A program made the position numbers and the translations under genes. The notes under the pieces are model-generated. The model was not told the origin of the DNA and did no database searches. It saw only the letters and a list, made by a program, of their open reading frames with translations. This document shows positions 1-64,000 of a stretch of 64,000 nt of DNA, one piece after another. Source of the DNA: Zoogloeaceae bacterium (GTDB lineage Bacteria > Pseudomonadota > Gammaproteobacteria > Burkholderiales > Rhodocyclaceae). The first letter of the stretch is position 1, and every line of letters begins with the position of its first letter. The stretch spans positions 547,256 through 611,255 of the forward strand of contig JACKLZ010000001.1 of assembly GCA_024235675.1 (NCBI GenBank), given 5' to 3'.

Positions 1-1928
<1,928 letters not shown>

Positions 1929-1932
<4 letters not shown>

Positions 1933-2483
1933 GCCCGTCCCCAAGAATTCAGGCGACAACGTCCTCCTTGTTGGTGGTTGATCTCCAGGAACGCTTGTTG
2001 CCTGCGATTGATCAAGGCGCCGAGGTCATCGCACACACCGTCTGGCTGATGCAGATCGCCCGGCAACTAGGCGTGCCGACGGTATTGACCGAGCAGTATC
2101 CGCGCGGCCTCGGGTCATCGGCGCCGCAGATTCTGGCCGAGGCCGACAGTGCGCATCGGGTGGAAAAGATCTGCTTCTCCAGTCATAGCGAGTCGCGCCT
2201 GGCCGACACCGCTGTGGCCAATCGTCCGCAAGTCGTGGTGTGCGGCACGGAGGCGCATGTGTGCGTCCTGCAAACCGTGCTCGATCTCAAGGCCGCTGGC
2301 AAATCGGTATTCGTGGTGGAGGAGGGCGTCGGCTCGCGTCAGGCGCGCGACAAGGCGCTGGCCATTGCGCGCATGCGTGCGCACGATATCGAGATCGTCT
2401 CACGGGAGATGGTGGCTTTTGAGTGGCTTGAGCGCGCGGGCACCGAGGTATTTCGGTCGATCAGCAAGAATTTCATTCGTTGA
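1929..2483 (+). CDS. Isochorismatase-family cysteine hydrolase (YcaC/ISOC-like)
   Basis: [25 protein letters not shown] and [12 protein letters not shown] motifs; ATGA overlap with the upstream stop. Confidence 0.88.
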
Positions 2484-2539
2484 ACCCGGCAGGCGGGTCG
2501 GCCAGGGGCCGGCCCGTCATTTGCCACTTCAAAACCTGA

Positions 2540-5087
<2,548 letters not shown>

Positions 5088-5105
5088 GCCAAGAACATTT
5101 ATTAA

Positions 5106-6425
<1,320 letters not shown>

Positions 6426-6476
6426 TTCGCCAATGAGCACCCGACTTCGGCCGCGTGAACGGTAAAACAGGAAAAA

Positions 6477-6502
6477 TCGGGCCGGTGATACAACCGGCCC
6501 GA
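6477..6502. terminator. GC-rich hairpin between eno and ftsB
   Basis: TCGGGCCGGT-gataca-ACCGGCCCGA is a 10-bp perfect stem. The A-tract lies on the left, so there is no U-tail on the + strand; it may be an mRNA-stabilising hairpin or an antisense terminator. Confidence 0.45.
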
Positions 6503-6512
6503 CACCTATCCC

Positions 6513-6788
6513 ATGCGCTGGCCCGTTCTGATCTTGATGCTGCTCATGTTGGCACTGCAGTACCCCCTATGGTTCGGCAAAGGGGGGTGGTTTCGCGTTT
6601 GGGAAGCGGAACGCCAACTGACGGAGCAGCAGGCGCTCAATCACAAACTTGAACAACGCAATGCCGGTCTGGATGCGGAGATCCGCGACCTGAAGACCGG
6701 CACTGAAGCCATTGAAGAGCGCGCCCGTTTCGAGCTCGGGCTGACCAAACCCGACGAGATTTTTGTTCAGGTGCCGCAAAAGCGCTGA
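6513..6788 (+). CDS. ftsB: Cell division protein FtsB
   Basis: N-terminal TM segment, LQYPLWFGKGG, coiled coil and IEERARFELGL; located after eno. Confidence 0.96.
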   Translation: MRWPVLILMLLMLALQYPLWFGKGGWFRVWEAERQLTEQQALNHKLEQRNAGLDAEIRDLKTGTEAIEERARFELGLTKPDEIFVQVPQKR

Positions 6789-6821
6789 GCCGCGAATCTG
6801 TGCCCGCGGCCCTGCACCGGG

Positions 6822-7253
6822 TCAGAGGATTTCGTTGATGTCTTCGCGCTGAAGCAATTCACGCTCGAAATTGCATTGTTCGTCACCCAGCGCGTCTCGT
6901 GCGGACACCACACCGATCGGCCGGCCCTGGTCGACTACCGGCACATGCCTGAAGCCTCCGTCGTACATCATGTGCAAGGCGTGCCCCAGTGGCAGCGTCG
7001 GGCTCGCAGTCATGGGCTTGGCGGTCATGACTTTCGCCAGGGAGGTCACTGCGGGATCCAGCCCCTTGGCAAGCACACGGGTCAGCGCGTCGCGTTCGGT
7101 AAAGATACCCACCAGCGTACCCTTCTCGACCACCAGGATGGCACCGATCTTCGCATTGGACATGACCTGGGCGGCTTCGGTCACCGTCATCTCCTGTGAC
7201 GCGGTGACGACCTGTTTTCCGGCAATAACATTCTGAATGCTGCGTTGTGGCAT
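6822..7253 (-). CDS. Stand-alone CBS-pair protein
   Basis: Two CBS motifs (LVGIFTERD; FRHVPVV...IGVVSARD). Confidence 0.88.
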   Translation of the reverse strand: MPQRSIQNVIAGKQVVTASQEMTVTEAAQVMSNAKIGAILVVEKGTLVGIFTERDALTRVLAKGLDPAVTSLAKVMTAKPMTASPTLPLGHALHMMYDGGFRHVPVVDQGRPIGVVSARDALGDEQCNFERELLQREDINEIL

Positions 7254-7276
7254 GGAATGCTCCTCAGTGTGGGGGG

Positions 7277-7804
7277 TTATCCGTCAGAAAATAGACTGCG
7301 GGCACCGTCAAAGCGTTGTGCAAAGTAGCGGTTGTTCATCCGCTCGACCCGAACTTTGCCTTTGCTGCTTGGCGCGTGGATGAATTTTCCGTCACCCAGA
7401 TAGATGCCCATGTGAGAGTAGGGCCGGTTCTGCGTATTGAAAAATACCAGATCTCCGGGCTGAAGGCTGCCTGTCGGAATGACACGGGTTTGCGCGGCAA
7501 TGCGCGCGGCGTTATGGGGCAGGCGCACGCCGCTGACCTGTTCGACGACATAGCTCACCATGCCGCTACAGTCGAGCCCGGCCTCCGGGTTGCGACCACC
7601 GAATCGATACCCGGTCCCGAGCAGACCATAGGAAAACAGGACGATTTGCTCGGCATCGCCGGGGTTGTCGAGTTGAACATGCTGGCCCTGATCGGTGGCC
7701 TGGCCGGGTACTGTGCGCACCGAGGGCAGCGTCGGAGCGACGGTCGAGCAGGCGGAAAGCGCAATTGCCGTCGCGACTGCAGCCAATAGAGCCGAACGAT
7801 TCAC
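7277..7804 (-). CDS. NlpC/P60 (C40) peptidoglycan endopeptidase lipoprotein
   Basis: Lipobox LSAC and catalytic motifs LDCSG, HMGIY and FIHA. A GTG start at 7804 is preferred over the ORF-track start at 7837. Confidence 0.92.
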   Translation of the reverse strand: MNRSALLAAVATAIALSACSTVAPTLPSVRTVPGQATDQGQHVQLDNPGDAEQIVLFSYGLLGTGYRFGGRNPEAGLDCSGMVSYVVEQVSGVRLPHNAARIAAQTRVIPTGSLQPGDLVFFNTQNRPYSHMGIYLGDGKFIHAPSSKGKVRVERMNNRYFAQRFDGARSLFSDG

Positions 7805-7850
7805 GGCATCTCCGAACAAAAAGGGTGACACCAGCATAGAGCAAGCCTGC

Positions 7851-8288
7851 TCAGGCGTCCAGACGGAAAGTCACCGGCCCGTGGTTGGTCAGGCTGACAT
7901 GCATTTCGGCCCCGAAACGACCGGTTTCTACCAAAGCATGCTGGCGACGGGCCTCCACCACCAGGGTGTCGAACAATCGCTCTGCCTGATCGGGCGGGGC
8001 GGCGGTACTGAACCCGGGCCGGGTGCCTTTTCGTGTGTCGGCCGCCAGCGTGAATTGCGGGACCAGCAGCAAGCCACCGGCCACGTCACGAACAGACAGA
8101 TTCATCCGGTCGTCGGCGTCCTGAAACACGCGATAGCCAAGCAAACGCGCCACCATGCGTTCCACGGTCGCCTGGGTGTCTTTGGGTTCGATGCCGATCA
8201 AGGCGAGCAGGCCGGGCCCGATCCGGCCAACGCACTCGCCTCCAACAGTCACTTCTGCATGCGTGACGCGCTGTATGAGCGCGATCAC
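7851..8288 (-). CDS. dtd: D-aminoacyl-tRNA deacylase
   Basis: [20 protein letters not shown] and NHGPVT (gly-cisPro) motifs. Confidence 0.96.
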
Positions 8289-8602
8289 ACGGCGCTCTGT
8301 GACTGCACGCAGGTCTTGATCGCTTCGCCCGCACGAATGAGCTGGCTGCGATCGTGGTCGATACGCAAGGCGACCTCTGGGCTTTGGAACTGGCCTTCGC
8401 CGGTTTGAATCAGGGTGAAAATCCCGGTGCCCGAGCGAAAACGGACGTGGTCGGTATGAATGGCAACAGAGAAGCGCTCGCCGTCGTGACAGACAAAACG
8501 TGCCTGACGTTCGGCGTTTGCGAGATCGGCATAGCCGGCAATGCCTGCTGCGGCAGAGCCGAGGGTCAGCACTCCGACGAGGAGTAGTGCAATTCGTGGC
8601 AT
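8285..8602 (-). CDS. Small secreted two-Cys protein, MliC/PliC-like
   Basis: Signal peptide [20 protein letters not shown], one Cys near each end of a beta-rich domain ([10 protein letters not shown]...KTCVQ), and a GTGA overlap with the dtd start. Confidence 0.55.
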
Positions 8603-8621
8603 GGTGATCGAGGTGTGAGAT

Positions 8622-9332
8622 TCAGTCGGTGAGTTCGATGGTGCCGTTGACTTGCACGGTGATGGTGCTGTCTCCGGTTTCGACGGGAGCGGGCGCAGCG
8701 GCCATTGAAGCCATCGCGCGGCCGCGATACATGGGCGTGGGAACGCCTTGTTCATTGATATTCAGTGCCTTGAGGCGATACTTCCGGCCGAGGGTGTCGG
8801 TGACCAGTTTTGCGCGCGCCTCGAAGGCCTTGAGCGCTTGCCGGGTGGCTTCATCGTTGGCCGCATGCAAGGTGGCCGGCGCCGGCATCAACTGCAAACT
8901 GCCGATGGCCAGCGTGGCTTGCAGCTCGCCCATCAGGCGTGACAGGGCGGGAATATCAGTGCTTTCGAGATTCAGGTTGCTGCGCATGCGCCAGCCGACG
9001 ATGGTCTGGCTGCCCTTGCTGGCACTGCTCGCGCTGTTGTTGCTGTAAATCGGCCAGGTGGACGTGCCCGACGTTTTGACGGCGACGCTCTCGAACGGCT
9101 TGGCAATCTTCAGTGCCGAAGCCATGACCTGATTGACCTTTTGAGCGACCGCGGCGGGGTCGTCGGCACTCGCCTCGAAGTAGGCGTCCGCCCGGGCAAG
9201 GTCGTTCGGCGCGCTTGCCGTGCCTTGAGCAGACAGATCGACGGTCGGTAAGGCGTCGGCGGCCTGAACATTCAGGGCGGCGATTGCCATCAGCGCCATG
9301 GCAGCGCGCGTCCAGCTGGCGGCTCGTGTCAT
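8622..9332 (-). CDS. SIMPL (DUF541) periplasmic protein
   Basis: Signal peptide, G.A...PNDLA motif, ALKAFEARAKLV and C-terminal PVETGDSTITVQV. Confidence 0.88.
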   Translation of the reverse strand: MTRAASWTRAAMALMAIAALNVQAADALPTVDLSAQGTASAPNDLARADAYFEASADDPAAVAQKVNQVMASALKIAKPFESVAVKTSGTSTWPIYSNNSASSASKGSQTIVGWRMRSNLNLESTDIPALSRLMGELQATLAIGSLQLMPAPATLHAANDEATRQALKAFEARAKLVTDTLGRKYRLKALNINEQGVPTPMYRGRAMASMAAAPAPVETGDSTITVQVNGTIELTD

Positions 9333-9485
9333 GAGTTGTCTCGTCCGTAAGGGGTAGCCACCTTATACCGGAAGCCGGCGCCGAGGGGCAGGGCGAGGGT
9401 GTAATCGATTGTGAATCAATCCGATCGTTGACGCCCGTTCGATGGCGCGGGATCATGCAGCGCCCCTGGATTTCTGGATAGTCGT

Positions 9486-10367
9486 ATGTCGTCTCATCGA
9501 GCCGGCGCGCTGTATGTGGCGTTGTCGGCCAGCTGCTTTGGCGCGATGGCAATTTTTGCCAAGTACGCCTATCTCGATGGCGTGGATGTGGCAACGCTGT
9601 TGTTGCTGCGCTTTTCGATTGCTGCGCTGATCATGATCGCGCTCGTCGTCGTGCAACGACGCAGATGGCCGCGGGGGCTCAACCTGGGGCTGCTCGCGGC
9701 AATGGGTGGCATTGGTTATGTCGGCCAGTCCTTCTGCTTTTTCTCAGCGCTGGAATTCGCCTCTGCCGCGCTGGTGGCTTTGCTGCTCTACCTGCACCCT
9801 TTTATCGTGACGGTGTTGAGTGCGATCTTTTTCGGACAGGCACTGACGCAGGTTCGGGTTGTGTCTGTGCTCGCTGCCCTGGTGGGAACGGGCCTCGTCA
9901 TTGGCGCGGATGTGTCAGGGCAGCCCATGGGCATTGCCTTGGGCGTAGCGGCGGCGGTGATCTATTCGGCCTATCTGCTCACCGCCAATCGCGTCATGCG
10001 GCAGGAAGATCCGGTGGCAGCCAGTACGGTGGTCATGAGTTCAGCTGCGCTGGTGCTCGGCGCGATGGCGGCGTTCAATGGCGCGCAACTGCCGCAGAGT
10101 GTGTCTGGCTGGGCCGCCATTGTGGCGATCGCCGGCATCTCGACCGTCATCGCCATGGTGTGTCTGTTTATCGGCATCCAGCGCCTTGGCGCGGCGGACA
10201 CCGCGACCTTGTCCACACTGGAACCGGTGGTGACCACCGTGCTGGCCGCGGTCTTTCTGGGGGAGCAGATCAGCAGCATGCAGCTTGTCGGCGGTTTGGT
10301 GATTCTTGCCGCAGTCATCGTACTGGCACGCTATAGCCAGCCGGCGCCCCGGCCAAGCAATCAATAA
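9486..10367 (+). CDS. DMT/EamA-family transporter
   Basis: About 10 hydrophobic helices in two EamA repeats (LLLRFSIA; TLEPVVTTVLA..FLGE). Confidence 0.9.
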   Translation: MSSHRAGALYVALSASCFGAMAIFAKYAYLDGVDVATLLLLRFSIAALIMIALVVVQRRRWPRGLNLGLLAAMGGIGYVGQSFCFFSALEFASAALVALLLYLHPFIVTVLSAIFFGQALTQVRVVSVLAALVGTGLVIGADVSGQPMGIALGVAAAVIYSAYLLTANRVMRQEDPVAASTVVMSSAALVLGAMAAFNGAQLPQSVSGWAAIVAIAGISTVIAMVCLFIGIQRLGAADTATLSTLEPVVTTVLAAVFLGEQISSMQLVGGLVILAAVIVLARYSQPAPRPSNQ

Positions 10368-10393
10368 AAAAGCGCGCAGACTTCGCTGCGCGC
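10366..10393 (-). terminator. Rho-independent terminator (minus strand)
   Basis: On the minus strand it reads GCGCGCAG-cgaagt-CTGCGCGC followed by T6. Confidence 0.75.
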
Positions 10394-10403
10394 CAAAAAT
10401 ACC

Positions 10404-10460
10404 TTGCCTGGAGGAGTGCGGACGTCGCTGAGACATCCAACGCCTGCACTCTAAAGGCAA
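10404..10460 (-). ncRNA. Candidate sRNA or structured 3'UTR hairpin carrying a CUCCUCC anti-SD motif
   Basis: Nested stems TTGCCT/AGGCAA and GAGTGC/GCACTC plus an inner GU-tolerant stem. It lies directly 5' of the terminator and contains CTCCTCC at 10410-10416. Confidence 0.4.
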
Positions 10461-10500
10461 TCAAAAATCGATGTTTTGACCTGGATTAAACCCGGGGTCC

Positions 10501-11052
10501 TTAGGCGACGTAGCCGGCTGCCGACGGTGTGTCGATCCGGCGCAGGCCTTCTGCGTGCTCGGACAGATGGCGGACATAGTTTTTTGCGCTCGCGATCAGA
10601 CCGGCAAGCTCTTCTTCGGTCAGGCTGCGAATGATGCGTCCGGGCGAACCGACCACCAGCGAGTAATCCGGGATTTCGCGTCCTTCCGGGATCAGCGCAT
10701 TGGCACCAATCAAACAGCCACGGCCAATCTTGGCTCCATTGAGGACGATTGCGTTGATACCGATGAGCGATCCGTCGCCAATTTCGCAGCCATGCAGCAT
10801 GGCCATATGGCCGATGGTGACATTTGCGCCAATGGTCAATGGGACGCCATCGTCGGTGTGCAGCACGGAGCCATCCTGCACATTTGAATTGTCGCCAATG
10901 GTGATGGGGTCGTTGTCGCCGCGCAGCACCGAGTTGTACCAGATGCTCACGTTCCGGCCGAGCACGACATTGCCCAACACCGTTGCGTTGTCGGCCACCC
11001 AGCTGCCTGCACCCAAGGTGGGGCTTCGATCATCCAGTGCGTAAATCGCCAT
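10501..11052 (-). CDS. Gamma-carbonic-anhydrase-family (YrdA/PaaY-like) hexapeptide-repeat protein
   Basis: MAIYAL start at 11052, hexapeptide repeats, and the Zn-ligand pattern VLHTD...IGHMAMLHGC. Confidence 0.92.
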   Translation of the reverse strand: MAIYALDDRSPTLGAGSWVADNATVLGNVVLGRNVSIWYNSVLRGDNDPITIGDNSNVQDGSVLHTDDGVPLTIGANVTIGHMAMLHGCEIGDGSLIGINAIVLNGAKIGRGCLIGANALIPEGREIPDYSLVVGSPGRIIRSLTEEELAGLIASAKNYVRHLSEHAEGLRRIDTPSAAGYVA

Positions 11053-11253
11053 TTTTTGTCCTCTCTGCTCGGGCGTCTGCGCGCCTGTTGACCGGTGTCT
11101 AGCGGCCCGAAAAACGGCAATCATATCAATCATATGCTGCGCTGCAAACTGAAAATTCTGTTTGAAACGCGGCTTTGAAGCGCGTTTTGGCAACGCCGGC
11201 GCGACGGCGGTGATAGCATGCCGGCTCATCAGGATTTTGCGAATCGCGCGCCA

Positions 11254-12105
11254 ATGCTCAGTTATCGCCATGCGTACCATGCGGGCAATCATGCCGACGT
11301 CCTCAAGCACTTGACCCTGGTGCTGACGCTGGATTATTTCAATCAGAAGCCCGCACCCTATTGGTACATCGACACACACGCTGGCCCCGGCAGCTATCGA
11401 CTCGACCAGGGGCCCGCAGCGCGCACCGGCGAGTTCGAAACGGGCATCGGAAAAATCGTCGGGATCAAACCGCGACCGAAGTCGGTACAACGCTTTCTCG
11501 AGACCGTCGGCTGCCTGGGGAAGACCGGCTTGCCGACGAACTATCCCGGTTCTCCTGACATTGCCCAGCGGCTGCTACGCGATGATGATCGTTTGCGCCT
11601 GTTTGAACTCCATCCGACAGACTTCGACGCCCTCGACAAGCACTTTGCTCATGCCGGGCGCAAGGCGCAGGTCAAGAAGACTGATGGCTTTGCCGCGCTC
11701 AAAGCCTTGTTGCCCCCGCCGACCCGCCGCGCCGTGGTGTTGATTGACCCGCCCTATGAGGTCAAACAAGACTACGACACGCTGATGGCGACGCTGGAAG
11801 ATGGGCTCAAGCGCTTTCCGACTGGCTGCTATCTGGTCTGGTATCCCATTATTGGACGCCCGGAATCTCGCCGCCTGCCCAAAAAACTGCTCAAACTTGG
11901 CGCCTCGACCCAAAGCTGGCTGCATGCGACCCTGGAAGTGGCATCGCCAGCCGCTGATGGTCTGGGCATGACCGGCAGCGGCATGTTCGTGCTGAATCCG
12001 CCGTGGACGCTCGCTCAACAGTTGGCGGAGGCCTTGTCGTGGTTGAGTCAGCACATGGGGGTGGGCGCGCCGGCCCGTTATCAGCTCGACAGTCACAGTG
12101 AGTGA
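11254..12105 (+). CDS. rlmJ: 23S rRNA m6A2030 methyltransferase RlmJ
   Basis: MLSYRHAYHAGNHADVLKH, DTHAGPG, YPGSP and LIDPPYE motifs. Confidence 0.96.
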   Translation: MLSYRHAYHAGNHADVLKHLTLVLTLDYFNQKPAPYWYIDTHAGPGSYRLDQGPAARTGEFETGIGKIVGIKPRPKSVQRFLETVGCLGKTGLPTNYPGSPDIAQRLLRDDDRLRLFELHPTDFDALDKHFAHAGRKAQVKKTDGFAALKALLPPPTRRAVVLIDPPYEVKQDYDTLMATLEDGLKRFPTGCYLVWYPIIGRPESRRLPKKLLKLGASTQSWLHATLEVASPAADGLGMTGSGMFVLNPPWTLAQQLAEALSWLSQHMGVGAPARYQLDSHSE

Positions 12106-12114
12106 GGCGTGCGA

Positions 12115-12477
12115 ATGAGTTCAACCCAACACAGCGATCTGCTGGCCTTGCGCGACGCGCTTCGGGCTTTTGCCGAAGCGCGGGACTGGGGGCAGTTTCA
12201 TACACCCAAGAACCTCGCCATGGCCTTGATTGGCGAGGCCGCGGAAGTCGTTGAGCATTTTCAGTGGCGAACCGCTGAAGCGTCGGCGGCCTTGCCGGAG
12301 GCTGATCGTGCAGAAGTGGCGCTCGAACTGGCTGATGTGCTGTTGTATCTGGTGCGTCTTGCCGACGTTCTCGGCGTTGATCTGGCCGACGCGGCTCAGC
12401 GCAAACTGCTCATCAATGAAACCCGGTATCCTGCCGACAAAGCCCACGGCCGGGCCGACAAATACACACGGCTTTAA
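12115..12477 (+). CDS. MazG-like nucleotide pyrophosphohydrolase (DCTPP1-like)
   Basis: ARDWGQFHTPKNLAMALIGEAAE, ELADVLLYL and K...NETRYP motifs. Confidence 0.92.
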   Translation: MSSTQHSDLLALRDALRAFAEARDWGQFHTPKNLAMALIGEAAEVVEHFQWRTAEASAALPEADRAEVALELADVLLYLVRLADVLGVDLADAAQRKLLINETRYPADKAHGRADKYTRL

Positions 12478-12524
12478 GCGTCAGCCCATGCCCGAACGCG
12501 TTACGTCGGGCAACTGGGCAAAGC

Positions 12525-13046
12525 TCAGATCAAGACCACCTCGTCGAGCGTGATATCCACGATCAGGTCGTTCGACAGCGCTTCGAGGTCCGACTGCAAG
12601 GCTGCGGCATCGAGATCCGGCCCACCTTGTAGACTGGCTTTGGCGTGGAACATGGTCTCGCCTGACATTGCTGCGCTTGAGGTGAGCGTACTCAGTTCTT
12701 CAACGTTAACTGCGTGGCGCACGAGCACCTGCGATACCTCGCGCACAATGCCGAGGCGATCCTGACCGACCAGCGTCAGATGCAGGCGGCGGGCGGTTTC
12801 GGGCACTGGCGCTTCAGTGGCGCTGGTCACCGTCACTTTGAGTGCGCTCATGCTCGTGAGTGCGGCGATCAAGTGGTCGGCGGCGTCTTCCGGGACCGTG
12901 ACGCGTAAAATTCCGGCAAACTTGCCAGCAAGTTGCGCCATGGATGATTCCAGCCAATTGCCGCCGGCCGCACTGATGGTGGTGGACAGGGCTTCAACCA
13001 GACCCGGGCGATCATCGCCAATGGCGGTCAGAACAAGGTTACGCAT
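12525..13046 (-). CDS. Tandem-ACT-domain protein (GcvR-like)
   Basis: LTAIGDDRPGLV and LVGQDRLGIV ACT repeats. Confidence 0.88.
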   Translation of the reverse strand: MRNLVLTAIGDDRPGLVEALSTTISAAGGNWLESSMAQLAGKFAGILRVTVPEDAADHLIAALTSMSALKVTVTSATEAPVPETARRLHLTLVGQDRLGIVREVSQVLVRHAVNVEELSTLTSSAAMSGETMFHAKASLQGGPDLDAAALQSDLEALSNDLIVDITLDEVVLI

Positions 13047-13118
13047 GAGGCGATACTCCTGTCGAAATGATATGTCGATTGTAGGCGAAAGCCGGTCCTG
13101 GCTGTCGGGGCGCGCACG

Positions 13119-13442
13119 ATGATCAGCGTTTGGGACATCCTCCCGCTGTTGGCACTGGGCGCTATTGCCTGGTACTGGATGGATTCGCTGAAGGCGCGAG
13201 AGACGGCGCTCACATCGGCGCGTTCGGCGTGCGCATTGCGAGGGTTTCAATTTCTGGATGAGACCGTGGCCACCGAACGTACGCGCTTTGCCCGCAATTC
13301 GAATGGGCAAATGGTGTTGAGGCGGGTCTATCGCTTTGAATTCTCGGACACCGGCGACAATCGCCGCCCCGGGTCAGTGGTGATGCTCGGCCGCTTTGTG
13401 GAAATGGTGCAGATGGCCGGCGTATTGGAGGCGGTGAAGTAG
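13119..13442 (+). CDS. DUF3301-like small membrane protein
   Basis: N-terminal TM segment, ARETA...C.....Q.LDETV and RVYRFEFSDTGDNRRPG pattern. Confidence 0.75.
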   Translation: MISVWDILPLLALGAIAWYWMDSLKARETALTSARSACALRGFQFLDETVATERTRFARNSNGQMVLRRVYRFEFSDTGDNRRPGSVVMLGRFVEMVQMAGVLEAVK

Positions 13443-13461
13443 CCGCGGCGATATTGCGGGT

Positions 13462-14658
13462 TTAGACCGCATCGCCGGCGGCGACGGCCGACGACCAAGC
13501 CCACTGGAAGTTGTAGCCACCGAGGTGGCCGGTGACATCGACCACTTCTCCAATGAAATACAGCCCGGGTTGCTTGAGTGCGGCCATGGTTTTTGATGAC
13601 AACGCCCGCGTATCAACACCGCCGAGCGTGACCTCCGCCTTGGAATAACCTTGTGTGCCCGATGGCGACAGAGACCACGCGCCCAGCGCCTCGGCGATCG
13701 CCTTGCGCTCCTTTACGCCAATTTGCTTGAGTGGGCGCTCCCAACCATGCAATTCACACCAGGCTTTGGCAAAGCGCTTGGGCAGAATCTCCCCCAGCAA
13801 ATTCCCCAGCAGCGCGTTGCTGTCGCCGTGCGCGGCAAGCCAACTGGCCGCGTCTTCGTCGGGTAACAGGTCAAGGCGCACTGGTGCCGGGTGCCCGGAA
13901 GCACAGACATATTGCCAGTAGCTCGAGATTTGCAGAATCGCCGGCCCGGAAAGGCCGCGATGGGTGATCAAGGCGCGCTCGCGGAATTCGCCATCGCCGC
14001 AACTGGCCACCACATCAAAGGCGGCACCGGCCAGCGGTGCGAGTGCCGCCAACGTTTCTGAATCGAGCGTCAGCGGCACCAGGGCAGGGCGGGGCGTGAC
14101 GATGGGGAGGTCAAATTGCGTCGCGATGCGGTAGCCCAGATCGGTGGCGCCGATTTTTGGAATCGAAAGCCCGCCGGTGGCGACGACCAAGGCTGCGGCA
14201 TCAAAGTCGCCGTGATCGGTCTGCACCCTAAAACGGTCATTGTCGGCACGCCCGACGGATTCCACTTTGGCCGGCATCGCCCAATCGACCTGACCATCAG
14301 CGCACTCTTGCACCAGCATGTCGATGATCTGCTGGCTACTGTCATCGCAAAACAGCTGCCCCAGCGTTTTCTCGTGATAGCGGATGCCGTGGCGTTCGAC
14401 CAGGGCAACAAAATGCTGCGAGCCATACCGTGCCAGAGCCGAGCGACAGAAATGCGGGTTCTGCGAGAGAAAATGGCTGGCGCCGACGACCCTGTTCGTA
14501 AAGTTGCAGCGCCCGCCGCCGGAGATTCGAATCTTCTCGGCCAGCGATGTGGCGTGATCGATGATGAGCACGTGTCGACCCCGTTGCGCCGCACGCGCAG
14601 CGCACATCATGCCGGCTGCGCCGGCCCCGATCACGATGGCGTCGTAACTGCGTTTCAC
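13462..14658 (-). CDS. HI0933/BaiN/YhiN-family flavoprotein oxidoreductase
   Basis: IGAGAAG, KIRISGGGRCNFTN, ATGGLSIP..G, VTLGGV and GGYNFQWAWSS motifs. Confidence 0.93.
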   Translation of the reverse strand: MKRSYDAIVIGAGAAGMMCAARAAQRGRHVLIIDHATSLAEKIRISGGGRCNFTNRVVGASHFLSQNPHFCRSALARYGSQHFVALVERHGIRYHEKTLGQLFCDDSSQQIIDMLVQECADGQVDWAMPAKVESVGRADNDRFRVQTDHGDFDAAALVVATGGLSIPKIGATDLGYRIATQFDLPIVTPRPALVPLTLDSETLAALAPLAGAAFDVVASCGDGEFRERALITHRGLSGPAILQISSYWQYVCASGHPAPVRLDLLPDEDAASWLAAHGDSNALLGNLLGEILPKRFAKAWCELHGWERPLKQIGVKERKAIAEALGAWSLSPSGTQGYSKAEVTLGGVDTRALSSKTMAALKQPGLYFIGEVVDVTGHLGGYNFQWAWSSAVAAGDAV

Positions 14659-14880
14659 CCGGGTGTCGCCTTGTGGAAGTGGAAGCGGCGAAGCTTATCG
14701 ACGCGACGGCCGCGATGCAATGCGCGGCCCGTCTTTCGACGGCGCGCTTGTCGCCACACGGCCTGCGTGTCTTAATAGCATGTAGCGCGGACGCATTTCC
14801 GTGGTCTGCCGGCAAGTCCATGCATTCGTTCGCTTAGTCCGCAACATGGCCAAATGGCCGCCAGGATGACAGGAGGCCGC

Positions 14881-15174
14881 ATGAGCACCAAACGCTTGAC
14901 CGAAAATGTGTTGGTACAGAACCTCGCCGGGCTGGATGGCTGGCAGTTGAACACCGACAAAACAGCCATTTCCCGGAGCTTTCGGTTCAGGGATTTCAAT
15001 GCCGCATTCGGCTTCATGAGTCAGATTGCGCTAATGGCTGAGCGACTGGATCACCATCCGGACTGGTCAAACGTCTACAACCGTGTCGATGTCGCGCTGA
15101 CCACCCATGACGCGGGTGGCCTTTCTGAAAAAGACATGGTCATGGCGCGGTTTATCAACGACCTTGCCGCGTGA
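14881..15174 (+). CDS. phhB: Pterin-4-alpha-carbinolamine dehydratase
   Basis: ERLDHHPDWSNVYNRVDVALTTHDAGGLS signature; GGAGG RBS before the ATG at 14881. Confidence 0.94.
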   Translation: MSTKRLTENVLVQNLAGLDGWQLNTDKTAISRSFRFRDFNAAFGFMSQIALMAERLDHHPDWSNVYNRVDVALTTHDAGGLSEKDMVMARFINDLAA

Positions 15175-15290
15175 TGCGCTGCGTCATGAGTGCGCGCCCA
15201 CCTGGTGGTAAGCTCCCAAAAAAGACGGCGAGAAATCAGGGAGCTCCGGCAAAAAACTAGACCGACAGGAGCGGCCGTCAGGGAGAGCAC

Positions 15291-16154
15291 ATGAAGCAGA
15301 TCGAATGGCGCGCGTTTCCATACGGGGACCGCGTGTATCGCTATACGGGTTCGGCGCTTGAAACCCACTGGCCCGTGTTGCACGGCGGTGACCGCGAAGC
15401 GTTTCCCGACGCGCAGCGTGTGGCGGATCAACTCGAACGCTGCGGCCCCGGCCTGTCCTACGATGCAGACCCCAACAACCTTGCCGACATGCTGCAGTCC
15501 GCCTGGCGTGACTATCACGCGGGGGACTTTTGCGCTGCGATGACAACAGGTCATGCAGCCGGACCCATCGGTGCTGTCGTGGCGGGCCGAGCCGCCATCG
15601 CCTACGCCATGCACCTCGAGAGCGATCCGGAGCGGGTGCTCTCCTTGCTATGCGATACCGCAACTCATTGTGAGCGCCTGAGCCAGATCGAGCCGGGCTG
15701 GGCAAACGTCTGGTACACCCACGCCCTTGCACTGGCGCGATACAGCCAACAGATTTCCGTGGTCAAAGCGCTGGGGCGCGGGCTGGGCAGCAAGGTGCGT
15801 CAGAGCCTGATGATTGCCATTGCGCTCGAACCTGACCATGCGGCCGCGCACGCAGCGCTGGGTGGCTACCATATTGAAGTGGTGGACAAGGTCGGGAGCG
15901 TGGTCGGCCGGTTGACCCACGGGGTAAGCAGGGCGCTGGGCTTGCGTCATTTTGAGCGGGCGATTGTGCTTGACCCCGACTCCCCAAGCATCCGGGTCGC
16001 TTACGCCAATGCCTTGGCGATGAACCGTCGCAGTCGAAAGAGCGTCGCTGTGGAAAGGAATATTTCTGCCGCCGCCACGTGTCAGCCACGCGATGCGATC
16101 GCGCATCTCGATGCGGACCGGGCCAGAACGCTGCTCGAAGGGGCAGGGGTATAA
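15291..16154 (+). CDS. Conserved hypothetical TPR-like all-helical protein
   Basis: GGAGAG RBS. Helical repeats (ALARYSQ.IS..KAL..GLG.KV..L..A..L.PDHA.AHAALG.YH) resemble TPR/RMDN-like proteins. Confidence 0.65.
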   Translation: MKQIEWRAFPYGDRVYRYTGSALETHWPVLHGGDREAFPDAQRVADQLERCGPGLSYDADPNNLADMLQSAWRDYHAGDFCAAMTTGHAAGPIGAVVAGRAAIAYAMHLESDPERVLSLLCDTATHCERLSQIEPGWANVWYTHALALARYSQQISVVKALGRGLGSKVRQSLMIAIALEPDHAAAHAALGGYHIEVVDKVGSVVGRLTHGVSRALGLRHFERAIVLDPDSPSIRVAYANALAMNRRSRKSVAVERNISAAATCQPRDAIAHLDADRARTLLEGAGV

Positions 16155-16181
16155 AAAAACCGGCGCGAACGCCGGTTTTTT
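16153..16181. terminator. Bidirectional Rho-independent terminator
   Basis: A7-CCGGCG-cgaa-CGCCGG-T6 between convergent genes. Confidence 0.88.
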
Positions 16182-16197
16182 CTGCTGGGCCGTTGCA

Positions 16198-17469
16198 TCA
16201 AACCGCGTCGAGCGCCTGCTTCAGGTCGGCGAGAATATCGTCAATATGCTCGATACCGATCGACAAACGCACCATGTCTTCCGAGACGCCCGCTTTTTCA
16301 AGTTCCGCCGGTGAGAGCTGACGATGAGTCGTGCTGGCGGGGTGGCATGCCAGCGATTTGGCGTCGCCGATATTGACCAGACGCGTGACCAGTTTGAGCG
16401 CGTCCTGGAAACGTCCGCCGGCCTTGAGTCCGCCCTTGACGCCGAACGACAGAATGCCCGACGCGCGGCCGCCCATGTATTTCTCGACCAGACCGAAGTC
16501 TTTATGGTTGCGCAAACCCGCGTAATTGACCCATTCGACCTTCTCGTGACCTTGCAGGAACTCGGCAACGCGCACGGCGTTTTCGCAGATCCGGTCCATG
16601 CGCAGCGCGACGGTTTCGATCCCTTGCAGGATCAGGAACGCGTTGAACGGGCTGATTGCAGCGCCCATATTGCGCAGCGGAACGACACGGGCGCGGGCGA
16701 TGTAGGCCGCGGCGCCGAGCGCCTCGGTGTAGACCACGCCGTGATACGACGGATCCGGCTCATTGAGGCGCTTGAAACGGGCTTTGTGCTCCGCCCACGG
16801 GAACTTGCCGGAGTCGACAATAATGCCGCCGATCGAGGTGCCGTGACCACCCAGATACTTGGTCAGCGAATGCACCACGATATCGGCGCCATGCTCGATC
16901 GGACGACACAGGTAGGGCGTCGGCACGGTGTTGTCGACGATGACCGGGATCCCCTTGCGGTGCGCGATCTCGACAAGTTGCTCGAAGTCGGTGATGTTGC
17001 CCAGCGGATTGCCAACCGACTCGCAAAAGATGGCCTTGGTCCGCTCATCGATCAGGCTTTCGAATTGCTCGGGCTGACGATAGTCGGCGAAACGCACGTT
17101 GATGCCCATTTGCGGCAGCGTATGCGCGAACAGGTTGTAGGTGCCGCCATAGAGCGTCGAGGCTGAAACGATGTTGTCACCCGCTTCAGTGATGGTCTGG
17201 ATGGCATAGGTAATCGCGGCCATGCCGGACGCCAGCGCCAGACCCGCGATACCGCCCTCCATCGCGGCCACGCGCGCTTCGAGCACGGCCTGCGTCGGGT
17301 TCATGATGCGAGTGTAAATATTGCCTTCGACCTTGAGGTCGAACAGATCGGCACCATGCTGCGTATCGTTGAATGCGTATGAGGTGGTCTGATAGATCGG
17401 CACCGCCACCGCGTTTGTTGTCGGATCGGGTGAATAGCCGCCATGGACAGCCAGTGTCTCAAGTTTCAT
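16198..17469 (-). CDS. metY: O-acetylhomoserine aminocarboxypropyltransferase / O-acetylserine sulfhydrylase
   Basis: PIYQTTSY, GNIYTRIMNPT, PLP lysine motif HSLTKYLGGHG, and VNIGDAKSL. Confidence 0.95.
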   Translation of the reverse strand: MKLETLAVHGGYSPDPTTNAVAVPIYQTTSYAFNDTQHGADLFDLKVEGNIYTRIMNPTQAVLEARVAAMEGGIAGLALASGMAAITYAIQTITEAGDNIVSASTLYGGTYNLFAHTLPQMGINVRFADYRQPEQFESLIDERTKAIFCESVGNPLGNITDFEQLVEIAHRKGIPVIVDNTVPTPYLCRPIEHGADIVVHSLTKYLGGHGTSIGGIIVDSGKFPWAEHKARFKRLNEPDPSYHGVVYTEALGAAAYIARARVVPLRNMGAAISPFNAFLILQGIETVALRMDRICENAVRVAEFLQGHEKVEWVNYAGLRNHKDFGLVEKYMGGRASGILSFGVKGGLKAGGRFQDALKLVTRLVNIGDAKSLACHPASTTHRQLSPAELEKAGVSEDMVRLSIGIEHIDDILADLKQALDAV

Positions 17470-17686
17470 CGATGCGCCCCTCTACACGTCAGTAAAAGAT
17501 GCAGTATATCAAGCGACCCCAGCAGTCGGCGGTCCTAAGCATGTTCTCGTCAGTAAGATGTTGACCGGATGCAAATTCACGACTAGAAAAGAAGTTCAAG
17601 TGGCACAAAAAAGCCATCAGGCCAAACGACATCGGCAGAGCAGGGCGATACCGACTGGCCAGACAACATAGACGGAGGAGAACAAA

Positions 17687-18046
17687 ATGATTGCGTCAAC
17701 CGACCGCATGGCGGGATGGCTTGAAGTCGTTGCAGCACCGATCTGGTCAGGTGCGGCATCAACGATCCGGATTCATCCAGTCTGTATGCACCACTGTACC
17801 TGCCACGCCATTTCGCTGAACGGGCGTTGGGTCTGCGCCAGCGACGGAAGCCTGACGATATTCCACAGCCGTCAATCGGCCGAGCATTTTCTTGAGCTGG
17901 CGCATATTGATCACTACGAGTTAGGCGAAGTGGCTGAACTTGGGGACGATGTGGCGCTGAAAACGCAATGCGTGTCCTTCCGCCCACGAAAAGGGCTGGT
18001 GTCATGCCGGATGCGTTGCAGCGAAGAGTCGGCGCTTGCTTCCTGA
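17687..18046 (+). CDS. Hypothetical Cys/His-rich small protein
   Basis: Strong GGAGGAG RBS with a 7-nt spacer; 119 aa with 7 Cys and 8 His, including CMHHCTCH. Confidence 0.65.
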   Translation: MIASTDRMAGWLEVVAAPIWSGAASTIRIHPVCMHHCTCHAISLNGRWVCASDGSLTIFHSRQSAEHFLELAHIDHYELGEVAELGDDVALKTQCVSFRPRKGLVSCRMRCSEESALAS

Positions 18047-18052
18047 GTGCGC

Positions 18053-18580
18053 TTAGATGGGGTCGCCTGAAGCGGATATGGCAGCTGAGAGAATAGCTGC
18101 CATTTTTGTGTCAAAGGCCACCAGAAGGATTCTCTCCAGCCCGGCTTGCAAAGCCAATGCCGCTTTGCATTCCACGACAGCGATACGCGCGGCCGGCACC
18201 GCAGGAAAACCATAGACGCCGCAACTGATCGCAGGAAACGCGATGCTGCGCAGTTCATGTTGTACCGCCAGCGCCAAGCAATTGCGATAGCACGCCGTCA
18301 ATCGCGCTACTTCATTTTGTTGCCCGCCGTGCCAGACCGGGCCCACGGTATGAATGATCCAGCGAGTCGGCAGCCGGAACCCGGGTGTAATCCGCGCTTC
18401 CCCCGTGGGGCAACCGTTGAGATCGCGGCAACAGGCGAGCAGATCGGGGCCGGCGGCACGATGGATCGCACCATCAACGCCACCGCCACCGAGCAAGGAC
18501 TCGTTGGCGGCATTCACGATGGCATCGACAGACAAGGTAGTGATGTCTCCCTGCCAAACAGACAAACCCGTGTCTTGCAT
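18053..18580 (-). CDS. ymdB: Macrodomain O-acetyl-ADP-ribose deacetylase (YmdB-like)
   Basis: [37 protein letters not shown] and [13 protein letters not shown] motifs; start at MQDTG (18580). Confidence 0.93.
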
Positions 18581-18795
18581 ACCTGTGACTCCAAAACGAG
18601 TGCTACGAGCACATTGTGCGCCAAGGCAGAGGGTGATTGAAGTTCGCTTTGGATCCAGAATTTGCGTGCGCTTGAAGCAGGGAAAGCAAACGGATCGAAT
18701 TTCTGCCGCGATTTGGCGAATGCTTGCTGTCACCAGGTGCGATCGCGATGGTTTACATAATACAAATTATCGCGGTATTAGAAAGGAGCCTTCTC

Positions 18796-18903
18796 TTGAA
18801 CCGACTGCCAAACGTCGCGATTCAAGATGCCGGCCAACCCCTTGTCGCCCTCGGTGTCGTCGAGCGCCTGCAAGCGTCGGCGCATGGACCGTGGGTACGG
18901 TGA
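18796..18903 (+). CDS. Candidate 35-aa small protein (MNRLPNVAIQDAGQPLVALGVVERLQASAHGPWVR)
   Basis: AAAGGAG SD 7 nt before a TTG. The stop ends 1 nt from the stop of the convergent gene. Not present in the ORF track. Confidence 0.35.
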   Translation: MNRLPNVAIQDAGQPLVALGVVERLQASAHGPWVR

Positions 18904-18904
18904 A

Positions 18905-19591
18905 CTATCTGCCAACGTCTTTGACGATGGCCGTGATGATATCGACGTCACGTTCAGCGGCGCTCTTTTGGCGAAGTTCGTCTTGTCGTGGCTTGCTGCG
19001 AGCAATTCTGGTGTGACGAACCGGCTTTGATGAACGTTGCTTGTCGCTACGGCCCGACTTCCGGATCGTGCCTGGTTTGACGGATGCCCCGGAGTTTCGA
19101 GCCGGTGTTTTGGTTACCGCTGCCACCGCCACGGGATACGAGGATGACGAGCGCTCAGCGTCCTGAAGCGCCGGGGCTGGCCCCGTTTGCTCAACTTGCA
19201 ATTGTGGCGTCTCCAGAATGACTGCAGCCGCGCGCTCTACGGCTGGTGCAGCCAACTCAGGCGGCCTGTTGAGCGTTGTGCTGTCCGTTTGCCTGGGTTC
19301 AGCGACGACAGGCATTTGCAAAGCGGTTGACGACGAAGCTGTCGAAATATTTCCGGCCGGATGTGTCCCAGACGAAAAAAAGGTCGAAACGACCGACGCG
19401 ACGACGCCGCCAGTGACGGCCGATAGCGCGAGCATCGGGAGCAGCAGCGCCCGTCGTCGGGTCGATGGCGACGCCCGAGCCGTCGGATCCAGGTCTTTCA
19501 GGATGCTGACGTGCGGCTGCGAAGGCCGCGGGTTGTTGTCACCAACAAGCTGTGGCGCTGCAGCGGAAATGCGTTTCGTATGTTCTGACAT
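18905..19591 (-). CDS. T6SS-associated single-TM low-complexity protein (TagY-like by position)
   Basis: RRR plus a hydrophobic segment, a long Pro/Ala/Ser linker and a C-terminal ERDVDIITAIV motif; divergent from tagX. Confidence 0.5.
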   Translation of the reverse strand: MSEHTKRISAAAPQLVGDNNPRPSQPHVSILKDLDPTARASPSTRRRALLLPMLALSAVTGGVVASVVSTFFSSGTHPAGNISTASSSTALQMPVVAEPRQTDSTTLNRPPELAAPAVERAAAVILETPQLQVEQTGPAPALQDAERSSSSYPVAVAAVTKTPARNSGASVKPGTIRKSGRSDKQRSSKPVRHTRIARSKPRQDELRQKSAAERDVDIITAIVKDVGR

Positions 19592-19714
19592 TACGTTGTC
19601 GTAAAAAATAGGAATGAAAATATCCGGATGTCGTAAGATAGCGCTTTTTTCAACGCCGGAAAATCTTTTGGATGCGACTCGCCCTCTTTTTCTGGACGCC
19701 CCGCGCTTGACTGG

Positions 19715-20575
19715 ATGGCAATACGCGCTGTGATCCTGGTGGGTTTGTTCCTCTATTTTGGTGTCATCTTTGCAGCGGTTGTGCTGCTCATGTTTCCCGA
19801 GCAGCGCGCCGTTGCGGCATCGACCTGTCGAAATTCGGCCGGTGCGCTATGGCAACGGTTTGGTCGGGCTTTCAGGCTCGGTGCATCAGCGCTTGGGACG
19901 ACGCGCGACGGCATGCAAAAGCGGACTCAAAGCCTTTCCTGGTGGGTTGTCGAGCATCGCGCGGTCCTCGTTGCGGCCGCTGCGATGATGGTCGCCCCAA
20001 CGCTGCTTGCATTCTGGCTTCGGGGCCCTGCTGTTTTTGATTTTTCAGATGGGGCCTATGTGCCCGATCGTCAGATCGCCGCCCTGCTCCAGGGAGAGCA
20101 ACTCGTTCCGCCGCCGCCCTTGCCGCCGGAAGTGTTCACCACCCGTGAGGTTGAGCAGATTCGTCCTGACGTGATGGATGCCAGCCGCAACTGGACCCAA
20201 CTGGATGAGGACTTCACCCGTCGTTTGCTATTTGTCATTCAGGCCATGCGCAATCGGTATGGCTACGAGATCGCGCTTCTGGAGGGGTACCGAAGCCCTG
20301 AGCGCCAGACCCAGTTGGCGGCGATGGGGACGCGGGTAACACAGGCTGGCGCTTACATGAGCTACCACCAGTACGGGCTGGCGGCGGACTGTGCTTTTGT
20401 CCGTGACGGAAAGTTGATCATTTCGGAAAGTGACCCGTGGGCGATGCGTGGCTACGAGCTCTACGGCGAACTGGCCGAATCCATCGGCCTGACCTGGGGT
20501 GGTCGTTGGCGCATGCGGGACTTCGGCCATGTTGAATTGCGGCGCGATGGCGTACTGGGCGATCCCGTGTCCTGA
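19715..20575 (+). CDS. tagX: Membrane-anchored M15 peptidoglycan endopeptidase (TagX-like)
   Basis: Two N-terminal hydrophobic segments; M15 motifs GYRSPERQ, SYHQYGLAAD and WGG.W...DFGHVE; first gene of the T6SS block. Confidence 0.85.
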   Translation: MAIRAVILVGLFLYFGVIFAAVVLLMFPEQRAVAASTCRNSAGALWQRFGRAFRLGASALGTTRDGMQKRTQSLSWWVVEHRAVLVAAAAMMVAPTLLAFWLRGPAVFDFSDGAYVPDRQIAALLQGEQLVPPPPLPPEVFTTREVEQIRPDVMDASRNWTQLDEDFTRRLLFVIQAMRNRYGYEIALLEGYRSPERQTQLAAMGTRVTQAGAYMSYHQYGLAADCAFVRDGKLIISESDPWAMRGYELYGELAESIGLTWGGRWRMRDFGHVELRRDGVLGDPVS

Positions 20576-20618
20576 TGTTCATGGCGCTTGAACCAATATT
20601 TATTGATGAGCGGAGATC

Positions 20619-20888
20619 GTGATGACACGCCCTTTCATTCTCCTGGGTGATCAAACCAGCCATGGCGGCACGGTGATCAGTGCGTCCGAAAGCAGCGATT
20701 GCGGTGGACGGGGAATTGCCCGTGTCGGCGACAAGGTGACCTGTCCCAAAAAAGGTCATGGCCGCGTGACGACCATTGCCAGTGGTGATCCCACGGCGCT
20801 GATCGATGGTCGGCCGGCAGCACGTCACGGCGATCTTACCGCCTGCGGTGCGTCGCTTATCGCCAGCCAATCCCTGACCACCGACTGA
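20619..20888 (+). CDS. PAAR-domain spike-tip protein
   Basis: LGDQTSHGG, IARVGDKVTCP...H and PAARHGDLTACGA motifs. Confidence 0.95.
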   Translation: MMTRPFILLGDQTSHGGTVISASESSDCGGRGIARVGDKVTCPKKGHGRVTTIASGDPTALIDGRPAARHGDLTACGASLIASQSLTTD

Positions 20889-20905
20889 GCCGACAATCAT
20901 CACCC

Positions 20906-22303
20906 ATGCTGCTTTCCGCCTTGAAAATTGTCGGTGCAAGTCTTCTCGCTGTTGCCCTCATCTGGGCGCTGGTGCTGGGCTGGTGGCAAGGCAATGACCA
21001 CACGCCGTCCACCACCGAGCTATTTCTCTACTTGGGCGCCCTGCCCTTGGCAATTGTCGGCGGCTACGGGCTGCTGCGCGGCTTTATTGAGCATCTCAAA
21101 GCGCCAGTCGTTGCGTTGGCGCGGGCGCCGGACGACACGCTCGATCCACTGGCCAATGAAGACACACAAACAGCGGCAATGGAGCGTGGCTATACGATCA
21201 ATCTCATCGGCGCGTTCGCCATCTCGAGTGGCGGTGAGGGCCCGTCGGAAATTCTGGCAGCACAGGTGGCCGGAGCGCGGCCATTGCCAGACAGCTCACT
21301 GCTGGATGACGCTGGATTTCCGGTCTTCACCGCACGTGTCGATGCGCTCGACATCGATGGCATTACCGAAAGTCTTGCTCAGTACGACACCGAATTGGCG
21401 CAGGACATAGGCCGTTCTGAACATTTGCGAATGCTCGCGCTGATCGATTCGACGCTTCCCGCGGGGCTTGCTCAAGCGCACGAAGCATTGACGCAGCGCC
21501 CGGCGACATCCCGCTTGAGTGTGGTGTGGCTCATGCCATCCGAGGCCGACCCGGCACTGTTCCCGAAACTGCAGTCGTGGCTTCAAGCGCAGTATCTGAG
21601 TGCCTTCGAGCCTTCGCGGGTGGCGCTGACGGTGCGACCGGCGCTCACTGAGTCTGACGTCATGGCACAGATCGACCGGCTGGTTCTCGACAGCGACAGA
21701 AGGCCAAACGACGACCTCACCCTCGTGCTGGCGGCGGTATCGACGATCGGGCCGCGCACCGTGGATGCCTGGTCGATGCGCCAGAGCCTGTTCTCGGCTG
21801 AGCATCAAAACGGGCAGATTCCTGGCGAGTGTGGCGTATGCCTGCTGTTCGGCAGCACCGACAACACAGACACGTCGGCGCAACTGACTCGCGTCAGCGC
21901 GGCAGAGCGCGACAAGTCCGTCGACGCTGCCGGGCGGGTCAGCGGTGCCTTGATCGAGCAGTTGATCACTGGGCTGCTGACGGTTCACGACATTGCACCC
22001 GCCGACATCCGGGCGGTCATCAGCGATGCAGACCATCGACAAAGTCGCACCAGCGAACTGCTGGACGCGCTCGGTGAGTCATTCTCCGAGCTCGACCCGA
22101 TTGCTGATTGCCCCCGTATTGGCGCTGCGTGCGGCTCGAGCGCCCCCTTCGGCGCCCTGCTCGCCCTTGCCTGCGCGCATGCCAAATCGCTTTCGCTTGA
22201 GCAGCCAGTAATCTGCGTTAGCCAGCAGCACCCCAAGGCACGCGCTGTCGTGCTCCTTCGCCCGACGCCGCTTCCGGCCGAGGGCATGTCCTCCGCCGCT
22301 TGA
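20906..22303 (+). CDS. T6SS-associated membrane protein of unknown function
   Basis: Two N-terminal TM helices and a possible thiolase-like C-terminal lobe (IGAACGSSAP...ALLALAC); located between PAAR and tssM. Confidence 0.6.
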   Translation: MLLSALKIVGASLLAVALIWALVLGWWQGNDHTPSTTELFLYLGALPLAIVGGYGLLRGFIEHLKAPVVALARAPDDTLDPLANEDTQTAAMERGYTINLIGAFAISSGGEGPSEILAAQVAGARPLPDSSLLDDAGFPVFTARVDALDIDGITESLAQYDTELAQDIGRSEHLRMLALIDSTLPAGLAQAHEALTQRPATSRLSVVWLMPSEADPALFPKLQSWLQAQYLSAFEPSRVALTVRPALTESDVMAQIDRLVLDSDRRPNDDLTLVLAAVSTIGPRTVDAWSMRQSLFSAEHQNGQIPGECGVCLLFGSTDNTDTSAQLTRVSAAERDKSVDAAGRVSGALIEQLITGLLTVHDIAPADIRAVISDADHRQSRTSELLDALGESFSELDPIADCPRIGAACGSSAPFGALLALACAHAKSLSLEQPVICVSQQHPKARAVVLLRPTPLPAEGMSSAA

Positions 22304-22320
22304 TTCGATATTCCGTCCCC

Positions 22321-25300
22321 ATGTCACGACTTCGATCCCTCCTCAGCGATTCCCGTCTTCTCGCCTTTATCGGTATTGGCGCGGCCATGGCCTTCTTCTT
22401 TCTGGGCGCAAAGACGCTCAAGGTGGCCTTGTTCTGGGCCGCGATCGCCAGCGGTGCGCTTCTTGCGCTGTGGCTTATCGTCTGGTTTGTTCGCCGACGC
22501 CGCGCGCAACGCTCTGCCGAAGATCTCGGCGCGATGCTCGAACAGCAGGGCGAACACGCCAAAGCGACCTCCAATGACGCCGTCAAATCCGAAATTGCCG
22601 CGCTTCAGGAGCGCATGCACGCAGCGGTCAAAACCATCAAGAGTTCGCGTCTCGGGCAAACCTCCGGCGCCGCGGCCTTGTACGAGCTGCCGTGGTACAT
22701 GACCATCGGAAACCCAGCGGCCGGAAAAAGCACCGCCATCGTCAACTCCGGCTTGAAGTTTCCGTTTGACGACGGCGGCAGCAGCGTGATCAAAGGCATT
22801 GGCGGCACACGTAACTGCGACTGGTTCTTCACGACAGAAGGCATCCTGCTCGACACCGCCGGTCGCTATTCCATTCATGAAGAAGACCGCGCCGAATGGC
22901 TGGGTTTTCTGGGCTTGCTGAAAAAATACCGTCCGCGCGCGCCGATCAACGGCATCATCGTGACCGTCAGCATCGGAGAGTTGCTCGGCAACTCGCCAGG
23001 CTTTGCGATGACCCTGGCCAAAAATCTACGCCAGCGGGTACAGGAGCTGACGGAGCATCTGGCGGTGTTTGCGCCGGTGTATGTGTTGTTCAGCAAGGCC
23101 GACCTGATTCCGGGATTCCACGATTTCTTTCATGACCTCGACTGGAACGAACGAGACCGCGTGTGGGGCGCTACCCTCCCCTACGACCCGGCAGGCAACG
23201 ACGACGCCATTGCGCAATTCGACCAGCGATTTGACGAGCTTTACGAAGGCCTGAGGGCGCTGAGCGTCGCGCAGATGTCGCGCAGCCTGGGGGAAAGCTC
23301 GCCCCCGGGCTTGCTCACTTTCCCGTCTGAATTCGCCAGCATCAAGCCCGCCTTGAAGGCGTTTCTGGCAACGCTTTTTGAAGAAAATCCGTTTCAGTTC
23401 AAGCCAATATTTCGCGGCTTTTACATTACCTCTGCGCTTCAGGACGGTGAAACCCGACCGCTCGCAAATGAGCGGATCACACACAAATTCGGCTTGGTCG
23501 GTGATGGCCCGATGCCGGTTCGTGCAACCTCGAATCATGGGTTTTTTTTAAAGGATCTTTTCTCGAAAGTCGTCTTTGCCGATCGAAACCTGGTGCGCCA
23601 ATACGCCAGCCGAGGCAGGATACGCTGGCGCCAGGCGGCCGTTTTCGGAAGTCTGTGTCTGTTCGGGCTCATGTTGGGAGGGTGGAGCTGGTCTTTCCTG
23701 AACAATCGCGAATTGCTCGCGAATGTCGAGCAAGACCTGCGTCAGGCGGTGCGCATTCAGGATGGGCGACTCGACCTGCAATCGCGCTTTGAAGCCTTGG
23801 CGATTCTTCAGGATCGGCTCGGACAACTCGAACGCTTCAACGACACCCACCCGATTTCACTGGGGCTCGGGCTCTATCGTGGCGAACAACTCGCGGACAA
23901 GCTGCGCACCGAATATTTTGCGGGTGTCAGCAACCTCATGCTCAAGCCGGTTCAGGAGAATCTCGAGGCATTCCTGATCGAGGTAAACAGCCACGCCGGG
24001 TCGACCCCGGCCAAAGACGCTGTCATGCCTGTGGCCACGGGTTCGTATCAAAAAGCCGCGCCGACAGAGGTGGAGGACGCGTACAACGCTCTCAAGACTT
24101 ACCTGATGCTGGCCAGTCACGAGCATATTGAAGTGGGTCATCTGTCCGACCAGATCACCCGCTTCTGGCGCAGTTGGCTCGAAGCGAATCGCGGCACCAT
24201 GACTCGGGAGCAGATGATCCGCGCGGCCGAGCGCATGCTGAGTTTTCATCTCGAACACGCCAACCATCCCGAATGGCCGACGCTCACCAACAATCTGGCA
24301 ATCGTCGATCAGACCCGCGACAAGCTGCGCCGCGTCGTCCGTGGCATGCCCGCCGCAGAGCGAGTGTATGCCGAGCTCAAGGCACGGGCGTCAACACGCT
24401 TCCCGCCCATGACCGTGTCCAATATTGTGGGTGCCGACAACGCGTCGGTGATTTCGGGCAGCTATGTCGTGTCGGGCGCCTTCACCGTAGACGCGTGGCG
24501 CGACTATGTTCAGAACGCCATCAAGGAAGCCGCCACCAGCGAACAGAACAGCGCCGACTGGGTGCTGAAAACCTCCGTCAAGGACGATCTCACGCTCGAA
24601 GGCAGTCCCGAACAGATCCAGAAGTCCTTGATTGCGATGTACAAGCAGGAGTACGCCGAGGAATGGACACGATTCGTCCAGGGGATCAGCGTCAGTGCGT
24701 TTGAGTCCTTTCCTGCCGCGGTCGCCGGCATGAACCGCCTGGGCGACCCGGCCACATCACCGATTGGCACCCTGATTCAGGTGATTTTCGACCAGACGTC
24801 ATGGGACAACCCGTCGATGGCTAATGTGGGCATCGAGCGCGCGCAGAAAGGTTTTGTCGAGTGGTTCAAACGCTCGGTGCTGCGCATGGCGCCCAGCCGG
24901 GTTCAAGTCGACGTAAACATGAGCGCAAAGGCGGTTGAAGTTGCCATGGGGCCAATCGGCAAAGAGTTTGCCGGCTTTGGTCGGTTGATGATTTCGCGGG
25001 ACAACGCCGAGCCGCTTTCGGGCACCTATCTCAAGCAATTGTCCAAAGTCCGCACCCGGTTGAACCAGCTCAAAAATCAAGGAGATCCAGGCCCGGGTGC
25101 CATCAAGTTGCTGCGCGAGACCATCGATGGCGGCGACTCCGAACTGGCCGACACCTTGCGCTTTGTCGATGAACAAATGCTCAACGGCATGCCAGACAAC
25201 CAGCGCGCCGTGTTGCGCCCCCTGCTGTTGCGACCGCTGTTGCAGACCTTCTCCGCGGTAATTCAGCCCGCCGAACATGAATTGAACAAGTCCTGGGGAA

Positions 25301-26085
25301 TTCAGGTCTTCGAGCCCTTCAACCGCAAGCTGGCCATCAAATATCCGTTTTCCGCAAAGGCCAGCATCGAAGCCTCGCCTCAGGAAATTGCGCAAGTCTT
25401 TGGCCCCGAGGGCGCCATTGCCAAGTATGTGGACACCACCATGGGGGCGCTTGTCGTACGCCGGGGCAACACGGTGACGCCGCGCACCTGGGGCGATCTC
25501 GGTATCGCGTTGCAGGGCGACTTCATGAATGGTTTCTCGCGCTGGGTATCGCCGCTCGATGGCGCGGCGGCCAACGGCGAAGACGGCAGCGCACAAGCGC
25601 AAACGGTGTTCATGCTGCGTCCGCTGCCCGTGCCCGGCGCGACGGGCTACGTCATCGAGATCGACGGTCAGAAACTCGACTATCGCAACGGCCCGGCGCA
25701 GTGGGCCAACTTTGTGTGGCCCAACGCCGCCGGCCTTCCCGGCGCACGCATCGTGTCAACGACCTTCGACGGCCGAAGCGTCGAACTGGTCAATTTCCCC
25801 GGTCGCTTCGGTCTGGAAAAAATGATCAATTCAGCCCAGCGTGCAAGACAACCCGACAACACCTTCCGCTTGTCGTGGTCGCGTGATGGGGTCGAAGTGA
25901 GTGTCGATCTGCGGGTCGTCAGCAGCGCCCAGGCGCAAGCTGCACCAAGCAATGGAAATGCCCCGCGACGCGGTCTCGGTGGTGTCGCGCTGCCTGCTGA
26001 AATCGCCGGACTGCGTCGCCCACGAGTCGGCGAGCCGACCTCAACACCCGCCGTGGCAATGACAAATGCGGGAGCCGCGCAATGA
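22321..26085 (+). CDS. tssM: T6SS membrane-complex subunit TssM (IcmF)
   Basis: LYELPWY, Walker A GNPAAGKST, TRNCDWFF, LLDTAGRY, INGII, PVYVLFSKADL and FRGFY motifs; three TM segments; C-terminal F.G.FGL domain. Confidence 0.96.
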   Translation: MSRLRSLLSDSRLLAFIGIGAAMAFFFLGAKTLKVALFWAAIASGALLALWLIVWFVRRRRAQRSAEDLGAMLEQQGEHAKATSNDAVKSEIAALQERMHAAVKTIKSSRLGQTSGAAALYELPWYMTIGNPAAGKSTAIVNSGLKFPFDDGGSSVIKGIGGTRNCDWFFTTEGILLDTAGRYSIHEEDRAEWLGFLGLLKKYRPRAPINGIIVTVSIGELLGNSPGFAMTLAKNLRQRVQELTEHLAVFAPVYVLFSKADLIPGFHDFFHDLDWNERDRVWGATLPYDPAGNDDAIAQFDQRFDELYEGLRALSVAQMSRSLGESSPPGLLTFPSEFASIKPALKAFLATLFEENPFQFKPIFRGFYITSALQDGETRPLANERITHKFGLVGDGPMPVRATSNHGFFLKDLFSKVVFADRNLVRQYASRGRIRWRQAAVFGSLCLFGLMLGGWSWSFLNNRELLANVEQDLRQAVRIQDGRLDLQSRFEALAILQDRLGQLERFNDTHPISLGLGLYRGEQLADKLRTEYFAGVSNLMLKPVQENLEAFLIEVNSHAGSTPAKDAVMPVATGSYQKAAPTEVEDAYNALKTYLMLASHEHIEVGHLSDQITRFWRSWLEANRGTMTREQMIRAAERMLSFHLEHANHPEWPTLTNNLAIVDQTRDKLRRVVRGMPAAERVYAELKARASTRFPPMTVSNIVGADNASVISGSYVVSGAFTVDAWRDYVQNAIKEAATSEQNSADWVLKTSVKDDLTLEGSPEQIQKSLIAMYKQEYAEEWTRFVQGISVSAFESFPAAVAGMNRLGDPATSPIGTLIQVIFDQTSWDNPSMANVGIERAQKGFVEWFKRSVLRMAPSRVQVDVNMSAKAVEVAMGPIGKEFAGFGRLMISRDNAEPLSGTYLKQLSKVRTRLNQLKNQGDPGPGAIKLLRETIDGGDSELADTLRFVDEQMLNGMPDNQRAVLRPLLLRPLLQTFSAVIQPAEHELNKSWGIQVFEPFNRKLAIKYPFSAKASIEASPQEIAQVFGPEGAIAKYVDTTMGALVVRRGNTVTPRTWGDLGIALQGDFMNGFSRWVSPLDGAAANGEDGSAQAQTVFMLRPLPVPGATGYVIEIDGQKLDYRNGPAQWANFVWPNAAGLPGARIVSTTFDGRSVELVNFPGRFGLEKMINSAQRARQPDNTFRLSWSRDGVEVSVDLRVVSSAQAQAAPSNGNAPRRGLGGVALPAEIAGLRRPRVGEPTSTPAVAMTNAGAAQ

Positions 26086-27068
26086 CCAGCACCGCAACCG
26101 TTCCAGCGACATGTTTTGGCAAGCTCCCCAGTCGCGGGGATTTTGTGAAGGGGCCGAATCAACACAGCCTGACCCGCATGCTTGATCAGTGGCTCTCCTC
26201 CGCCATGGAGCTGCTTTCCGAAGACCCGCGCTGGAAAGACGCCTATGACGCGGCGCCAGCGGTCGACTTCGCCTTTGTCGGCGCACGGAGCCGCCTGTCG
26301 ATCATTGGTCACCTGCGCCCCAGCCAGGACGCCTCGGGGCGGCGCTTCCCCTTTCTCACCGTGGCAACCATCGAACGTGACGATGTGTTGATGTTCCGCT
26401 GCGGCCCGGCCGGCTTGTCACGCCCGTTTGGCCAACTCCGATCAGTGGCGCGTGCAGCGTTGTCCGGCACCGAGCTGGCGCAGACGCTCGCCGATCTCGT
26501 TGAGTTGAACTGCGGGGAAGACTTTGCGCTGGCGCTGGCCTCTGACCCTTTGGGTCAGTTCGTACGCAGGACATCCATCGCCGGCTTGGCCGAACTGATC
26601 TCGCCGCAGACCCCGCCCGATGCCATTCGCCGAATCATTCTGGCGATTGGTCTGCTCATGCGGCCCGTGCTTGGCAGTGGTGGTAGCCCCATTGAAAAAG
26701 CGCTCGTGTTGCCCTTGCCCGACGACGAGCAACATCGCAATCTCGCAGCCAGCCTCTGGCTGTATCTCGTGACTGCGTTTCTGCGAAAGACAAACTGCGA
26801 ACTGCAGGTTCTCATCGCACGCGATGCACGCGGCGCACGCCTGGTGATCGGCTTCAACGGGGCATCGTCGCGAACGCTGCTGACCGTGATGTCACCCCAG
26901 AGCGCCCCAGAGCACGCGATTGTTCTTGATGATCCCGAATGGATCGAACAACACGACGCGCTTGTCGATGACTACGGCGTGGCAAAGCTGTCGTCTTATC
27001 TGCACCAGGGCGCTACAACGCTGGAGTCTGCGGTGAATACGTTTCGTGAAGTTTTTCTTGGGGAATGA
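26082..27068 (+). CDS. tagF: T6SS-associated post-translational regulator TagF
   Basis: FGKLPSRGDFV and PSQDASGRRFPF motifs; ATGA-coupled to tssM. Confidence 0.92.
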   Translation: MTSTATVPATCFGKLPSRGDFVKGPNQHSLTRMLDQWLSSAMELLSEDPRWKDAYDAAPAVDFAFVGARSRLSIIGHLRPSQDASGRRFPFLTVATIERDDVLMFRCGPAGLSRPFGQLRSVARAALSGTELAQTLADLVELNCGEDFALALASDPLGQFVRRTSIAGLAELISPQTPPDAIRRIILAIGLLMRPVLGSGGSPIEKALVLPLPDDEQHRNLAASLWLYLVTAFLRKTNCELQVLIARDARGARLVIGFNGASSRTLLTVMSPQSAPEHAIVLDDPEWIEQHDALVDDYGVAKLSSYLHQGATTLESAVNTFREVFLGE

Positions 27069-27850
27069 GCATGCTTTTCCGGTTCAGCATCGCCGTCGCG
27101 CTTGGTCTGTCTGGTGCCTGCGCCATTGCGCAAAACACACCAGCCGCAGCGCAGCCGGTCAAAGAAGTCGTGGCTTCGGGTGTCGTGCCCGATGAGGCCG
27201 CGCGCAGCGCCATCCTCACCCGCCTGCGCGATGTTTACGGCGCGAGCCTGGTCGTCGACCGCCTGGAGGTGGGCGGCGTGGTGCCGCCGCCAAACTGGAC
27301 GGAGTACATGTCCAAACTGCTTGGTCCGAATCTCAAGCAGATTCGCGGCGGCCAACTACAGGTCAATGGAACGCAAATTGCGCTCAAGGGCACGGTTTCC
27401 AATGAAGCCCAGCGGCAGAAGATCGTGAGTGACATGGCGACGGCGCTAAATCCGACCTACACCGTCGACAACGCCTTGGTCGTGGGCGCCAGCGCCCAGT
27501 CGATGCTGGACCAGACGCTATCGAATCGTGTGATTGAATTTGAGGTCAGCTCGGCGACGCTCACGCCGACCGGAATCGCCATCGTCGACGAGATGGAAGC
27601 GGCCATCAAACAACTCGGCACACCCCGCATCCAGATCATCGGCCATACCGACAGCAGTGGCGACCGGATGTCCAATGTGGTGTTGAGCCTGGCGCGCGCC
27701 AACAGCGTACGCGAGTACTTGATCGTCAAAGGCATACCCGAGGCCAGCATGAGTGCTTTGGGCGCAGGCCCGGATCGCCCGGTCGCGTCCAACGATACGC
27801 CGGAAGGACGCACCAAGAACCGGCGCATCGAGTTCCGACTTGCAAACTAG
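27065..27850 (+). CDS. OmpA/MotB-family peptidoglycan-binding protein with an N-terminal BON-like region (TagN-like)
   Basis: Signal peptide; IIGHTDSSG, LSLARA..V..YL and N.T.EGR..NRRIEF motifs. Confidence 0.9.
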   Translation: MSMLFRFSIAVALGLSGACAIAQNTPAAAQPVKEVVASGVVPDEAARSAILTRLRDVYGASLVVDRLEVGGVVPPPNWTEYMSKLLGPNLKQIRGGQLQVNGTQIALKGTVSNEAQRQKIVSDMATALNPTYTVDNALVVGASAQSMLDQTLSNRVIEFEVSSATLTPTGIAIVDEMEAAIKQLGTPRIQIIGHTDSSGDRMSNVVLSLARANSVREYLIVKGIPEASMSALGAGPDRPVASNDTPEGRTKNRRIEFRLAN

Positions 27851-27967
27851 TCTTGGTGCGGCGGCTCTCAAGCAACCTGAGTTGCTCAACACGGCCACGA
27901 CGCCTTATCGGCACATCGCAAGCCGGACGGGAGCGCGCGCCGGTGGCGTCAGGCAACTGAGCGAGGC

Positions 27968-29062
27968 TCAACAGTCGGGCTCGCTCGCCTCGTGCGGCGT
28001 CGGCACAACCCCAAGCAGATCTTCCATCTGTGACAGTGCGGTGTCGTCCTTGACGACGGCGCGCAACCACTCGTGCAGTGACATATTGCCCCAGCGTGCC
28101 GCCTTTTCCGCCAGATAGGCGACGGGGCTGTGGGGTTCGGTACGCTTGAAGAACGCGGCAATGTCATTGAGTTGCCGAATGGCGTCTTCCCGGCTCTGAA
28201 CCGGACCGGCCAGCCGGGCGGCATTCTGAGGCGCCGAGTCTTTTGCAGGCATCACGTTCTCCTGCGCCGGCTGCGTGTCTGTCTTCTGCGTCTTGCCTGG
28301 CCAAACGCCGGCGTCGGACGCATAGCGTCGACATGCCCCGTCGAGGTCTTCAAGCGCATCAAACACCGCGCCAAAGGCTGGCGCCTCATCTGCGAGTGCG
28401 GCATCAATGACCGCTTTGAATGAACCGATGGCGGTTCTTGCACGTTCAACGGTGGCGAGGGTGCTGACAAAATGCTGCGCAGGGGAATCCTTGCGGGCCG
28501 CCTCGAACTGCGGCATGGTCAGGTGTGCCTTGCGGGCCAGATCGTCTGCCATGCCGGGGTTGCGCTCCATGCTCGATGCAGTCGCCCGCGCCGACTCAAG
28601 GTCTTGCAGCGAATAGCGACCTTTGGACGATTGAGTGAGCGGAAATTCACGAATCAGTCGGGCCGAGCGATTGACCAACCAGTCGAGACTGCCAACGCGT
28701 TGCCCGTAGTCGCCGTCTTCAGGCAAGGGGTGTAGCGTTGGCCACCACTGGCCGCACAGCCGGTTCAACAGGATGTAGCCGTCGGCGAGCCCCTCGAGCC
28801 CGCGCGTCTGGCACATTGCCTCGGTCAGCCAGACGGCGACCCGAATATCCTTGGTACGGCCGGCCAGCAGGGTTTCGCAGATCTGAACGACGCGCGGCCA
28901 ATCAGCCTCTTTGACATCGGTGATCCATTCGCCTTGCGCCAAGGACGGATCGTCATGTCGGCGCGCCTCCTGGATCATGTCGAACTCGGCGGAAAACATC
29001 ATGTCCAGCCCGCAGGGTGCGGTCGCACCGGTCAGCGGGCGCATCAAGGCATCGATATCCAT
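27968..29062 (-). CDS. tssA: T6SS protein TssA (ImpA_N plus C-terminal domain)
   Basis: MDIDALMRPL, CG.D, ADWP.V, KDIRVAVWL, WW..LHP and C-terminal SREDAIRQL..IA.FF.RTEPHSP motifs. Confidence 0.93.
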   Translation of the reverse strand: MDIDALMRPLTGATAPCGLDMMFSAEFDMIQEARRHDDPSLAQGEWITDVKEADWPRVVQICETLLAGRTKDIRVAVWLTEAMCQTRGLEGLADGYILLNRLCGQWWPTLHPLPEDGDYGQRVGSLDWLVNRSARLIREFPLTQSSKGRYSLQDLESARATASSMERNPGMADDLARKAHLTMPQFEAARKDSPAQHFVSTLATVERARTAIGSFKAVIDAALADEAPAFGAVFDALEDLDGACRRYASDAGVWPGKTQKTDTQPAQENVMPAKDSAPQNAARLAGPVQSREDAIRQLNDIAAFFKRTEPHSPVAYLAEKAARWGNMSLHEWLRAVVKDDTALSQMEDLLGVVPTPHEASEPDC

Positions 29063-29194
29063 TGGGGACTCTTGTGCAACCAAAGCCGTGGTTATACAAC
29101 ATGCATTCGTCACGCGAAAGCATGACATGGCGATATCTTTGTGTTTTTCCTTGCCAGAACCTTCACACGATACGTTCAGGTCCGAAACGCGATC

Positions 29195-29224
29195 AAAAAA
29201 AGGGCGGCCCGTCGCAGGCCGCCC
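29195..29224 (-). terminator. Rho-independent terminator of oprC
   Basis: GGGCGGCC/GGCCGCCC 8-bp stem followed by T7 on the minus strand, 21 nt after the oprC stop. Confidence 0.82.
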
Positions 29225-29244
29225 GCGGTTTTGAATCACGTGAT

Positions 29245-31257
29245 TCAGTCGAGCGCCAAGCGAAGCTTGAGCCAAAGTGTCCGCCCCGGCTCGTTGATCC
29301 GATCTGTCGTGTCGTAGCCCGAAATGCTCGCCCCGCTGCGCGAGATGTGTTCCGCATAGGTTTTGTCGAACAGGTTGTCGATGCCTGCCGAGATCAGGGT
29401 GCGCTTGTTGGGGGTGTAGCTGGCATTGATCGAGAACACGCTAAAGCCACCCGTTTCGCCGACGTCCTGCCCAACGATATTACCGGTGCCAACGCTTACG
29501 CGGTCCTGACCCGACACCAGCCGCCACAGGGCACCTGCTGACCAGCTGTCGGTTTTGTAGTTGATGCCCAGACGCCCTTCCAGCGGCGGGATCTGCCCGA
29601 GCGCGGTGTCGTCGGTGTCGTTTTCGCCACGAACCCACGCAAGCGTGGCCGTACCGGTCCAGTGGCTGCTGAAGTCATAGCGCAGATCGGCTTCGGCGCC
29701 CCAGGTGGTGGCGTCGACATTGCGGGCGTTACTGGCCCAGGTGCTGACCGCTGGCAGCGTCTCGATCAGGATGTAGTCAGAGTGTTTGGCAAAAAACGCC
29801 GAGACCGACGCCTGCGCCGGACCGGCCTGATGCAGCGCACCGATATCGAGCTGCGTGGTCTTCTCGGGCTTGATGTCGAAAGTGCTGGCGGTGCCGGTCA
29901 TCATCATTGTCGTGGCCTGGGGGTTCTTGTTGCGCTCCCAGTAGTCAGCGGCGCGTTCGCTGTGGCCAAGGCCGGCGTAGAGCGTCTTGCCACCGCCCAG
30001 ATCGTGCTCATAGCGCAGGAAGCCGGCTTTCAGCGTATCGGTTTCCTCGGTACCGGAGGTGGTCTTGCCCGTGCGCTCGTCTTCGGCACGACTGCGGTCA
30101 ATGCGCAAACCACCGATCATGCGGTGGCCGTCGGCAAACGCGTGCTGCAACTCGCCAAACACGCCATAGCTATAGAAACGCATATCGGCCGTGCGGGAAA
30201 GCGACTCGTAGTCTGGAATGCCCGCCATGCTGCTGGCCTTGCGCAGGGTGTGTTCGTTGCGCTGGAGTTCCGCGCCCAGGTCGAGCACGGTGGCGTCGCT
30301 GAGGTTGAGCGTCGCGGCGACGCGGCTTCCCTGGGTCTCGCGGTCTGGATTATTGACGGACTTCATGCCGGTGTTGGCGCGCAGCGAGTAGTTGTCCATC
30401 ACGTGGTCAACATAGTTGCGATAGATCTGCGCCTCGATTTTGGCCAGGAGCGGCGAGATGTTGGATTTTTCGAACTTCAGCCCGATGTTCTCGCGGTCGA
30501 ACTTGACGCCGTCCATGGAGCGATCGCCGTAGCGCGCTTCGCCGTCGCTCTTGGCGAGCGAGAGTTCAAGGCGCGTGTCGCGGTCCGGCGTCCAACCCAG
30601 CGCGAGGTTGGTACTCCAACGCGTGTAGGCCGAGTGCACCTCGTTGCCGGCGCCGTCCTTGTAGTTGTTGGCGTCGGAACGTGTTGCGGCAACATCAGCG
30701 TAAAAACCGGGCGTGCCGGCCTGTCCGGTGAGCACCTGATCATTGCGGTCGGCGCTGCCCATCAGCAGGCTCATGTCGCCTTTGACCCCTGCCGTCTCGA
30801 ACGACGGCGCCTGGCGCTCAAACAGCACCACGCCCGCGCTGTTACCGGGGCCGTATTTGACACTCTGCGGCCCTTTGAGCACGGTGACTTTGTCGTAGGC
30901 TTCAGGAAACACGTACGCCGTCGGCGGGTCCATGCGCATTCCGCAGCCGCCGAGGACCATCTCGCCATCGAGCAGAATGCCCAGCCGCGATGCGGCCATG
31001 CCGCGGAATACCGGGTCACCATCGGTGCCGCCCTTGCGGATCACCGAGAAGCCGGGAATATTCTTCAGCAGATCGGCGCCGTCATGCGCCGGAATCGGCT
31101 GACGCGCGGCCTTGGGGTCAGTCGTGACAACCAGTGCTTCGGCCATGGCGGGCGCGGTCACCACCACGTGATCCATGATTTTGTCGGTGCTCTGCGCGAG
31201 TGCGCCGTGGGCGAGCAACAGGCCGATGGCGGCGGGCAGCATTTTCATTCGTGTCAT
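29245..31257 (-). CDS. oprC: TonB-dependent copper receptor (OprC/NosA type)
   Basis: Signal peptide; plug motif GGCGMRMDPPT (CxxxM) and DHVMDN (HxM), matching the OprC copper site; Met-rich loop; C-terminal NEPGRTLW. Confidence 0.92.
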   Translation of the reverse strand: MTRMKMLPAAIGLLLAHGALAQSTDKIMDHVVVTAPAMAEALVVTTDPKAARQPIPAHDGADLLKNIPGFSVIRKGGTDGDPVFRGMAASRLGILLDGEMVLGGCGMRMDPPTAYVFPEAYDKVTVLKGPQSVKYGPGNSAGVVLFERQAPSFETAGVKGDMSLLMGSADRNDQVLTGQAGTPGFYADVAATRSDANNYKDGAGNEVHSAYTRWSTNLALGWTPDRDTRLELSLAKSDGEARYGDRSMDGVKFDRENIGLKFEKSNISPLLAKIEAQIYRNYVDHVMDNYSLRANTGMKSVNNPDRETQGSRVAATLNLSDATVLDLGAELQRNEHTLRKASSMAGIPDYESLSRTADMRFYSYGVFGELQHAFADGHRMIGGLRIDRSRAEDERTGKTTSGTEETDTLKAGFLRYEHDLGGGKTLYAGLGHSERAADYWERNKNPQATTMMMTGTASTFDIKPEKTTQLDIGALHQAGPAQASVSAFFAKHSDYILIETLPAVSTWASNARNVDATTWGAEADLRYDFSSHWTGTATLAWVRGENDTDDTALGQIPPLEGRLGINYKTDSWSAGALWRLVSGQDRVSVGTGNIVGQDVGETGGFSVFSINASYTPNKRTLISAGIDNLFDKTYAEHISRSGASISGYDTTDRINEPGRTLWLKLRLALD

Positions 31258-31359
31258 TCGGGACTCCCGGAAGCTGTGTGCTGAATTTGGACCGGGCGAA
31301 GCATAAGAAAATGGTGATATGCCACGTTTGACCTACCGCAAGATTCGCCTGCCGAATAC

Positions 31360-31376
31360 TGCGACAGATCGTCGCA
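31360..31376. promoter_or_regulatory. Perfect palindrome TGCGAC-N5-GTCGCA upstream of oprC (RegA/PrrA-type box)
   Basis: TGCGAC-AGATC-GTCGCA about 100 bp upstream of the oprC ATG. The regulator assignment rests on resemblance only. Confidence 0.55.
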
Positions 31377-31413
31377 AGCCTTTATCTACAAGGCGTGTGG
31401 CGAAGCACGAAGT

Positions 31414-31442
31414 AAAAACGGCATGCTCGCGAGCATGCCGTT
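31414..31442 (-). terminator. Terminator of the BON-domain gene
   Basis: Palindrome AACGGCATGCTCG/CGAGCATGCCGTT with a T-run on the minus strand, downstream of the BON stop. Confidence 0.78.
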
Positions 31443-31488
31443 CAAGGGCGATACCGTGCACAGAGTGCACCGTCGGATATGCCGCGTG

Positions 31489-31830
31489 TTAGCTGCCGGT
31501 CGGCGGCGCCAGTTCATTGATGACGCGCTTGACGCCTTCAACCCCTGCGGCGCGCTGAGCCGCCGCATCGCGTTGCGCGGGTGAGCTCACCTGCCCGCTC
31601 AGCAAAATCACGCCGTCGCTCACATCTACCCGAATCTTGGCGTCCTGCAGCGTCGTCGTTTCGGCCAAGGCGGCCTCGACCTTGCCTTTGATTGCCGCGT
31701 CGGCTGCCGACACGCTAAGGACGGGTTTTGCCGTGCTATCCGGCGTACCGGCCGCTTGGCCGGGCTGGACGAGTCCAAAGGACAAGGCGGCGATGGCGAT
31801 GAGACTGGCGGTGGTAAATCCGTGTTTCAT
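31489..31830 (-). CDS. Single-BON-domain periplasmic protein (OsmY-like)
   Basis: AGGAG RBS, signal peptide, and D..I..KV.A.L / IRVDVSDGVILLSG / A..VEGVKRVINEL motifs. Confidence 0.9.
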   Translation of the reverse strand: MKHGFTTASLIAIAALSFGLVQPGQAAGTPDSTAKPVLSVSAADAAIKGKVEAALAETTTLQDAKIRVDVSDGVILLSGQVSSPAQRDAAAQRAAGVEGVKRVINELAPPTGS

Positions 31831-31887
31831 GATGTCACTCCTGTTTGAGACAAGTGATGACGCCGAAAGGGTCGTCACAGCGACTAC

Positions 31888-31903
31888 AGCAGCGATCATG
31901 CCA
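31888..31903 (-). promoter_or_regulatory. Sigma-54 (-24/-12) promoter of the BON gene
   Basis: Minus strand TGGCATGATCGCTGCT has exact GG-N10-GC spacing, 58 bp upstream of the ATG. Confidence 0.72.
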
Positions 31904-31987
31904 ATTAGATGATTCCTTCTGAAATCATGGACTTACCAGAGCTCGCCAAACTGAACCCGACTCGCCGGCTCGCAATCCCTGGGGATT

Positions 31988-32005
31988 TGTCGCTGCATGA
32001 CAACA
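31988..32005. promoter_or_regulatory. GlrR-type enhancer site (one mismatch)
   Basis: TGTC-GCTGCATGAC-AACA against the consensus TGTC-N10-GACA. Confidence 0.55.
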
Positions 32006-32047
32006 GCAAAGTGCCGGATAGGTCGCAATCTCCGATGCAGACAGGGC

Positions 32048-33475
32048 TTACGCCCGTCCCGGTGCTGCGACATCGTTTGTCTCGTCGGCCAGGCGGAACA
32101 TCGCTGGCGTCAGCGTATGGCGCTGCAAGAGCCGGTAAAACTCGGTGCGATTGCGATCGGCCAGACGGGCCGCATCGGTGACGTTGCCGCCCGTCAGCTT
32201 CAGCACCTGCGTCAGGTATTCACGCTCGAAGCGCTGGCGCGCCTCGGCATAGGTCAGTACCTCGACGGAAGGCGTGCGCAAGGCGCGTTGAACCAGGGTG
32301 GCGGCAATCAGTGGCGTCGTGGTGAGTGCACAGACCTGCTCGACCACGTTGTAAAGCTGGCGCACATTGCCCGGCCAGGCGGCGGCCACCAGCATTTCCA
32401 GCGCCTCAGGGGCAAACCCGTGAATGGTCTTGCCGTACTTCTCCGACAGACTACGGATGAAGTGGCCGGCGAGCAGCGGGATGTCCTCGCGCCGCGCATC
32501 GAGTGAGGGCAGCGTCAGGCGAACGACGTTGAGCCGGTAATACAGGTCTTCGCGAAAGCTGCCCTCGTGCATGGCCGCATCCAGATCGCGATGCGTGGCC
32601 GAAATAATGCGGACATCGACTGGCCGCGCTCGTGTCGCTCCGACCGGACGAACCGCCCGCTCCTGCAACACGCGCAGCAGCTTGACCTGCAGCGGCAGCG
32701 GCATGTCGCCGATTTCATCCAGAAACAGCGTGCCGCCATCGGCGCTGAGGAACAGACCGTCATGCGCGGTGCTGGCCCCCGTGAACGCGCCTTTCACATG
32801 CCCGAACAGCTCCGACTCCAGCAAGGCCTCGGGAATCGCGCCGCAGTTGATCGCCACGAAGGGATGTTCGGCACGCACACTGGCGCGATGGATCGCTCGC
32901 GCCAGCAATTCCTTGCCGCTGCCGCTGGCACCGCGGATGAGCACGCTGGCGTCGCCGGCAGCGACCATGCGCGCCTCCTCGAGCACCTCGTTCATGCACG
33001 CGCTGCGACTGACGATCTCGGCGCGCCAGGCCTGGCTGTTTTCTCCGGCCTTGAGCGCGCGCGGTGCGGAGACATCGAGCGCCCGGCGCACCTTGTCGAG
33101 CAAGACGCGGCTGTCAAAAGGTTTGGTCAGGTAACCGAACACGCCCCGCGCGGTGGCATCGACCGCATCGGGGATGCTGCCGTGGGCGGTGAGCAGGATA
33201 ACGGGCAGACCGGGGTGGGTGCGACGGATTTCATCAAACAAGGCCAGGCCGTCGCGGCCCGGCAAGCGCACATCGCTGAGCACCAGGTCCGGCGAACGCA
33301 CGGCGAGGTGGGCCAACGCTGCCTCGGCGGAGTCCACGGCATCAACCTGGTAGCCGCTGGCGCGCAAACGCATGGACAAGAGGCGCAGCAGATCAGGGTC
33401 GTCGTCGACCAGAAGCAGGCGGGGTGACTCGGGCGCATCGCTGTTTGAGGTCTCTGCGCGCATGGCGAGATTCAT
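32048..33475 (-). CDS. glrR: Sigma-54-dependent response regulator GlrR/QseF
   Basis: REC domain (LLLVDDD, LSDVRLP, LTAHGSI..AV, LTKPF), AAA+ domain with GASGSGKE, ESELFGHVKGAFTGA and FREDLYYRLNV, and C-terminal GNVTDAARLADRNRTEFYRLL typical of GlrR. Confidence 0.93.
   Translation of the reverse strand: MNLAMRAETSNSDAPESPRLLLVDDDPDLLRLLSMRLRASGYQVDAVDSAEAALAHLAVRSPDLVLSDVRLPGRDGLALFDEIRRTHPGLPVILLTAHGSIPDAVDATARGVFGYLTKPFDSRVLLDKVRRALDVSAPRALKAGENSQAWRAEIVSRSACMNEVLEEARMVAAGDASVLIRGASGSGKELLARAIHRASVRAEHPFVAINCGAIPEALLESELFGHVKGAFTGASTAHDGLFLSADGGTLFLDEIGDMPLPLQVKLLRVLQERAVRPVGATRARPVDVRIISATHRDLDAAMHEGSFREDLYYRLNVVRLTLPSLDARREDIPLLAGHFIRSLSEKYGKTIHGFAPEALEMLVAAAWPGNVRQLYNVVEQVCALTTTPLIAATLVQRALRTPSVEVLTYAEARQRFEREYLTQVLKLTGGNVTDAARLADRNRTEFYRLLQRHTLTPAMFRLADETNDVAAPGRA
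32055..32072. promoter_or_regulatory. GlrR-type enhancer site (one mismatch) inside the last codons of glrR
   Basis: CGTC-CCGGTGCTGC-GACA, 67 bp from the site at 31988. Confidence 0.5.
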
Positions 33476-34029
33476 CGGGAAGTCTCCGTTGGACGGCGTG
33501 CCGGCGCGGGCAAGCTGCGCTCGATCGCGGTCAGGGCGTCCAGTTTCTGTTGCAGGTTAGCCACCGCTTCGCGACCGGATTGCTGTTCAGCCAGCAAGGC
33601 TTCGTTCTGCGCCATCAATCGGGCACGGGTGGCCAGCTGAACATGCACGATTCGCGCCAGCGGATGGAGGCTGGCCGCATCGGGGCTGCGATTGACCAGC
33701 AGTTTGTCGAGCAGTGACAAGCCCCGCGCCAGATCGGCGTCGGCTCGCGGCTGCGCATGCAACAGCGCCAGTCGCATCTGGCTCATCGGGTCGCTGCCAC
33801 CCTGCCCTTCGATGGCTTTCAGTTCCTTGGCAAAACCGGCGGCGTCCAGCTCGGCGACATGGCGGCCATAGGCAAGGATGGCGCGCGGCGTAACGTCATC
33901 GTGGCGGACTGTCGTCTTGAGCGGCTCATCGGAAGGCAGGGTGCCGGCAATGGGAAATTGCGCGCAACCGGCCAGCAGGCCCAGGGCGAATGCCGGTGCG
34001 CTCAGGCGGCGGAGTCGGAAGTTCATCAA
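33472..34029 (-). CDS. QseG/YfhG-like helical outer-membrane lipoprotein
   Basis: Lipobox LLAGC, C-terminal coiled coil LQQKLDALTAIERSL, and position between kinase and regulator with an ATGA overlap. Confidence 0.8.
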   Translation of the reverse strand: MMNFRLRRLSAPAFALGLLAGCAQFPIAGTLPSDEPLKTTVRHDDVTPRAILAYGRHVAELDAAGFAKELKAIEGQGGSDPMSQMRLALLHAQPRADADLARGLSLLDKLLVNRSPDAASLHPLARIVHVQLATRARLMAQNEALLAEQQSGREAVANLQQKLDALTAIERSLPAPARRPTETSR

Positions 34030-34037
34030 TAAGAGTC

Positions 34038-35444
34038 TCAGCTATCGAGTGGGAGTTCGATTCGAAAATGCGCGCCGCGTTCGCCGGAGAGCAATATGAC
34101 GCGGCCACCGTGAGCCTGGACATACTCGCGCACGATAGACAGACCGACGCCACTTCCCCGGCGTGGCGTCGCGCCTTGGCGACGCCCCTGAAAGAAGGGG
34201 TCGAAAATACGCGGGACGTCATCTTCGGCAATACCCGGGCCGGTGTCGATGCAGTCGATATGAAGGTGATCCGCGCTGCGAGCGGCGCGCAGACTCACCA
34301 CGGACCCGGACGTACTGAAGGAAATCGCGTTGGCCAAGAGATTGCCAACCGCCACACCGAGTTTGACCGTGTCGCCTTCGACCGAGATTGGCTCGGCAAC
34401 AAGCTCAATCCTGACGTCGCGGGACTGGGCTTGCAGCTGCTGCCCCTCCGCCACTTGAGTCAGCAGGGATTTGACCTCAACCAAACTGCGCTGCAGGCGC
34501 CGTGCGTCGAACACCGCGGCGTTGAAGTCGAGCAAATCTTCGATCCGGCCTTGAAGCAAATGCGCGTTGTCACGAAGAATGTCGACGACTTCGCGCTGTC
34601 CGCCGGCGAGCGGCCCGGTGACTTCGTCGTCGAGCAGCGCGATGCCCTCGCGCAGTGCCGCCAGCGGTGTTTTGAGCTCATGAGAGACATGGCGAAGCAT
34701 ACGCGCCCGGTCCGCCTCCAGTTCTCCCAGGCGCTGGCGCAGCCAGTCCAGACGTTGGCCGACCTGGCGCAAGTCGGCGGGGCCTTCGATATCGACCGGG
34801 ATGTCGAGCAGGTTGTCGCCCAGGCGAGCAATGCCCTCCTCAATCTGCTTGACCGGTCGCGCCAGCTGCCAGCCAAAAAAGGCGGCCAAGGCGAATGCGA
34901 CCAGCAGCGCGAGCAGAACCTGCCACGCCAGGCGGAGCCGGTTTGCCTCAAGCGTGTCCAGCAAGCGCGCATTGCGTACGGCAATCCATTGGCGCGCTTC
35001 GACGGTCAAGCGCTCGTTGATCAGATGCAGACGGTCCAGCGCGTCGCGCAAGGCGGGCTCATCGGGCAGATCCGCGATCGCCGCTTCGGCCTGGTCGGCC
35101 GCAGCACGCCATGTATCCGCTACACCACCCAGGGTGGACGGCTCGGCGCGAGAAAAGCTCGCCAGTGCCGTTTCGGCATCGGTACGAGCTTCACCAAAGC
35201 GTTTGCGAAGTGCCGGGTCATTCAGCACCACGAACTGCCGTGCGCTGCGTTCCATGTCGACGGTACGTTGCGCCAACTGCTGGGCAGCCGAGGTCAGTCC
35301 CAGTGCAGTATCCGCACCGGCACGACTGTGTTGCGCAAAGGATTCAAGCACCCGCAAACCCTGCAAGGCGGCCGCACTCAGCACCATCGCGATGAGCACA
35401 AAGCCGGCGAGCAGCATTTGCCGGAATGACATTCGGGAAAACAT
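34038..35444 (-). CDS. glrK: Sensor histidine kinase GlrK/QseE
   Basis: Two TM segments, HAMP domain, H-box VSHELKTPL, N-box NLLANA and G-boxes DTGPG and GSGVGL; start MFSRMSFRQ. Confidence 0.9.
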   Translation of the reverse strand: MFSRMSFRQMLLAGFVLIAMVLSAAALQGLRVLESFAQHSRAGADTALGLTSAAQQLAQRTVDMERSARQFVVLNDPALRKRFGEARTDAETALASFSRAEPSTLGGVADTWRAAADQAEAAIADLPDEPALRDALDRLHLINERLTVEARQWIAVRNARLLDTLEANRLRLAWQVLLALLVAFALAAFFGWQLARPVKQIEEGIARLGDNLLDIPVDIEGPADLRQVGQRLDWLRQRLGELEADRARMLRHVSHELKTPLAALREGIALLDDEVTGPLAGGQREVVDILRDNAHLLQGRIEDLLDFNAAVFDARRLQRSLVEVKSLLTQVAEGQQLQAQSRDVRIELVAEPISVEGDTVKLGVAVGNLLANAISFSTSGSVVSLRAARSADHLHIDCIDTGPGIAEDDVPRIFDPFFQGRRQGATPRRGSGVGLSIVREYVQAHGGRVILLSGERGAHFRIELPLDS

Positions 35445-35470
35445 GGAACCGCCCACGACATGGGTGACAG

Positions 35471-35488
35471 TGTCGACTGTAGGCGACA
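35471..35488. promoter_or_regulatory. GlrR-type site, perfect consensus
   Basis: TGTC-GACTGTAGGC-GACA, 27 bp upstream of the glrK ATG. Confidence 0.7.
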
Positions 35489-35564
35489 GGTCGATCCGAT
35501 GCGGTAAGCAAATGCAAATGGGGGCGTATGACAATGCATTTGCCCATTGCCACCACACCATGCG

Positions 35565-35582
35565 CGTCGCCAAATGGCGACA
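35565..35582. promoter_or_regulatory. GlrR-type site (one mismatch, extended palindrome)
   Basis: CGTC-GCCAAATGGC-GACA (GTCGCCA-aa-TGGCGAC). Confidence 0.65.
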
Positions 35583-35631
35583 TTAAAAGTAGTTTTATAA
35601 ACAGCAACTTAAGAAATGTTACCAAAAGCTG

Positions 35632-35649
35632 TGTCGGTTATTGGCGACA
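35632..35649. promoter_or_regulatory. GlrR-type site, perfect consensus
   Basis: TGTC-GGTTATTGGC-GACA, 67 bp from the site at 35565. Confidence 0.72.
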
Positions 35650-35725
35650 GGTGCTACACAAGCCAGGCCATCGGGTGCATTGTCTACCGGCGCTAAGCCA
35701 CGATGATTCAATGACTTCCAGTGCG

Positions 35726-35741
35726 TGGCATGCCACTTGCA
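35726..35741 (+). promoter_or_regulatory. Sigma-54 (-24/-12) promoter of the bactofilin gene
   Basis: TGGCATGCCACTTGCA is a near-consensus GG-N10-GC, 55 bp upstream of the ATG. Confidence 0.82.
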
Positions 35742-35795
35742 AGAGTCGGGCCAAGCGGGTGCCGTGCCCGCAGCCGCGATTGTCAAGGAGATGAG

Positions 35796-36419
35796 ATGTT
35801 CAATAAACCCGGACTGTTCCCCAAGCGTGGAGCCCCTGAGCCCACGCCCGCCCCCTTCAACTCATCCACGCCGACGAATTCGACGTCGGCGTCTAACCGA
35901 CCGTCCCCCAGACCCGGAACATTTGGAGCCCATATGCGTAGCCCGACCGACACCGCGACCGACACCGCTACCCAGGCAACAGCTGAAGCCGCTGAACCGC
36001 GTGCAGACGCAACAGAAAACGGCGGTAGCCGCCTGATTGTCGGACCCGACGTCAAACTCAAGGGGGCCGAGATTCTCGATTGCGACACCCTGGTGGTTGA
36101 AGGCCGGGTCGAAGCGACCATGGACAGCCGTGTGATCCGTATTGCGGAGCAAGGTGCGTTCTCCGGAAAAGTCGGTATCGATGTCGCCGAAATCCACGGC
36201 AAATTCGATGGTGAACTCACTGCGCGCAAGCAGTTGATCATCCATGCCACTGGCCGGGTCAGTGGAAAGATCCGCTACGGCAAGATCTTGATTGAGGAAG
36301 GTGGCGAAGTATCCGGCGACGTGCAATCGCTCAACTCGGTTCAGGCCGGTCGTGGCGACTACGACAAGCAGTCCGGCAAGGACGACAAGGTCAAGTCGCT
36401 GGTGGCCTCTTCGAACTGA
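35796..36419 (+). CDS. Bactofilin (polymer-forming cytoskeletal protein)
   Basis: AAGGAG RBS; disordered N-terminus followed by the beta-helix LIVGPDVKLKG / LVVEGRVE / AEIHGKFDGEL / GRVSGKIRYGKILIEEGGEVSG. Confidence 0.92.
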   Translation: MFNKPGLFPKRGAPEPTPAPFNSSTPTNSTSASNRPSPRPGTFGAHMRSPTDTATDTATQATAEAAEPRADATENGGSRLIVGPDVKLKGAEILDCDTLVVEGRVEATMDSRVIRIAEQGAFSGKVGIDVAEIHGKFDGELTARKQLIIHATGRVSGKIRYGKILIEEGGEVSGDVQSLNSVQAGRGDYDKQSGKDDKVKSLVASSN

Positions 36420-36440
36420 CGGCACCGAACGCGCTGTTCG

Positions 36441-36481
36441 TGTCGCAAAAACGGGTGCCGGTGGCACCCGTTTTTGCGACA
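36441..36481. terminator. 19-bp perfect inverted repeat after bactofilin
   Basis: TGTCGCAAAAACGGGTGCC-ggt-GGCACCCGTTTTTGCGACA. Confidence 0.75.
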
Positions 36482-36524
36482 ATCCGTCCTTATGGAAGAT
36501 ATTCCGTTTCCGGAGAGCCCGTTC

Positions 36525-36983
36525 ATGCGCCCTATTCTCGCTGCCGCCGTCGTGATTGCAGCCAGCTCTTTTTTTGTTGTCTCCCCTGCCCTTGCCGATC
36601 AGCACGCCCCGTCGGTGACATCGGCCAAAATCGCCACCCCGTGGTCAAGCGATGCGCCACTTCGCGCTGCGGTCGATGAGATGGCGCAAATGCTGCGTGC
36701 CGTCGGCCACGACTTGCAGCAAAACCAGCGCACCGAAGCGCAATACGATGCCCTGGCAGAGTGGATGCTCAAGCGGCTGGCTGCGTTTCCGACCACACAT
36801 GCCGACCGCAACGCCGCCATCGCGCTCTCCGAGATCAAGAAAGATCTGAGCGATGGCGCCGACATCATGACCCACGCCACTCACCTGCCCGCCCGCCGGC
36901 TGGGCTACATGATGGCGGTGCAAGCGCTTAACCGTTACGGAAAAAGCTTCGAGCATCCTGACTGGACGCCGATTCCTCTGTAA
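36525..36983 (+). CDS. Exported helical-bundle protein (DnrO-like)
   Basis: GGAG RBS, signal peptide and W.SDAPLR..V..M pattern; the family call is by resemblance only. Confidence 0.55.
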   Translation: MRPILAAAVVIAASSFFVVSPALADQHAPSVTSAKIATPWSSDAPLRAAVDEMAQMLRAVGHDLQQNQRTEAQYDALAEWMLKRLAAFPTTHADRNAAIALSEIKKDLSDGADIMTHATHLPARRLGYMMAVQALNRYGKSFEHPDWTPIPL

Positions 36984-36986
36984 GCC

Positions 36987-38231
36987 TCAGTGCAAGCGCG
37001 GCGGGGGGAGCGGATGCGCCGGTTGGCGACCGGCGATGAGATCGGCCAGGATTTGCGCCGTTCCGGTGGCCGTGGTCCAGCCCATTGCGCCATGGCCGGT
37101 GTTCAGCCATAGATTGCGCGGGCCGGCCTGCCCGACCAGCGGCGGGCCTTCCGGCGTCATTGGCCGCAGGCCTGACCACGGGCTTGGCTGGCCAAAATCG
37201 GCACCATTCGGGAACAAGGCTTCGGCACGCGCCACCAGCATGGCCACATCCTTGTCCAGCAGTCGGTTGGCGTAGCCTGAAAACTCGGCCGTAGTCGTCA
37301 TCCGAAGCACCGATCCGAGCCGTGACCAGGCCGTCAGCGTGCCATCGTCAACACCGGCCAGCGTCGGCGGCGTGTGCTCGGCGCCAATCGGAAAAGACAC
37401 CGAATTGCCGCGCACCGGATAGATCGGCAATCGCAGGCCGAGCGGCCGCGCCAGCATGGGCGAAAAGCTTCCGAGTGCCAGCACAAATGCGTCGGCCCGG
37501 TGCTCGCCGCGATCGGTCACAACCGCGTCAATCCGATCACCCCGCACGGCCCAGCGCTGCACCGTTTCGTTGAAGCAGAAGCGGACGCCATGCTGTGCAC
37601 ACCAGCGCGCCAGCTCGACAGTGAATTGATGGGCGTCGCCGCTGGCGTCGGTCGGGCAATGGACGGCACCGGCAATGCTGCGGGCGCGACTCGCCAAGGC
37701 CGGCTCAAGGCGCACCACATCCTCGGGTGAGAGCACATAGGCGTCGATGTGGGCCTCGCGCAGAAGATTGAGCGTTGAGATTGCCTGCGCCAGCGCGACA
37801 TCGGTGTCGTAGAGATAGATCAGCCCGCCGCGTGTATGGGCGAAGCCCACGCCGGTTTCATCGACGACGGTGTCCAGTTGCTGCTGTGCGTACACCGCCA
37901 GGCGCATGAGCTGGAGCGAGTTGCGCGCCCAGGCATCCGTTTGGCAGTTGCGCACAAAACGCCAGCCCCAGCGCATCAGCGACGGGTCAAATCGTGGCTT
38001 GATCCGCAAGGCCTGCTGGCGGTCAAAAAGCGACTTGAGCAGCGCCAGAGGCGCGCCAGGTGAGGCCCAGCTGAACGCATGCCCCGGGGAAATCAGCCCG
38101 GCATTGGCAAAACTGGTTTCCTGCGCGGCGGCTGACGCGCGATCAATCACCGTGACGGCGTGCCCTTCACGGGCCAGTGCATGGGCGGCGGTGACGCCGG
38201 CCAGACCGGCGCCGAGTACACAAATTTGCAT
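36987..38231 (-). CDS. dadA: D-amino acid dehydrogenase (FAD-dependent)
   Basis: MQICVLGAGLAG, ETSFANAG, PIYPVRGNS, WSGLRPMTP and NTGHGAMGWT motifs. Confidence 0.88.
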   Translation of the reverse strand: MQICVLGAGLAGVTAAHALAREGHAVTVIDRASAAAQETSFANAGLISPGHAFSWASPGAPLALLKSLFDRQQALRIKPRFDPSLMRWGWRFVRNCQTDAWARNSLQLMRLAVYAQQQLDTVVDETGVGFAHTRGGLIYLYDTDVALAQAISTLNLLREAHIDAYVLSPEDVVRLEPALASRARSIAGAVHCPTDASGDAHQFTVELARWCAQHGVRFCFNETVQRWAVRGDRIDAVVTDRGEHRADAFVLALGSFSPMLARPLGLRLPIYPVRGNSVSFPIGAEHTPPTLAGVDDGTLTAWSRLGSVLRMTTTAEFSGYANRLLDKDVAMLVARAEALFPNGADFGQPSPWSGLRPMTPEGPPLVGQAGPRNLWLNTGHGAMGWTTATGTAQILADLIAGRQPAHPLPPPRLH

Positions 38232-38337
38232 GCTTTTTACTCTTGCCAGCCCAAAGCGGAGTGCGCGCGGGCATACGGGCGGACGCTGCTTCGGGTAAAG
38301 TTTCGGTTTTCCCGATCGTAACCCGACAGCAGACCCA

Positions 38338-40002
<1,665 letters not shown>

Positions 40003-40071
40003 TCCGCCATGTTGCTCGGCGGGGGCTGTGCGCGGCACGCCCCCGCCGTCCGATTCAAAAGGGTTTCCGCG

Positions 40072-40554
40072 ATGATTCAATCACTTCAGGCATTTTTCAG
40101 TACGCTCACCCAGCCGTCGGCCAACGCCGAGGCGTCGCCGCCATCGCTCCAGCTGGCGACCGCTGCCTTGCTGGTAGAGATGATGCTTGCCGACAATGAA
40201 AGCTCCCCGGCCGAGATGGCGCATTTGCGCACTGTGCTGGCGACGGAATTTCAGCTCGACACCGATGAAGTTGACCGCTTGCTTGAGGCCGCGACGGCGG
40301 AGTCACGCGAGGCACCCGGCTTTCATCCGTTTACGTCCCGCCTGAATCAGGAACTGGATGCGGCACAAAAGCTGCGCGTGGTCGAATACCTGTGGGCCAT
40401 TGCCTTGGCCGATGGGCATGTTTGCGCGCATGAGAGCCACTTGATGCGCAAGCTGGGAGATTTGTTGTACATCTCGCGCGGCGACTTCGTTGCCGCCAAG
40501 GCCCGGGCGCAAGCCGCGCTCGGACACACCAATCCTGGCTCAGTTCAGGGCTGA
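40072..40554 (+). CDS. TerB-family protein
   Basis: LATAALLVEMM.AD...S..E, LWAIALADG....E..LMRK...LL pattern. Confidence 0.85.
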   Translation: MIQSLQAFFSTLTQPSANAEASPPSLQLATAALLVEMMLADNESSPAEMAHLRTVLATEFQLDTDEVDRLLEAATAESREAPGFHPFTSRLNQELDAAQKLRVVEYLWAIALADGHVCAHESHLMRKLGDLLYISRGDFVAAKARAQAALGHTNPGSVQG

Positions 40555-42987
40555 GTTTGCCGGCCCGCGTGCGGCATTGAGCCTGTCTGCCGATCCAGTC
40601 GTGACCGGCTCCGGCGCGCCAAGATAAAAGCCCTGCCCGCGCGTAATACCCACCTGGCTGACCCAGGAGAGCGTCGCCTCATCCTCGATCCACTCTGCCA
40701 CGGTCTCAATGCCGTGGCTGCGGGCGACCTGCACCACCGCCCGCACAATTTCCTGCGCACGCTTGTCCAGCGCCACACCACGTACATAATCACCGTCGAG
40801 CTTGACGATATCCACTGGCAGATCGCGCAAGGTGGCGAAGCTGGCCACCCCGCTACCCAGATCGTCCAGGGCAATGCAGAATCCGGCCCGGCGTAGCGCC
40901 TGCATCAAGGTCAGCACGTCGGTCGGGTCGACCGCGGCAGCGGTTTCGGTCAATTCGATGCAAATCTGGTGTGGGTGTACGTCGGCTTGCTCAAAGCAGT
41001 CGGTGATCCAGGCGGCCAGTCCCGGGTCCGAAGCCGATCGGCCGGAGAGATTGATCGACACATAGCGCCCCCCGTTGAGCACCGCGGAGAAATTCCGAGC
41101 GACGTGCGACACGATGTGCCGGTCGAGCGCGCAGATCAGATCGAAACGCTCTGCCGGCGGGATGAACTCGGCCGGCAACACCAGTGCGCCGTTGTCGTCG
41201 CGCATTCTCACAAGCACTTCGTAACCTTTGGCGCGGCTGTCCTGGAGGTCGATAATCGGCTGGCGCCACAATTCGATGCGGTCTTCATCTATGGCCCGTT
41301 CGATGCGATGCGCCCAATGCACATCGCTTGAGCGCGCCATGGCGTGCGGGCTGCGCTCGAAGGCAACGACCCGGTTTTTTCCGCCGCGTTTGGCGCTATA
41401 CATGGCCGCATCGGCATCGGCGCGTGCCCGCTGCAAAGAGTCGTGATCGTGGTAAGCACAAATACCGATCGAACAACTCACACGGTAGGCCTCACCACGC
41501 TCGTCGAGATAGGCGTATTGCTCGACGTCCGTTCGAATGGCCTCCGCAATTTTCAAGGCAACATTCTCGGGGCACTGTGGCAGCGCCACAAAAAACTCGT
41601 CGCCACCGATCCGTGCAGGCACGTCCAGACGCCGGATGTGCTTGCGAATAATGGTTGCAATGGCGCGGAGCACCTGGTCGCCCGCCGCGTGACCACAGTT
41701 ATCGTTAATGACCTTGAAGCGGTCAAGGTCGAGACAGATGAGTTGGCCGGATGTTTCCACCGGACTCATCCGCCGTTCGAACCCGACCCGGTTGTGCAAG
41801 CCGGTCAGCGCATCATGCGTCGCCTCCCATTCGGCGCGGCGCATGGTCTCAACCTCATGGCTGACGTCACGCAGGACCATCACGATCGTGCCCGCAGCCA
41901 CATCGCTATCGGCTGCGACCCCCAATCGTGCGCAGGAGCCCTTGATCATGACGACACCACCGCGATGTGGCAGCGCACAGGCAACCGGCTCGATTCGCCG
42001 GGTATCGCCGGGTCGTGACAGGGATGCCCAGGGCACGATTTCGCCATCATTCGCACTCACCTGAATCAAGTCGCGGACATCGGCGCCGGCGATCGAGTCA
42101 GGGCGCAAACCCAGCAAGGTCGCAGCGGCCGAATTACTTTGGCACACCCGAAAATCGTCGTCGATGACGAGAACGGCGTCCGACATCGCGCGCACCACCT
42201 CGGCGTACAGGCGGTCGCGCTGTTGCGCGGCGCGCATGGCATCGGCGGCGCGAAGAATGTTTCCGATCCAGTTCCCCACCATATTTGCCATGCGCTCGAT
42301 GGCATCGCGCCGCGAGACATCCAGCGGGTACAGCACGAGCGCGCGTGCGCACAGCGATTCGTTGGGTGCGTTCAGTGGATGCACCAGCGCATGCGTGCCG
42401 TCAGTGAGCGTGCTAACCGTTATCTCATCCAGGGAAGAGACCTCTGCCGAGGGGTGAGCCATCAAGGCGATGCCTTCGCCACAGTCCACGCCCTCTGCGC
42501 ACGCGCAATGGACCACCCGATACCCGGTCGAGGCGCGCTCCACAATCGATGCATGTGTCGCACCGCCTGAGCCGACAAGCAGCGCGAGGCAATCGCTGAT
42601 GCGTTGTTGTTGCGGGCGCGGGGCGGATACCACATCGGCGAAATCACTTCGCCAGCGCGCCAGCGCCTCCTCCTGCGTTTGCGTTCGGCCGACCGGGATG
42701 CCGGCGACGAATACGTTTTGCGCCGTGCCGGGCAGGACCAGCACGCTGCTGACTCGCGTGCGGTTGTGAGCGACTTCGACGTGGCCAAGCATGCCCGGAC
42801 GCCCTTCGCAACGGACGGTATCGATTGCGTGCCGGAGTTCTGGCGCATGGGGCCAGAGCACGCTGATATCAGCACACGTCGCGTGGATACGAAAAAAGTC
42901 GTCGCTACCATCGACCACCTCTCCCTGCTTCAACTCGCACCAGTATGGATGAAGGCAAGCGGTATCTCGGGAGGGTGTTACTTTCAA
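40540..42987 (-). CDS. PAS-GGDEF-EAL c-di-GMP enzyme with an uncharacterised N-terminus
   Basis: PAS domain, HDALTGLHNR, DLDRFKVIND, RxxD I-site (RRLD) plus GGDEF, and EAL motifs EVL, NLS, ELTE, DDLGSG, KLD and QGF. The start codon is uncertain. Confidence 0.9.
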   Translation of the reverse strand: MKVTPSRDTACLHPYWCELKQGEVVDGSDDFFRIHATCADISVLWPHAPELRHAIDTVRCEGRPGMLGHVEVAHNRTRVSSVLVLPGTAQNVFVAGIPVGRTQTQEEALARWRSDFADVVSAPRPQQQRISDCLALLVGSGGATHASIVERASTGYRVVHCACAEGVDCGEGIALMAHPSAEVSSLDEITVSTLTDGTHALVHPLNAPNESLCARALVLYPLDVSRRDAIERMANMVGNWIGNILRAADAMRAAQQRDRLYAEVVRAMSDAVLVIDDDFRVCQSNSAAATLLGLRPDSIAGADVRDLIQVSANDGEIVPWASLSRPGDTRRIEPVACALPHRGGVVMIKGSCARLGVAADSDVAAGTIVMVLRDVSHEVETMRRAEWEATHDALTGLHNRVGFERRMSPVETSGQLICLDLDRFKVINDNCGHAAGDQVLRAIATIIRKHIRRLDVPARIGGDEFFVALPQCPENVALKIAEAIRTDVEQYAYLDERGEAYRVSCSIGICAYHDHDSLQRARADADAAMYSAKRGGKNRVVAFERSPHAMARSSDVHWAHRIERAIDEDRIELWRQPIIDLQDSRAKGYEVLVRMRDDNGALVLPAEFIPPAERFDLICALDRHIVSHVARNFSAVLNGGRYVSINLSGRSASDPGLAAWITDCFEQADVHPHQICIELTETAAAVDPTDVLTLMQALRRAGFCIALDDLGSGVASFATLRDLPVDIVKLDGDYVRGVALDKRAQEIVRAVVQVARSHGIETVAEWIEDEATLSWVSQVGITRGQGFYLGAPEPVTTGSADRLNAARGPANSALN

Positions 42988-43358
42988 GGTGATTTACCTG
43001 TTCGGTTGTCGATCACATTCTGCTTGCAACACACCCGCCAGCCGCCGGTGTACCGAAGATGGAATGGCGCCAGCGAGATCTTTCGCGCGACATTCCAATT
43101 GCGTAGAGAAATGAAAGATGGGAATTTGGAACAAGCGTTCTAAAAGGTCAAGCCTGCTGTGTGAAATTTCTCCGAAAGGTCGGAAACGGCCGCTCACCGG
43201 GCATCGGCAGATGAGCAGTTCTGCGACTCAGCGGCCGAAACAAGGGCCGGCGGAGCGCCGTATTGCAAACATCACGGTCAATTTCACTCCAAGGCCTGTA
43301 AAGTTGGCCGCCGTTTTCCCGTTGATACATTGACCATGTACCCAGACCGGTTGTTCCG

Positions 43359-44042
43359 ATGACACGATCCAAAGCCCGCCTGCTTGTACAGTTCGAGTTT
43401 GATCTGGATGTGCCGGAGAAATTTGCGGCACTGGATTCTGCCGCCCTCCAGAAACAACTGACGCTGGCCTTGGGCGATACCGTGTTCACTGGAATGCGCA
43501 CTGTCAGCAGCAAGCAGCTGACCAAAGTCGGCATCCAGCTGCTTGCGCATCGTCATCGCGTCGAGGTGAGCATGCTCGACGCCCCAAGCATCGATCCTGT
43601 ACTTCTGGCCAGCATCGCGCCGCACCTGACGGATCAGGAGGTGCAGCATGTGTCGGTGCATGCTGCCGCCAAGGCACCCACCGGCGCAGACGCCTTGCGC
43701 GCCTACCTGCGACGCCACGCTCTCGCCGTGGCAAACGACTATCGCTTGATTCCTTGCTCGGTGCAGGCGGCGACGAGCGGCGGCGCGGTGGTCACGCTTG
43801 GCGCCAAGCTCAATCTTACGAACGGCGGCGTGCTCGTTGATGAGGTCCACCGCAAGACACGCCTCAAGTCCGACCAGTCGACCGTCAGCGTGAGCCTTGG
43901 TGACCCGAAAATCGTCTTGCCGGCAAAGCTGTCGGGACACACTCTGAGCGGTCCGGTGCTCGCGGTTGACGTCAGCCACATGGCGCCACATCGTGACGCC
44001 TTGCAAAGCGCCTGGGCAGCGACTCAATGTACATCCGGGTAA
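43359..44042 (+). CDS. Hypothetical protein (227 aa)
   Basis: Long ORF with plausible codon usage filling the gap between c-di-GMP genes; no motif recognised. Confidence 0.6.
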   Translation: MTRSKARLLVQFEFDLDVPEKFAALDSAALQKQLTLALGDTVFTGMRTVSSKQLTKVGIQLLAHRHRVEVSMLDAPSIDPVLLASIAPHLTDQEVQHVSVHAAAKAPTGADALRAYLRRHALAVANDYRLIPCSVQAATSGGAVVTLGAKLNLTNGGVLVDEVHRKTRLKSDQSTVSVSLGDPKIVLPAKLSGHTLSGPVLAVDVSHMAPHRDALQSAWAATQCTSG

Positions 44043-45091
44043 CGCGCCAGAATGTCTTCGACCGCGTCCAGCTGTGTCACGAAATGCGCCACCAGCGACG
44101 GATCGAAACAATGCCCCGCCTGCGCCACCAGATAATCCACCGCGTTCTGGACTGACCACGGGTCTTTGTATGGCCGCTTCGACGTCAAGGCATCGAACAC
44201 GTCGCAAATCGCCGTAATCCGCCCTTCGATGGGTATCGATTCGCCCTGAAGTCCGTTCGGATAACCCGTGCCATCCCAGCGTTCGTGGTGATTGCTGGCA
44301 ATGCTGGCAGCCATCTGGACCAATACCGACGGGTGGTTGCCGAGAAAGTCTTCCCCCATCTGCGCATGGCGCCTCATATGCGCGAGCTCTTCCTCTGAGA
44401 GGCGGCCCGCCTTGCGCAGAATATCGTCGGAGACGCAGAGCATTCCGACATCGTGCAGCGGCGCGGCGCGCTCGATCATGAAGCACCGTTCGGCCCCGAG
44501 GCCGGCTGTTTTGGCCAGGATACGGGCCATCTTGCCCACCCGCACGATATGCGTCGCGGCGTTTACATCCGCTTTTTCGCAGACCATGGCCAGGCGATGA
44601 ACGATCGCGTCGGTGGCGTTGATCAACTCGGCCGTGCGCGCCTGAACCTGACGTTCAAGCGTCTCCTCGAAATGAGTTTCACGTTTCTGGGCCTGACGAA
44701 TCCGCAAGGCATTGCAGATCCGGACCTGCAAGGCTTCGATATCAAAAGGCCGCTCCAAAAAATCAAGCGCCCCGAGGGTCAGCGCCCGGTGGCGCAGTTC
44801 CATGGCGTTGGGGTGAATCACCACCAAAATCGGCTGATCCGGCGCCTCGCTCGACGCATGCTGGCACTGGGCCAGAAAGTCGAGCGCGGGTGATTGCGCG
44901 CTATCGAGATCGAGCAGGATGAGATCAAAGCACGTGTCGCGCAGTAGCGCCTGGGCGGCCAGTGGGTCAGAAACCGATGTCACGGCGGTTATTCCGGCCG
45001 CTTCAAGCGCTTGCCCGAATGCCGGATCACTTCCCGTGGGGTCGTCACACACCAGAACAGAAGCGGACTTCAAGAAATCGTCGGTAAGCAT
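44024..45091 (-). CDS. REC-HD-GYP c-di-GMP phosphodiesterase (RpfG-like)
   Basis: N-terminal receiver-like domain, LHDVG, HHERWDGTGYP and DVFDALTSKRPYK motifs. Confidence 0.9.
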   Translation of the reverse strand: MLTDDFLKSASVLVCDDPTGSDPAFGQALEAAGITAVTSVSDPLAAQALLRDTCFDLILLDLDSAQSPALDFLAQCQHASSEAPDQPILVVIHPNAMELRHRALTLGALDFLERPFDIEALQVRICNALRIRQAQKRETHFEETLERQVQARTAELINATDAIVHRLAMVCEKADVNAATHIVRVGKMARILAKTAGLGAERCFMIERAAPLHDVGMLCVSDDILRKAGRLSEEELAHMRRHAQMGEDFLGNHPSVLVQMAASIASNHHERWDGTGYPNGLQGESIPIEGRITAICDVFDALTSKRPYKDPWSVQNAVDYLVAQAGHCFDPSLVAHFVTQLDAVEDILARYPDVH

Positions 45092-45345
45092 CGCAGCTCC
45101 GCGCAGAGTGACAAGTTACCCGTGGACTTACGACACCACGGCTGCTTCACTGAAGCACGATTTGCAATCAATGCGGGGAACCTGGCAGCAGTCAGGACAA
45201 GCAAGTCATTGCCGGGTTTGCAATATCCGCTTTAGATCAAAGACGCAGATGCCGTTAGTCGGCAAAGTGAGTGCCTCTTTTTTGACCGGGCGTGCAAGAA
45301 TCGCCATGGCAGTCTGACTGCTGCCCCAAGAACAGGATGTCACGC

Positions 45346-47613
45346 ATGACGCAGCATTTGGCCACTGACTGCAATGACAGCGCGAAAGACGATAGCCAAC
45401 TGTCAGTGCAGGAGCAAAACGGCATCTTGAATCTCCAGCAGACGCTGCTGGCGGCCGTGGCTCGTGGTGACGCAGCGCAAGAGGTGATCGACCGTCTTTG
45501 CCTGCTCGAAGAGCAGCTGGTACCGAACGCCGCAGCCAGCGTGATGGTGATGGACGCCGAGACGAAACGGCTCAACGTTCTGGCCGCACCGAGCATCCCC
45601 GTCGAGGCCCGTGACCAGTTCAAGAATTTGCGCCCCGGCCCCGCAGCCGGTTCATGCGGGAATGCGGTTTTTCGTGCCGAACCGGTGTTTGTCAGCAATA
45701 CCTACACCGATGCCCGTTGGGCTGAGCTTCGCTCCGTGGCGGAGGACTTCAATATCTGCGCATGCTGGTCCATGCCCATTTTCGGCGCAGGCGGGAAGCT
45801 TATCGGTTCGTTCGCCCTCTCCAGCTTCGAACACCGGACGCCAAGCGCTTTTCACCAGAAATTGCTGGAAATCGGCGCGCATCTGGTCGGTATTGTTCTT
45901 GAGCGCCAAGCCAAGGACACCCAACTCCGCCTGGCCGCCCGTCTGTTTGAGACGAGCGAAGAAGGTATGGTCATCACGGATGCTGAGAACCGTATCCAGG
46001 CGGTGAATCCGGCCTTTACGCGTGCGACAGGCTATGTTCCCGAAGAGTGCATTGGCAAGCGTCCGTCCATGCTGTCATCCGGGCGGCACGACAAGGCCTT
46101 CTATGTCGCACTGTGGGAGAAGCTCCAACGCACCGGCCACTGGCAGGGCGAGATCTGGAATCGGCGAAAAAACGGTGAGATCTATCCCGAGTGGCTGGTG
46201 ATTTCCGCCATCCGGGACCGTGACGGCAAGATCATTCAGCATGTTGGCATTTTCTCCGACCTGTCTGAACAGCACGCCTCCCAAAACCGGATCCGCTTTC
46301 TCGCCACACACGATTCACTCACCGAGCTTCCGAACCGGATGGTTCTCGAAGAGCGCTGCGGCCAGACCATTGCCTGGGCGCGCAAGGCAAACCATCGCGT
46401 GGGCTTGTTGTTTGTCGATGTGGACAACCTCAAACTCGTCAATGATTCGCTGGGGCATGCCGCTGGTGATGTGCTCCTGCAGTCAGTGGCACAACGACTT
46501 CGTCACTGCGTCGGCGACAAGGATCTGGTCTGTCGCCAGGGCGGGGATGAATTCATTGTCCTGCTCGACGAGCTGCCAGGCTTCGAGATCGCCGCGACGG
46601 TAGCCAAACGGATCAACGAACGTTTGGGCGCGCCCTACCATACCGACAGCGGCGAACTGACCACCTCGGTCTCCATTGGCATCTCGGTTTTCCCGGACGA
46701 TGGCGAAGACTTCAACGCTTTGCTGCGCAAGGCCGATGCGGCGATGTATCAGGCCAAGGAAGCCGGGCGCAATACCTTCCGCAGCCATCGGCTGGATGTT
46801 TCATCCGACGCGCTGAACGACCTGACGATCCGCAATGGTCTCCGCCCTGCGCTGGATCGAAATGAATTCTCTTTGCACTATCAGCCGATCATTGCGCTCG
46901 ACAGCGGTGCGCTGATCGGCGCCGAGGCCTTGTTGCGCTGGCATCACCCGACACTCGGGAACATTCCCCCCGATCGATTCATTCCGGTGGCCGAATTGAC
47001 CGGACACATCGTGGGCATCGGCGAATGGGTCCTCGGCGAAGCCTGCCGAGAAGCGGCAAACTGGGTGCGACTGGGTTTGGGCGACCTGACCGTATCCGTC
47101 AATTTGTCAGCGCTTCAGTTTCGCCACGGCACGCTCGAGGCCCATGTCTCGAATGCGCTGACCCAGGCCGGGCTGAACGGACGCCGTCTCGAACTCGAAA
47201 TTACCGAATCAACGCTGATTGGCGATACCTCGGCACTGGTTGAGCAATTGGCAAACCTCAAGGCCATGGGAATTTGCCTGGCGATTGATGACTTTGGAAC
47301 GGGGTATTCCTGCCTCGCCTATCTGCGGCGCCTGCCCGTCGACCGACTCAAAATCGATCGTTCCTTTGTCGCAGACATGAGCGAGGATGCCGACGACGCC
47401 AGTATCGTTCGCGCCATTGTCCAGATGGCCGCGGGACTGGGCCTGCGCACCACTGCCGAAGGTGTTGAAGAAGCGCATCATCATGAAGCGCTGAAAGCCC
47501 TCGGTTGCACCGAGGTGCAAGGCTTTCACTATGCGCGACCCATGCCTGCAGAAGCCTTTGCGCGCTGGGCGGCCGATCGCCTCGGCCAATCCGGTGCGGC
47601 TATTTCAGGCTGA
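45346..47613 (+). CDS. GAF-PAS-GGDEF-EAL c-di-GMP enzyme
   Basis: GAF (GSCGNAVF, CWSMPI), PAS (WQGEIWNRRKNGE), GGDEF without RxxD, EAL (AEALLRW, DDFGTGYS, KIDRSF, QGF). An alternative ATG lies at 45337. Confidence 0.93.
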   Translation: MTQHLATDCNDSAKDDSQLSVQEQNGILNLQQTLLAAVARGDAAQEVIDRLCLLEEQLVPNAAASVMVMDAETKRLNVLAAPSIPVEARDQFKNLRPGPAAGSCGNAVFRAEPVFVSNTYTDARWAELRSVAEDFNICACWSMPIFGAGGKLIGSFALSSFEHRTPSAFHQKLLEIGAHLVGIVLERQAKDTQLRLAARLFETSEEGMVITDAENRIQAVNPAFTRATGYVPEECIGKRPSMLSSGRHDKAFYVALWEKLQRTGHWQGEIWNRRKNGEIYPEWLVISAIRDRDGKIIQHVGIFSDLSEQHASQNRIRFLATHDSLTELPNRMVLEERCGQTIAWARKANHRVGLLFVDVDNLKLVNDSLGHAAGDVLLQSVAQRLRHCVGDKDLVCRQGGDEFIVLLDELPGFEIAATVAKRINERLGAPYHTDSGELTTSVSIGISVFPDDGEDFNALLRKADAAMYQAKEAGRNTFRSHRLDVSSDALNDLTIRNGLRPALDRNEFSLHYQPIIALDSGALIGAEALLRWHHPTLGNIPPDRFIPVAELTGHIVGIGEWVLGEACREAANWVRLGLGDLTVSVNLSALQFRHGTLEAHVSNALTQAGLNGRRLELEITESTLIGDTSALVEQLANLKAMGICLAIDDFGTGYSCLAYLRRLPVDRLKIDRSFVADMSEDADDASIVRAIVQMAAGLGLRTTAEGVEEAHHHEALKALGCTEVQGFHYARPMPAEAFARWAADRLGQSGAAISG

Positions 47614-48418
47614 AACCCAGCGCCTTCAGCGCATCGACCAGGCGGTCGCGCCCTGACAGCGATTGGGGCCCGGCGACGCGCTTGGCCGAGTGGATGGCCC
47701 AACTGCCTTTCACGTCCATTTTCTGCGCCTCATAGAAGCGCGCCATGGCCGCGTTGTACTCGGCGATCGCGCCTCCCTGCTCCGTTGAATAGCTTTCGTG
47801 ATGCAGCACGGCCGACTGCGGCAGGCGCGGTTTGACACTGGCGGGCCGGGCCTCGTCTTCATGGCCGACGCACATGCCAAACACCGCAAAGGTCCTGGGC
47901 GGCAGTTTGAGCACGCCTGCCACGGCTTCCGGCCGATTGCGCATGCCGCCGATGTACACCGTCGACAGGCCCATCGATTCGGCCGCGGCGACCGCATTTT
48001 GCGCGGCAAGCGCAGCGTCGATCACGGCGGTCAGAAACATTTCGGTGTAGTCCAGCGCCTCGCTGGGGCGTCCTTCAGCAGCAGCCACCCGCTCAAGGCG
48101 AGACAGGTCGGCCAGCCACACCAACTGCAACGGTGCCTGACGGATATGCGCTTGATTACCCGCCAATTCCGACAGCTGATCGCGCACCGCCTGGTCGCGC
48201 ACCGCCACCACACTCCACACCTGCAAGTTGGACGAACTGGCGGCCGACTGTGCCGCCGCGATCATCGCACTCAGCTGGTCATCACTGACCGCATCGGGGC
48301 GAAATGCACGCACCGAACGATGCGTCATCAGCTGGTCGATCAGGGGCGTGCTGATCTGGGGAATCGCGTGTTCCATGCCGCCGTAGCGGGTGTCATACAG
48401 AAGTCGGTGTGCAGTCAT
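47600..48418 (-). CDS. NADPH-dependent flavin/nitroreductase (NfsA/Frp family)
   Basis: HRSVRAF, AASSSNLQ.WS, YIGGMRN, FGMCVG and KPRLP motifs. Confidence 0.92.
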   Translation of the reverse strand: MTAHRLLYDTRYGGMEHAIPQISTPLIDQLMTHRSVRAFRPDAVSDDQLSAMIAAAQSAASSSNLQVWSVVAVRDQAVRDQLSELAGNQAHIRQAPLQLVWLADLSRLERVAAAEGRPSEALDYTEMFLTAVIDAALAAQNAVAAAESMGLSTVYIGGMRNRPEAVAGVLKLPPRTFAVFGMCVGHEDEARPASVKPRLPQSAVLHHESYSTEQGGAIAEYNAAMARFYEAQKMDVKGSWAIHSAKRVAGPQSLSGRDRLVDALKALGFSLK

Positions 48419-48448
48419 CTTGGGGGGTGTCCAATCAAAGAGGGGCGG

Positions 48449-48916
48449 TCAGCGTTTTACCGGAATCGGCATTGCCCGATCAACCGTCACGGCAGTGACC
48501 GAATTCTGCGGGCTGCCGGAGATGACCTTGTCGGTGTAGGTCAGGTAGACCAGCGTGTTGCGACTCACATCGACAATGCGCACCACGTGCAATACCTTGA
48601 AAATGATCGATCGCCGCTCACTGAAAGCGTCTTCCTGTCTGGGCAGCGGCTCATGAAATTTGATCGGGCCGACCTGCCGGCAGGCAATCGATACATCCGA
48701 CAACTCCTCGGCGACACCAAAGGCGCCCGCGATACCCCCGCGTTCAGGCTTGGCCACATAACAGGCCACGCCTTCGACCTTGGGGTCATCAAACGCCTCG
48801 ACCACCAACTTGTGCGAGCCGGTGAGCTTCCACTCGGTGTTGACGCCGCCGATATCTTCGGCAAACGACGGAGACATCCACAACGCGGATGCGAGCATGA
48901 GCAACACGGCTTTCAT
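48449..48916 (-). CDS. creA: CreA-family periplasmic protein
   Basis: Signal peptide; EAFDDPKVEGVACY, SIACRQVGPI and NTLVYL.Y.DKVISGSPQNS motifs. Confidence 0.93.
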   Translation of the reverse strand: MKAVLLMLASALWMSPSFAEDIGGVNTEWKLTGSHKLVVEAFDDPKVEGVACYVAKPERGGIAGAFGVAEELSDVSIACRQVGPIKFHEPLPRQEDAFSERRSIIFKVLHVVRIVDVSRNTLVYLTYTDKVISGSPQNSVTAVTVDRAMPIPVKR

Positions 48917-49036
48917 TGGCCAGTCCTTTTCCTAGAAATGAAGCATTCAAACATGCACAAGATGGGGGCGCATCGACGACTCTCAAGCTTGAACGCGCCA
49001 ATTGCCGCCATTGGCCGCTTCGGATAGCCTGATGAT

Positions 49037-50824
49037 ATGACACGATCACGCACGCCAACCACCGGTCGACTCACTGTCGACACCCTGCTCACCCGCCTCC
49101 TGCAGGCCGGCCAGATCAGCCGCCACGACCACGATGAAACCGTTACCGCGCTGCGCATGCGCGGCCGTAACGACCAGCACCCGCTGGCGCAGGTCGGCGA
49201 GCGACGACTGACCCGCGCCTGTGCGCCGCACGATACGCTGAGCGTCGAGTCGCTGACCGAATGGCTGGCGGAGGACGCCGGGCTGACGTACTTCCACATC
49301 GATCCGCTGAAGATCGATGTGTCATCGGTGTGTAATCTGGTCTCGCATGCCTATGCCACGCGCTTCAGGATTTTGCCGGTGGCGATCCGCGACAACGATG
49401 TCACTATCGCCACCGCCGAGCCCTACGAGAGCGAGTGGCTCTCGGTGCTGGAGCAGGCGCTCAAGATCCGCATCCATCGGGTGCTCGCCAACCCGACCGA
49501 TATCGTGCGCTATCTGGCCGAGTTCTACAGCCTGGCCCGCTCGCTCAAGCACGCCGTCGCTCAGCACGAAGGCGTGCAGAGCGGGATCGGCAACTTCGAA
49601 CAACTGGTGCAGCTTGGCTCGCGCAAATCGCTGGACGCCAATGACCAGGCGGTCATCCACATCGTCGACTGGCTCCTGCAATACGCCTTTGAGCAGCGCG
49701 CCAGCGACATCCACATCGAACCGCGGCGCGAGGTGTGCAATGTGCGCTTCCGCATCGACGGCGTGATGCACCTCGTCTATCAGACGCCCGTGCCGGTCGC
49801 CGCCGCCATCACCAACCGTATCAAGCTGATGGGCCGCATGGACGTGGTCGAAAAACGCCGCCCGCAGGATGGCCGGATCAAGACGCAATCGGGCAACGGC
49901 GAAGAGATCGAACTGCGCCTGTCGACCATGCCGACCGCCTTCGGCGAAAAGCTGGTGCTGCGCATCTTCAACCCCGACGTGCTGCTCAAGTCATTCAATG
50001 AGCTCGGCTTCAGCCAGGGCGAAGGCGTGCGCTGGCGCGAGATGTTCTCCCAGCCAAACGGCATCATCCTGGTGACCGGGCCGACGGGTTCAGGCAAGAC
50101 CACCACGCTGTACTCGACGCTCAAGGAACTGGCCACCCCCGAGGTGAACGTGTGCACCATCGAAGACCCGATCGAGATGGTCTACCCCCATCTCAACCAG
50201 ATGCAGGTCCAGCACAACATCGGGCTCGACTTCGCCACTGGCGTGCGCACCCTGCTGCGGCAAGACCCGGACGTGATCATGGTGGGCGAGATCCGCGATC
50301 TGGAAACCGCCGAGATGGCTATCCAGTCGGCACTTACCGGGCACCTGGTGTTGTCGACCCTGCACACCAACGACGCACCATCGGCCATTACCCGTCTGCT
50401 CGATCTCGGCGTGCCGCCCTACCTCATCCGTTCGACCCTGCTGGGCGTGCTGGCGCAACGCCTGGTGCGTACGCTATGCCCGCACTGCCGCAAGCCACAC
50501 CCGATCGATGAGGTCGACTGGCGCGATCTGGTCGCGCCGTGGAAGTCCGCACTGCCAACGACGGCCTGTGGCCCGGTGGGATGTCTGGAGTGCCGCATGA
50601 CCGGCTATCACGGCCGGGTGGGTCTGTATGAACTCATGACGCTCACGCCCACGCTGCGCCAGCACATCAGACCGGACATGGATCTGGCGCGCTTCCGTGC
50701 CCAGGCGGTGCGCGAGCACATGACGCCGCTGCGCCTGGCGGGTGCCCGGCAAATCGCGGGCGGCACCACCACCATCGAGGAGATCGCCCGCTCGACCCCG
50801 CCGGCCAGCGGCGAAGCGCAATAA
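49037..50824 (+). CDS. Orphan GspE/PilB-family secretion ATPase
   Basis: RASDIHIEP, Walker A GPTGSGKT, TIEDPIE, LRQDPDVIMVGEIRD, STLHTN and tetracysteine CPHC...CLEC motifs. Confidence 0.92.
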   Translation: MTRSRTPTTGRLTVDTLLTRLLQAGQISRHDHDETVTALRMRGRNDQHPLAQVGERRLTRACAPHDTLSVESLTEWLAEDAGLTYFHIDPLKIDVSSVCNLVSHAYATRFRILPVAIRDNDVTIATAEPYESEWLSVLEQALKIRIHRVLANPTDIVRYLAEFYSLARSLKHAVAQHEGVQSGIGNFEQLVQLGSRKSLDANDQAVIHIVDWLLQYAFEQRASDIHIEPRREVCNVRFRIDGVMHLVYQTPVPVAAAITNRIKLMGRMDVVEKRRPQDGRIKTQSGNGEEIELRLSTMPTAFGEKLVLRIFNPDVLLKSFNELGFSQGEGVRWREMFSQPNGIILVTGPTGSGKTTTLYSTLKELATPEVNVCTIEDPIEMVYPHLNQMQVQHNIGLDFATGVRTLLRQDPDVIMVGEIRDLETAEMAIQSALTGHLVLSTLHTNDAPSAITRLLDLGVPPYLIRSTLLGVLAQRLVRTLCPHCRKPHPIDEVDWRDLVAPWKSALPTTACGPVGCLECRMTGYHGRVGLYELMTLTPTLRQHIRPDMDLARFRAQAVREHMTPLRLAGARQIAGGTTTIEEIARSTPPASGEAQ

Positions 50825-51976
50825 TCAGTTCGCTGGCGCGATGCGCAGGATGCGCCCCTCGGTTTCGTCCAGCACATACAGCGCACCGTCCGGCCCCTGC
50901 CGCACATCGCGAATGCGGTGGCCGATCTCAGTCAGCAGGCGTTCTTCACTCACTACCTTGTCACCGTTGAGTTCGACACGCAGCAGCATGCCGAACTTCA
51001 GCGAGCCGACGAAGAGATTGCCCCGCCAGGCGGGGAATAGATCGCCGGTATAAAACGCCATGCCCGACGGCGCAATCGACGGCGTCCATTGATGCACCGG
51101 GGGCGCCACATCGGCCCGTTGCGTGCCCTCGCCGATGCGCCAGCCGGTCACGTATTCGCGGCCGTAAGTAATCACTGGCCAGCCGTGATTGGCGCCGGCG
51201 CGCGGCACATTGATTTCGTCGCCGCCCTGCGGCCCATGTTCATGCGTCCACAGCGCCCCGGTGACCGGATGCAAGGCGGCACCCTGCACATTGCGATGCC
51301 CGTAAGACCAGATCTCCGGCAGCGCGGTGCTGTGTCCCACAAATGGATTGTCGGCCGGCACGCTGCCGTCCGGTCGAATCCGAACGATCTTGCCGAGGTG
51401 GCTATCGAGCGCCTGGGCGCGATCGCGATCGTGATAGCGCTCGCCAAGCGTGACGAAGAGATTGCCGCCGGCGCCGAACGCCAGGCGCGAACCAAAATGG
51501 TGACGCCCGGGCGGGTCGTCTCGCTGCGCGAAAATGACGGTTACGTCTTTGAGCCGGGGGGCTGCAGGCGAGAGCACCAGTTGCGCCCGCGCCACGGCGG
51601 TTCGCGCGCCGTTCGCGGTCGGCTGGGCGAAACTGAAGTAAATGAGCCCATCCTGCGCAAACCCCGGACCCAGGATTACATCCAGCAAACCACCCTGCCC
51701 CTCGGCATGCACCGTCGGCACCCCGACGATCGGTGTCGAGAGATGTCCGTCCGCCGAAACCAGGCGCAGACGACCGGGGCGTTCGCTGACCAGCATGCGT
51801 CCGTCGGGCAAGAATGCCAGCGACCATGGTGCCGCCAGCCCGGTCGCAATTGCTGTAACTGCCAGCTTACCCGCTGAGGAATTCAGCTGAACGGTGTCTG
51901 CCCGCGCCACTTGGCTCGCAGTCAGCACGACCGCCAGTGCGATGAGCCAATGAACCAGAAATCGATTGCCCGCCAT
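50825..51976 (-). CDS. PQQ-dependent sugar dehydrogenase (Asd/YliI family)
   Basis: Signal peptide; PWSLAFLPDG, GQGGLLDV, HFGSRL, YGHRNVQG, EHGPQGGDE and SIAPSG motifs. Confidence 0.93.
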   Translation of the reverse strand: MAGNRFLVHWLIALAVVLTASQVARADTVQLNSSAGKLAVTAIATGLAAPWSLAFLPDGRMLVSERPGRLRLVSADGHLSTPIVGVPTVHAEGQGGLLDVILGPGFAQDGLIYFSFAQPTANGARTAVARAQLVLSPAAPRLKDVTVIFAQRDDPPGRHHFGSRLAFGAGGNLFVTLGERYHDRDRAQALDSHLGKIVRIRPDGSVPADNPFVGHSTALPEIWSYGHRNVQGAALHPVTGALWTHEHGPQGGDEINVPRAGANHGWPVITYGREYVTGWRIGEGTQRADVAPPVHQWTPSIAPSGMAFYTGDLFPAWRGNLFVGSLKFGMLLRVELNGDKVVSEERLLTEIGHRIRDVRQGPDGALYVLDETEGRILRIAPAN

Positions 51977-52029
51977 CGTTTCCCTCCCGTTGAGACGCCG
52001 GATCTCAGTATGGCAAGCGAGGGGGAAAT

Positions 52030-52983
52030 TTAGTTCAGCGCTGGGAGTCTCGGCAGCACGGCGCTGCAGTCGGGAAAATGGCGGCACCCCCAATAATCGC
52101 CGTGCGAGCCGGTCGCGGAGACCATCTTCTCACCACACTGAGGGCAGGTCGGGGTGGTGTACTTCCCCTCGGTGGCGATCGCGTGGAGACGGTCACGTGC
52201 TTCGGGCGGCAGGCGCTCGATCATGGCCAGCAGCACACGCCCATCCACGAGCACAATGCCGTGCTCTCTTCCGAGTGTGCGGGCCTGGGGCGTAAAGCAA
52301 CCGTTGGTCATCAGGAAACCGCGCTCGATGGCTTCGTGGGTCATGGCCCCAATCAGCTCGCGCACCGGGGTCACATCAAGATAGGTCACACCACGGCTGC
52401 GTACGTGAACCAGTCCGGTGGCCTGCTCCAGCCGGGCTTTGTCCTGGTACAGAAACACGTCTCGTCCGGCGGCGTGCGGCAGGCAGACGGAGCGATGCGA
52501 CATCGCCTTCTGGGAATAGTAGGCGACACACAAGGCTTCGAATCGTTGCCACTCCAGACTCTCCAGCAGACTCAGTGTCCACACGCGGGCAGCCACCGGC
52601 ACCATGTCGGGATCGAAATCGGACAAGTCAGCGTCACCGATGGCAGAGGGGTCGAACTCGGTCGGCGCAGAGTGCATCGTCGGCGGCGCCTCACTGGCTT
52701 GCATGAGACTGTGCCGGGGTGCCTGCGCACGGCGCTTGTCGCCCAGCGATCCGCCCTTCCGGGCCGAACTGCGCCAGTGCGATGCCAGAACGACACCCCC
52801 CAGCACCACGGACACCAGCAGGGCCGCTGCCGGCACAATCGAAGTGGCACCGCTTTGCGATAAATCTCGCTGCCACAGGGCAAGCGCTGCGAGCACAAGC
52901 AAGAGCAGCACAAGCACCCATGTCGTCCGCGCTTTTCGCGGCGTGCCGGGCGTTTCGCGCCGCCGTACTTTTGCGTGATTCAT
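52030..52983 (-). CDS. Membrane-anchored Mrr-like PD-(D/E)xK-fold protein with C-terminal topoisomerase-type Zn ribbon
   Basis: Two TM segments, LEWQRFEALC, VRELIG.M, TNGCFT..A and LVDG motifs, then CPQCG...WGCRHFPDC. The catalytic Q-x-K position reads H-V-R. Confidence 0.78.
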   Translation of the reverse strand: MNHAKVRRRETPGTPRKARTTWVLVLLLLVLAALALWQRDLSQSGATSIVPAAALLVSVVLGGVVLASHWRSSARKGGSLGDKRRAQAPRHSLMQASEAPPTMHSAPTEFDPSAIGDADLSDFDPDMVPVAARVWTLSLLESLEWQRFEALCVAYYSQKAMSHRSVCLPHAAGRDVFLYQDKARLEQATGLVHVRSRGVTYLDVTPVRELIGAMTHEAIERGFLMTNGCFTPQARTLGREHGIVLVDGRVLLAMIERLPPEARDRLHAIATEGKYTTPTCPQCGEKMVSATGSHGDYWGCRHFPDCSAVLPRLPALN

Positions 52984-53187
52984 GTGCTCTCCCATGGCAT
53001 GGCCATGACCGACGTCTCCGCCTCGATGCAGGGCGGAAAATACCGATTTTGGCATAGCACCACGTATCCAACAAACAGCACTTGCTGATGTCATTCGCTT
53101 GCCCGGCGTGTGACGCGCAACATTGCGCCGCCCGACCGGGCAGGCGACAATCTCCGACCTTGAGCCTGGCTGGAGCCCCCTTTAAAG

Positions 53188-53856
53188 ATGAAGCTGATCG
53201 TCGCCATTTTGTCGCTTGTCGTGCTGGCCATTCTGGCCCCTTTGGCCTTCATGCCGTCGGCCGATGACATCCACCGCCAGCAATCAGCGCTGCCCTGGCA
53301 AATCGACGTCGATACGCAAGGACTCAGCCGGGTATTCGGCCTGACACTGGAGCAAAGTACGCTCGGCGAAGCGCGCGAGCGCTTTGGCCCGGACCTGACG
53401 GTGGCCATCGTCACCGCGCCGGGCGAAGCGGGTGCACTCGAAGCCTATCTGGGCAGCGCGCAACTGGGTTTCGTTACCGGCAAGCTTGTCTTGACGATCG
53501 CGGTGTCGGCCGACGAGCTTGACGGCATGCGTCAGCGCGCGGCCAAGACCGAATACATGGAATCAACAACCCGCAAGGCCACACTCAGCCCGGCTGACCT
53601 CGCCACGGCCATGACGCGCCCGATCGATAGCATCGTCTTCATCCCCTCGGTCAACCTGGACGAAGAGGCCGTGATCTCGCGTTTTGGCCCGCCCGCCGAG
53701 CGGATTGTCACCAATGCACACCAGACCCACCTGCTCTACCCCGACAAAGGGCTGGATCTCATTCTCGATGCGGACGGCAAGGAAATTCTGCAATACGTCG
53801 CACCGCGGAATTTCGAGCGCGTGCGCACCCCCTTGCAAAAAACGGTCGCTCAATAG
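53188..53856 (+). CDS. Hypothetical exported or membrane-anchored protein
   Basis: Hydrophobic N-terminus; PWQI, VFGLTL..STL.EA and LLYPDKGL motifs; no function recognised. Confidence 0.65.
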   Translation: MKLIVAILSLVVLAILAPLAFMPSADDIHRQQSALPWQIDVDTQGLSRVFGLTLEQSTLGEARERFGPDLTVAIVTAPGEAGALEAYLGSAQLGFVTGKLVLTIAVSADELDGMRQRAAKTEYMESTTRKATLSPADLATAMTRPIDSIVFIPSVNLDEEAVISRFGPPAERIVTNAHQTHLLYPDKGLDLILDADGKEILQYVAPRNFERVRTPLQKTVAQ

Positions 53857-54050
53857 TGCGGCGGCACCTCATCTTCGGGCCGCCCCGCTCCACCGGGCTG
53901 CGCGGAATGAAGCTGGCGTTTGAGATCCAGCACCTGCGATTGCAATAAGGCGATGGCCTCCTGCTGTCGGAACAGCGTCATGTTCAGGCCGTCGAGCAAG
54001 TCCTCGGCCGCCATGAGCTTGCACTCCAGCGCATCCAGTCGTGATTCCAT
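53850..54050 (-). CDS. slyX: SlyX-family protein
   Basis: LE.KL...EDLLD.LN..L..QQ..I coiled coil and C-terminal EVPPHY. Confidence 0.92.
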   Translation of the reverse strand: MESRLDALECKLMAAEDLLDGLNMTLFRQQEAIALLQSQVLDLKRQLHSAQPGGAGRPEDEVPPHY

Positions 54051-54192
54051 CGATTTCTCCTGATTCGGGCTGCCGGCATTGTACGCATTCGCCACTGTCT
54101 GTCGGCATCTGTGCGGAAATCCTCACCCGGTCAGCTTGACTGCATTCTAATTGCATTAAAATGGCGAGCACTGTCGATAAGCCCCGTATATC

Positions 54193-55533
54193 ATGACGCG
54201 ATACAAACTCGTTTTTTCAGGCGACATTCTGCCCGGCCACGACCCTGAGGTCGTCAAAGCTCAATTGGCCGCAATGCTGAAAGTCACGCCCGAGCAGACA
54301 CCCCGCCTGTTTTCCGGCAAGCGCGTCACGCTCCGGAAGGATCTGGACGCTGACAAGGCGCAAGCCTATCGCCGAAAGCTCTCTGCCATGGGCATTGGCA
54401 TCCGGGTCGAGGCCGATCTCCCCGAACCGGTGGTCGAACCATCACCTGATCCTGCGCCAGCAACAAAGTCGCCTGTCGCCGAACACCCGACACCGCCTCC
54501 TTCATCGCAGGCGCCGGCAACCGTGCTGGATCTGGTGCCGACCAACGACACGCCCGCCGGTGACATGGACTGTCCCGAATGCGGCCATCGCCAGCCGCGG
54601 CGCACACTCTGCCTGAATTGCGGTTGCGATATGCCGCGCGTGCTGGCGGCCCGTGAGCATCAGGCGCACGAAACACAAGCCGGCGTGTCGACCGTCCAGC
54701 ACAGCTCCCTGCGGGTTCATACCGGTAACGCCTCCTTGGCCGACACCGAAGCGACGCGTCTGTTTGGTACCGATTTCGGCGGGCGTATCGGCCGGCGCTC
54801 TTACCTTGCCGGCAGCATGCTCCTGACCAGCCTGCTGCTATGGATCACGATCATCGGCATTCGCATGGAGAGTCTGTTGATCCTGGGCTTGTGTGCGGTG
54901 ATCGCCGTGTTCTTCGGCGCGCGCCTGAGCATTTTGCGCTGCCACGATTTCGACTGGCGTGGCTGGTGGGTGCTGATTACCGCGATTCCCTACGTTGGTG
55001 GTCTGTTCAGTCTGTTGCTGATGTTCTTGCCCGGCAGCAAGGACGAAAACAACTTTGGCGCCCGGCCGACACCCACAAGCTGGATCGCCACCATCGGCTC
55101 AATGGTGTTTGTCGTCGCGTCGTTCAGTATCGCTTTCAATTTCTTCGCGAAGGACATCCTCGACACAGCAACGCGCTACAACAACACATCCAGCTTCACA
55201 GGCGACGCGGCGACCGGCGGAATGCAAATGGCGGGCTTGCGCAACTACGACCCCGAGCGCGACCGGATCACCATGTATTCGCTCACCACTTGCGGCTATT
55301 GCGACAAGAAGCGCGCGCTGTTTGACGACCTCGGCGTACGCTACCACGAAGTCTTCATCGACACCGATGCCTCGGCGCAACGGCTGATGTGGTCCAAGCT
55401 GCGCGCCAGCGGCTGGCGCGATGGGGGTGTGGGCACACCGACGCTTGAGGTCAATGGCGTGATGCTGCCGAACAACCCCTCGCTGGAACAGATGAGCGAG
55501 CATTTTTACGGGCGTCGCCGGCAGGCGAGCTGA
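54193..55533 (+). CDS. Multidomain membrane protein: N-terminal domain, Zn ribbon, DUF805-like TM region and glutaredoxin-like domain
   Basis: YKLVFSG start, CPECGHRQ...CLNCG, GRIGRRSY...RCHDF.W.GWW TM block and MYSLTTCGYC...GTPTLEVNG. Confidence 0.8.
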   Translation: MTRYKLVFSGDILPGHDPEVVKAQLAAMLKVTPEQTPRLFSGKRVTLRKDLDADKAQAYRRKLSAMGIGIRVEADLPEPVVEPSPDPAPATKSPVAEHPTPPPSSQAPATVLDLVPTNDTPAGDMDCPECGHRQPRRTLCLNCGCDMPRVLAAREHQAHETQAGVSTVQHSSLRVHTGNASLADTEATRLFGTDFGGRIGRRSYLAGSMLLTSLLLWITIIGIRMESLLILGLCAVIAVFFGARLSILRCHDFDWRGWWVLITAIPYVGGLFSLLLMFLPGSKDENNFGARPTPTSWIATIGSMVFVVASFSIAFNFFAKDILDTATRYNNTSSFTGDAATGGMQMAGLRNYDPERDRITMYSLTTCGYCDKKRALFDDLGVRYHEVFIDTDASAQRLMWSKLRASGWRDGGVGTPTLEVNGVMLPNNPSLEQMSEHFYGRRRQAS

Positions 55534-55540
55534 GTACGGT

Positions 55541-56476
55541 TCAGATCTCCGCCATCAACCATTGCCGAAACTGCGCAATCGCGGGTCGATCGGCCGTTGT
55601 TTCCGGCGAGACCAGGTAGTAGGCGTAGCGCGACGGAATGGCCAGGTCAAATGGGCGGGCCAGGCGCCCTGCGTCGATGTCCCGCTGCACCATCGGATAG
55701 AGTCCGAGCATTACGCCAAAGCCGTCCATGGCCGCTTCTAGCGCGAGGCTCGAATTCGAAAAATGCGGCCCGCGACTCGGGTCGACGCCGCTCACTTTCG
55801 CTGCCCGCAACCAGTCCTGCCAACTGACCCGCTCGGAGCGCCCCGCCGCCGTATCGTCATGCAGCAGGGTGTGAAAGCTCAGGTCCGACGCCTTCTTGAG
55901 GCGACGCTTGCCTTTGAGCAGATCGGGGTGGCACACCGGCACATAGGACACCTCCATCACCAGATCCGTCCGCATGCCCGGATAGGCGCCTCGGCCAAAC
56001 CGGATCTCCACGTCAATGTCACCCTCGCGCAGGGCGACCAGATCCGACTCCACGCCTTCGAGATCGGGGGCGTCGACCGTAGTGGCCTCGGTGCCGAGTA
56101 CCAGATCAATATCAGGATGGGCTTCGGTGAAGCGTTGCATGCGATGCACCAGCCAGCGCACGGCAAAAGCCGGTGGAACGGTGATCCGTAAATTCCGTGA
56201 TGGGGATTGCAACACCACCTTTTCAACCGCCGCCGCCAGCTGGGCCAGCCCTTCACTCACCTGTGGCAGCATGCGCTCGCCGGCCTCGGTCAGCGCCAGC
56301 GCGCGGGTCAGGCGGTAAAAAAGCGGCACGCCGAGATGCGCCTCCAGTGCCTTGATCTGCTGACTGACGGCGGCAGGCGTCACATGCAACTCTTCGGCCG
56401 CCTGCTTGAAGCTCAGATGCCGGGCCGCTGTTTCGAAAACGCGCAGCGATTGGAGCGGTGGCATGGATCGGGACAT
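55541..56476 (-). CDS. LysR-type regulator, GcvA subfamily
   Basis: PPLQSLRVFETAARHLSFKQAAEELHVTPAAVSQQIK HTH, WLVHRM..F and GPHFSN motifs. Confidence 0.93.
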   Translation of the reverse strand: MSRSMPPLQSLRVFETAARHLSFKQAAEELHVTPAAVSQQIKALEAHLGVPLFYRLTRALALTEAGERMLPQVSEGLAQLAAAVEKVVLQSPSRNLRITVPPAFAVRWLVHRMQRFTEAHPDIDLVLGTEATTVDAPDLEGVESDLVALREGDIDVEIRFGRGAYPGMRTDLVMEVSYVPVCHPDLLKGKRRLKKASDLSFHTLLHDDTAAGRSERVSWQDWLRAAKVSGVDPSRGPHFSNSSLALEAAMDGFGVMLGLYPMVQRDIDAGRLARPFDLAIPSRYAYYLVSPETTADRPAIAQFRQWLMAEI

Positions 56477-56483
56477 GGCTACA

Positions 56484-56500
56484 GTTTAGACAAACTTAAC
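56484..56500. promoter_or_regulatory. LysR T-N11-A recognition site
   Basis: GTTTAG-ACAAA-CTTAAC imperfect palindrome 8 bp upstream of the LysR ATG in the divergent intergenic region. Confidence 0.6.
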
Positions 56501-56606
56501 CGTCACATCACAAACAATCGTTTGTTGCACTGCACAACGCTGCGTAGAGTACGTTTCATCGTCTGCAACCGACACAGAACGGAAGACGCAACTGGAGCAG
56601 CAAAAA

Positions 56607-56792
56607 ATGAAACGCACCGCCAACCCCGGCAGTTCGAGCAGCAACAAGATCACTTCACAGCAGTACATCGCGATGGCTCACGAACTGCGCAGCGCAAGCT
56701 TCGCAAAATACATCGACGTCACCGTCAGCCGCATCAGCGGTCGCATCGCCCGCGCCGTCCAGTGGCTGAACAGCCACCCGGCGTTTTCCTGA
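56607..56792 (+). CDS. 61-aa small protein divergent from the GcvA-like LysR
   Basis: GGAG RBS; the basic amphipathic helix AHELRSASFAKYI resembles RSP_7527/DUF1127-type small proteins. Confidence 0.6.
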   Translation: MKRTANPGSSSSNKITSQQYIAMAHELRSASFAKYIDVTVSRISGRIARAVQWLNSHPAFS

Positions 56793-56808
56793 TCCTGCGC
56801 GCAGCGAC

Positions 56809-57942
56809 TCAGTCGCTCAGCAGATCGCGCAATACCGGTTGCAGCATGGCGGCGCCAAGCCGCTTGCTGCGCTCGCCGTTCCAGCCGACCCGGGCATCAG
56901 GCAGCAAACGGTTGTCCTTGAACGGCATTTCGAGCGTGAGCGACAAACAGCCGAACCGATGCGCAACCCATTTGCTGGCCAGGGTCAGCATCTCCTCGCC
57001 AAAGCGGTCAGGCGTGTAGCCAACGTCGGTCTGGAAGTCCGGACTCGCCTCGGCCAGCGCCGACAAAAACACCGCTTGGCGCGCCGCCATGTTTTGCGGC
57101 ACGCCGGGCACCATCTGCGATCCATCAATAAAGACGTAAGGTAGCGACTCATCCCCGTGAATATCGAGGAAAAGCGCGCAGCCGGTCGCCTCCATGTGCT
57201 CGCGCACGCATAGCACTTCGGGGCTGCGTGCGGCCGTGGGTGCCATCCATTCGCGGTTGAGGTTCGCCCCCGCGGCATTGGTACGCAGATTGCCGCGCGC
57301 CGCACCGTCCGGATTCATGTTCGGCACGACATACAGACAAGCACGCTCACGCAGCCTGCGCGCCAGCGGATCGGCGCCGTCGAGCAATCGCGTCAGCAAG
57401 CCCTCGACAAACCATTCAGCCATGGTCTCGCCAGGATGCTGCCGGGCGATGATCCAGACCGGCTTGCGCTCGGGCAAGGGCTCACCGACGACCACACAAT
57501 CGACGCTTCGGCCATCCACCGTCGCCCCAAGGGTTTGCACTCGCGCATGCGGCGACATCTGTGCCTGCCCAAGCAAATCGAGATGGCGATCGTGCGAATA
57601 CGGCTCGAAGTAAGCGTAGTAGATATTGCTGTGCTCGGGCGTGTGCTCGATGATCAGGCGACCGTTCTCAAAGCGCGTGCCCGGTACCCGAAACCACTCA
57701 CGGCGATCGTAAGACGCCACCGCGTGGTAGTCCGGCCAACCGTCGGGATACGCCGCTTCGGCGGTGTTTTCGAACACCATGCGCAGCGGCACGCCGGCCA
57801 CGTCATGGACCCGAAAGTGAAACCACTGGCAGAAACTCGCCGCGTTGTCCGGGCGCAAGCGCAAGCGGATCGCCGCCGGCGACTCGGCGCTCACCACCTC
57901 AATGCTGCCGCTATCGAAACCCTGGCTAATGTGTACGGCCAC
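56809..57942 (-). CDS. M14 zinc carboxypeptidase (cytosolic carboxypeptidase-like)
   Basis: GGAG RBS plus GTG; FDSGSI, QWFHF, ARQHPGETMAE (HxxE), PNMNPDG...G..R, NLNREW and DIHGDE motifs. Confidence 0.92.
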   Translation of the reverse strand: MAVHISQGFDSGSIEVVSAESPAAIRLRLRPDNAASFCQWFHFRVHDVAGVPLRMVFENTAEAAYPDGWPDYHAVASYDRREWFRVPGTRFENGRLIIEHTPEHSNIYYAYFEPYSHDRHLDLLGQAQMSPHARVQTLGATVDGRSVDCVVVGEPLPERKPVWIIARQHPGETMAEWFVEGLLTRLLDGADPLARRLRERACLYVVPNMNPDGAARGNLRTNAAGANLNREWMAPTAARSPEVLCVREHMEATGCALFLDIHGDESLPYVFIDGSQMVPGVPQNMAARQAVFLSALAEASPDFQTDVGYTPDRFGEEMLTLASKWVAHRFGCLSLTLEMPFKDNRLLPDARVGWNGERSKRLGAAMLQPVLRDLLSD

Positions 57943-57962
57943 GTCCTGTCTCCCGCCGATTA

Positions 57963-58745
57963 TCAGAACACGCCGTCCTGGCGGCGCCGGAACACCCATC
58001 GATCCGCATCCGATGCGGCGGCGTCAAACGCATAACCATCCGTATCAAACCGCTTGAGCCCATCCACATCGCTCAAGCAATGATCGATCGCGTAACGCAC
58101 CATCAAACCCCGCGCCCGCTTGGCGTGAAAACTGATGATCTTGTAGCGCCCGCCCTTCCAGTCTTCGAACACCGGTGTCACCAACCGCCCCTTGAGCGCG
58201 GCGGGTCGGATCACCTTGAAGTACTCCTCCGAAGCCAGGTTCACCAACACAGCATCCGTCGACTTCTTGAGTAGCGCGTTGATCGCCTCCGTCGGTCGAT
58301 CCCCCCAGAATTCATAGAGGTTCTTGCCGGCGGGCGTTTTCAAGCGCGTACCCATCTCCAGGCGATAAGCCTGCATCAGGTCCAGCGGCCGCAGCACACC
58401 ATACAGCCCGGACAGGATCCGCAAATGCTGCTGCGCATAGGCCACGCCGTCCGCGTCCAGCGTGGCCGCGTCGAGTCCGTCATAGACGTCGCCATTGAAG
58501 GCAAAGACGCAGGGTTTGGCATTCCTGGCGTTGAACGGGCGTGACCATTGTGCAAACCGGGCGACGTTCAGCGCGGCCAGCTTGTCCGAGATGTGCATCA
58601 ATTCACCGAGTGCGGCAGGCGTGAAATCACGCATTACCCCGACCAGTGATTGCGCCGCATCAAGGAACTCGGGCTGAGTCGGCTTGCAAGGTGGAGCGGG
58701 CGTGTCGTAGTCCAGCGATTTGGCAGGTGAAATAACGAAATACAT
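57963..58745 (-). CDS. yaaA: Peroxide-stress protein YaaA
   Basis: ISPAKSLD, F.GDVY.GL, LSGLYGVLRPLD...YRLEMG, NLASEEY and AKRARG motifs. Confidence 0.96.
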   Translation of the reverse strand: MYFVISPAKSLDYDTPAPPCKPTQPEFLDAAQSLVGVMRDFTPAALGELMHISDKLAALNVARFAQWSRPFNARNAKPCVFAFNGDVYDGLDAATLDADGVAYAQQHLRILSGLYGVLRPLDLMQAYRLEMGTRLKTPAGKNLYEFWGDRPTEAINALLKKSTDAVLVNLASEEYFKVIRPAALKGRLVTPVFEDWKGGRYKIISFHAKRARGLMVRYAIDHCLSDVDGLKRFDTDGYAFDAAASDADRWVFRRRQDGVF

Positions 58746-58902
58746 GGTGTGCCTGTCGTACTTTTGAAGCGCTCATGGTAGCAAAAGCCCCGGCTCACGC
58801 GCTGTCCGCCGGCGCACTGGCGCAGCCACCCCGAAACCCGGTTTGACAGCGCCCCGGCGATTTCAGAGTATTGAGCGATTCCGCAGCTTCCGGCTCATCT
58901 CC

Positions 58903-60225
58903 ATGACGCAATCCCGCCTGCTTGACCGTTCACGCCGTGCCGTGTGGCACCCCTGCACCCAGATGAAGAGCCACGAGTCCCTGCCGCTGGTGCCGATCAC
59001 CCGCGGTGAAGGCGTGTGGTTGTACGACGACACCGGCCGGCGCTTTCTCGACGGTGTCAGCGCCTGGTGGGTGAACCTCTTCGGCCACTGTAACCCGCGT
59101 ATCAATGACGCAATCAGCGAGCAGCTCGAAACCCTCGAACATGTGATGCTTGCCGGCTTTACCCACGCACCGGTGGTCGAGCTCTCCGAGCGGCTCTCGG
59201 CGCTGACGGGCCATCAGCTCGGCCATGCCTTCTACGCATCCGACGGCGCCTCGGCGACCGAGATTGCGCTCAAGATGAGCATGCACGCCTGGCGCAATCA
59301 GGGCGAGGTTGGCAAGGACCGCTTCATCAGCCTCGCCGGCAGCTATCACGGCGAAACCGTGGGCGCGCTGGCGGTGACCGATGTCGCCCTCTTCCGCGAC
59401 GCCTACGCCCCGCTGGTGCGCGCCGGCACCGTGGTGCCCAGCCCCGACGCCCGCCAGGCCGAGCCCGGCGAGACGGATGAAGACGTGGCCGAGCGCGCCG
59501 CACTCGCGCTGGAACACTATCTCGCCGAGCACCACGACGAAATCGCCGCGCTGATCGTCGAGCCGCTGGTGCAAGGCGCCGTCGGCATGGCCATGTACCA
59601 CCCGCACTACCTGCGCCGCGCGCGCGAGTTGTGCGACACCTACCGGGTACACCTCATCGCCGACGAAATCGCCGTCGGCTGTGGTCGCACCGGCAGCTTC
59701 TTCGCCTGCGAACAGGCGGGCATCTGGCCGGACATGATGTGCCTCTCGAAGGGCATTTCGGGCGGCTATCTGCCACTGTCGCTGGTGCTCAGCACCGACG
59801 CCATCTACGACTGCTTTTACGACGATGATGTGCATCGCGGCTTCTTGCACTCGCACTCCTATACCGGCAACCCGCTGGCTTGCCGCGCCGCACTGGCCAC
59901 GCTCGACATCTTCAAGACTGACGACGTCATCAACGCCAACAAGACCCGCGCCAAGCTGCTCGGCGACGCCACGCGTGAGGCCTTCGGCGCGCTCCCGGCG
60001 GTGCGTCACCTGCGCCAGCGCGGCATGATCATCGCGTTTGATGTCGATACCGCCGAGCGCGACTTCAGCCAGCGCTTCTTCGCCGCCGGCCTCGATCAGG
60101 GCGTCTTGCTGCGCCCGATCGGCAACACGGTGTACTTCATGCCGCCCTACATCGTCGAGGCCGACGACATCGCACACCTGGTTGGCGGCGCCGCCGCGGC
60201 GCTGAAGCACTGCATCGGCGGATGA
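58903..60225 (+). CDS. bioA: Adenosylmethionine-8-amino-7-oxononanoate aminotransferase
   Basis: [37 protein letters not shown] and [12 protein letters not shown] motifs. Confidence 0.97.
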
Positions 60226-61391
60226 CGATGAATATTCTGGCGCATCTGCGCGGTGAACTGGCCGAGCGCGACTCGCGCGCACTCATCCGCCGCCGTCGCA
60301 CGCTCGACACGCCCTGCGGCTCCCACGCGGTCGTCGATGGCCGCGAGATGCTGTCTTTTTGCAGCAACGACTATCTTGGCCTCGCGGCGCACCCCGCGCT
60401 GGCCGCCGCCATTGCCGAGGGCGCGGCACGCTGGGGCGGCGGCTCAGGTGCATCCCACCTGGTCAGCGGTCACTACACGGTGCACGAGCGCCTCGAAGCC
60501 CGGCTGGCCGAGTTCACCGGTTGCGAACGTGCGCTGGCGTTTTCGACCGGCTACATGGTCAACATGGGCGTGGCCGCGGCGCTGGTCGGCCGTGGCGACG
60601 CGATCTTTGCCGATCGCCTCAACCACGCATCCTTGGTCGACGGCGCCCTGCTCAGCCGCGCTGAGCACCACCGCTACGCACATGGCGACACCGAGGCCCT
60701 GGCGCGCCTGCTTGCCAACAGCACCGCCCGCCGCAAACTGATCGTCACCGACAGCGTATTCAGCATGGATGGTGATATCGCGCCATTGGCCGCGCTGCTT
60801 GCCCTGGCTGAGGCGCACGACGCCTGGCTGCTGGTCGACGACGCGCACGGCTTTGGTGTGCTGGGCCCGCAAGGCCGTGGCGCCCTGGCCGCCGCCGGTC
60901 TGGCGCACTGGCGTTTGCTGATGGTGGGCACGCTGGGCAAGGCTGCGGGCCTGTCGGGCGCCTTCGTGGCGGGTCACGCCGATGTGATCGAGTGGTTGAT
61001 GCAGACCATGCGCACCTACATCTTCACCACCGGCTCTCCCCCCGCGCTGGCCCATGCGCTGCTCACCGCCATCGACCTGATCGAACACGGCGACACGCTG
61101 CGGGCCCGCCTTGCCGCGCTTCAACAACAACTGCACGACACCCTGCCCCTGCGCCGCTGGCAGCTGATGCCCTCATCCACCCCCATCCAACCCATCAAAA
61201 TCGGCGATAATGCCGTCGCGCTTGCCGCCGCCACGGCGTTGTGGGATGCAGGCCTGTGGGTGCCGGCCATCCGCCCGCCGACCGTTCCGCAAGGCACGGC
61301 GCGGCTACGCGTCTCGCTGAGCGCAGCCCACACACACGACGACATCACCCGACTGACCGACAACCTCCTCAGGATCGAAGCCTTGCAATGA
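60222..61391 (+). CDS. bioF: 8-amino-7-oxononanoate synthase
   Basis: [38 protein letters not shown] and AIRPPTVP motifs. Confidence 0.97.
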
Positions 61392-62131
61392 GTCGCCCGC
61401 CCCTTGTACTGCTCCACGGCTGGGGCTTGAGCCCCTCGGTGTGGCAGCCGCTTCGCGCGCAACTCGATCCCGACTGGCCGTGTTTCACGCCGGCGCTGCC
61501 CGGTCACACGGACGCGGCGCCGGCGCCGGACAAGGCCACGCTCACCGCGTGGACGGACGCGCTCGTCGCTGCGCTGCCCGATGGCGCACTGGTCTGCGGC
61601 TGGTCGCTGGGTGCGCTGCTTGCGCTGGATCTGGCCCGTCGCCACCCCGCCAAGGTCGAACGCATCGCCCTGGTCGGCGCCAGCCCCTGCTTTGTGCAAC
61701 GGCCCGATTGGCCCGCCGCGCTGTACGCCGAGGTGGTCGATGGTTTTTGCACCGACTTCGCCGCCGAGCCCGACAAGACCCAGCGCCGCTTCGTGGCTCT
61801 GCAGGCGCTGGGCGATGCTGCACGACGCGAGGTGACGCGGCAGCTCAATGCCGCACTGGTGTCCGTCACGCCCGAAAACGCCTCCCGCCTCGCCGATGGC
61901 CTGGCCATTCTGGCGCACACCGATCTGCGTGAATCGCTCGCCGAGATTCGCTGCCCGGCACGCTTGCTCCATGGCGCCAACGACGCACTGATGCCCGCCG
62001 AGGCGGCACGCCTGATGGCCGAAGCGCTGCCCGACGCGCGCTACTCCGAATTTTCCGACGCGGGCCACGCGCCCTTTGTGTCGCGTGCGGCTGACTGCGC
62101 CTGCCTGCTCGACCGCTTCGCCAATGACTGA
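61388..62131 (+). CDS. bioH: Pimeloyl-ACP methyl ester esterase
   Basis: [13 protein letters not shown] nucleophile elbow, G.ND and AGHAPF motifs. Confidence 0.92.
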
Positions 62132-62909
62132 GCGCAAGCGCTACGTCCGCGCGGCATTTGACCGCGCTGCGCCCACCTACGACGCTGCCGCCGCGGTGCA
62201 GCGTGAGATCTGCGCCCAATTGCTAGCGCTCGCCAAAGCCCATCCGCCTCAAGGCCCGGTCGACTACCTGCTCGATGCGGGCTGCGGCACGGGCACGGGG
62301 GCGCTTGAGCTGATGGAATGGCTGAAACCCGTCAATACGCTCGCGCTCGATTTCGCGCCCGGCATGCTCGCGCGCCATCCCGGTGACGCTCGCCAACACC
62401 GGGTGTGTGGCGATCTCGAATCGCTACCTTTCGCAAACGGTTCGGTCGACGTCGTCTGGTCCAGCCTCGCCGTGCAGTGGTGCAATCCGGGCCGTGCGAT
62501 GGCGGAGCTTGGCCGCGTCCTCAAACCGGGCGGCCTGGCCTGGATCACCACGCTAGGGCCAGACACTTTGTGGGAGCTGCGCGACGCCTTTCGCGGCATC
62601 GATGACGCCGAACACGTCATCGGTTTCCACAGCGCGGATACCTGGCAACAGTCCGCCATACAAGCCGGTTTTCAGATCAGATCAACACATCAGTCACCCA
62701 CGGCGGCGACGGCTGACAGCCTCCGGCAGTTATTGAAAGACATCAAAGCCATTGGCGCGCATCAGGTCGGCAGCGGTCGCCGACGCAAGCCGCTGGGCAA
62801 GTCTGCATGGCAGCAACTGGAGCGCACCTACGAACAGCACCGTCGTGCAGACGCGCGATTGCCGGCGACCTATGATGTGATTGTGCTCGCGCTGCAAAGG
62901 ATTGCCTGA
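62124..62909 (+). CDS. bioC: Malonyl-ACP O-methyltransferase
   Basis: [28 protein letters not shown] and TLGP.TL.ELR motifs. Confidence 0.94.
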
Positions 62910-63586
62910 TGGCCACGGCCTATTTTATTGCCGGCACTGACACCGAAATCGGCAAAACCTTCATCACCTGCGCCCTGCTCCACACCGCCCGCCGCGCGGG
63001 CCTGAGCGCCATTGCCATGAAGCCGGTTGCCGCCGGGGCTGAGCGCGTGGGAGACGAATGGGTCAATGAAGACGCGGCGCAGTTGCGTGCGGCGGGCAGC
63101 TTCGACCCCGGTCTGGCTGAGCTCAACCCGATCTGTCTGCGTACCGCCGTCGCGCCGCACATTGCCGCGGCCGCTGAAGGCGCGCGGATCGAACCGAGCA
63201 AGATTCTCGACGCCTTTGGCCGGCTTTCAACCCAGGCCGACGTGGTGCTGGTCGAGGGCGTAGGCGGCTTTCGAGTGCCGCTGACCGACACCTTCGACAC
63301 GGCAGACCTGGCGGTTGCTCTGGGGCTGCCCATCATTCTGGTGGTGGGCATGCGTCTGGGCTGTATCAATCATGCCTTGCTGACGGCCGAGGCCATTGCT
63401 GCGCGCGGCTTGACCCTGGCCGGATGGGTCGCCAACCAGATCGATCCGGCCATGCAGCGGATCACCGAAAACCTCTACGCCTTGCAGCAGCATCTGGGCG
63501 CACCGTGCCTGGGCCATGTGCCTTTCCGCCGCGACGCCGACCCCGCCGCGGTGGCATCACTCGTGCTCCCCGCTGCTCCGCGGTGA
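62909..63586 (+). CDS. bioD: Dethiobiotin synthase
   Basis: [24 protein letters not shown] and [10 protein letters not shown] motifs. Confidence 0.96.
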
Positions 63587-63930
63587 CGGCCCGGTGCTGG
63601 GGAATCAACGCCAGAACCGTTGCGACGCAAAATAACGAAATGATTTTCCCAATTGATTGATCCCACGCGCTGATGCGCGCCGCAGCCCCCTCGTCCGGTA
63701 CGTGTCAGGCGTACGCGAGGCTGGGCTTCCGGCATGCGCGGAGAATGAATCACTCCGGACTGAAGGCCATCGACTACCGCGCCGAGCGTTACCGGGTGCG
63801 TGGAAAACGGCTGCATCTGTGACATCTCAGATCGGGTTGCCTGAACCTGCCCGGCATCAAGCTGATGGACGAAGCTCGCAACCCGCTCGCGGACGGTCAA
63901 TCGGGCCGAACGGCTGGCCCTCCAAGGCAC

Positions 63931-63999
63931 CTAAAGCACATTGAACAACTCCCGGTTCAGTTCATCGAGCCGGCGTTCAGCCATGCTCGATTCATGCAT
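63931..63999 (-). CDS. Probable C-terminal fragment of a gene entering from beyond the window (...MHESSMAERRLDELNRELFNVL*)
   Basis: Open minus-strand frame from the window edge to TAG at 63931-63933, with an amphipathic helical sequence; too short to identify. Confidence 0.35.
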   Translation of the reverse strand: MHESSMAERRLDELNRELFNVL

Positions 64000-64000
64000 G

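Follow-up and report, generated by a model that had tools for sequence, protein, structure and literature searches.

Family scans of the window, the 64-kb stretch of contig C1 that was analysed (C1:547256-611255), recover an arm of T6SS genes (Table 1) with the same G+C content (0.58-0.62) as its surroundings. On the plus strand these are: tagX, PAAR, a gene for a 465-aa protein, tssM, tagF, and a BON/OmpA gene that we term tagN-like. The tssA gene is convergent with the tagX-tagN block across a 117-bp gap, and a gene for a protein with a single TM helix is divergent from the block at the opposite end, as the sequence-only reading had described. That reading also proposed a coupled operon, tagX-PAAR-hyp-tssM-tagF-OmpA: its gene content holds, but ATGA start/stop overlaps join only tssM to tagF and tagF to tagN. 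It was likewise correct that no other T6SS core gene is present in the 64 kb; a tblastn search of the whole genome with the 13 core proteins placed no others in this interval.

Table 1. Genes and sequence features of the T6SS arm and its oprC neighbour; positions are those of the window.
Feature	Position	Strand	Description
TagY-like gene	18905..19591	-	228 aa, 1 TM helix; assigned by position and topology
tagY-like/tagX divergent intergenic region	19592..19714	.	123 bp, rather AT-rich; presumed tagX-tagN promoter region
tagX	19715..20575	+	286 aa; Peptidase_M15_4 with N-terminal TM helices
PAAR	20619..20888	+	89 aa; PF05488, 95.8 bits
TagZ/AsaB/TsmK-like gene	20906..22303	+	465 aa; no family match; assigned by predicted fold
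tssM	22321..26085	+	1254 aa; TIGR03348, 690 bits (cut-off 388); 4 IcmF Pfam domains
tagF	26082..27068	+	TIGR03373, 119.7 bits; PF09867
tagN-like gene	27065..27850	+	BON and OmpA-like; PF00691, 72.5 bits
tssA	27968..29062	-	364 aa; TIGR03363, 373 bits (cut-off 161), full length
Conserved block upstream of tssA	29081..29126	-	GTCATGCTTTCGCGTGACGAATGCATGTTGTATAACCACGGCTTTG; candidate promoter/operator
oprC intrinsic terminator	29195..29224	-	10-bp GC-rich stem (29224-29202), then T-run
oprC	29245-31257	-	TonB-dependent copper receptor, 760 bits

TssM, the membrane-complex core component in the inner membrane, possesses N-terminal TM helices, and its Walker A motif (GNPAAGKS) is intact. We place its start at ATG 22321. 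The alternative, TTG 22300, is rejected, as extending the frame to that codon runs into a stop in the closest relative; therefore 17 bp separate the 465-aa gene from tssM. TagF is predicted to be a post-translational T6SS repressor or checkpoint protein, and the tagN-like product a peptidoglycan-binding protein. An anchoring role for the latter fits with the TssL of this genome, which is the short form devoid of a peptidoglycan-binding domain. TagX combines hydrophobic segments at its N-terminus with a Peptidase_M15_4 domain (E=1.6e-11, residues 212-274; VanY and M15_3 match more weakly), and is thus predicted to be a membrane-anchored peptidoglycan hydrolase of the L,D-endopeptidase type. The PAAR protein, the likely spike tip, has a single tblastn match in the genome and no second copy.

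The divergent gene has no Pfam or NCBIfam match. Its product displays a short cytoplasmic N-terminus with a conserved SILKDLDP motif. RRR then precedes a TM helix (residues ~49-72), and the linker after it is variable and of low complexity; the C-terminus bears a conserved ERDVDIITAIVKD motif. The protein contains 0 cysteines and no Cys-rich domain. Orthologues are divergent from tagX in the relatives L007-L013 and G007. The position, orientation, TM helix after RRR and linker agree with TagY (PMC6612558), a comparison made at the level of the published description, and we regard the gene as TagY-like. The intergenic region shared with tagX is presumed, solely from the divergent gene starts, to drive the tagX-tagN operon; a sigma-70 consensus scan of positions 18500-31500 yielded 0 sites, fewer than in shuffled sequences.

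The 465-aa protein matches no Pfam or NCBIfam family, and its own family, which spans 836 representative clusters at 50% identity, has no Pfam model; 10 distant members that we looked up carry the name 'hypothetical protein' or no name at all. An AF2 model (pLDDT 88, pTM 0.78) shows 2 N-terminal TM helices (residues 2-29 and 36-65) and a domain of the ketosynthase (thiolase) fold: Foldseek ranks highest, at E ~1e-11 to 1e-9, the T6SS adaptor Tla3 (8yz3) together with structures of ketosynthase/chain-length factor or FabF, with a probability of 1.0 to KS/CLF, FabF, PKS KS domains and Tla3. The nucleophilic cysteine of the fold is missing: residues 1-308 are free of Cys and none is invariant across 32 homologues, while H377 is nearly invariant. 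The gene starts 17 bp after PAAR and lies directly behind it in all relatives too, in keeping with the paar-tagZ pair, wherein tagZ is immediately downstream of PAAR (PMC6612558). Based on this model, the former 'hyp' is most consistent with a TagZ/AsaB/TsmK-like membrane pseudo-ketosynthase, the likeness to TsmK being drawn from its description.

At the other end of the arm, the start of tssA was placed at 29062 by the family match and by alignment with relatives, in agreement with the end coordinate in the sequence-only reading; the longest ORF, starting at 29275, was rejected as it runs into oprC. Between the oprC terminator and the tssA ATG lie only ~130 bp, as that reading had noted. The hairpin and T-run are kept in most relatives and are predicted to isolate tssA from oprC transcription. 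Within this interval, a block of ~45 bp (GTCATGCTTTCGCGTGACGAATGCATGTTGTATAACCACGGCTTTG; 19-64 bp before the ATG) is conserved in every relative with this layout. It is nearly invariant in L007-L011, unlike the rest of the intergenic region, and persists in L012 even though oprC and tssA are separated there by another gene. It includes a TATAAC that is a possible -10, which makes the block a candidate tssA promoter or operator. No evidence for an operator common to T6SS operons emerged: searching the genome with its 21-nt core at up to 5 mismatches gave no match near other T6SS operons, and fewer than 4 mismatches only at its own site. Sigma-54-like strings upstream of tssB (TGGCAC...TTGC), tagX and tssA were also rejected, having by eye the wrong GG-to-GC spacing.

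The remaining core genes reside on the same contig at C1:407-437 kb, ~129 kb from the near edge of the arm, with 155 kb between tssC and tssM. This core locus has two divergent parts: tssJ-K-L-vgrG-cargo and tssB-C-hcp-E-F-G-clpV-vgrG-effectors. TssJ, K, L, VgrG, TssB, C, Hcp, E, F, G, ClpV, a second VgrG and a BTH_I2691-family effector all match NCBIfam equivalogs above cut-off (TssJ: TIGR03352, 91 bits; PF12790, 88 bits). Directly upstream of tssB, C1:413432-414070(+) encodes a protein with a lipobox (LGVQA|C) and weak TPR matches, which has an orthologue in G007 and is by position a candidate TagM-like lipoprotein. The locus thus carries the other 11 core genes and lacks only tssM and tssA. 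All 13 core components TssA-TssM are hence encoded in the genome, each above the NCBIfam equivalog or subfamily cut-off, and every core gene is single-copy by tblastn except vgrG, which also occurs in islands on contigs C2, C3 and C5 among the many VgrG and effector/immunity islands of the genome. Since the loci are complementary, their genes single-copy and the core locus short only of tssM and tssA, their sequences indicate that the two make up one complete T6SS gene set, with the window holding the membrane and accessory half and nothing missing. The assembly is 91% complete; a further T6SS gene could sit on the missing sequence, though none is needed.

The arrangement is shared by Denitromonas-like relatives. 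Six named relatives, with TssA identities as low as 62%, carry the layout oprC>tssA<tagN-tagF-tssM-tagZ-PAAR-tagX, with tagY divergent beyond tagX. They are Zoogloeaceae G21618-S1, Denitromonas halophila, D. ohlonensis, D. iodatirespirans, a MAG of Nitrogeniibacter (its locus stops inside tssM) and a MAG of Rhodocyclaceae. Of 12 other species of the same genus, nine encode TssM as well as TssC. The two never share a contig in these, and one complete genome of the genus has tssM and tssC 819 kb apart. Across 61 genera of the family, TssM and TssC are present in the same 15 genomes. One family member, G007, has a contiguous cluster, clpV...tssB / tssJ-K-L-tssA > < tagN...tagX, with orthologues at 73% (TssM), 86% (TssC), 51% (TssA) and 40% (TagZ) identity. 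As tssA follows tssL there, the cluster was broken at the tssL/tssA junction and not at clpV/tssA, and the earlier premise that tssA normally follows clpV is wrong for this lineage; the place after tssL is now taken by a vgrG. At least three layouts are found among the relatives: that of G007, that of L013, and that of the window, G056 and G014. The congener G063 keeps tssC (94% identity) and has no match at all to TssM; hence, the halves can be lost separately. OprC, sought in G063 to locate an empty site, gave no match either. The retention of the split layout down to ~62-66% TssA/TssM identity indicates that the split is old and maintained.

That the intact ORFs of the arm imply selection, as the sequence-only reading argued, is upheld by the dN/dS values: ~0.03 for PAAR, 0.04-0.09 (0.044-0.09) for tssM, 0.08-0.15 for tagF, 0.12-0.17 for tagX and 0.13-0.17 for tssA, with the TagY-like gene the fastest-evolving of the arm (0.27-0.47). 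The neighbouring oprC, for comparison, has 0.04-0.10. These estimates point to strong purifying selection on every arm gene, on a par with oprC.

The gene content closely recalls the Burkholderia T6SS-1-type clusters, typified by BCAL0337-BCAL0353 of B. cenocepacia, with relatives in Ralstonia, Rubrivivax, Achromobacter and Xanthomonas (Spiewak et al. 2019, PMC6612558). These are recognized by homologues of TssH and TagX together with tagM, tagN, tagY and most tss genes, and their accessory set comprises tagF, tagM, tagN, tagX, tagY and paar-tagZ (PMC6612558). Here, tagX lies beside tssM in the same operon, and tagF and the tagN-like gene are downstream of tssM. Further features shared with Burkholderia T6SS-1 are: a TagY-like gene divergent from tagX; a tagX...tssM-tagF-tagN block convergent on tssA; a lipoprotein in the TagM position directly upstream of tssB; the presence of TssJ; and a short TssL, with the peptidoglycan anchor provided by TagN. 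A paar-tagZ pair within the cluster is also shared, in this case with the members outside Burkholderia. In contrast to Burkholderia T6SS-1, the arm and tssA are ~129-155 kb of ordinary chromosome away from the rest (819 kb in the congener), tssA follows tssL and not tssH/clpV in the contiguous relative, and no Cys-rich domain is present at the C-terminus of the TagY-like protein, as has also been reported for its homologue in Ralstonia solanacearum. 'Translocations of gene blocks' have already been noted in some T6SS-1-type clusters (PMC6612558), and the present system, of Burkholderia T6SS-1 type with one block of genes translocated, is a variation of this known kind.

The Acinetobacter T6SS locus, which encodes TagX, TagN, TagF, TsmK/AsaB, PAAR/AsaC and TslA/AsaA (PMC5061870, PMC10564176), likewise shares with the arm tagX, tagF, tagN, PAAR and, beside PAAR, a membrane-anchored pseudo-ketosynthase; as in TsmK, the 465-aa protein has a predicted ketosynthase fold with the nucleophile missing. 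However, that locus is contiguous and without TssJ, for which TsmK has been proposed to compensate (PMC10564176), whereas the present genome has its T6SS genes split between two loci and encodes both TssJ and the TsmK-like protein. It resembles the multi-locus systems in encoding one machine at more than one chromosomal site.

Such multi-locus T6SSs include that of Vibrio cholerae, with a main cluster and auxiliary hcp/vgrG clusters, and those of Burkholderia with vgrG/PAAR islands. The dispersed genes in these cases are usually expendable tube, spike and effector genes, while those displaced here, tssM and tssA, are essential, single-copy and structural.

We conclude that the arm very probably contributes the membrane-complex and accessory genes to one complete system of Burkholderia T6SS-1 type, whose genes occupy two places on one chromosome. 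The sequence-only reading had offered two accounts: either the cluster was split by rearrangement, with tssA needing its own promoter, or loss of the core left behind a tail-less TssM/TagX/OmpA envelope module. The former is supported by the core at C1:407-437 kb and by the conserved ~45-bp block. The latter, in which the module might have taken on a new function, drew on a window free of tube, sheath, baseplate, spike and ClpV genes; yet the genome-wide search finds all these intact 129-155 kb away on the same contig, the very outcome named beforehand as refuting it. Given also the perfect co-occurrence of TssM and TssC across the 61 genera and a tssM under unrelaxed selection, it retains practically no probability. 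A 64-kb window cannot by itself prove a system incomplete: the missing genes were elsewhere on the contig.

The two loci are physically separate, in different chromosomal contexts, and horizontal transfer of T6SS clusters is frequent; one might thus suppose that they derive from different T6SSs, for example by separate acquisitions, and do not cooperate. This is quite improbable, however, as the loci are exactly complementary, with nothing duplicated (vgrG aside) or missing, the same orthologues form one contiguous cluster in G007, the arm does not differ from its surroundings in G+C content, and the accessory genes taken together correspond to those known from T6SS-1. It is somewhat less far-fetched, though still unlikely, that the split system is heading for loss, its genes intact but the machine no longer assembled or used. 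The arm-less G063 and an in-frame TGA in the tssM of G056 could be read thus, and operons that lie apart can more readily be lost one by one. It is opposed by the strong purifying selection on all arm genes, the intact Walker A of TssM, the layout retained to ~62-66% identity and the many VgrG and effector/immunity islands.

In the preferred reading of one system at two sites, an old rearrangement would have parted tssA and the arm from tssJ-K-L, leaving tssA behind the terminated oprC, preceded by a conserved element of its own. Expression of tagX-tagN would start from the divergent tagY/tagX region. The arm would supply: the TssM pillar of the membrane complex; TagX for peptidoglycan cutting and TagN as peptidoglycan anchor; the TagZ/TsmK-like protein as membrane-complex stabiliser; the TagF checkpoint; the PAAR spike tip; and the TssA assembly cap. 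The core locus would contribute TssJ, K, L, the TagM-like lipoprotein, TssB/C, Hcp, TssE/F/G, ClpV, the VgrGs and the effector/immunity cargo. On this reading the two loci would be co-expressed, and their products would assemble into one working machine.

The tagX-PAAR-tagZ-tssM-tagF-tagN block and tssA move as a unit in Rhodocyclaceae, and genes as essential and single-copy as tssM and tssA, beyond hcp/vgrG cargo, can stay 150-800 kb from the rest over the long term while strongly constrained. Somewhat speculatively, the 465-aa gene might belong to a large unnamed family of true TagZ/TsmK homologues routinely found beside TssJ; and a long-lived split, with its own tssA element and a congener that has the tail without the arm, may let the membrane complex be regulated, or lost, independently of the contractile tail. 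The co-existence of a TsmK-like pseudo-ketosynthase with TssJ is relevant to the published proposal that TsmK makes up for a missing TssJ: were the above true, TsmK would not be a stand-in for TssJ specific to Acinetobacter but an independent factor of the membrane complex, widespread among T6SS-1-type systems.

This type VI secretion system (T6SS) is divided between two loci on one contig (C1) of a 3.78-Mb, six-contig assembly. The core locus (C1:407-437 kb) carries two divergent sets of genes. On the minus strand: tssJ, tssK, a short-form tssL, a vgrG, a gene for an uncharacterised 503-aa protein and, in an array, TaeI-like immunity genes. On the plus strand: a lipoprotein/TPR gene, tssB, tssC, hcp, tssE, tssF, tssG, clpV and the second vgrG, followed by an ORF that weakly matches the DUF4123 adaptor family and by an effector gene of the BTH_I2691 family. 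Every core gene of this locus scores over its curated cut-off, and exactly tssM and tssA are missing from it. Whole-genome searches recovered a single TssC, in the core locus, and a single TssM, in the window (C1:547256-611255); by tblastn of each core protein against the genome all are single-copy except VgrG, which has several islands. The two loci complement each other, and between them they encode one 13-component system; ~129 kb lies between their nearest edges and 155 kb between tssC and tssM. Hence, of the two possibilities raised by the sequence-only reading, a tail-less TssM/TagX/OmpA envelope module is refuted by the presence of the core genes, an outcome which that reading had itself named as refuting, while a cluster split by rearrangement is right.

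Features of the two loci and their surroundings. Bare coordinates are window positions; L003 and L005 are extracted stretches of the core locus; C1-C5, contigs of this genome; dN/dS, pairwise Nei-Gojobori values against four or five relatives.
Feature	Coordinates	Strand	Match or character	dN/dS
TagY-like single-TM gene, 228 aa	18905-19591	-	one TM helix; no family match	0.27-0.47
TagX-like	19715-20575	+	Peptidase_M15_4; hydrophobic segments at N-terminus	0.12-0.17
PAAR	20619-20888	+	96 bits	about 0.03
465-aa protein	20906-22303	+	no family match	0.16-0.26
TssM	22321-26085	+	TIGR03348, 690 bits (cut-off 388)	0.044-0.09
TagF	26082-27068	+	TIGR03373	0.08-0.15
TagN-like	27065-27850	+	BON + OmpA	0.11-0.16
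TssA	27968-29062	-	TIGR03363, 373 bits (cut-off 161)	0.13-0.17
Conserved block GTCATGCTTTCGCGTGACGAATGCATGTTGTATAACCACGGCTTTG	29081-29126
oprC terminator	29224-29195		strong hairpin + T-run
OprC-type TonB-dependent copper receptor (neighbour, for comparison)	29245-31257	-	760 bits	0.04-0.10
BON-domain protein	31489-31899	-
Sigma-54-dependent response regulator	32048-33475	-	receiver + Sigma54_activat + HTH_8
TaeI-like array	C1:400124-406093 (L003:125-6094)	-	C-terminal matches to TaeI T6SS immunity family
Lipoprotein gene	C1:413432-414070 (L003:13433-14071)	+	lipobox LGVQAC; weak TPR matches
TssC	C1:414.7-416.1 kb	+
Small ORF between clpV and vgrG	L005:6840-7322	+	weak Tae4 amidase-effector match, E=0.0017
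Cargo 3' of second vgrG	L005:10180-14378	+	weak DUF4123 match, then 1031-aa BTH_I2691-family effector
VgrG region of core locus	C1:431-437 kb	+
Further full-length VgrG loci (at least four)	C2:841-844 kb; C3:8-11 kb; C3:211-214 kb; C5:226-229 kb

The ORF map and the Pfam and NCBIfam scans bear out the gene list first proposed for the arm. Its description as an ATGA-coupled operon stands at tssM/tagF and tagF/tagN and fails elsewhere because tssM starts at 22321, 17 bp past the preceding gene: all relatives share the N-terminus MSRLRSLL. An upstream TTG start at 22300 was rejected, the closest relative having a stop codon within the extension. TssM keeps both its Walker A motif and its N-terminal TM helices. 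The arm as a whole is strongly constrained and without decay, and the relaxed selection on tssM that would have marked a decaying remnant is not seen.

The distribution of the two halves tells likewise against an arm without a tail, of which there is no genus-level case among 61 genera of the family: TssM and TssC are carried by the same 15 genomes. Both occur in 9 of 12 other species of the genus, always on separate contigs or, in a complete genome, 819 kb apart. One congener (G063; 100% complete, 10 contigs) shows the reverse, with a TssC of 94% identity but neither a TssM match to TIGR03348 nor an OprC orthologue at E<=1e-50; perhaps the arm was lost there along with oprC while the tail genes were kept. 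In the complete genome of G056, from another genus, the tssM orthologue (C1:4051271-4055026 of that genome, 62% identity) has one in-frame TGA; a pseudogene, recoding and an error of sequencing are all possible explanations.

The TssA-based loci mark the organism as Denitromonas-like, within the Rhodocyclales; Zoogloeaceae bacterium G21618-S1 (91%) and Denitromonas halophila and D. ohlonensis (85%) match best. Six named relatives, with TssA identity as low as 62%, share the layout oprC > tssA < tagN-tagF-tssM-465aa-PAAR-tagX / single-TM gene, counting a Nitrogeniibacter MAG whose locus stops inside tssM. Other genera vary: G007 is contiguous (clpV...tssB / tssJ-K-L-tssA > < tagN...tagX); an Aromatoleum MAG has tssA > < tagN...tagX / tagY-like > < tssL; G014 has tssA-tagX...tagN-vgrG on a single strand, apart from the core; the split spans 424 kb in G056 and 255 kb in G009. 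The arm and tssA therefore act as a movable block. The expected position of tssA after clpV is the Burkholderia pattern; in the window's lineage the break lies instead at tssL/tssA, as the tssJ-K-L-tssA order of G007 indicates, and a vgrG now stands 3' of tssL. The genes 3' of tagX in G007 match C1:467-481 kb, within the segment between the two loci, which fits rearrangement of the chromosome better than it fits an inserted island. The G+C content of the arm equals that of the surrounding DNA, and the arm is flanked by housekeeping genes, which encode a macro-domain protein, a Cys/Met PLP enzyme, oxidoreductases and an ABC-F protein.

As first noted, tssA is preceded solely by about 130 bp and the oprC terminator, which is conserved in most relatives; the whole oprC-tssA intergenic region spans 182 bp. 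The sole conserved block between terminator and tssA, the 46-bp GTCATGCTTTCGCGTGACGAATGCATGTTGTATAACCACGGCTTTG, is nearly invariant in all relatives, even in one where an extra gene separates oprC from tssA; it is a candidate promoter/operator of tssA's own, with TATAAC as a possible -10. A consensus scan of the arm region found no sigma-70 site, and the core motif of the block occurs nowhere else in this genome. The T6SS operons likewise yielded no sigma-54 promoter: sigma-54-like strings there were rejected for wrong spacing. Upstream of oprC, 2.5-4.5 kb from tssA, lie genes for a BON-domain protein and a sigma-54-dependent response regulator; any link to the T6SS would be hypothetical.

The 465-aa protein belongs to a family of 836 representative clusters (profile from 32 homologues), annotated throughout as hypothetical or transmembrane proteins and without a Pfam or NCBIfam model. 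An AlphaFold model from the 32-homologue alignment (pLDDT 88, pTM 0.78) shows a pair of TM helices at the N-terminus and a domain of thiolase/ketosynthase type. Its best Foldseek matches in the PDB are the T6SS adaptor Tla3 of P. aeruginosa (8yz3) and numerous structures of ketosynthases, chain-length factors and FabF. The protein's first 308 residues are Cys-free, an invariant Cys is absent and H377 is nearly invariant. It matches TagZ/AsaB, which has N-terminal TMDs and is always encoded directly 3' of paar in T6SS-1-type clusters (PMC6612558), and which has since been given the name TsmK and described as a pseudo-ketoacyl synthase stabilising TssL-TssM (PMC10564176; PMC13584744). The single-TM gene fits TagY by position, divergent from tagX, and by topology: basic residues, a TMD at ~residue 50, then a low-complexity linker. 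Its orthologues share SILKDLDP at the N-terminus and ERDVDIITAIVKD at the C-terminus; like the reported Ralstonia TagY homologue, it lacks the Cys-rich C-terminus (PMC6612558). The lipoprotein/TPR gene, directly 5' of tssB, occupies the TagM/TslA position. With these three genes as probable TagZ, TagY and TagM counterparts, the accessory complement as a whole would correspond to that of Burkholderia T6SS-1-type systems. The lipoprotein gene also overlaps the longest tssJ ORF, whose TssJ domain starts at ~residue 104-152; therefore, the real tssJ start must be later.

Downstream of the first vgrG and the gene for the 503-aa protein, probably the effector, at least three and probably five tandem TaeI-like paralogues with overlapping ORFs look like an immunity-gene expansion. 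The further VgrG loci, together with VgrG fragments that share 78-87% identity with the second core-locus VgrG, form a large dispersed spike/effector arsenal for a 3.8-Mb genome.

Translocated gene blocks have been described in T6SS-1-type clusters (PMC6612558), and the split system is another such case. The membrane-anchored, ketosynthase-fold 465-aa family is a candidate for a new TagZ/TsmK family model. Two points are of minor interest: a TsmK-like pseudo-ketosynthase and TssJ occur together here, in contrast to Acinetobacter, and two single-copy structural genes, both essential, have long stood apart from the remainder of their system under constraint.

Follow-up and report, generated by a model that had tools for sequence, protein, structure and literature searches.

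A QseE(GlrK)–QseG–QseF(GlrR)-type envelope two-component system encoded in the 64-kb window (the whole stretch of DNA analyzed, part of a 3.78-Mb genome) quite probably has its two flanking genes as direct outputs. It would most likely switch on a bactofilin, a cytoskeletal protein that binds membranes, and a secreted BON protein instead of a small RNA and, judged from sequence, is a known sigma-54 two-component system with a new output. The bactofilin and BON genes are taken as outputs because a conserved sigma-54 promoter with GlrR-type sites lies on either side of the system. The genome is ~91% complete, so further targets may be missed. We found no published description of a bactofilin or BON protein as targets of a GlrK-QseG-GlrR relative. 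An earlier note on this DNA had proposed a GlrK-QseG-GlrR/sigma-54 module acting on two neighbors, and protein homology, the cis-layout, footprints and the presence of rpoN, which the genome carries in one copy, support that proposal.

The operon and its three regulatory proteins

The glrK/qseE, qseG-like and glrR/qseF genes form an operon flanked by the only two TGGCAY-N5-YTGCW sites of the window, each aimed at one gene that has its own terminator. The genes are as follows.

31489–31830, minus strand: 113-aa secreted protein with one BON domain (PF04972, E 2e-18); it has a signal peptide, and its gene an AGGAG Shine-Dalgarno sequence
32048–33475, minus strand: GlrR/QseF-type sigma-54 enhancer-binding response regulator (receiver, AAA+ and Fis-type HTH domains)
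33472–34029, minus strand: QseG-like lipoprotein (LLAGC lipobox), a helical globule with a long C-terminal helix
34038–35444, minus strand: GlrK/QseE-type HAMP histidine kinase, with the ATG at 35444 taken as its start
35796–36419, plus strand: bactofilin of 207 aa (PF04519, E 1e-17; domain at residues 81–176)

The kinase matches Salmonella QseE over its full length (PDB 9m08_C, E 7e-64) and is 33% identical to E. coli GlrK. Its MERSxRQ motif is conserved, and the QseG-contact arginines, R66 and R69, align with R70 and R73 of QseE. The best family of the regulator is GlrR (NF011695), with a score of 619 bits versus an equivalog cut-off of 763 and 426 for the next family; across the genome it is the single best match to this model (next locus, 350). 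It shares 57% identity with E. coli GlrR, and the HTH segments are near-identical (RNRTEFYRLLQRH here versus RNRTEFYKLLSRH in E. coli GlrR).

The middle gene is more divergent. The lipoprotein, for which an AlphaFold2 model has a pLDDT of 82, matched no Pfam or NCBIfam model, and neither the single sequence nor a family profile matched a PDB chain. An hhalign profile comparison with E. coli QseG gave 60% probability (E 8e-5) and a common KL(D/E)xLTxIERxL motif, which points to a remote QseG homolog. The suggestion that this gene is qseG therefore holds at the level of remote homology by profile comparison, while no QseG family model matches the protein.

Promoters, palindromes and terminators

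The cis-elements of the locus are listed below; palindromes and the conserved box are given without strand.

31416–31443, minus strand: BON intrinsic terminator, a folded 12-bp stem followed by UUUUUACUU
31888–31903, minus strand: BON sigma-54 promoter TGGCATGATCGCTGCT (-24 GG, -12 GC), predicted start near 31877; TGGCA and GC invariant in 13 genomes
31923–31935, plus strand: IHF-like box AATCATGGACTTA between enhancer and BON promoter; AAG...TGA columns 90–100% conserved across the genus
31988–32005: proximal BON-side GlrR-type site TGTTGTCATGCAGCGACA (BON-sense); GT.G...GAC invariant
32055–32072: distal BON-side GlrR-type site TGTCGCAGCACCGGGACG (BON-sense), 67 bp from the proximal site; GTCG...GAC invariant
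35471–35488: GlrR-type site 1 TGTCGACTGTAGGCGACA, 27 nt ahead of the glrK start codon, at 255 bp from the -24 element of the bactofilin promoter
35504–35517: conserved box GTAAGCAAATGCAA beside site 1; 12 of 14 positions invariant in 14 genomes
35565–35582: GlrR-type site 2 CGTCGCCAAATGGCGACA, CGTC-N10-GACA; GTCG...GCGAC invariant
35599–35611, plus strand: second IHF-like box AAACAGCAACTTA, flanked by sites 2 and 3; CA....T columns conserved, (A/T)TTCAANNNNCTTG in relatives
35632–35649: GlrR-type site 3 TGTCGGTTATTGGCGACA; its start is 67 bp from that of site 2 and 94 bp ahead of the -24 T
35706–35718, plus strand: IHF-like box ATTCAATGACTTC beside the bactofilin promoter; kept in nearer relatives
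35726–35741, plus strand: bactofilin sigma-54 promoter TGGCATGCCACTTGCA, predicted transcription start near 35752; TG.CA and TTGC invariant in 14 genomes
36441–36481, plus strand: bactofilin hairpin terminator, a folded 19-bp stem with an A5/U5 base

When the window was re-read, every motif coordinate of the earlier note proved correct: two GG-N10-GC promoters flanking the operon, the IHF-like boxes at 31923 and 35706, the perfect site at 35471, a 67-bp start-to-start spacing shared by the bactofilin and BON sides, and proximal palindromes 78 and 86 bp from the -24 GG. A terminator for each target had also been claimed, and both hairpins fold strongly (a 12-bp stem with U5 for BON; -41.5 kcal/mol, z = -5.5, for a 69-nt piece of the bactofilin terminator that includes a second small hairpin).

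Both promoter sites are intergenic and oriented toward the adjoining gene. Shuffled windows held a mean of 0.40 TGGCAY-N5-YTGCW matches, with at least two in 3 of 100 shuffles. Genome-wide, 98 sites fit a looser sigma-54 pattern, and among these only the bactofilin and BON promoters have at least two GlrR-like palindromes 40–320 bp upstream. Perfect TGTC-N10-GACA occurs in the window only at 35471 and 35632. The site at 31988 reads TGTC-N10-AACA on the plus strand (TGTT on the BON-sense strand), and more distant relatives have a full TGTC-N10-GACA or CGTC-N10-GACA there; the site at 32055 reads CGTC-N10-GACA on the plus strand and overlaps the last glrR codons. Our site frequency table is partly circular because the sites were picked by likeness to the consensus.

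Some 12 of the proteins encoded in the genome have a sigma-54 interaction domain, so the GlrR assignment rests on motif identity and linkage. Both promoters might thus be real and yet be activated by another enhancer-binding protein, the palindromes being sites for that protein or for some unrelated regulator, a reading with which the sub-cut-off score of GlrR would agree. We consider it very improbable, as the palindromes fit the experimentally defined GlrR site, TGTC-N10-GACA (PMC3045617), and match ABS2 of E. coli glmY (TGTCGCTTTCTGGCGACA) almost base for base; the near-identical HTH segment likewise argues against it, as does the persistence of the module beside glrR in ~100 loci even though the target gene changes.

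With GlrR as the activator, we infer binding, activation and a signal at this locus along the following lines. The outer-membrane lipoprotein would modulate the inner-membrane kinase, which would phosphorylate the GlrR-type enhancer-binding protein. This protein would then bind TGTCG(CC)-N4-(GG)CGACA palindromes, three before bactofilin and two before BON, at 67-bp spacing and, with the DNA bent at the IHF-like boxes, would activate RNA polymerase–sigma-54 at both -24/-12 promoters. Two monocistronic mRNAs would result, one for a bactofilin with a putative membrane-targeting N-terminus and the other for the secreted BON protein.

Conservation in relatives and across Burkholderiales

Footprint alignments of same-genus genomes (probably Denitromonas), 13 for the BON side and 14 for the bactofilin side, bore out the expectation that the palindromes and promoters would be conserved in relatives. 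Indeed, nearly all invariant intergenic bases in these 13–14 genomes fall within promoter, palindrome or IHF-like elements. By our count, 57 of the 60 invariant columns in the 351-bp glrK-bactofilin spacer (14 genomes) lie within named elements, that is, the three sites, two IHF-like boxes, the promoter, the Shine-Dalgarno sequence and one extra box. Invariant columns are similarly concentrated in motifs in the BON-side spacer (13 genomes). The GTAAGCAAATGCAA box was also found in another genus (locus L045).

The synteny anticipated for the locus, BON-glrR-lipoprotein-kinase with a divergent bactofilin, is present in most same-genus genomes, with the BON ortholog in the same position in most loci and undetected in one genome. 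Bactofilin orthologs were found in 15 of 15 same-genus genomes. In one genome (G018) the bactofilin ortholog is unlinked, the kinase being on another contig, and is preceded by an AGGCAC-N5-TTGC promoter and two sites with a 66-bp spacing. Three genomes (G016, G017 and G019) are without kinase and without bactofilin. The kinase-bactofilin pairing extends to three further genera.

Across 100 Burkholderiales loci, the same promoter module precedes differing envelope genes. In Rhodocyclaceae-type genomes these are bactofilin, at times accompanied by a FeeM acyltransferase, and BON; in Oxalobacteraceae-type genomes the gene is BON, and in Comamonadaceae-type genomes opgG or opgH. Promoters with at least two sites spaced 65–69 bp were counted for 30 of the 45 kinase-linked bactofilin loci in this set and for 14 BON, 11 opgG and 18 opgH genes and one PRC-barrel protein gene.

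Short GC-rich palindromes do arise randomly in a GC-rich genome; 58 match at least 12 of 14 positions genome-wide, and two of the five sites at the locus, those at 35565 (CGTC) and 31988 (TGTT on the BON-sense strand), are imperfect. That the motifs arose by chance or are decayed remnants, functionless today, is nevertheless the least credible reading: two promoter matches were found against 0.4 expected, both flanking the operon in the correct orientation, the invariant columns concentrate in motifs while the spacers diverge, and 70 target promoters share the 65–69-bp spacing.

We detected no terminator separating glrR from the BON gene, and operon read-through could therefore account for part of the BON expression. 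The palindromes might mainly autoregulate the glrK-qseG-glrR operon, with site 1 working on the 5′ region of glrK and the distal site of the BON side lying inside glrR, leaving the flanking genes largely independent and BON transcribed by read-through. The location of site 1 close to the glrK start codon and the conserved box beside it would suit this arrangement. Sites 2 and 3, however, like the two sites on the BON side, hold a fixed distance and phase to outward-pointing sigma-54 promoters, the unlinked bactofilin of G018 retains sites and promoter, and the module precedes opgG or opgH in Comamonadaceae-type genomes; we therefore judge it unlikely. Site 1 may in addition autoregulate the sensor operon, alongside control of the flanking genes.

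For the preferred reading, direct control of bactofilin and BON, the physiological role may lie in homeostasis of the envelope or periplasm, perhaps osmotic, with a link to remodeling of the membrane or cell wall. The proposed coupling of envelope sensing to cell shape or envelope remodeling gains indirect support from the same module before opgG/opgH, BON genes and the bactofilin-FeeM pair in other lineages.

Comparison with known systems

[quoted passage not shown] The system described here shares with the enterobacterial one a three-gene operon in the same order, full-length kinase homology with the QseG-contact arginines kept, the level of regulator identity given above, the C-terminal helix motif of QseG and a target directly upstream of glrK. 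At enterobacterial glmY (PMC3045617), a sigma-54 promoter is combined with two IHF-like boxes and three TGTC-N10-GACA sites; in the E. coli sequence, 63 bp separate ABS2 from ABS3, and TGGCAC lies 107 bp from ABS3. The bactofilin promoter is alike in its -24/-12 element, three such sites >90 bp upstream and two IHF-like boxes. By contrast, the predicted outputs here are protein-coding (bactofilin and BON) and not small RNAs; in line with the earlier claim of no GlmY output, none of 21 genomes has a member of the GlmZ/GlmY RNA family. Furthermore, the upstream target is divergent from glrK, whereas it is co-oriented in Enterobacteriaceae, the gene downstream of glrR is BON in place of the glnB of E. 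coli, and, unlike in the enterobacterial system, no sigma-70 promoter overlapping the sigma-54 promoter was seen at the locus. The QseG-like protein, at 185 aa, is also shorter than E. coli QseG (237 aa) and is missed by family models.

Clusters of qseEGF (kinase-lipoprotein-regulator) have been listed for Betaproteobacteria and Acidithiobacillia, and the QseG-QseE interface shown to be conserved (mBio 2025, PMC12691602); the cluster here fits that description. In the passages covered, that work concerns the proteins, and no promoters, binding sites or target genes in these lineages were found there.

The bactofilin consists of an MFNKPGLFPK N-terminus, a Pro/Ser/Thr-rich linker and the bactofilin domain. 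Its N-terminus resembles a membrane-targeting sequence, being close to that of Caulobacter BacA (MFSKQAKS) and to the MFSKKKK consensus of bactofilins (PMC12448750). Unlike membrane-associated bactofilins such as BacA, it has no client protein encoded beside it in this genome, and its expression is predicted to be inducible via sigma-54 and a two-component system. Two papers name bactofilin together with sigma-54, in passing only, as far as title, abstract and the number of term occurrences show. The BON protein, like E. coli OsmY and DolP, is secreted and has a BON domain, and its best family matches are weak (OsmY, 44 versus a cut-off of 174 bits; DolP, 31 versus 184). It differs from these proteins, which have two BON domains each, in carrying a single one in 113 aa and in having a promoter predicted to depend on sigma-54 and GlrR.

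The glrK–qseG-like–glrR operon

The operon, the BON gene downstream of it and the divergent bactofilin gene are arranged as follows.

Features of the locus
31489-31830, minus strand: secreted single-BON-domain protein (PF04972, 67 bits)
31888-31903, minus strand: predicted sigma-54 promoter of the BON gene
31988 and 32055: proximal and distal BON-side GlrR-type palindromes
32048-33475, minus strand: sigma-54 enhancer-binding response regulator; receiver, AAA+ and HTH_8 (Fis-type HTH) domains
33472-34029, minus strand: lipoprotein, 185 aa, LLAGC lipobox; no family match
34038-35444, minus strand: HAMP histidine kinase, from domain matches
35471, 35565 and 35632: GlrR-type palindromes of the bactofilin side (sites 1, 2 and 3)
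35726-35741, plus strand: predicted sigma-54 promoter of the bactofilin gene
35796-36419, plus strand: bactofilin (PF04519, 64 bits against a 27.9-bit cut-off, residues 81-176)

A domain search found all of the GlrR/QseF domains in the regulator (receiver, sigma-54 AAA+ and Fis-type HTH), and its top family is the GlrR model NF011695, with 619 bits compared to 426 for the next family, a score that does not reach the equivalog cut-off of 763. The protein is the single best GlrR-like locus genome-wide and is 57% identical to E. coli GlrR (442 aa). The HTH segments of the two are near-identical (RNRTEFYRLLQRH in the window's regulator and RNRTEFYKLLSRH in E. coli GlrR). By sequence, we assign the regulator as a GlrR/QseF orthologue. 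The window's genome encodes one copy of rpoN.

The kinase, which shares 33% identity with E. coli GlrK, aligns end to end (residues 6-467, E 7e-64) with 9m08_C, the chain for QseE in the cryo-EM structure of Salmonella QseG-QseE. The kinase sequence MERSARQ lies opposite QseE MERSYRQ, so that R66 and R69 correspond to Salmonella R70 and R73, both reported as QseG-contact residues (PMC12691602). We thus assign the kinase as a QseE/GlrK homologue, predicted to include the periplasmic sensor with its QseG-contact arginines.

The lipoprotein encoded between them has no match in Pfam or NCBIfam, sequence searches of the PDB with either the single protein or a 16-member profile gave no QseG match, and comparison of its AlphaFold2 model with PDB folds returned weak TPR and Fis1-like helical matches only (E > 0.8). 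Homology was visible only when the 16-member profile was compared directly with E. coli QseG (hhalign, 60% probability, E 8e-5). This alignment spans the C-terminal helix, the most conserved part of the family (LQQKLDALTAIERSL compared to KLENLTDIERQL in E. coli), and the two proteins have in common a KL(D/E)xLTxIERxL motif. In the AlphaFold2 model (pLDDT 82), a helical globule precedes a single long C-terminal helix, in agreement with what has been described for QseG (PMC12691602). We treat the lipoprotein as a putative remote QseG homologue.

Predicted promoters, GlrR-type sites and target genes

The motifs listed in the earlier note for the two flanks of the operon were all recovered in place. 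The pattern TGGCAY-N5-YTGCW matches twice in the 64 kb, compared to 0.40 matches expected from shuffles; the two matches flank the operon, one at either end, and face the neighbouring gene. The window contains just two perfect TGTC-N10-GACA palindromes, both in the glrK-bactofilin spacer. A genome scan with a single palindrome gave 58 matches, mostly uninformative, and was replaced by a combined promoter-plus-sites scan, in which palindromes were counted 40-320 bp upstream of sigma-54-like sites. A loose sigma-54 pattern occurs at 98 sites in the 3.78-Mb genome (about 91% complete), and only the two flanking the operon have at least two GlrR-like palindromes upstream. As read from sequence, both the bactofilin and BON genes have a sigma-54 promoter with upstream TGTC-N10-GACA-type sites and IHF-like boxes. 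Site 1 is located 27 nt upstream of glrK and may also autoregulate the operon. The distal BON-side site (32055-72) lies inside the last glrR codons (...DVAAPGRA*), so that the end of the regulator protein and the predicted site for its binding would constrain each other.

Synteny and site footprints were compared across relatives, a check proposed in the earlier note, and both bore out its expectation, as the gene order is kept and invariant columns concentrate in the motifs. A bactofilin orthologue is present in 15/15 other genomes of the genus, including one labelled Denitromonas iodatirespirans. Wherever the contig extends far enough, these genomes have the order BON-glrR-lipoprotein-kinase and a divergent bactofilin, except that BON was not detected in one locus (L035); the kinase-bactofilin pairing occurs in three further genera as well. 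When the glrK-bactofilin spacer was aligned from 14 genomes, mean column identity was 60% and, by our count, 57 of the 60 invariant columns fell in sites 1-3, the IHF-like box between sites 2 and 3, the -24/-12 promoter, the Shine-Dalgarno sequence and a box at 35504-35517. On the BON side, the invariant columns are the distal GTCG...GAC, the proximal GT.G...GAC, part of the IHF-like box, and TGGCA and GC of the promoter. The 31988 site is imperfect in the window's genome; more distant relatives have a full TGTC-N10-GACA or CGTC-N10-GACA there.

The 35504-35517 box (GTAAGCAAATGCAA) lies between sites 1 and 2, is invariant at 12 of its 14 positions in the 14 genomes and also occurs in another genus (L045). 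Of the sigma-70, sigma-54, sigma-32 and sigma-E promoters for glrK that could be constructed, it fits none. The box may serve as a promoter of glrK or be bound by another regulator.

The bactofilin begins MFNKPGLFPK, its orthologues starting MF(N/S/T/A)K, and the membrane-targeting consensus of bactofilins is MFSKKKK (PMC12448750). Because its N-terminus is close to this consensus, the protein is predicted to polymerise on the inner membrane. The BON protein has a hydrophobic signal-like stretch at its N-terminus; it was rejected as an OsmY or DolP equivalog, scoring far under both cut-offs.

Folding confirmed a strong hairpin terminator at the end of each target, as the earlier note had described, which argues that the bactofilin and BON genes are each monocistronic. 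A consensus terminator scan missed both, that of bactofilin perhaps since an A-run pairs with its U-run. Between glrR and the BON gene no terminator was detected, and thus the latter may also receive read-through transcription from glrR. The 5'UTR hairpins of the two target mRNAs are no stabler than shuffles (z = -0.2 and -1.1). Beyond the bactofilin terminator, 36525-36983 encodes a 152-aa protein that has a signal peptide but matches nothing in Pfam. It was detected in 11 of the 14 loci examined from the genus, and its gene has no recognised promoter of its own. Just past the BON terminator, 29245-31257 encodes a TonB-dependent copper receptor (TIGR01778, 760 bits), the position of which is kept in most of the genus.

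The predicted enhancer module across Burkholderiales

A kinase-profile scan of representative genomes yielded 80 loci from Burkholderiales as broadly defined by GTDB, and kinase-lipoprotein-regulator is the gene order in nearly all of them. These loci and 20 relatives were searched, with targets not preselected, for sigma-54-like promoters with at least two upstream palindromes.

Genes found behind the module (lineage names from record titles)
Bactofilin: 30 of 45 kinase-linked loci by our count; Rhodocyclaceae-type (Dechloromonas, Azonexus, Thauera, Aromatoleum, Propionivibrio, Methyloversatilis, others)
BON protein downstream of glrR: 14 loci; Rhodocyclaceae-type and one Pseudoduganella MAG (Oxalobacteraceae-type)
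opgG: 11 loci; Comamonadaceae-type (Polaromonas, Hydrogenophaga, Ramlibacter, Aquabacterium)
opgH-like glycosyltransferase: 18 loci; Comamonadaceae-type (Variovorax, Xenophilus)
PRC-barrel protein: 1 locus; Pseudothauera

The two-site spacing is 65-69 bp in all target classes. In the Comamonadaceae-type loci (L066, L086, L089, L092, L094-L099 and L103-L130), the module lies directly downstream of glrR, before opgG (MdoG) or the opgH-like glycosyltransferase (~9,600-9,800 in each locus); the promoter is mostly TGGCACAGGGTTTGCC, and upstream of it lie two palindromes with a spacing of 67 bp, of which the proximal is 112 bp away. The Pseudothauera nasutitermitis locus (L054, 4095-4718), in which no bactofilin was detected, has a predicted sigma-54 promoter and two GlrR-like sites before a gene for a secreted PRC-barrel protein upstream of the kinase. 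In one genome (G018), bactofilin orthologue and kinase are on different contigs, and the bactofilin still has two palindromes, spaced by 66 bp, and a promoter of the form AGGCAC-N5-TTGC. Three genomes of the same family have neither the kinase nor the bactofilin.

In Dechloromonas-, Azonexus- and Propionivibrio-type loci (L056, L057, L058, L060, L063, L065, L069, L070 and L100), the gene 23-36 nt past bactofilin encodes an N-acyl amino acid synthase of the FeeM family (PF21926, E 2e-52), and the two apparently form one sigma-54 operon. The window's genus has a terminator after bactofilin where Dechloromonas-type relatives have FeeM. A FeeM homologue elsewhere in the window's own genome (G000, C1:1168524) was rejected as a regulon member, with no sigma-54 promoter or GlrR sites upstream.

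The comparison shows that the genes predicted as outputs of the module belong to the envelope and periplasm. A single type of enhancer module, made up of a promoter, two or three sites ~67 bp apart and IHF boxes, recurs in front of different genes, and this travel between target genes is the strongest argument for GlrR as the activator.

Proposed mechanism and comparison with the glmY system

The signal of QseE/GlrK and the role of the system outside Enterobacteriaceae are poorly understood. In the mechanism that we consider most likely, the QseG-like lipoprotein and the kinase would give rise to phosphorylated GlrR, which would bind the palindromes; IHF-assisted looping and then open-complex formation at the two sigma-54 promoters of bactofilin and BON would follow. 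The opgG/opgH and BON targets in sister lineages point to periplasmic/envelope homeostasis as a common theme. More tentatively, with a likelihood that we place a little short of even, QseEGF would ancestrally be a sigma-54 switch for envelope/periplasm homeostasis, its output gene being exchangeable between lineages; bactofilin would then be a stress-induced, membrane-bound effector of envelope stress rather than a constitutive shape determinant. The same tentative reading proposes periplasmic or osmotic status as the QseE/QseG signal, because OsmY-like BON proteins and OPG synthesis genes share this theme. The exchangeable outputs, seen here or already known, would be bactofilin (with or without FeeM), BON and opgG/opgH in Burkholderiales lineages and GlmY in enterics.

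The qseEGF clusters of Betaproteobacteria were recorded in 2025, with target genes not mentioned in the portion of that text available (PMC12691602). A literature search, with most subscription journals outside its coverage, found no GlrR/QseF- or sigma-54-controlled bactofilin, BON protein or opgG/opgH operon, and no QseF/GlrR targets of these kinds for the betaproteobacterial genera. As no published bactofilin under dedicated stress-type signalling was found, this may be the first predicted case of one. The locus and its relatives provide a compact, testable regulon of two monocistronic targets with defined sites, and the question of when and why bacteria deploy bactofilin becomes testable in culturable denitrifying Rhodocyclaceae (Denitromonas, Dechloromonas, Thauera and Aromatoleum).

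In Enterobacteriaceae, the glmY and glmZ sigma-54 promoters have three TGTC-N10-GACA sites, bound by GlrR, over 100 bp upstream; the region also contains two IHF sites, and ABS1, the distal GlrR site, is dispensable (PMC3045617). We read the E. coli K-12 glmY region (L135) directly. There, ABS2 is TGTCGCTTTCTGGCGACA, and the sites of the bactofilin promoter share its TGTCGC...GGCGACA pattern. The two proximal sites are 63 bp apart in glmY and 67 bp apart at the bactofilin promoter, and the proximal site starts 107 bp and 94 bp, respectively, from the T of TGGCA. Each promoter has three sites and two IHF-like boxes. Because sites, spacing, site count and IHF-like boxes correspond, the predicted bactofilin promoter reproduces the glmY architecture. 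Within the E. coli region (6368-6571), the distance is 33 bp from ABS1 to ABS2 and 63 bp from ABS2 to ABS3, and only the spacing of the proximal pair resembles the 65-69 bp of Burkholderiales.

The earlier note's proposal that GlmY is not the output here held up, as no RNA of the GlmZ/GlmY family was found in the window's genome or 20 relatives and 31200-36700 contains no Rfam match. At the level of comparative genomics, we regard as solid the prediction that bactofilin and BON are a new output of a known system. The system would work like the enterobacterial QseE/QseG/QseF, but with a different output, bactofilin and BON taking the place of GlmY/GlmZ control.
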